Positions 1-20,715 of a stretch of 20,715 bases of DNA are shown piece after piece. Position 1 is the stretch's first letter. The number at the start of each line of letters is the position of its first letter. The notes below the pieces were generated by a model, which was not told the DNA's origin, did no database searches, and saw only the letters and a list, made by a program, of their open reading frames with translations. The stretch is from positions 1-20,715 of the forward strand of contig JBHLOI010000059.1 of assembly GCA_048940645.1 (NCBI GenBank). The letters run 5' to 3'. The stretch comes from Promethearchaeota archaeon. GTDB taxonomy: Archaea; Asgardarchaeota; Lokiarchaeia; Sigyniarchaeales; SOKP01. Made by a program: the position numbers and the translations under genes.

Positions 1-467
1 TCCACTGGTACAATTACTGCTTTTACATCGAAATAATCTGCTCCCTTATAAAACGCTGGATGTGCAGAGCTAGGTAAAACCATCTCTGGGTTTTTAATAT
101 GGGGAAACTTATCCCTTGCCCAATCTCTATATGTTTTTACAGCCATTACAATACTCTCAGTTCCTCCAGAAGTCATGCTTCCACAACATTTTCGATCTCC
201 TCCAAAGAGGTCAATAGCCATTGAAACTACTTCAGTTTCAAATTTTTTTAGACTTGGAAAAGCAAGCGGACTTAATGCGTTCTTAGAGAAAAACATATTA
301 TAACTTTTCTTAAGCAATTCTGTATGCTCATCCGATGCATGATAAACTAAACTCCAAACCTTTCCATTTTTCCATTCTACGTCATCTTTACTAACTAATT
401 CCATTTCCTTTAGGAGTTCATTGCCAGAGATTCCATTTTCGGGTAAAACTACCTTAGGTCTAACCAT
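1..467 (-). CDS. Group II PLP-dependent decarboxylase/lyase, sphingosine-1-phosphate lyase-like (5' part only; runs off the left edge)
   Basis: Not in the ORF track. Manual translation from the ATG at 467 stays open to the edge: MVRPKVVLPENG...DDVEWKNGKVWSLVYH...NALSPLAFPSLKKFETEVVSM...GSMTSGGTESIVMAVKTYRD...SAHPAFYKGADYFDVK. The TSGGTES and AHPAFxK motifs mark the group II family, and the WxxGKV..VY N-terminus is SPL-like. Confidence 0.85.
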   Translation of the reverse strand, partial: MVRPKVVLPENGISGNELLKEMELVSKDDVEWKNGKVWSLVYHASDEHTELLKKSYNMFFSKNALSPLAFPSLKKFETEVVSMAIDLFGGDRKCCGSMTSGGTESIVMAVKTYRDWARDKFPHIKNPEMVLPSSAHPAFYKGADYFDVKAVIVPV

Positions 468-825
468 TTTTATTCAAAAACTAATTATATTTTTTTTTAT
501 TGTTTTTAATTACTCTTTATTCATTAATAAGAGTTTAACTTCTGAATTATTATTGAGATAGTCATATTTTCAAAATCAATTAGTTATTTTTTTAAAATGA
601 ATTACGCTATTTCTACTATTTACTTTAAAATCTTAATCTTAATAGAATGGAAGGTATTTCAAATATATTTTTGTATATAATCAAACTCTCAATGCGTTTT
701 ATGAGAAAGTAAAAGCGATAATCTTTAAATCGAAATGAAAAACATTACTTTCATCAATGTAGTAGTTCATATTACTATTTGGGGTAAACTTAGGAAATTG
801 TGATCTGAATAGTCATTTAAAATCT

Positions 826-861
826 AAAGGTTTAAATGTAAGTTATGTGTATAATTTAAAC
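826..861 (+). promoter_or_regulatory. Candidate BRE/TATA promoter for the small basic-protein gene, overlapped by an 8-bp inverted repeat
   Basis: Purine run AAAGG (826-830) followed by TTTAAA (831-836), about 75 nt upstream of the ATG at 908. GTTTAAAT (830-837) and ATTTAAAC (854-861) form an inverted repeat. Confidence 0.35.
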
Positions 862-907
862 ATCTTTTTTAAAAAAATTTAAGAGAATAAGGGAAAAGGG
901 AACAAAA

Positions 908-1012
908 ATGGCAAAGAAGAAGGCTCCTAAAAAAAAACCAGCTCCTAAAAAAAAACCAGCTCCTAAGGGAAAAAGTGCTCCTAAAAAGAAGCCAGCAAGT
1001 AAGAAAAAATAG
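908..1012 (+). CDS. 34-aa Lys/Pro/Ala-rich basic peptide, histone H1 tail-like (MAKKKAPKKKPAPKKKPAPKGKSAPKKKPASKKK)
   Basis: ATG at 908 to TAG at 1012, with a purine-rich leader (AAGGGAAAAGGGAACAAAA) and a downstream T-tract. The repeat units differ largely by synonymous AAA/AAG changes, and both A9 runs keep the frame. Confidence 0.8.
   Translation: MAKKKAPKKKPAPKKKPAPKGKSAPKKKPASKKK
923..1012 (+). repeat. Five in-frame 18-bp tandem units, consensus GCTCCTAAAAAAAAACCA (APKKKP)
   Basis: Units at 923-940 and 941-958 are identical. Units at 959-976, 977-994 and 995-1012 are degenerate. Confidence 0.85.
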
Positions 1013-1034
1013 CGATTAATTCATAATTAACACA

Positions 1035-1055
1035 CTTTTTTTTATTCTATTCTTA
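1035..1055 (+). terminator. Oligo-T archaeal-type terminator candidate
   Basis: T8 run (1036-1043) followed by TTCTATTCTT, about 23 nt after the TAG at 1012. Confidence 0.45.
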
Positions 1056-1298
1056 TTAACATAAACTTATATCAAATTGGGGGTCTAATTTCTGATATTA
1101 CTTTTGCTTTAGACAAAAAAGTAAGGTAGGAAATGTAAATATCAAGATATTTTAACCCCTCTTTTTAGCTCCTAAGGAACGTTACTCGCGAACTTTAAGT
1201 TCCTAGAAGATTTACTTTTACCTAAATCGTTTGTAAAATATAAAGAATAAGTATATTAATCACAATCAATACTTAAAATAAGGAGTGGAACTATACTT

Positions 1299-2453
1299 AT
1301 GGATGAAAATAGAATAAGGGAAAACTTGGAACTATTTGCATTTCCGAGATTATCAGGATCTCCATATGAAAAAAAAGCGTTTAACCTTGCAGTGGAAAAA
1401 GTTGAGGAGATGAATTTAAATCCAGAAATTCAAACCTTTAAATTTTCGACTTTTTATTCACGTATATATCCCAAAATAGCCTTTCCTCTTGTATTTTGGG
1501 TAATTTTTACATTATATTTGAATTTAAGTCTCTTATTTGTGTTAGTCAGTTTATTTTTAACTGTTTTAATATTCATACCATTTTTTATAATAACTAGGAA
1601 ACCTGAAAATATCAAAATTGGAAGAATTTTAGAATCTCAAAATCTTTATGTGAAGTTAAGCCCTTCAAGTTCAGAGGATTTAAAATCTAGTTCAGAAGGT
1701 GAAAAAACAAACATTTTTTTCATGGCGCATCTGGATTCAAAAGGGCAAAGGATTACAGCAAGAACAAGAGGTTTAAGTATCTTTTTTTGGATAATTTCCT
1801 TATTTGCTAATCTAATCATTTTAGCTTTAAGGTTTTTTTTATCCTCATTTTATTTTCTAATTACTTTAATCGGAATTATTTCTATGGCAATTAGCTTGAT
1901 AACAACAGTAATCCTCAGCTCAAACACTACTAATAATAGATCTAAGGGTGTTATTGATGATGCCTCTGGAATAGCATGTGTTTTAGAGTTATTAAGTTAC
2001 TTTTCTATGAAGAAAAATGAAGTTAGGAATTATAGTCTTTGGTTTGTACTTACAGGAGCAGAAGAATCAGGGACAATGGGGATTCGTAGCTTTTATAAAA
2101 CTTTAAATGCTATTAATCCAATTAAATCAATCGTTAACAATTTCGAATCTTTAGGAAAAAGTGTTAACATTATAGCTACTAAAAACAATCTTAAAAATAA
2201 TTTGGGGTACTATAATTTCCTTATGAATAAAGCAAAAGAGTATAATTTTAAAACATTTATCAATCCACTCCCCGTAGGTATCCATACAGATGGAATATAT
2301 CTATTTCAAAAAAATTTTAACCTAATTGAATATGGAAGCTCTGAAGTGGGTAAATTTATGCATTCTGACCATGACTCATTAGAAAATGTAGATGTACACG
2401 TATTAAAAAAGCTTTGCAAATTTATTATAGATACATTAGAATACTTTAAATAA
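1299..2453 (+). CDS. M28-family Zn metallopeptidase with inserted transmembrane hairpins
   Basis: Motifs AHLDSK, GVIDDASGIA, GAEESG, TDG and HSDHD, plus two long hydrophobic blocks. AGGAGTGG RBS upstream. Confidence 0.85.
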   Translation: MDENRIRENLELFAFPRLSGSPYEKKAFNLAVEKVEEMNLNPEIQTFKFSTFYSRIYPKIAFPLVFWVIFTLYLNLSLLFVLVSLFLTVLIFIPFFIITRKPENIKIGRILESQNLYVKLSPSSSEDLKSSSEGEKTNIFFMAHLDSKGQRITARTRGLSIFFWIISLFANLIILALRFFLSSFYFLITLIGIISMAISLITTVILSSNTTNNRSKGVIDDASGIACVLELLSYFSMKKNEVRNYSLWFVLTGAEESGTMGIRSFYKTLNAINPIKSIVNNFESLGKSVNIIATKNNLKNNLGYYNFLMNKAKEYNFKTFINPLPVGIHTDGIYLFQKNFNLIEYGSSEVGKFMHSDHDSLENVDVHVLKKLCKFIIDTLEYFK

Positions 2454-2495
2454 AAAAAAGGGAAATAAATTATTTCAGTTAACTTTTTAAATTCT

Positions 2496-2822
2496 TTATA
2501 TTTCGGGCATTTCAAGGCCAACAAGCGGTAATGCTTCGGCACCTGACATAAAAACCTCGAAATCTACCGTATATCCCTCTATGTCGAAATATTCGAGTAT
2601 GTTTTGGTAAAAACGTTTCATATACTCTTTAAATTTGCCATCTTTAACCTCAACTATGGAAATTGCCTTCATTCCATTAGTTGTTGTTCTTACAGCTACA
2701 GGTAAAATTACTTTCTCTAAGGATCTATCTGTAGGGAATTTTTTTACAACCTCAAGGTATTTTTTTCCAACTTCTGATGATCTATTAGCTGGAAAGTGGG
2801 TAGTTGACATTACTATAACCAT
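2496..2822 (-). CDS. Small alpha/beta hypothetical protein (about 108 aa)
   Basis: The ORF track starts at GTG 2831, but that GTG is part of a GAGGTGA Shine-Dalgarno lying 5 nt before the ATG at 2822, the likelier start. Composition is protein-like with alternating strand/helix patterns. Confidence 0.75.
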   Translation of the reverse strand: MVIVMSTTHFPANRSSEVGKKYLEVVKKFPTDRSLEKVILPVAVRTTTNGMKAISIVEVKDGKFKEYMKRFYQNILEYFDIEGYTVDFEVFMSGAEALPLVGLEMPEI

Positions 2823-3002
2823 ATAGTTCACCTCTATTTTAATGTTAATTATTTTTATTTAGATTGGATTTATCAGTATTGTATGAATATTTCAAAATTA
2901 ATAAAAACTTTGCCAATTTTGTTAAACCTTTACAACATTTTTATTTATTGAAAGATTACTCATTTTACATAACTTAAAATTTTTAAAAAGTAAGGTGATT
3001 TT

Positions 3003-3809
3003 ATGCCAATAATTGGTATTGACTATAGTAAATGTACTGCATGTAGAATTTGTTTAACTGCATGTCCTAGATTTTTATATGAAGAAAAAGAAGAGAAGGC
3101 TCAAATAGAATTTACTGGACCTATCAAAAGATGTATATTATGTGGTCAATGTATTGCTCAATGTCCAGAGGATGCGATATTATATGAAGGAATGGGGGAA
3201 GCAATTTTAGTTGAAAATGTTGGAACACCTGAAAAAATTGTCTCTTATGACAAGATGTATAATTTTCTTGCAAGTCTTCGTTCAATTCGCCATTATAAAC
3301 CAGACAAAGTACCTGATAACTCATTAAAAAAAGTGATAAGGGCAATGGAATATGGTGCTACAGGGGCTAATATGAGATCTGAGAAATTTTTTATCATTTC
3401 GGATAAATTTAAGCTAAAAGAATTGTCAGATGCTATTTTAGAAGAGATTTCTAAAGATCAAATGCTAAATGATCAATTTGGTGAGCAAATTAGGAGACGT
3501 AGCCAACATTATCAATATCCTACATATTTTGACGCCCCTCACGTAATTTTTGTTTCAAGTAACCTAAATATTATGACGGGTGGTTTTAATATAGGAAATA
3601 TAATCACTTTTGGGAGATTAGCAGCTCAATCACTTGGTATGGGTACGTGTTGGAATGGTTGGACTCAACTGGCTATAGAAAGAAACAACGAAATAAAAAA
3701 AATCGTGAATATTAAGGGTATTGTCGTAGCTGCTTTCACTATTGGTTTTCCTGATTTAACTTATTATAGAATACCTCCACGGTCTCAAAAAAGAGTTAAA
3801 GGATTATAA
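3003..3809 (+). CDS. Nitroreductase family protein with N-terminal 2x[4Fe-4S] ferredoxin domain
   Basis: Two CxxCxxCxxxCP motifs, the RSIRHY FMN-binding motif, GATGAN, DAPHVIFV and AQSLGMGTCW. AAGGTGA RBS. Confidence 0.92.
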   Translation: MPIIGIDYSKCTACRICLTACPRFLYEEKEEKAQIEFTGPIKRCILCGQCIAQCPEDAILYEGMGEAILVENVGTPEKIVSYDKMYNFLASLRSIRHYKPDKVPDNSLKKVIRAMEYGATGANMRSEKFFIISDKFKLKELSDAILEEISKDQMLNDQFGEQIRRRSQHYQYPTYFDAPHVIFVSSNLNIMTGGFNIGNIITFGRLAAQSLGMGTCWNGWTQLAIERNNEIKKIVNIKGIVVAAFTIGFPDLTYYRIPPRSQKRVKGL

Positions 3810-3814
3810 TCATT

Positions 3815-4321
3815 TTATAATATAACTGGTGAAGGTACGTCATTTCTTAATAATACAGTTTCACCCAAATCTACGCTGTGTTCATTTAACCAAGATTCTG
3901 GCATTGCAATTTTCATTTGATAGTCATCTTTTCCATCAAATTCAAGCAATTCACTTAATCTTACGCCTTTCTTGTTATTTCCTGTCTGATAAAAGGTGCT
4001 CATTAACTGAATTATCTCACTTATATATTTCTTATCGACGTATTGAAAGGTCGCATTAGTGAGCGATTGAATAACTTCTTGCAATAAACAGTAATTTCTA
4101 ATAAATTCTCGAAAATAGGGTAATAATATAAATTTATCTAAAAATCTTCTCGAAGAATGAGCTTGTATTAAACTACATATCTTGATATATCTACCAGAAT
4201 TTAAGTTATATTTCGTTATAGTTTCTAAACTAGTGGCAACTATATTCTTAAAATTCTCAATACTAGCAGTTATTTTGGCTAAATACCAACCGTACTTTCG
4301 AGATATTACATCAATTTTCAA
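3815..4321 (-). CDS. Hypothetical protein
   Basis: 168-aa ORF with a TTG start that fills the gap between neighbours and stops 5 nt from the convergent nitroreductase stop. No clear family. Confidence 0.6.
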   Translation of the reverse strand: MKIDVISRKYGWYLAKITASIENFKNIVATSLETITKYNLNSGRYIKICSLIQAHSSRRFLDKFILLPYFREFIRNYCLLQEVIQSLTNATFQYVDKKYISEIIQLMSTFYQTGNNKKGVRLSELLEFDGKDDYQMKIAMPESWLNEHSVDLGETVLLRNDVPSPVIL

Positions 4322-4456
4322 TCCAACTTAATAATCCTTATGTGGCTATTTAAATCTATGCATTTTTAAGATAAAAATAAAGAATATCGAAGATTATTTT
4401 AGGGAGTAAAAGGGGAATTCATAATTTATTTATGAGCCCAAACATTTATATTAGTA

Positions 4457-5167
4457 ATGAAGACAAAAAAAAATAAAGACGATAATGAATCGTGCCAATC
4501 CTCTAATAATCCCAGCAAGTGGAATGGAAGAACAATAGAGATTGATGATGCTGGGACTGGAGATCTCGTCGGGGATGCTTTCATTGGGTTCCGAGACACG
4601 AAAAGTGGAAAGATAATATTTCAATCAGTTCCCGTAGGTCTCTATAATAAAGATAATAAGGACGTAGATCGCCCTAAAAAACACATACTAAAGCTTGTAA
4701 TCAAGACTCTTAAAATATTGAATCACGGCAAGGGTGATAGGATACTTTTATGTAGAGGTGATTGTTTTAATCTTGTTAGAGAATACTTTAATGAAAATAA
4801 CATATATTATGAATCTGCTATCATAGAAGGAGAACTTCAAGATGCTGTGGAAGGTAGATTTATTCGACACCTTAGAAAACTTGGAATAACTTCTAATAAG
4901 CTTACAAAAGAATCTGGTGCACAGAGATATTTTGTTTTATTTGATTGGGTGTGCCGAGACTTTCCAAATCGCGAATCTTTCGTCAAAACGGGATTTCCCT
5001 CTTGGAAAAGAAAATGGAGAAAGATTGCAGAGAGGAGAAATAAAAAATATATGAAAAATAATTCTTTTAAAAAGGACCAAATCAAAAAGAGGGCAAAAGA
5101 GATATTTAAACTTATGTTTGTGAAACCGATCTCTCTAAAAGAAACTTTCTCTAAAGGTTCAATATAA
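4457..5167 (+). CDS. RNase H-like fold protein (divergent RNase HII-like)
   Basis: IEIDDAGTGDLVGDAFIG parallels the RNase HII motif GxDEAGRGxxxGP. The C-terminal tail is basic. Confidence 0.6.
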   Translation: MKTKKNKDDNESCQSSNNPSKWNGRTIEIDDAGTGDLVGDAFIGFRDTKSGKIIFQSVPVGLYNKDNKDVDRPKKHILKLVIKTLKILNHGKGDRILLCRGDCFNLVREYFNENNIYYESAIIEGELQDAVEGRFIRHLRKLGITSNKLTKESGAQRYFVLFDWVCRDFPNRESFVKTGFPSWKRKWRKIAERRNKKYMKNNSFKKDQIKKRAKEIFKLMFVKPISLKETFSKGSI

Positions 5168-5208
5168 GATAATATTTTTATTTTTTTAATCTAATAAATG
5201 GTTTTTCT

Positions 5209-5706
5209 ATGGAACAAATCGTAGTATTCATAGATAATAGTAATATTTTCAAGGGTTTTAGAAAGTATAATATCAAAGCAGATTATGAAAAGCTGAAAAA
5301 AAGTATAACACAGGGACGAAAACTAAATGGTATTTTTTTATATGAAGGTGTTATCTATCCTATGAGCCCAGAGAAAAAAAAGTGGTATAAAGATTTGAGT
5401 AATAAAAGTGGATACGTGATTAAAGCGAGTTTTGATAAAATTTCTTTTAATGATGCGATTGAAAAAAAAATTGATATTAAAATTGCGATTGATATTGTCT
5501 CTCTTGCATATGAAAATGCATACGATACGGCGGTATTGGTATCTGGTGATGGAGATTTTGTACCAGTTGTTAAGAAAATAAAGAAATTAAATAAAAAAGT
5601 GGAATTATGGGCATTTCGATACTCTTTAGCTAACACCTTAAAGGGAGAAGTTGAGCAGGAAAATATCTATTATCTTGATGATATTTTAAGTAAAATAAAG
5701 ATGTAA
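5209..5706 (+). CDS. NYN domain (LabA/DUF88, PIN-like) ribonuclease
   Basis: VFIDNSNI, EKKIDIKIAIDIV and YDTAVLVSGDGDFVPVV motifs, with the acidic residues intact. Confidence 0.92.
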   Translation: MEQIVVFIDNSNIFKGFRKYNIKADYEKLKKSITQGRKLNGIFLYEGVIYPMSPEKKKWYKDLSNKSGYVIKASFDKISFNDAIEKKIDIKIAIDIVSLAYENAYDTAVLVSGDGDFVPVVKKIKKLNKKVELWAFRYSLANTLKGEVEQENIYYLDDILSKIKM

Positions 5707-5720
5707 GGTAAAGAAAAAAA

Positions 5721-6152
5721 ATGGTAAACATTCGTTTTTTGGAAGATAAGGATATTCCTAAATTAGCAAACCTATACTTGAAATTAAGACGGCATACGAT
5801 GAATGTAGGTGGGACTCAAGAAATGATGATAAATTATATTAACCAGAGACTGCCAAAGAAAGGCTACTTTATCTACGTTGCTACGGTGAATGATATCTTA
5901 GTGGGCACTATTGCTTTTGAAATAAAAACTAAGAAAAGTGCTGCAATTTCTGATGCTTATATAGAGCCTGAATATCGCAGGCAGGGAATATTAAAAGAAT
6001 TAGAGCAAAGCGTTATTGAAAATCTGAAAGCTAAGGGTGTGGAAACTCTGGATTTAGTAGTTAGAGTCAATAATGAGGTAGGTAAGGCTACCTGGTCAGC
6101 TTTAGGTTATAAAACGATTATGGAAGTAAGGACAAAATCAATAAAAGATTAG
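5721..6152 (+). CDS. GNAT family N-acetyltransferase
   Basis: Motif A YIEPEYRRQGI and motif B NNEVGKATWSALGY. Starts 14 nt after the NYN stop. Confidence 0.9.
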   Translation: MVNIRFLEDKDIPKLANLYLKLRRHTMNVGGTQEMMINYINQRLPKKGYFIYVATVNDILVGTIAFEIKTKKSAAISDAYIEPEYRRQGILKELEQSVIENLKAKGVETLDLVVRVNNEVGKATWSALGYKTIMEVRTKSIKD

Positions 6153-6335
6153 ACTTCAATAGGAAATTTTTTTATACTCTTTAATTGGGTAAAATATTTT
6201 CATATTATATTAAATAATGAAAAAAATAATTTTAGCCAACTTATAAATAATTGGACAGGTAAAAACGTTTATAAAGGCAGATTGCATCTATATATTCAAT
6301 GAAAGAGGAATTTATTTTTAAGAGGAAGTAGTATT

Positions 6336-6761
6336 ATGAAAATAGTTACAGCTAATGTACCAGATTCATATATAAAGTTAATAGAGGAAATAAGTTCTCG
6401 CACGTGTGCAAGTAGATCAGAACTTCTCCGATTAGCAATTAAACAATTTTTATTAAAAGAAATGGGACTAGCTCAAAAGTTAGAGAAAGAGCTTGGAAAA
6501 TTAAAAATATTCAACTTTTTTGATTATTGTATTAACTGTGAAAAAAAACTTGACAGTTTAACAGGAAATAACCATAAATTTCATAAAAATTATGAAGTTT
6601 TTGAATTGAAATTCTGTTGTTCGTGTTATAAAAAGTTTAAGGATAAATCATTTGACGAGTTTCCCGCTTATTTAATTAAAAGAATTAAAAAAAAGATAAC
6701 AGAATATAATGAGTTTACTAAGAAACCTAATCACTCTAATACTCCAAAAACTCTACTATGA
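6336..6761 (+). CDS. Ribbon-helix-helix (CopG/NikR-like) regulator with C-terminal Cys-rich putative Zn domain
   Basis: MKIVTANVPDSYIKLIEE...SRSELLRLAIKQFL is an RHH signature. CINC and CCSC motifs follow. Confidence 0.8.
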   Translation: MKIVTANVPDSYIKLIEEISSRTCASRSELLRLAIKQFLLKEMGLAQKLEKELGKLKIFNFFDYCINCEKKLDSLTGNNHKFHKNYEVFELKFCCSCYKKFKDKSFDEFPAYLIKRIKKKITEYNEFTKKPNHSNTPKTLL

Positions 6762-6970
6762 TAAATCTATCTTATGGATTTCTAATTCACTTACTTATAT
6801 GTTAAAGTAGATATTTAAATCTTTGTCCTAAAGAAGGATTGAAATCTTCACTAATGAGGTTTCTAACGGGTATAAAGGATTATGATTTTTTTTAGAAAAT
6901 AGTAAAGATTTATTGCATACAGAATCTTTCTTAATATACAAATAAATTATGAATATGAGCTCTTAAAGCT

Positions 6971-8917
6971 ATGAGTTATAATAAAATTGTTAAAGGTAAA
7001 CCTGGGACTGAAAAATTCTTTTTGGGAAACGAAGCAATTGTACGTGGCGCTTTAGAGAGCGGTATAGATGTGTATACTTATTATCCAGGCACACCCAGTT
7101 CTGAAGTTGGAGAGATATTTATGGAATTGTTTAAAGAATTAGGAATGAAATGGGTGGAAAGTAGTATTAACGAAAAGGTTGCGATGGAAGTTGCGGGTGC
7201 TGCATATGCTAGAGGAGCAAGTGCTATGGTTGGTATGAAAAACGTAGGATTAAATGTTGCCTCTGATCCTTTATTTGCTCTTGCAACTACACACCCAAAA
7301 AACATTAATTCTGCATTAGTTATTTTGGTTGCTGATGATCCCCAACAACATTCAAGTGCCGTAGAGATGGACTCACGACATTATTTAAAACTATTTAAAG
7401 TACCAGCTCTAGAACCAAGCAATCCTCAAGAATGTTTAGAGTTTACTAAAAATGCATTTGAAATTTCGCGAGAATTAAAACTCCCAGTGATAATAAGAAC
7501 AGTAACGATGGTTTCTCACGCCAGAGGTAATGTGGTTATTGGAAAGGTAAAGCGATCAGAAATAAAAGATGATTTTGATTTATCGAAGGAGGTCAATGTA
7601 GCGTCAAGACTATATTTTCTAGAGTTAAAGGAAGAGCAGATATATAATAGAATGAATCGAGCATTAAAAATGTCAGAAAGCAGTATAATTAATAAAGTTG
7701 TAAATGAAAATGTAAAAAATGACAATAAATTGGGGATTATAACTAGTGGTGTTTCATACAGTTATGTTTGTGAGGCATTAAATTTCCTCGAATTGAAAGC
7801 ACCAATCTTAAAAATTGGCGTTATAAATCCGCTACCAGCCGAAAAGATAGCAAAATTTCTTGACCAATTTGAACAAGTATTTATTGTAGAAGAGAATGAC
7901 GCTTATATCGAGACCCAAATTTTAGCTATAGCACAGAAAAAAGGGCTTAAATTAAAAATTCATGGAAAGGATCCTTTTACTTATTCAAAAGAAGATTCAT
8001 TATTACCATTTGTTGGAGAATTAAATCCTACTAAGATTGCTCGTGCACTGATTAAGATCACTAATATTACTCCAAAAATCGATTTAAACTTAATAGAAGG
8101 GAAAGATTATAAATTATTAGGAAGAATTCCCATATTATGTCCAGGGTGTCCGCATAGAACAACAGGATTTGCAATAAAACAAGCAACCGCTAAAATTAAA
8201 TCAAAGACTGGAAAAGATATTTATTTTTATCAAGATATTGGTTGCTATACATTATTGGCATATCCCCCTCTATCTTTTGCTAATGTTAAATATTGTATGG
8301 GATCAAGCATAGCATTAGCCCAGGGTGTAGCTCAAACCAATGGATGTCTAAATATTGCTATTATTGGAGACGGGACTTTCTTTCATTCCGGAATACCAGC
8401 ACTTTTGAATGGAATTTATAATAAAGCTCCAATTTTAATATTGATTTTAGACAATGGATGGATTGGAATGACTGGACAACAACCTCATCCTGGAAGTGAT
8501 ACTCGATATTATAAAGAGGGAGTTTTTAGGCAAGCTATAAAATTGGATAATTTTTTAAAATGTACAGGTGCATTTGTTAGCGTAATTACACATCAAGAAA
8601 GCAATGAACAGGAGTATGAAACTAAACTAAAAAATATTATTTATGAAAAAGGGATTGATGTTTTAGAAAATAGAAATTTGCAGGTTATAGTGGTAAAGGA
8701 TGAATGTATTCAGAAAATCACTAAACGATATAAACCAGAAGTTAGATTTGTTAATGTGGAATTATGTACAAATTGTGGGATATGTTATAACGAATTTTTA
8801 TGCCCTGCGATAATTGAAAAAGAAGGTTTAGCCCATATCAAATCAGCCTTATGTTTAGGCTGTGGGATTTGTGAAGAACTTTGTCCAAATAACGCTATTA
8901 AAAAGGAGGCTTTATAA
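6971..8917 (+). CDS. iorA: Indolepyruvate:ferredoxin oxidoreductase alpha subunit
   Basis: GNEAIVRGA, YPGTPSSE, NEKVAME, MKNVGLNVA, CPGCPHR, DIGCY, the TPP motif GDGTFFHSG...LDN and two C-terminal 4Fe-4S motifs. Confidence 0.93.
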   Translation: MSYNKIVKGKPGTEKFFLGNEAIVRGALESGIDVYTYYPGTPSSEVGEIFMELFKELGMKWVESSINEKVAMEVAGAAYARGASAMVGMKNVGLNVASDPLFALATTHPKNINSALVILVADDPQQHSSAVEMDSRHYLKLFKVPALEPSNPQECLEFTKNAFEISRELKLPVIIRTVTMVSHARGNVVIGKVKRSEIKDDFDLSKEVNVASRLYFLELKEEQIYNRMNRALKMSESSIINKVVNENVKNDNKLGIITSGVSYSYVCEALNFLELKAPILKIGVINPLPAEKIAKFLDQFEQVFIVEENDAYIETQILAIAQKKGLKLKIHGKDPFTYSKEDSLLPFVGELNPTKIARALIKITNITPKIDLNLIEGKDYKLLGRIPILCPGCPHRTTGFAIKQATAKIKSKTGKDIYFYQDIGCYTLLAYPPLSFANVKYCMGSSIALAQGVAQTNGCLNIAIIGDGTFFHSGIPALLNGIYNKAPILILILDNGWIGMTGQQPHPGSDTRYYKEGVFRQAIKLDNFLKCTGAFVSVITHQESNEQEYETKLKNIIYEKGIDVLENRNLQVIVVKDECIQKITKRYKPEVRFVNVELCTNCGICYNEFLCPAIIEKEGLAHIKSALCLGCGICEELCPNNAIKKEAL

Positions 8918-9498
8918 TGGTTTTAGATAATTATACTATAGTCATGACTGGTATCGGTGGACAAGGTTTAATCAGTTTATTACAAATTTTGGGAGATACA
9001 TTAATGAAGAAGGGTTATAAAGTCACAACCGCTGAGACCCACGGTCTTAGCCAGAGAGGTGGTAAGGTTGTATGCTTCCTTCGCTTCGGAAGTATGTTAA
9101 CTGCTCCAATACCACTGATAGGTACAGCGGATATAATCATTACAACTGAGAAAAGCTGTATTTTTGATGTTTTAAAATATGCAAAACCAGATAAAAGTAC
9201 AAAATTGATCATCTCTACTTATGAAGAGATAATAATCAATAAGGAATATCCCTCAGAAGAATATCTATTAAATGTTCTCCAGGAAAATTCGGATAATATT
9301 TACTTAGTTCCAGCTAAAGATATAGCGGAAAAGCTTTCAAACAATCTAAAAACAGCAAATATAGCTATATTAGGATTTATATTAAGATTTTTACCATTAA
9401 ATGAAAAAGAACTTGAAAACTCTTTAATTCAAAAATTTTCAGAAAAGATCTTAGAAATAAATCTCAATGTATTTAGAGAAGGACTTAAATTGAAGTAA
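8917..9498 (+). CDS. iorB: Indolepyruvate:ferredoxin oxidoreductase beta subunit
   Basis: GIGGQG and ETHGLSQRGG motifs. TAATG stop/start overlap with iorA. Confidence 0.92.
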   Translation: MVLDNYTIVMTGIGGQGLISLLQILGDTLMKKGYKVTTAETHGLSQRGGKVVCFLRFGSMLTAPIPLIGTADIIITTEKSCIFDVLKYAKPDKSTKLIISTYEEIIINKEYPSEEYLLNVLQENSDNIYLVPAKDIAEKLSNNLKTANIAILGFILRFLPLNEKELENSLIQKFSEKILEINLNVFREGLKLK

Positions 9499-9613
9499 TA
9501 TAGTAGAACTAAGCAATTTAAAAAAGATTAAATAGGTTTATTTTTATTAAAATGTTGTTGAGTTAGAATATCGACAAAATTATCTAATATCTTGGGGTTT
9601 TAAAAAGAAAAAT

Positions 9614-10138
9614 ATGTATGATGCAATTTTTAAAGTAGTTATTTTTGGTGACGCAGGTAGTGGCAAAACTACTCTATTAAAGAGATACATGACTGGCTTA
9701 TTTATCCCAGACACTCAAATGACTATCGGGGTTGATTTTGAAACTAAAAATCTTGCGATTGATAGTGTGCAAGTTAAATTAATGGTATGGGATTTTGCTG
9801 GAGAAGAACGATTTCGGTTTATCTTTCCTAAATATATTCGTGGAGCTATGGGAGGGATTCTCTTGTATGACATCACCAGTTACGCCTCACTTTCTCATGC
9901 TTATGATTGGTTATCACTTATGAATGGAGCCCAAGAACAATTTCCAATTATTCTAAGCGGTGCTAAAGCAGATCTAGAGCTCTCTCGAGAAGTGACTCAT
10001 GAAGAGGGTTTAAAATTCGCTAAATCTTTGCATTTAGATGATTTTATCGAATGTTCCAGCAAAACTGGTGAAAATATAGGAAGATTATTTGAAACCTTAA
10101 CAAAAAAGATGTTAAATATAGCATTTACCGAACAATAA
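9614..10138 (+). CDS. Rab-like small GTPase (Ras superfamily)
   Basis: G1 GDAGSGKT, G2 TIGVDF, G3 WDFAGE, G4 GAKAD, G5 ECSSK. RabF-like segments KLMVW, RFRFI, YIRGA and LLYDIT. No C-terminal Cys. Confidence 0.93.
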   Translation: MYDAIFKVVIFGDAGSGKTTLLKRYMTGLFIPDTQMTIGVDFETKNLAIDSVQVKLMVWDFAGEERFRFIFPKYIRGAMGGILLYDITSYASLSHAYDWLSLMNGAQEQFPIILSGAKADLELSREVTHEEGLKFAKSLHLDDFIECSSKTGENIGRLFETLTKKMLNIAFTEQ

Positions 10139-10211
10139 ACAATTTCAGCACCTTAATGTCTTTCTCTTCAATTCAAAATTTTAAAAAAAGAATTTTAGTA
10201 ATTTTATATAC

Positions 10212-11189
10212 TTATTCCTTTTCCGATTTTTCTGTTTCTTCTTTAGTAATTTTAGTTTTAATCTCTTTGATTTCTTCTTTAATCTTTTTAATAGTGATTC
10301 CTTTAAGTTTAGCAAATCTATAAATGAATATGACACTAGAAATTAGAATTCCAGCAAGATAGAATACTTGAATAGTCCAGAATAACGGCTTAATTGATGT
10401 ATAGAATATTAAGTCGAAGGCATAGGATATTGAGGCAATTGTAGCAATCCAAATCATAGATATTATTAAAGCTATTCTTTCATAAAGTTTTGGTTCTCCT
10501 TTGTCAAGGACAAATATTTTTAACCAGAAAATAATACAAATAAATGCTGCTGGGGTAAAAATTAGTGAACCTATGGCAAGTGGTATAAGTAAATATACTG
10601 CAAATCGACTTCTCCAAATTTCTAGAACTTCCCCTAAGGTCATTTGATCTTGAATTTGAACCTTAGCATATTTTCCCCTCCATGTAAAATACTTCTTCTT
10701 AATCCCACGTCCAATTTTTTTGGCACCGCTTTTAATCCGCTTTATTATTCCTTTGTCGATAGCTTCTTGAAATTCTTCTCTAATTAAAGGAATTATATAT
10801 AATGAGGCCATTATAGAAATTATCCCATAAAGGAACAAAATTAGGTCAAACCAATATCGCAGCCCAGTCAAAGGAGTTGTAGGTGGTAGATTTGAGACAA
10901 TACTATAAATTGCATAACCTGTCAATATTGCTGGAACTATGATTTGTATAATTACGAGGGCTTGAACATGTTTTTTTTCAAATTTTTCGGTAAACCGATT
11001 TAGAATCCATAAAATCCCATTTGCAACAGATAATATCAAACCAAAACCAGAAAGAAGTTTCATAGTCCAAAAGAAAATTAAGAATGTAAAATCTAATGGT
11101 ACAAACTCAAAAATTAATTCCAGTATCATAAAAACTGTAGTTGCAACTAAGCCAATTATATAAAATATGTCAAATTTTTTAAGATTCAT
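10212..11189 (-). CDS. Polytopic membrane protein of unknown function
   Basis: About 7-8 hydrophobic segments, a highly basic central loop and a charged C-terminal tail. Confidence 0.8.
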   Translation of the reverse strand: MNLKKFDIFYIIGLVATTVFMILELIFEFVPLDFTFLIFFWTMKLLSGFGLILSVANGILWILNRFTEKFEKKHVQALVIIQIIVPAILTGYAIYSIVSNLPPTTPLTGLRYWFDLILFLYGIISIMASLYIIPLIREEFQEAIDKGIIKRIKSGAKKIGRGIKKKYFTWRGKYAKVQIQDQMTLGEVLEIWRSRFAVYLLIPLAIGSLIFTPAAFICIIFWLKIFVLDKGEPKLYERIALIISMIWIATIASISYAFDLIFYTSIKPLFWTIQVFYLAGILISSVIFIYRFAKLKGITIKKIKEEIKEIKTKITKEETEKSEKE

Positions 11190-11373
11190 AATTACAATAG
11201 ATTAAAGCAAATCTTAATAATGTTTGGGTTTTGAGAATTTTAAACGATACCAATTCCAAGCATCTTTCGCAACCATAACACATTATTATATTTATAATTT
11301 GTATTATCTATGTATTTAAGCGTAAAGTTAATATATTTCACAAATCTAACTACCAAAAAAGACTTTTATATTA

Positions 11374-12603
11374 ATGGATATGCAGTATAGAAAAATGGGT
11401 TCCTTAGGTTGGGAAGTATCTGCATTAGGTTTTGGGGCTATGCGCTTACCTGTAGATGAGAAGTACCAAATTATTGAGGATGAGGCTATTAAGATGATTC
11501 GCTATGCGATTGATCATGGTGTGAATTATGTTGATACTGCCTATCCTTATCATGGCGGTCGAAGTGAAATACTTCTGGGAAAAGCATTAAAAGATGGTTA
11601 TCGCGAGAAAATTTATCTAGCAACAAAAGTACCAATATGGCTAGTTAGGAAAACAGAACATATTAATAAGTATTTCAATAAACAAGTAAAAAGATTACAA
11701 ACATATCCCGATTTATATTTATTTCATGGTTTAGCAAAGGATCGATTTGAAAAAATTAAAAATTTAGGTTTAATTAAAAAAATGGAAGAATTAAGAGAAC
11801 AAGGATACATTAAATATATAGGATTCTCATTTCATGACAATTTTGAGATATTTAAAGAGATTATTGATTATTATGCTTGGGATTGCTGCCAAATCCAATT
11901 TAATTATCTTGACATTAGCTATCAGGCTGGACTTAAAGGCTTAAAATATGCTGCTAGTAAAAATATTGCAGTAATAATTATGGAACCAATTCGGGGCGGA
12001 AAGCTAGCAGTTCCAGAAGATAAACTAGAAAAAAAACCAGAAGTTAAAGCTATTTTGGAAAGATCTAAGATTAAGAGGAGTATGGCAGATTGGGCATTAC
12101 AATTTGTATGGAATCATCCTGAAGTTTCAGTAGTATTAAGTGGTATGAGTGCTATGCAGCAAGTTATTGAAAATATTGAATCTGCTGTAAATTCGGGAAT
12201 GAATACTCTAACTGAAAACGACTTAAAAACAATTTCAGAATTGAGAGCTGCATATGAGAAAAGCAATATAGTTCCGTGTACTAGCTGTAAGTATTGCATG
12301 CCATGTCCAAATGGTGTAGATATTCCACGCATACTTTTTTTCATAAATGAGATTGCATATTGGGGTAAAGAACGCAAAGATAGAATTACATCCTTTTATA
12401 ATAGAATGGTAAAATCTCAAGATGAATTACAAAAGTTGAAGGCAAAAGGAGAAGAAGTGGAAGGGTCAGCAATGTTATGTATTCAATGCGGAGAATGCTT
12501 GGATAAATGTCCTCAACAAATAAATATTACTGACTTCATGGAAAAGGCTAACGCTATATTTGAAGAAAATAAAAAAGTATCAGAAGTTTTGGAATTACCA
12601 TAA
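11374..12603 (+). CDS. Aldo/keto reductase with C-terminal 4Fe-4S domain
   Basis: SALGFGAMRLP, NYVDTAYPYHGG, LATK, GFSFH and MEPIRGG, with CTSCKYCMPCP and CIQCGECLDKCP. The start may be the ATG at 11380. Confidence 0.92.
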   Translation: MDMQYRKMGSLGWEVSALGFGAMRLPVDEKYQIIEDEAIKMIRYAIDHGVNYVDTAYPYHGGRSEILLGKALKDGYREKIYLATKVPIWLVRKTEHINKYFNKQVKRLQTYPDLYLFHGLAKDRFEKIKNLGLIKKMEELREQGYIKYIGFSFHDNFEIFKEIIDYYAWDCCQIQFNYLDISYQAGLKGLKYAASKNIAVIIMEPIRGGKLAVPEDKLEKKPEVKAILERSKIKRSMADWALQFVWNHPEVSVVLSGMSAMQQVIENIESAVNSGMNTLTENDLKTISELRAAYEKSNIVPCTSCKYCMPCPNGVDIPRILFFINEIAYWGKERKDRITSFYNRMVKSQDELQKLKAKGEEVEGSAMLCIQCGECLDKCPQQINITDFMEKANAIFEENKKVSEVLELP

Positions 12604-12684
12604 TTTTAAAATCATCATTAACTAAATACATCCATTAGCAAATAGTATTGCTATAAATTAACTAAATTTGAAAAATTGTTGATA

Positions 12685-13602
12685 ATGAAGAAAATCCTAA
12701 AGGATATTTATTTTATTGAACCTAGTAATGATGCTACATTCGATAGTACCAAATATATAATTGATACAAAAAGTAGTGATGGATTGATATTAATTGATCC
12801 TGGTCTTTATATTAAATTCATTGAAGAAATTGAAAAATATGGTTTTTCTCCAAATGATATTAACCATTGTCTTATCACTCACGGTCATTTAGATCATTAT
12901 GGTGCTTGTTATGAACTTACAAAGTTTAATGAGAATATCAAATTCTATGCACATCAACTAGATGCTGAAAAAATTGAGCAAAAACTAGAACTAGAATTAA
13001 TTGAAGAAATGTATCCGGGATATGATTATACTCCAATTAAAATATCAAAAAAAATTAAAGGTGATAATGAAATCTTAACTTTTGGGAGCTATAGGCTAAA
13101 CTGTATTCACACACCGGGTCATTCGCTAGGGGCTGTTGCATATTTCTTAGAAAGAGGTAAGATAAAAATTTTATTCGGTGGAGATATTGGAGGATGGTCA
13201 CTAAAGATTTTCGAAGGTAATATAAATGATTATCTTAACTCAATGCAAAAATTACTAGATCTAAATGCTGATATATTATGCGATGGCCATGAAGGAGCTA
13301 TAAAACCGGCGAAAAAAGTATCAGAGTATATTCAGGATTTAATGAAGTTCAATCAATTATCCCATATGGCGATAGAAAAAGATCAATCTAACACTAAAGC
13401 CTGGTATGAATTAACTCTACACACCTATGAAATGGGTGAGTATGATTATGCTTTTGATTTCTGTAATCATTTAGTAGAGATAGATCCTGATAATAGTAAT
13501 GTTCATCGCTTATTTAAAAAAATTAAGAAGCAAAATCCCGTTAAGATTGATTTTATAAAACAAATCCTTGAAAGAGTCGCTAATAGTAACAAGAAAAAAT
13601 AA
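12685..13602 (+). CDS. Metallo-beta-lactamase fold hydrolase with C-terminal TPR-like repeat
   Basis: THGHLDH, HTPGHS, GGD and DGH metal motifs. The tail AWYEL...YEMGEYDYAFDFCNHLVEIDPDN is TPR-like. ATG 12685 is preferred over TTG 12676. Confidence 0.88.
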   Translation: MKKILKDIYFIEPSNDATFDSTKYIIDTKSSDGLILIDPGLYIKFIEEIEKYGFSPNDINHCLITHGHLDHYGACYELTKFNENIKFYAHQLDAEKIEQKLELELIEEMYPGYDYTPIKISKKIKGDNEILTFGSYRLNCIHTPGHSLGAVAYFLERGKIKILFGGDIGGWSLKIFEGNINDYLNSMQKLLDLNADILCDGHEGAIKPAKKVSEYIQDLMKFNQLSHMAIEKDQSNTKAWYELTLHTYEMGEYDYAFDFCNHLVEIDPDNSNVHRLFKKIKKQNPVKIDFIKQILERVANSNKKK

Positions 13603-13626
13603 TTTTTAGGAAAAAGAGATTATTTC

Positions 13627-14988
13627 TTATACATACTTTTGAAGCCCTGCAATTCTTTTTTCCATTTTTTTGATTTTATTTTCGTTTCCGTAAAATTCTA
13701 TAATACTTAATGCTTGTTTGAAATTGCTAATAGCATTTATATAGTCTCTCTTTTTCTCTGCTTTCTCTCCCGCATCAAGGGCATAATTAAGTTCGATATT
13801 TTTTATTTTTTTATCAAGTTCTAAAACCATAAATGAGATTCTACCGATATCAAGTTTAAAATCAAACCCTGTTGCTAAATAAAGAGCCTTTTCATAATCC
13901 TTCTGTGCTTCTTTATATGCTAAAGCTCTTTCTGCAGTCTCAGCTTTCTTAATAAAATTCTCCATTAACTTTCTAGCTTCCTCTTCGCTCATAGTATTAG
14001 CTTTTTCTTTTAGTTCATTTATTGCATTATCATTTGCAATTATTGGAGAAATTAGTTCATTATTTGCGATTCTAGTAGCGCGTAAATCGTGAAACTTTTT
14101 AATTTTATTTGCGGCAGTTTCAATATTTGTCGGAATAATTACTTTGCTCATTAAAAGCTGATAAATTTCATAAAGAATAATACTTGCGTCGATGTTAACA
14201 ATTTTTTGAACTTTATTTAGGAGATTATTGATAAAAAAGACCTGTCTAGAAGCTAAAATTTCTTTTGAAAAGTCCACTATAGCCTTTTGAATATAATTTT
14301 TATTGATAGATTCCAAATTATTGGGCAAAATTGTATGAGTAAGAACCATCGGGAACAATAATTTTATATTAAAAGTGTCTATGATAAAATCAATTGTATC
14401 ATCAAATTCAAGAACCCCCATTTTTATGATTTTTTCAAGTTTATCTCGATATCTTGTTTCATAATCTGTTAAAAAGTCGTTTACAAGATTTTTTAGACTA
14501 TTAGAAGCTTCTTGATCTAAAACTAAGCATATTCGAATGAATTTACCGTTTTTTAACAAAATATTAAATCTTTCATATTGGAGTTCATAGAATTTATGAT
14601 TCGGTATATGTCCAGTAGTATCATTTGAAATTTTACCCGATTCTGAAAAAGTGATGTTTGCTTGAATGAAACCCGTTAAAAACCCAATATCTACTCCTGC
14701 TCTTGAAAGTGGATAATCCACTATAGGTAATCCAGTATGTTTTATCATCAATAAAATATGTTTAATGTTTAAGACGTCTAAAAATTTTTGCCAGATTAAA
14801 TTTTGAAACATTTGAATTCGTTTTTCTTCAGAATCAATTAAATTAATTTTTATGTTTTGACTAACATCAAACCCAAATTTAACAAATTGAGCTTTAACGC
14901 ATTCTTTGCAACCATCTGGGTAATTATTACACTTACTTTTATCTATTCCGCAGTTAAATCCTACTCGACTAACTTGAAAATATACCAT
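13627..14988 (-). CDS. Multidomain protein: Cys4 N-terminus, longin/roadblock-like domain, helical (wHTH-like) middle, C-terminal TPR-like repeats
   Basis: HILLMIKHTGLPI...FLTGFIQANITFS...FYELQYERFNILLKNGKFIRICLVLD...LVNDFLTDYETRY follows a longin-like strand/helix pattern. AQKDYEKAL and AISNFKQAL are TPR-like helices. Confidence 0.7.
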   Translation of the reverse strand: MVYFQVSRVGFNCGIDKSKCNNYPDGCKECVKAQFVKFGFDVSQNIKINLIDSEEKRIQMFQNLIWQKFLDVLNIKHILLMIKHTGLPIVDYPLSRAGVDIGFLTGFIQANITFSESGKISNDTTGHIPNHKFYELQYERFNILLKNGKFIRICLVLDQEASNSLKNLVNDFLTDYETRYRDKLEKIIKMGVLEFDDTIDFIIDTFNIKLLFPMVLTHTILPNNLESINKNYIQKAIVDFSKEILASRQVFFINNLLNKVQKIVNIDASIILYEIYQLLMSKVIIPTNIETAANKIKKFHDLRATRIANNELISPIIANDNAINELKEKANTMSEEEARKLMENFIKKAETAERALAYKEAQKDYEKALYLATGFDFKLDIGRISFMVLELDKKIKNIELNYALDAGEKAEKKRDYINAISNFKQALSIIEFYGNENKIKKMEKRIAGLQKYV

Positions 14989-15003
14989 AAAAATTCCAAA
15001 TTA

Positions 15004-15019
15004 AATCATAATTATGATT
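15004..15019. promoter_or_regulatory. Perfect 16-bp palindrome AATCATAATTATGATT, operator candidate
   Basis: Self-complementary, 15 nt upstream of the start codon at 14988, inside a divergent intergenic region. Confidence 0.4.
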
Positions 15020-15267
15020 AATAACCCCAACAAATATTAGATCAATTTGAAATTTTTAAAATTATCATAATCTTCTAGTATCTGTGATGTTGGAACGAAA
15101 GTAAATAAAAAAAATAGTAATCCTTTAATTTATTGTTGAAAAACTTACTGAAATATAAAGAATTAAAATAAAGATACATTATAAGGTATTTAATAAAATT
15201 AATTTGTTCAAATTTATTTTGAACTTTATAAAGAAGAGAGAGAAACTATAAAATCAGGGTAATTGAG

Positions 15268-15663
15268 ATGTCAGAGGAAGAACTTAGGGATCAAATTAAT
15301 AAAATAGCAAGTAAAATTATGGAAGTAGAAGAGGGGGCAAAAAAGAAAGAGGCTTACATTAAAAATAAAATTAATGAAGGATTTGATCCTAAAATTAGTG
15401 AGAATGAATCAAAACTGCAAATTGGACAAAATAAATTAGATGAATTGAATGAAAATATTAAAAGATTGAATTTGGAAAAGGAAAAATTAGTTTCTTTCAT
15501 GAATGATTTAAAAAAACAATGCAACTCATTAAAGAAGGAGAAAGCAGGAATTTTAAAAAAAGAAATCAAGGCAATTGCTAAAGAGAAGAATAATAAGATG
15601 AAGCAAATCAACAGAGAGATTAAATCATTAGAAAAGCAATTGAAATTGAAAGAAAGTAAATAA
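15268..15663 (+). CDS. Coiled-coil hypothetical protein
   Basis: K/E/N-rich heptad pattern along the whole length, with a single Pro. Confidence 0.8.
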   Translation: MSEEELRDQINKIASKIMEVEEGAKKKEAYIKNKINEGFDPKISENESKLQIGQNKLDELNENIKRLNLEKEKLVSFMNDLKKQCNSLKKEKAGILKKEIKAIAKEKNNKMKQINREIKSLEKQLKLKESK

Positions 15664-15746
15664 AAAACTCTTTTTAGTGTAGGTTTCAAAAATTATTAAT
15701 TTTCAAGGACAAAGAATATTATAGAGTGTGCTATGAAATTACAATA

Positions 15747-16601
15747 TCAAATTACTTGTTTTTCAGAAAAAACTTTTTCTAGAAATTTGTGGAATTCTTT
15801 AGTATTTCTTTCTAGGATATTATTATCTTTAATCTGATTATTGTGTATATATTTCTTGATTAGTTTATTCTTTAGACTTATTAAACCAGCAATTGTTTTA
15901 ATTTCCTTTTTAACTTGTATTTTAAAGGGAGGTTTCATTCTCCCACCTATTTTTGGTATGAAAACTAAATGATTTCTAAAAAGAGTAGTTAATATTTTAT
16001 GGAAATTATTTTGAGGAAATTTTTCATTATACCAACCTTTTAATTCTTTAATTGGTACAGGTTTATTGCCTAAAAGTTCTAAAGTTTGTATAACATCATT
16101 TCTCTCTAACAATGAGATAATATTTTCTTCTTCAAGGGTGCCCTCAATTTCATCAAGAATTGCCGAATTAAACTCTCTTATCCAACTTTTAACTAATATT
16201 ATATTGTTTTTAATTTCATGTTCAGAATCTTGATTGTAATAGTTTGTTCTTTCATAAAATGCTGTATATATTTCATTTTTGGTTTTTAACCATTCTGAAA
16301 ATTCAATACAAAGATTGAACACTGCCTTTTCAGTTTTAAGAGAGGGTGGCTGATTAAAAATTACCGAAACCATAAGGAATTCTTTATTACCGCGAGCCCA
16401 TTTTGAATCAATTTCGAAATAATAATTCAATGTGTAAGATGAGTTAAAAGAATGAGTAAAAAAACCTTCTGATATGATCTGATCCATTAAATTAGCTATA
16501 ATTATAGCATTTCCTTCCTTCAATTTATTTTCCGGATAAGAATAGAAAACTGAAGGGCCCATCTTGCGATCAAAATAGGAGAGAGCTGACTGGATTTGCA
16601 T
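15747..16601 (-). CDS. uDENN/longin domain protein (folliculin/SMCR8/NPRL2-like N-terminus) with wHTH-like C-terminus
   Basis: N-terminal LSYFDRKMGPSVFYSYP fits the F-x4-G-P hairpin motif. YFEIDSKWARGNKEFLMVSVI contains the ARG motif. Confidence 0.72.
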   Translation of the reverse strand: MQIQSALSYFDRKMGPSVFYSYPENKLKEGNAIIIANLMDQIISEGFFTHSFNSSYTLNYYFEIDSKWARGNKEFLMVSVIFNQPPSLKTEKAVFNLCIEFSEWLKTKNEIYTAFYERTNYYNQDSEHEIKNNIILVKSWIREFNSAILDEIEGTLEEENIISLLERNDVIQTLELLGNKPVPIKELKGWYNEKFPQNNFHKILTTLFRNHLVFIPKIGGRMKPPFKIQVKKEIKTIAGLISLKNKLIKKYIHNNQIKDNNILERNTKEFHKFLEKVFSEKQVI

Positions 16602-16705
16602 TATTTAGTCCCAAAAATTGTTCATTCTTTTTATTTAGAACATCTGGTACTCATATAAAAATTAAAATAATATTTAGATAAATATCTTAATTTTGAATTT
16701 TAAGT

Positions 16706-18001
16706 TTACTTCTTAATATTTCTAGAAAGGTAAATTAAAAATATTAATACAATAAGCCCCAATAATGAAAGAAATAGAAACATGAAGTAAATATTAATTT
16801 CAGCTACGTATCCTGCAATAATAGGTGTTAATCCAAAACCAATCCCTACTAAAATTTCATTTATAGTTGAGTATTTTGCTGTATTTTTTGCTGTTCCATG
16901 TTCAAGCATAATTTTCATCGAAGTTCCATGAATGAGTCCAAAGAAAAGACCAGTTGACATGCTTAATATTGAAATAAACCAAATATCGTCAAAAAAGATT
17001 ACCAAGCTTGAAAATAACATAACTAGAATTATACTTATTAGTACAGAAGTCTTTCTGTTATATACTTTCATAGAATTGATCCAAGTTAAGCCTATTAGTT
17101 GAGTTGCTTGAATTCCGAATTGTACAAGATAAGTTGGAGTTGAGGTAATTGCTGAAGCTTTTAAAAAAATTTGATATGAAAAGAGAAAATTTGCTTTAGC
17201 GATTGCCAAAAAAATTATTCCAATCCATGAGAATAGAATTGGATAAATAATCATTGGATGATTTTTTTTTATTTCTATATGAGAAATCGTAGAATCTACT
17301 TGAATATGTGGCTCTTGATTCGATAAAGATACACTTGATTCTTTTTTTAAGAATAAACTAACCGGAATTAGTAAAAATGAAATTCCCCAAGAAGCGATCA
17401 TAGCAAAATAATCATTCCAAACAAATGCCCAGACATACCCTACAAGAAGCCCGAGAAGAAATCCAGAGTTCCATGAAAAGTTAAAATGTTTAAAATTTTT
17501 ATTAGATTTCTCTATATTACTTACTTTTTGCCATTTACTTAATAAATTAAAGCAGTTTGGCCAAAAAACTCCTAATGATATTCCTAATAAAATACGACAC
17601 ATGATTAAAAACCAAGGCTCAAAGTATAATATTTGAGCTCCAGTTAATATTGGAGTAATCACACAAGATAGGATGAGAGAATTCCTAATTCCCAACTTTG
17701 AGGTAATTATTTGCCCCAAAATGGGAGCAAAAATATATGCTATAGCTCCAGCAGAAGATATAATCCCTAAAGTACTCTCACTAATAAGGATGACTCTATA
17801 TAGATAATTTTGAAGAGCCCGATCAAAAATCGAAACATAAAATAAGCGAATAAATGAAAGCATAAATAATGACCAAACCCGATAATTTTCAGTTGAATAA
17901 CTACTGACTGAATTTTTGTTATCATACTTAAAAAATTTCTTCGAGATTGGCACAATTTTATACCTTATTATTATTAAAAGAAGAAATAATACGTTTCTCA
18001 T
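16706..18001 (-). CDS. MFS transporter
   Basis: About 12 TM segments, a motif A-like GQIITSKLGIRNSL, RILLGISLG and GFGLTPIIAGYV. The true start may be the GTG at 17953, which has AAGGT upstream. Confidence 0.88.
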   Translation of the reverse strand: MRNVLFLLLIIIRYKIVPISKKFFKYDNKNSVSSYSTENYRVWSLFMLSFIRLFYVSIFDRALQNYLYRVILISESTLGIISSAGAIAYIFAPILGQIITSKLGIRNSLILSCVITPILTGAQILYFEPWFLIMCRILLGISLGVFWPNCFNLLSKWQKVSNIEKSNKNFKHFNFSWNSGFLLGLLVGYVWAFVWNDYFAMIASWGISFLLIPVSLFLKKESSVSLSNQEPHIQVDSTISHIEIKKNHPMIIYPILFSWIGIIFLAIAKANFLFSYQIFLKASAITSTPTYLVQFGIQATQLIGLTWINSMKVYNRKTSVLISIILVMLFSSLVIFFDDIWFISILSMSTGLFFGLIHGTSMKIMLEHGTAKNTAKYSTINEILVGIGFGLTPIIAGYVAEINIYFMFLFLSLLGLIVLIFLIYLSRNIKK

Positions 18002-18022
18002 ATATTTTTTTAAAATTAGATC

Positions 18023-18787
18023 CTAACGACTCTTTTGAAAGTATAATTGTTTTAAAGTGAGAAACTCGGCTTTTCTAGAAAGAGATTCTTTGATAAAATT
18101 GTGAATTTTGGTGTTAAATTTATCTCCTGTATTTAACCAACGATCTGGTCTATAAGAAAGATTGAGAAATAAATTAAAACCGCTCATTTGATTACGTAAC
18201 ACTTCCTTCATATTTATCCATTCTATAGGATGAAAACATAAGATAATTACTTTCTTTTTAAACATCCTTTTTAATAAAAAAGAATAATTGATACGAATTC
18301 TCAGAGGTATAACATAATTTGAGGGAGGATATTCTTGAATTTCATCATTATACTTTTGATAAGATTTTACTTTTTTCTGAGATTTAATTGATGAATCATA
18401 TTTAAATCCCAAATTATTTAAAACACTGAACAAGTATTTTGGAGGATTCAAATATGGTGAACGAAACCCAATAATTTCTGAATTTTGGGATATAGTCTCT
18501 ATTATCTTTTTATTTTGAGAAAGTGATTCTTGGCATTTTTTAAATCCTAATTGGTTTAATCGATCATGAGTTAATCCATGACATGCGATCTCATGACCTT
18601 TGCGCTCAATTAACCTTATATATTCCGGTTGATGTTCAGCAACATTTCCAGTACAAAAAAAAGTCGCTTTAACGTTAAAATTATCTAAAAGTTTTAATAT
18701 TTTCAATAGACCGATTTTTACCCCGAAATAGGTATTTAAAATATTTGGGATATCTCTTTCGATATCAAAGGTCAATATAATTTTCAT
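18023..18787 (-). CDS. Polysaccharide deacetylase (NodB/CE4) family protein
   Basis: LTFDIE, ATFFCTG, HEIACHGLTH, GFRSPY, YDSS and FHP motifs. Confidence 0.92.
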   Translation of the reverse strand: MKIILTFDIERDIPNILNTYFGVKIGLLKILKLLDNFNVKATFFCTGNVAEHQPEYIRLIERKGHEIACHGLTHDRLNQLGFKKCQESLSQNKKIIETISQNSEIIGFRSPYLNPPKYLFSVLNNLGFKYDSSIKSQKKVKSYQKYNDEIQEYPPSNYVIPLRIRINYSFLLKRMFKKKVIILCFHPIEWINMKEVLRNQMSGFNLFLNLSYRPDRWLNTGDKFNTKIHNFIKESLSRKAEFLTLKQLYFQKSR

Positions 18788-18965
18788 TATATACGTAAAA
18801 TTTATAATTTTAAACTTAAAATATTAAACATAAATTTGGGTTTAATGCTCATTCTATTTATAAACTCTGGATTTAAAATTAAATTTTCTAGGAAATTATT
18901 TATAAAAATTATGCTATAATAATAATAAATGGAATCCAGAAATTAAAAACTTAAAGTGAATTAAA

Positions 18966-19448
18966 ATGCCAATAATGGAAGGTTGGGAGGTTTCTCCCGA
19001 TAGAGTTGAGAAATATGAAAAAATGATGGGGCAAGACGATGTAGGTGACCCGATAATTACTTCAAAATGTAGACTTGGTAAAGAAAATGGTTTTTTAGTA
19101 ATGAGTGACAATGGTTTTGCCTGGAGAATACAGATTACAGCAATGAGAGGTTCAATGTATTCTGCTGGAAAAAGTAAATGGGTAAGATGGCACGATGTGA
19201 ATAGTATTCAACAAAAAAAGCCCGGTGTCTTATATCTATGGGTAAATAAAAGAAAAAATGGTGCGCTAGTAATTGATGGTAAAGGTAATCCCAAACTAAA
19301 GAAATGGTTAATAAATTTACAGCAAAATAAGAATGAACCTAAAGATCATTTTAGACAAAGACAAGCAATTTTCTTTAATATTGTGGCAGAAATTTATAAC
19401 CGTAATAGAGTAGAAACAATTCCTCCTACGAGTGACTCAAGAATTTAA
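18966..19448 (+). CDS. Hypothetical protein, PH-like fold suspected
   Basis: Beta-rich pattern GFLVMSDNGFAW...VRWHDVNSI...LYLWV ending in one amphipathic helix (FFNIVAEIYNR). Confidence 0.7.
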   Translation: MPIMEGWEVSPDRVEKYEKMMGQDDVGDPIITSKCRLGKENGFLVMSDNGFAWRIQITAMRGSMYSAGKSKWVRWHDVNSIQQKKPGVLYLWVNKRKNGALVIDGKGNPKLKKWLINLQQNKNEPKDHFRQRQAIFFNIVAEIYNRNRVETIPPTSDSRI

Positions 19449-19564
19449 AATTTTAGAGATTAAAATCTCTTTACTTTTTTTCTTTCATATTTTTTTTATA
19501 CGTAAATTTTCTGATAAATTGTTATTCCTATCTCCTATTTTGAAGGATTTAAAAGGGTTAAGTT

Positions 19565-20715
19565 TTATTCCTCCTTTATTGAGACTATTTTATGTGAAAA
19601 TGGGTCATATTCAACAGATTCTTTTTTCCCAATTCTTTTCTCAAATATGGTTCTAAAAATTTTAAAGAAGAAGTTTTCGAATCCAGCTATGAAAATCTCA
19701 TTCTTCCATCTAAACTCTGCTATAGCTCTAATTAACTTAAGGATTGGGATACTATTTTGCTCAAAAACTTTTTTACCTACAATGGCACTGGTAATTGAAA
19801 TCATTTCAAGGAGATTCTTGTGTTTTAAATAATTTGGTGCATGTTCTCTTCTAATTTTCGCCCAGCTATGGAGATAAGACGGAGCTTTGAATCCCATTTT
19901 TAGAGCCTCATCATAAATCGGAGTTTTAGGATAGGGAAAGAGTAATTTTATTGAAAATTCGCAATCAGGGTTGATCTCTTTAACTCTCTTTGCTAAATAT
20001 ATTGTTTTTTTTATATCATTTTTTGTTTCACCTGGTACACCAATCATCCAACTATAATCAGCAATAAGACCTACATCTTTTGTAATTCTAGCACTTTTTA
20101 TTATATCTTTTATTAAAATCTTTTTATTCAAGATATTTAATACTCGTTGAGAGCCAGATTCTACCCCAAAAAATAGTTGCCTGCAGCCATGTTCTTTTGC
20201 TTCTTTAGCTAATGAAGAATTTAGACGGTCAACACGTAATTCTGCTTTCCATATGATGTCTTTCTTTTTAAAGTAATTAAAAAGAGCTTTAATCCGTTCC
20301 CTTTTTGCGAAAAAATAATCGTCATAAAAATTAATTTTTTTAGCACCAAAATCTATGCATTTATCAAGTTCTTCAATACATTTCTCGGCAGTCCATCCTC
20401 TCCATACATTTTGAAAGAGGGTATTATAACAAAAAGCACATCTAAATGGACAGCCACGACTAGTTATCATGTTGAAATTTCCATTTTTTATATAACGCTT
20501 TGGATTTATCAACTCCCACGGAATACTCAGTTTACTTATTTCAATGCTATTTAATAGGCCAGAATCAGGATTATGATGTAATTTTCTGCCTTTTTTTATT
20601 GAAAGGCTCTTAATTTGACTAATATTTTTTCCACTTATAAGTTCATAATAAGGTTTTTCACCTTCTCCCCTGATTACAAAATCAATTAAATTATTTTGAA
20701 GAGTCTGTGTTGGAA
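19565..20715 (-). CDS. B12-binding domain radical SAM protein (5' end outside the window)
   Basis: TSRGCPFRCAFC, FYDDYF, GVESGS and IGVPGET. The frame stays open upstream of the track start at 20512 to the edge and contains IDFVIRGEGE, typical of the cobalamin-binding domain. Confidence 0.92.
   Translation of the reverse strand, partial: PTQTLQNNLIDFVIRGEGEKPYYELISGKNISQIKSLSIKKGRKLHHNPDSGLLNSIEISKLSIPWELINPKRYIKNGNFNMITSRGCPFRCAFCYNTLFQNVWRGWTAEKCIEELDKCIDFGAKKINFYDDYFFAKRERIKALFNYFKKKDIIWKAELRVDRLNSSLAKEAKEHGCRQLFFGVESGSQRVLNILNKKILIKDIIKSARITKDVGLIADYSWMIGVPGETKNDIKKTIYLAKRVKEINPDCEFSIKLLFPYPKTPIYDEALKMGFKAPSYLHSWAKIRREHAPNYLKHKNLLEMISITSAIVGKKVFEQNSIPILKLIRAIAEFRWKNEIFIAGFENFFFKIFRTIFEKRIGKKESVEYDPFSHKIVSIKEE

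Follow-up and report, generated by a model that had tools for sequence, protein, structure and literature searches.

In current work on Asgard chromatin as the forerunner of the eukaryotic kind, lysine-rich histone tails have a central place. A comparable basic tail is the C-terminal domain of linker histone H1, which is about 100 aa long; kinetoplastid H1 consists of the tail only, without a globular domain. In bacteria, Pseudomonas AlgP, Chlamydia Hc2 and the C-terminal tail of mycobacterial HupB are repetitive K/A/P polycations that bind DNA. The ribosomal proteins of the eL41/eS32 type are extremely basic at 25-40 aa and are often missed by gene callers. Lokiarchaeia have tailed HLoB histones in abundance, and these co-localise with DNA (bioRxiv 10.64898/2026.07.02.735847).

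The window analyzed here is the whole 20,715-nucleotide stretch of contig C113, from an assembly of 3.83 Mb with 29.8% GC and 89.6% completeness. It contains a short gene whose product resembles such tails, and its features are as follows.

821 to 837, forward strand: BRE/TATA-like block (AATCTAAA-GG-TTTAAAT), about 71-87 nt 5' of the ATG and nearly invariant in eight loci of the genus
846 to 863, forward strand: second upstream block (TGTGTATAATTT..CAT), with invariant columns in alignments A3 and A5
891 to 902, forward strand: purine-rich RBS-like stretch (GGGAAAAGGGAA), ending 5 nt before the ATG and conserved in 8/8 orthologues of the genus
908 to 1012, forward strand: coding sequence of the 34-aa Lys/Pro/Ala microprotein P0001, stop included, recognized by intact orthologues and the codon-position pattern
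923 to 996, forward strand: four tandem 18-bp units with the consensus GCTCCTAAAAAAAAACCA, one A-P-K-K-K-x hexapeptide per unit (Tandem Repeats Finder)
1036 to 1043, forward strand: T8 tract resembling an archaeal oligo-T terminator, 24 nt past the stop

The reading frame at 908 to 1012 was intact, with an ATG start and a TAG stop. Acidic and aromatic residues are absent from P0001, which consists of 17 K, 7 P, 6 A, 2 S, 1 G and 1 M (50% Lys, 21% Pro, and 18% Ala); in composition alone, this is like the Lys/Ala/Pro-rich basic tail of linker histone H1/H5. It is predicted to be an intrinsically disordered polycation with a net charge of about +17. The repeat at 923-996 had a period of 18, 4.1 copies and 75% matches. 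The ORF call, the residue count and Tandem Repeats Finder thus agreed with the preliminary description, in which a 34-aa frame with 17 Lys, 7 Pro and 6 Ala had been read in 18-bp units. The minus strand carried no ORF of 25 aa or more across 908-1012. The Lys fraction of P0001 was the highest among the 16,438 ATG-ORFs of 20-80 aa in the assembly. In a six-frame scan of the whole assembly for runs of K/A/P/S/G/T residues (at least 18 residues, at least 35% K, and at least two P), P0001 was also the only such run. These results indicate that chance in an A-rich genome did not produce P0001. Furthermore, a search of Rfam gave nothing near the gathering score, no tRNAs were found, and viral contigs contained no match to the microprotein, so an RNA-gene or viral origin of 908-1012 was rejected.

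The codons of the eight orthologues of the genus were compared over 27 gap-free positions. The variable columns at codon positions 1, 2, and 3 numbered 5, 3, and 20, respectively (binomial p = 4e-5), and 16 of the 21 variable codons were purely synonymous. Lys codons interchanged between AAA and AAG only and none became AAC or AAT, and Asn was absent from every family member, which argues for a constraint on the peptide and not on an A-rich motif in RNA or DNA. Conservation with synonymous change extended to the Ala and Pro positions. Frame-breaking indels in close relatives, named earlier as an argument against the gene, were not found; every length difference among the orthologues was in frame. 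The AAA share of the Lys codons was 61% across 13 family members compared to 78.6% in the long ORFs of the genome. All-AAA KKK triplets made up 14% in the family and 19% in bona fide long ORFs, against about 49% under independent codon choice. The microprotein genes thus avoid long A-runs as strongly as bona fide genes do. The preliminary description had taken an alternation of AAA and AAG as a sign of selection on the protein. The selection was supported, whereas the alternation proved not to be strict: P0001 uses 10 AAA and 7 AAG codons, with two A9 runs. On comparative sequence evidence, 908-1012 is a genuine protein-coding gene under protein-level selection, with its own signals and a histone-tail-like product.

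The approximately 90 nt 5' of the start were nearly invariant across the eight loci of the genus. The block at 821-837 was kept even where the flanking genes differ between these loci; its long form is unique in the genome and its short BRE/TATA core occurs four times. It is the probable promoter. The block at 846-863 has a single exact copy in the genome and is a candidate for an alternative TATA box or for the start of the 5' leader. GGAG or GGAGA stands at the same distance from the start in the orthologues of the sister genus. Tracts of T6-T9 lie at the same place in 8/8 orthologues of the genus (invariant T columns), and the sister-genus genes have T7-T10 tracts within about 60 nt of the stop, together with a TATA-like block of their own. 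Judging from the known behavior of archaeal RNA polymerase, the T8 tract probably ends transcription. The conserved upstream blocks, the purine-rich RBS and the T6-T9 tracts in all eight orthologues of the genus bear out the earlier statement that the gene has its own leader and T-tract.

A PLP-type decarboxylase-like gene was located 0.4-6.6 kb from the microgene in 8/8 genomes of the genus, which indicates that the locus is orthologous across the genus. The downstream neighbor varied: an M28 peptidase gene in the window and in G045, a 318-aa ORF in G022 and G013, a nitroreductase gene in G019, and a convergent 282-aa ORF in G018, G020, and G010. The gene's own T-tract and the species-dependent downstream gene together indicate a self-contained transcription unit, and for the same two reasons a leader peptide was rejected. 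Further upstream, the intergenic DNA at 690-805, 5' of the putative promoter, is also conserved in G045 and G019. The hydrophobic ORF of 22 codons within it (736-804) is probably not a gene, as its ATG is missing in the relatives G022 and G013. The flanking intergenic DNA (468-1298) contained no acidic segment of at least 12 aa with at least 25% Asp+Glu. At 5721-6152, 4.7 kb downstream, the window contains a GNAT acetyltransferase gene. It is one of three grouped genes; the others are an NYN nuclease gene and one that was called RNase H-like in the preliminary description and had no Pfam match.

Relatives were searched for orthologues with the protein, with a profile and with a DNA pattern. 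Intact single-copy orthologues in the A-P-K-K-K-x register were found in seven further species of the genus (27-38 codons, all starting with MAKK) and in six species of the sister genus of the same family (30-34 codons). Another ten species, four in the genus and six in the sister genus, had stand-alone ORFs of the same design in a K-K-K-A-P-A register, and both registers were mixed in G257 and G046, which indicates one family with two repeat registers. The family traits are a stand-alone ORF of 27-38 codons, a MAKK start, hexapeptides of K-K-K with Ala/Pro, an own RBS and a T-tract. With the reversed control pattern, no match was obtained in 135 genomes. The family is present in at least 12/42 species of the genus and at least 12/54 of the sister genus; both values are lower bounds, obtained with strict patterns. 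The intact frames persist across two genera in 24 genomes. These pattern searches, which follow the earlier proposal to look for syntenic orthologues, returned intact copies in at least 24 genomes, at a locus that is orthologous within the genus. Among 400 genomes of the phylum and 154 of the order, the microgene was found only in the two genera, which belong to one family; the other 265 genomes of the phylum gave no match. Since the gene occurs in about 12/42 and 12/54 species, it is accessory and not a core chromatin component. By decarboxylase identity, the holders of the A-P-K-K-K-x register make up 7/10 of the nearest relatives of the window's genome.

In two orthologues, L004:1582-1626 (G019) and L005:1585-1629 (G018), a Lys codon has changed into a stop codon (TAG or TAA), a natural C-terminal truncation. 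The resulting proteins are 27-28 aa long, and the remnant of the repeat continues in frame to the ancestral stop. These changes indicate that the length of the C-terminus is loosely constrained.

Eleven versions of the microprotein were looked up in a collection of 15 billion proteins, and none was present. This result agrees with the earlier supposition that gene callers miss a gene of 34 aa. It also indicates that Asgard annotations systematically lack conserved microproteins. A degenerate hexapeptide pattern gave more than 600 matching stretches in 185,579 species, of which one was confirmed as a close relative, so the pattern alone represents common low complexity. A stand-alone 49-codon gene was noted at L073:8490-8639 on the minus strand, identical in L088 and L089 (metagenome contigs of 35-38% GC). 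It has six A-A-P-K-K-K repeats and a GGAG RBS, and lies between an ABC transporter gene and a subtilase gene. The neighboring proteins were only 22-38% identical to those of the window's genome, which indicates a distant organism, and the 49-codon gene may point to a wider family or may have arisen by convergence. In a full-text literature search, no paper was found that connects such microproteins with Asgard archaea, and the preprint on Asgard tailed histones (bioRxiv 10.64898/2026.07.02.735847) makes no mention of them. The A-P-K-K-K-x register, its link to the K-K-K-A-P-A form and the comparison with the genus's own histone tails are new here, as are the negative results on register co-variation and on promoter similarity given below.

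The histone tails used for this comparison came from 30 genomes of the genus, 10 genomes of the sister genus and a single 6.04-Mb relative. A tailed (HLoB-like) histone orthologue was encoded in 35/42 genomes of the genus. Ahead of the fold, its N-terminus consists of MAKKK and a PAPK, AAPK, or APAKK motif; examples of the short tails are MAKKKPAPKAKKGE, MAKKKAAPKAKKGE, and MAKKKAPAKKSE. The 6.04-Mb relative, a single-contig genome of the sister family, encodes a 92-aa histone with a longer tail of 27 residues, which starts with MAKKK and contains KKKAPAKKK. The histone of the genus is 58% identical to it over the fold. The order also has single-contig genomes of 4.4 Mb and 6.04 Mb with Loki-type tailed histones. 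In these sister-family genomes, which may come from cultured strains, the start pattern of the microgene found no match. The window's assembly contained four histone-fold genes, which are short-tailed or tailless (on C125, C52, C69, and C76). A tailed histone was not found in this 89.6% complete assembly, though all nearest relatives have one, and its absence reflects either an assembly gap or a real loss.

The microprotein has the Lys-rich N-terminal extension of HLoB-like histones, starting with MAKKK and spaced by Ala/Pro, and no histone fold: neither PF00808 nor any other Pfam family matched, and a PF00808 search of the genome did not return the locus. In sequence it thus resembles four to five successive copies of the histone tail motif with the fold left out. 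The Asgard tailed histones (HLoB/HMpB; bioRxiv 10.64898/2026.07.02.735847) share with it the MAKKK start, the Lys/Ala/Pro alphabet and the host organisms, and tail and microprotein are both disordered and lysine-rich. In contrast to the tailed histone, the microprotein has no fold and is encoded by a separate gene with its own, unrelated promoter. It has four to five repeats, compared to one or two in the histone tail of the genus, and is present in about a quarter of the species, while the tailed histone is present in 35/42. The 130 nt upstream of the microgene and of the histone gene were no more alike than shuffled sequences in five genomes, and a recent duplication of the 5' end of the histone gene was therefore unsupported. 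The repeat register of the microprotein matched that of the histone tail in the genus and failed to do so in five genomes of the sister genus. Co-evolution of the two registers was not supported, as the match tracks phylogeny in the genus and breaks in these five genomes.

The likeness to linker histone H1 was weaker. The microprotein shares with the H1 C-terminal domain a K/A/P-rich, strongly basic sequence of low complexity with SPKK-like turns, and it is like kinetoplastid H1 in having no globular domain. Unlike H1, it is 34 aa long, archaeal and narrowly distributed, has no winged helix and has no demonstrable common descent with H1. At E <= 10, Pfam gave no family for P0001 and no Linker_histone winged-helix globular domain, and NCBIfam gave no match. 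Thirty-four residues of pure repeat are too few for a folded domain of winged-helix size. No Pfam or NCBIfam model for the bacterial H1-like nucleoid proteins (AlgP/Hc2) matched the microprotein either, and AlgP, Hc2, and HupB are much longer or attached to folded domains. When the family profile was compared with 1.84 billion representative proteins, there were two matches, both to the tails of longer proteins. One was a membrane-anchored protein with a K/A/P tail, and in the second-best (85 aa), what looks like the last part of an H1 globular domain leads into a K/A/P tail. This result is uninformative on the distribution of the family, since such short ORFs are not called as genes. N-termini with MAKK and AAPKKK were also present in unrelated high-GC bacterial metagenome contigs, which indicates that convergence is easy, as the preliminary description had allowed when it called the similarity compositional. 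Low-complexity similarity cannot show descent, and nothing here shows descent from or to histone H1. The preliminary description had offered two identities for the product, a free histone tail or a proto-linker histone. The former is supported by the shared MAKKK start and Ala/Pro/Lys sequence, while the lack of a globular domain and the restriction to two genera speak against the latter.

We give a probability of about 0.5 to the reading that the microprotein is a diffusible polycation which binds nucleic acid, with chromatin DNA as its most likely target. The lysine-rich repeat would bind nucleic acid electrostatically, and its (A/S)PKK-type turns would fit the minor groove of the AT-rich genomic DNA. 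Acting in trans like a histone tail or the H1 C-terminal domain, the peptide would neutralize the charge of the DNA, and this would alter the compaction or the bridging of histone-DNA fibers. Turns of the (A/S)PKK type are classic minor-groove binders. Chromatin DNA is favored as the target because the tailed Loki histones are abundant and located on DNA, because the genome is AT-rich, and because of the (A/S)PKK turns. The four histone-fold genes of the same genome encode potential partners. We infer DNA or chromatin binding and an effect on compaction from these features. The charge of about +17 also means that the peptide would bind any polyanion (rRNA, polyphosphate, or acidic lipids).

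The hexapeptide of K-K-K with Ala/Pro also occurs as an appendage in other Asgard families, on Alba, RNA polymerase subunit D and S25e. The Alba protein (Pfam Alba, E = 3.6e-13) is encoded at L091:1465-1860 on the plus strand in G082, a genome of another Asgard family, and its N-terminus has three K-K-K-A-P-A repeats, which come after an acidic stretch. Subunit D (Rpb3-like, with a ferredoxin insert; L092:1447-2451, minus strand, G164) and S25e (L103:1405-2289, minus strand, G360) have long C-terminal tails of the K-K-K-A-P-A type; the S25e frame has 295 aa compared to the 101 positions of the Pfam S25 model. The presence of the hexapeptide on nucleic-acid-binding proteins supports electrostatic binding of nucleic acid, DNA or RNA, as the role of the motif. 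The motif is not specific to chromatin on two of the three tailed proteins, because S25e is ribosomal and Alba also binds RNA.

A more specific form of the chromatin reading is distinctly unlikely. Here the free multi-copy tail peptide would bind histone-wrapped DNA in trans, would be read, acetylated and deacetylated by the enzymes that act on histone tails, and would serve as a regulator of compaction. If this were true, the soluble tail peptide would be a functional analogue, not a homologue, of a linker histone and would have arisen before the eukaryotes. More generally, a separate selected gene for tail-like repeats alone would be an unrecognized player in Asgard chromatin, invisible to gene callers and to tryptic proteomics, which could alter DNA compaction or compete for tail-modifying enzymes. 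The narrow distribution limits the weight of the finding, and the functional role is a probable one drawn from sequence features.

The alternative that survives best, possible if unlikely, is that a real peptide acts on RNA, as a tiny polybasic ribosome-associated protein or a general RNA chaperone, comparable to the eL41/eS32-type proteins or to lysine-rich extensions on ribosomal proteins. In another Asgard family, S25e has the hexapeptide repeat as its C-terminal tail, and Alba, a binder of RNA and DNA, has it as its N-terminal tail; rRNA is the most abundant polyanion of the cell. The eL41/eS32-type proteins are similar to the microprotein in size and extreme basicity. However, they form Arg/Lys-rich helices that have no Pro/Ala repeats, and they occur universally in their lineages, whereas the microprotein is patchy. 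It matched no ribosomal family in Pfam or NCBIfam and lies outside the ribosomal and translation gene clusters. Its presence in about a quarter of the species of two genera (about 12/42 in the genus) is unlike the universal presence of a ribosomal component. Moreover, its closest sequence likeness is a histone tail.

It is improbable that the peptide acts as a free multi-copy mimic of the tail which, as a decoy or competitor, would soak up or buffer lysine acetyltransferases, sirtuin deacetylases or tail readers and would tune the modification of histone tails indirectly. Its start is the same as the N-terminus of the tailed histone and it presents the tail motif four to five times over, as such a decoy might. 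However, the locus has no linked gene for a writer or an eraser, the GNAT gene at 5721-6152 is part of a different gene group, and the register match with the histone tail fails in the sister genus.

We likewise give little credence to a peptide without a role, whether from a young and weakly functional expansion of the 18-bp repeat or from a regulatory translation event such as a Lys-tRNA or stalling sensor. The number of repeats varies between species (27-38 aa), premature stops are tolerated in two orthologues, the distribution is narrow, and the A9 runs are slippery or stalling sequences, all of which would suit this explanation. Against it, residues at the Ala and Pro positions, and not at the Lys positions alone, are kept while their codons change synonymously, most of the variation lies at third positions, and the frames are intact in 24 genomes of two genera. 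The gene's own T-tract and the varying downstream neighbor argue against a regulatory leader. A true evolutionary precursor or homologue of the C-terminal domain of eukaryotic linker histone H1, suggested by the composition, the (A/S)PKK-like motif and the H1-like tail among only two profile matches in 1.84 billion proteins, was already disfavored and has a very slim chance, since the winged-helix globular domain is absent (Pfam), a search of the other 265 genomes of the phylum found no copy of the gene beyond the two genera, similar K/A/P N-termini occur in unrelated high-GC bacterial contigs, and H1 is held to have a separate history in the part of PMC10919886 that cites Kasinsky et al. (2001).

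Weak matches in frames of 302-440 aa were rejected as orthologues; these are linkers of two longer proteins. The first, a 440-aa DUF4332/helix-hairpin-helix and transglutaminase-like protein (L019:1114-2415, plus strand, with relatives in L008, L009, L011, L021, and L022), has K-K-K-P-S-P or K-K-K-P-A-P as an inter-domain linker. The second, a protein of 352-363 aa from the sister genus (L027:637-1686, plus strand, also in L025 and L028), belonged to no Pfam family. It has four to five K-K-K-P-x-P repeats near its C-terminus, and its N-terminal part looks, by eye, like an actin-regulator domain of the gelsolin/cofilin type.

Follow-up and report, generated by a model that had tools for sequence, protein, structure and literature searches.

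The locus and its gene neighbourhood

The window, that is, the whole 20,715-nucleotide stretch of Promethearchaeota archaeon DNA that was analysed, carries on the minus strand, at 15747-16601, a single open reading frame of 284 aa, which is the sole long frame there and starts with an ATG at 16601. The gene is real, conserved and under selection; comparison with four orthologues gave a dN/dS of 0.15-0.16, indicating purifying selection. The features of the gene and of the region upstream of it were as follows.

15747..16601, minus strand: whole gene, encoding a predicted longin and winged-helix protein of 284 aa (stop codon 15747-15749; open reading frame read from the sequence)
16137..16601, minus strand: predicted longin domain, residues 1-155 (β1 3-11, β2 15-22, α1 29-40, β3 46-52, β4 55-65, β5 73-82, α2 88-107, α3 124-154)
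16554..16574, minus strand: F10-x4-G15-P16 of the β1-β2 hairpin, the 'GP motif' (sequence, family conservation and alignment with NPRL2)
16389..16406, minus strand: S66-K-W-A-R70-G71 of the β4-β5 loop, a candidate arginine-finger loop (sequence and family conservation)
15828..16124, minus strand: predicted basic winged helix-turn-helix, residues 160-258, followed by a long helix (structural matches and charge)
15750..15827, minus strand: C-terminal helical tail, residues 259-284 (kept among 284-aa orthologues in the alignment; helices in the models, with a lower pLDDT of 51-80)
16602..16705, minus strand: upstream intergenic region, probably the gene's own promoter (TATA-like TTTTTATAT and imperfect palindrome AGATATTTATCT, with putative promoter and operator roles)

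Residues 10-16 read F-D-R-K-M-G-P, i.e., F-x4-G-P, and residues 60-80 read YFEIDSKWARGNKEFLMVSVI, in which Y60-FEIDSKWARGNKEFLMVSVI was found and which includes YFEIDSKWARG; the codon of R70 is CGC (16394-16392, minus strand). A first-pass annotation of this DNA had named the F-x4-G-P motif, YFEIDSKWARG and R70 at 16392-16394, and all of them were present where it placed them.

An MFS transporter gene (16706-18001) precedes the 284-aa gene, with a spacer of 104 bp between the two. This spacer (16602-16705) contains the T/A-rich, TATA-like element at 16653-16661 and the imperfect palindrome, a possible operator, at 16676-16687. Its mean column identity across six orthologous loci was 87%, at a coding-region dS of 0.34-0.50, and the spacer was thus more conserved than the synonymous divergence of the coding region would suggest. 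Given a conserved spacer with both a TATA-like element and a palindrome, the 284-aa gene probably has its own promoter.

Relatives of the protein fell into two length classes, one of ~284 aa, to which the window protein belongs, and one of ~370-450 aa. For the 284-aa form, synteny was found among close relatives only, and other loci had different neighbours. Two neighbours accompany the gene in close relatives: the 453-aa protein at 13627-14988 (minus strand), which has a Cys-rich N-terminus and only a sub-threshold match to DUF406 (E 0.0042), in 6 of 17 loci, and the lysine-rich, coiled-coil-like 131-aa protein without a Pfam family at 15268-15663 (plus strand), in 8 of 17 loci. When the family profile was compared by hhalign with the 453-aa neighbour and with the 325-aa neighbour at 10212-11189, no relation was detected (probabilities of 0.15 and 0.08, respectively). 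Ras-family genes were located within 6 kb in 4 of the 17 short-form loci (one of the 17, L022, is a long-form locus), which is, by a rough estimate, about the level of chance in GTPase-rich genomes; these counts give no evidence of a partner for the short form. The window itself encodes, at 9614-10138 (plus strand), a small GTPase of the Ras/Rab type (174 aa; Pfam Ras, E 1.2e-43), located 5.6 kb from the longin gene with four or five genes in between. At this distance, and in a genome so rich in GTPases, it cannot be named a partner.

The long form, in contrast, has a conserved neighbourhood: among 64 loci, it was accompanied by a HAD hydrolase (62), a C-N hydrolase (60), DUF2095 (57) and ribosomal protein L15e (44). 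A Gtr1/RagA-like GTPase gene was located ~2 kb from the ~386-aa long form, on the other strand, in 28 of the 64 loci (L023-L086), as in the example L025:3211-4167, where the Gtr1/RagA-like gene had a Pfam E of 2e-23; in the window genome, there was no Gtr1/RagA match on the contig of the long form. Directly downstream of many long forms (L025:7218 onward, L030:7148 onward and others), an ORF of ~82 aa clustered with the long form, and in other loci, e.g., L022 (440 aa), a single longer ORF spanned both; the ~82-aa ORF represents a C-terminal tail that is split or fused, or else a frameshift. One of the long-form records, L070, is titled Candidatus Nanopelagicaceae bacterium and has Asgard-typical content, and its contig is probably mis-binned.

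The N-terminal domain and its conserved motif pair

The AlphaFold2 model, built from a 52-sequence alignment, had a mean pLDDT of 82.8. Its N-terminal domain showed the topology β-β-α-β-β-β-α-α, in which a five-stranded sheet is sandwiched by helices, corresponding to the longin fold; G15-P16 was located at the β1-β2 hairpin, before β2, and R70 was located in the β4-β5 loop (residues 66-72). All ten Foldseek matches at E<=1e-3 were chains of GATOR1/SEA or folliculin complexes. The VIA-align scores computed on the Foldseek match list were as follows.

8dhb_J, active FLCN GAP complex: 14.5, 2.5, 136
6nzd_H, folliculin complex: 13.6
9o5a_H, GATOR1: 12.8
8yqg_B, Lokiarchaeal Roadblock-Longin: 12.7
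8adl_S, SEA complex: 11.7
4zy8_D, Lst4: 11.5
7o2w_A, C9orf72-SMCR8: 11.2
3kyq, Ykt6: 10.2
4afi_B, VAMP7: 10.1
various adaptin, TRAPP and Sec22 longins: about 9

A structure search of 48,161 representatives that was independent of Foldseek gave the same order of matches, with the GAP complexes at the top, and the longins of GAP complexes scored 2-4 Z units over generic longins. Both catalytic and non-catalytic subunits were present among the GAP-complex matches, and 6ces_N is NPRL2 by the name its depositor gave. As judged from the model, the N-terminal domain is a longin fold, to which the longin-GAP complexes (FLCN, GATOR1/SEA and C9orf72-SMCR8) come closest among solved structures, and the longin domain of the first-pass annotation was borne out by the topology as well as by these top structural matches. 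Its label 'uDENN/longin' held for the longin fold but not for a DENN core: neither a core nor a downstream DENN was found after the longin, where residues 160-258 are predicted to form a winged helix without a DENN Pfam match, and where FLCN and DENND chains matched the model, the match ended at residue ~159, or at the latest at 204. Thus, 'uDENN' means just 'longin' here. At the sequence level, the 284-aa protein matched no family of Pfam or NCBIfam at E<=10, and phmmer found no match to it among all PDB sequences.

A word-indexed search of 5.8 billion proteins revealed 135 relatives of the 284-aa protein (E<=1e-3), and each of them came from an Asgard MAG or a metagenome; the named records were Promethearchaeota, Loki-, Thor-, Hod-, Odin- and Hermodarchaeota. 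Nearly all of the records were named 'hypothetical protein', and two were named 'ArsR family regulator' (JGI). The nearest relatives, L007-L011 (84-89% protein identity), carried the conflicting labels Odinarchaeota, Hodarchaeota and Promethearchaeota, and MAG names are unreliable for lineage. Across 52 aligned relatives with 38-90% identity to the query, P23, M39, D40, E45, N59, Y61, E63, S66, W68 and R70 were invariant, and F10, G15 and P16 were at least 90% conserved. When 1.84 billion cluster representatives were searched exhaustively with phmmer, 292 matched at E<=1e-3, of which 86 reached E<=1e-10 and 20 reached E<=1e-30; the part common to these matches corresponded to query residues ~6-150.

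Counts for the wider family were made with an HMM of the shared N-terminal part, which yielded 145 significant domains, 117 of which spanned both motifs, with one representative per 50%-identity cluster. In these 117 representatives, F10 was kept in 117, G15 in 116, P16 in 110 and N59 in 102; in the loop, S66 was kept in 113, A69 in 94, R70 in 109 and G71 in 107; the first-pass annotation had proposed to check the ARG of this loop in homologues. Because both motifs are kept across the 117 representatives, they are a hallmark of the whole domain family rather than a quirk of a single protein. The F-x4-G-P and R70-loop pair marks a large Asgard domain family, and the motifs in the 284-aa protein exceed chance. 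The longin-domain profile matched 84 of 201 genomes sampled from the phylum. In the window's own family, it matched 40 of 40 genomes, usually with several copies each, and some other families in the sample had no match (e.g., 0 of 43 and 0 of 19). The window genome contains six members, namely the window gene, the 386-aa long form on contig C117, two further stand-alone proteins, a longin-Arf-PAS protein and a longin-GTPase protein, and R70 was retained in all six.

The first-pass annotation gave the loop motif of FLCN and SMCR8 as D-x-x-A-R-G. To compare the family with known finger loops, an N-domain profile was built from 20 sequences over residues 1 to ~110 (the window protein and 19 of 20 short single-domain representatives, with P0181 omitted). 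The top match of this profile among 177,635 PDB sequences was NPRL2, with an E of 0.11 and 15.8 bits, which is non-significant alone. In this alignment, F10-x4-G15-P16 paired column for column with NPRL2 F15-x4-G20-P21, and the β4-β5 loops of the window protein and NPRL2 were of equal length (7 residues). R70 paired with NPRL2 S77, one position before R78, and G71 of the family paired with R78; by this sequence alignment, the family arginine appears to lie in the same loop as NPRL2 R78, one position earlier. FLCN, SMCR8 and 8YQG were absent from every PDB sequence search (the protein and four profiles), in which NPRL2 was the sole relevant match (E 0.11-0.44), and a 35-column profile of the Arg loop matched only an unrelated prolyl isomerase in the PDB. 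Homologue searches with the N-domain profile, at near and longer lengths, returned no record named folliculin, SMCR8 or NPRL2. Pfam Folliculin (PF11704) was touched by 1 of 21 family members, with an E of 0.051, and NPR2 (PF06218) by 0 of 21; in the Atlas, a neighbouring cluster (score of 0.83) in which 19% of the members carry NPR2 serves as a lead only. Finger arginines have been described for NPRL2 (Arg78, on a loop of the longin domain according to the available part of PMC8534245), SMCR8 (Arg147; PMC8213707) and FLCN (Arg164; PMC7063858). At the level of fold, hairpin and loop, the structural reading of the first-pass annotation was largely right.

The winged helix and the fusions of the longin domain

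A separate model of residues 156-284 (8 sequences; pLDDT of 80.4) again gave a winged helix. Winged-helix regulators from prokaryotes or viruses made up nearly all of its best 50 matches, and none of these 50 was a GATOR1 chain, although a weak or absent match is no proof of a different fold. Residues 160-258 contain 19 K+R against 6 D+E, with a pI of 10.3, and the wing, LVFIPKIGGRMKPPFKIQVKK, is K/R-rich; the longin half is acidic (pI of 5.1). The three-helix bundle, β-wing and basic surface of the ArsR/HxlR/MarR/PadR type were all found in residues 160-258, and the corresponding wing of the long-form paralogue was short and not basic. Modelling thus assigns residues 160-258 to a basic winged helix of the prokaryotic ArsR/HxlR/MarR/PadR kind, and the wHTH-like C-terminus suggested from the letters alone was upheld as a fold by the structural matches. 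The protein resembles the ArsR/SmtB, HxlR/YodB, MarR and PadR regulators in its basic charge and in the long helix after the wing. In contrast, its N-terminal sensor is a longin, which is absent from those families, and their sequence models gave no Pfam HTH or NCBIfam match at E<=10. NPRL2 and NPRL3 also consist of a longin and C-terminal winged helices, as described in the available text of PMC5681675; the order of domains in the window protein parallels theirs, a likeness at the level of layout.

To define what follows the longin in the wider family, the 146 representatives P0121-P0266 were taken, the 52 shortest were set aside and the other 94 were scanned against Pfam. The family N-domain itself matched no Pfam family in these 94 relatives. 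An Arf/Ras-type GTPase followed the longin in 22 of the 94 (three of them also with PAS), and PAS and/or histidine-kinase domains without a GTPase followed it in eight. The remaining architectures were V4R (4/94), zinc ribbon (4/94), a wHTH-PRTase-associated domain (3/94), TPR (3/94), TBP (2/94), TIR (1/94), and weak matches to a response regulator (1/94) and to NikR_C (1/94); nothing recognisable followed the longin in 45. The arginine was retained in all 20 scoreable GTPase fusions and was present in every architecture, including the fusions to PAS/kinase, V4R, TBP and TIR domains. Fusions of a GP/Arg longin to a TATA-binding-protein domain (two) or to TIR (three) were observed in P0160, P0183, P0146, P0301 and P0302. 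Two of the six family members in the window genome are GTPase fusions. Gtr1/RagA was matched 27 times in this genome at E<=1e-5; four of these 27 (contigs C52, C24, C9 and C15) contain in-frame stops (TGA, TAA, TAG) and are possible pseudogenes or assembly errors.

Proposed function and alternative readings

Eukaryotic longin heterodimers carry the arginine in one subunit only. A recent report (Traffic 2025, PMC12290439), in the part of its text available to us, describes the GP motif and the arginine as specific to GAP longins; FNIP2, NPRL3, adaptins, TRAPP and DENND proteins are said to lack them. The same part describes a Heimdallarchaeial reference protein and 14 further Asgard longins that carry both, likewise arranged, and proposes that Asgard longins may share GAP activity on ArfR or Rag GTPases. 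The first-pass annotation had presented as its new point an apparently intact finger, which would imply longin-type GAP chemistry older than eukaryotes; this idea was already in print there as a hypothesis. According to the available portion of Liu et al. (bioRxiv 10.1101/2020.10.19.343400), 'NPRL2-like longin' domains are abundant in Asgard archaea and are fused to two-component domains and to GTPases, and longin-GTPase fusions also appear in the accessible text of Tran et al. (PMC10933270). Compared by their descriptions, the 284-aa protein is almost certainly a member of these published Asgard groups (PMC12290439; Liu et al. asCOGs): it shares with the Asgard FLCN/SMCR8-type longins and the NPRL2-like asCOGs the phylum, the fold class, the two motifs, and the GTPase and two-component fusions. 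Its distinguishing feature within the Asgard GAP-type longins is the basic prokaryote-type winged helix. Our literature searches found no measured GAP activity for any Asgard longin, and no papers describing the Lokiarchaeal structures 9M28 and 8YQG (Rag and Roadblock-Longin).

The known systems resemble the protein in different respects. NPRL2 (yeast Npr2), which acts in GATOR1/SEACIT as the GAP for RagA/Gtr1, has the F-x4-G-P motif, an arginine in a 7-residue β4-β5 loop, and a longin followed by one or more winged-helix domains, and it is the best PDB sequence match of the family profile. However, that match has an E of 0.11 and the arginine is offset by one; moreover, the window protein is shorter (284 versus 380 aa), lacks a TINI domain and a known NPRL3/DEPDC5 partner, and has a winged helix of the prokaryotic-regulator type. 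FLCN (Arg164) and SMCR8 (Arg147) are described as having the GP motif and a loop arginine (PMC8213707 and the available part of PMC12290439), whereas the window protein has no DENN after the longin and no sequence-level match to them. They work as heterodimers with FNIP or C9orf72, and a ~386-aa paralogue exists in the window genome. The Lokiarchaeal Roadblock-Longin 8YQG, a longin dimer, differs in being fused to a roadblock domain and not to a winged helix, and the family profile gave no sequence match to it.

We consider it about an even chance (a probability of roughly 0.5) that the window protein uses its GP/Arg pocket to regulate a small GTPase much as a GAP would; GAP activity itself is plausible. 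The protein would then be a two-domain signalling protein in which a folliculin/NPRL2/SMCR8-type longin (residues 1-155) is joined to a basic winged helix of the prokaryotic type (residues 160-258), and in the longin the F-x4-G-P hairpin would neighbour the S-x-W-A-R-G loop at the edge of the sheet. The longin, which is probably dimeric, would dock an Arf/Rag-like small GTPase, and R70 would be set beside the nucleotide from the β4-β5 loop and stimulate GTP hydrolysis, as do NPRL2 R78, FLCN R164 and SMCR8 R147. The winged helix may serve as an output or an anchor, by binding DNA or by dimerisation. The fold, the placement of the motifs, the retention of R70 in 109 of 117 representatives, the 22 GTPase fusions among 94 and the longin-winged-helix layout favour this GAP-like reading. 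It is also favoured by NPRL2 as the top match of the family profile, by the reported specificity of the GP motif and the arginine for GAP longins, by the two fusions and 27 Gtr1/RagA matches of the window genome, and by the Gtr1/RagA-like gene near the long form in 28 of 64 loci. It is disfavoured by the non-significant sequence similarity to eukaryotic longin GAPs (NPRL2, E 0.11) and the alignment of R70 with S77, by the lack of a conserved GTPase neighbour for the short form, and by a C-terminus that resembles a DNA-binding regulator and nothing that has been shown for a GAP. Furthermore, as the arginine occurs in all architectures and in all six paralogues, compared with one subunit in the eukaryotic heterodimers, the residue could serve binding or structure.

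This last point leads to a possible, albeit doubtful, alternative in which the longin is a GTPase-binding platform without catalysis, acting as an effector, a scaffold or an exchange factor that reads the GTPase state, and in which the GP/Arg pocket would hold the GTPase or shape the loop. Most longin proteins act as platforms or GEFs (as stated in the available parts of PMC10933270 and PMC8534245), R70 is one position off NPRL2 R78, and a purely catalytic residue need not be kept in cis GTPase fusions and in every paralogue. The report of the GP motif and the arginine as GAP-longin-specific and absent from GEF-type longins (PMC12290439, available part) argues against such a platform. Another view of the same residues, in which the resemblance to a catalytic site is convergent or coincidental and the residues only stabilise an Asgard-specific domain unrelated to GTPases, is consistent with the non-significant similarity to the eukaryotic proteins; we regard it as very improbable, since the two motifs are separate and each sits at its matching site in the structure, GAP complexes head the unbiased structure search and 22 fusions link the domain to GTPases.

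The C-terminal half raises the question of a one-component transcription regulator, whose winged helix would bind DNA, perhaps at its own promoter, while the longin would act like a PAS, GAF or V4R sensor, with a small molecule or a protein other than a GTPase as its signal. The pI of 10.3 and the K/R-rich wing, the conserved upstream region with its palindrome, the JGI name 'ArsR family regulator' on two relatives, and the fusions of the longin to PAS/histidine-kinase, V4R and TBP domains, along with the two-component fusions in the available portion of Liu et al., all point in this direction. Nevertheless, there was no Pfam HTH match, the wing of the long-form paralogue is short and not basic, the winged helices of NPRL2/3 and many eukaryote-like ones bind proteins, and the GTPase fusions point to GTPases as the partner of the longin; as a full account, we find this regulator quite unlikely. 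For the C-terminal half, it is compatible with the GAP-like reading. A GTPase-coupled transcription factor, in which the longin would dock a Rag/Arf-like GTPase, R70 would switch it off and the winged helix would bind DNA, is a further reading, which we rate as unlikely.

Longin GAPs act on Rag and Arf GTPases, which they control at lysosomes and upstream of TORC1. If Asgard longins of the window type accelerate GTP hydrolysis, arginine-finger longin GAPs predate eukaryotes; this pre-eukaryotic longin GAP idea has been published as a hypothesis, and the window gene adds a candidate to it, not the concept. The present analysis adds a compact, soluble-looking 284-aa family that is unannotated in databases and easy to express, together with family-wide counts, by which no feature of this domain, a recurrent fusion partner of GTPases, is better conserved than its GP/Arg pocket. 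It also adds the pairing of a longin with a basic winged helix of the prokaryotic type; such a pairing suggests that GTPase signalling could act directly on gene regulation. Should the GTPase-coupled transcription factor prove true, transcription would report the nucleotide state of an archaeal small GTPase, a one-protein short-cut of a logic that is spread in eukaryotes over FLCN, the Rag GTPases and TFEB, and a two-fingered homodimer would correspond to the stage that preceded duplication into a catalytic and a non-catalytic subunit.
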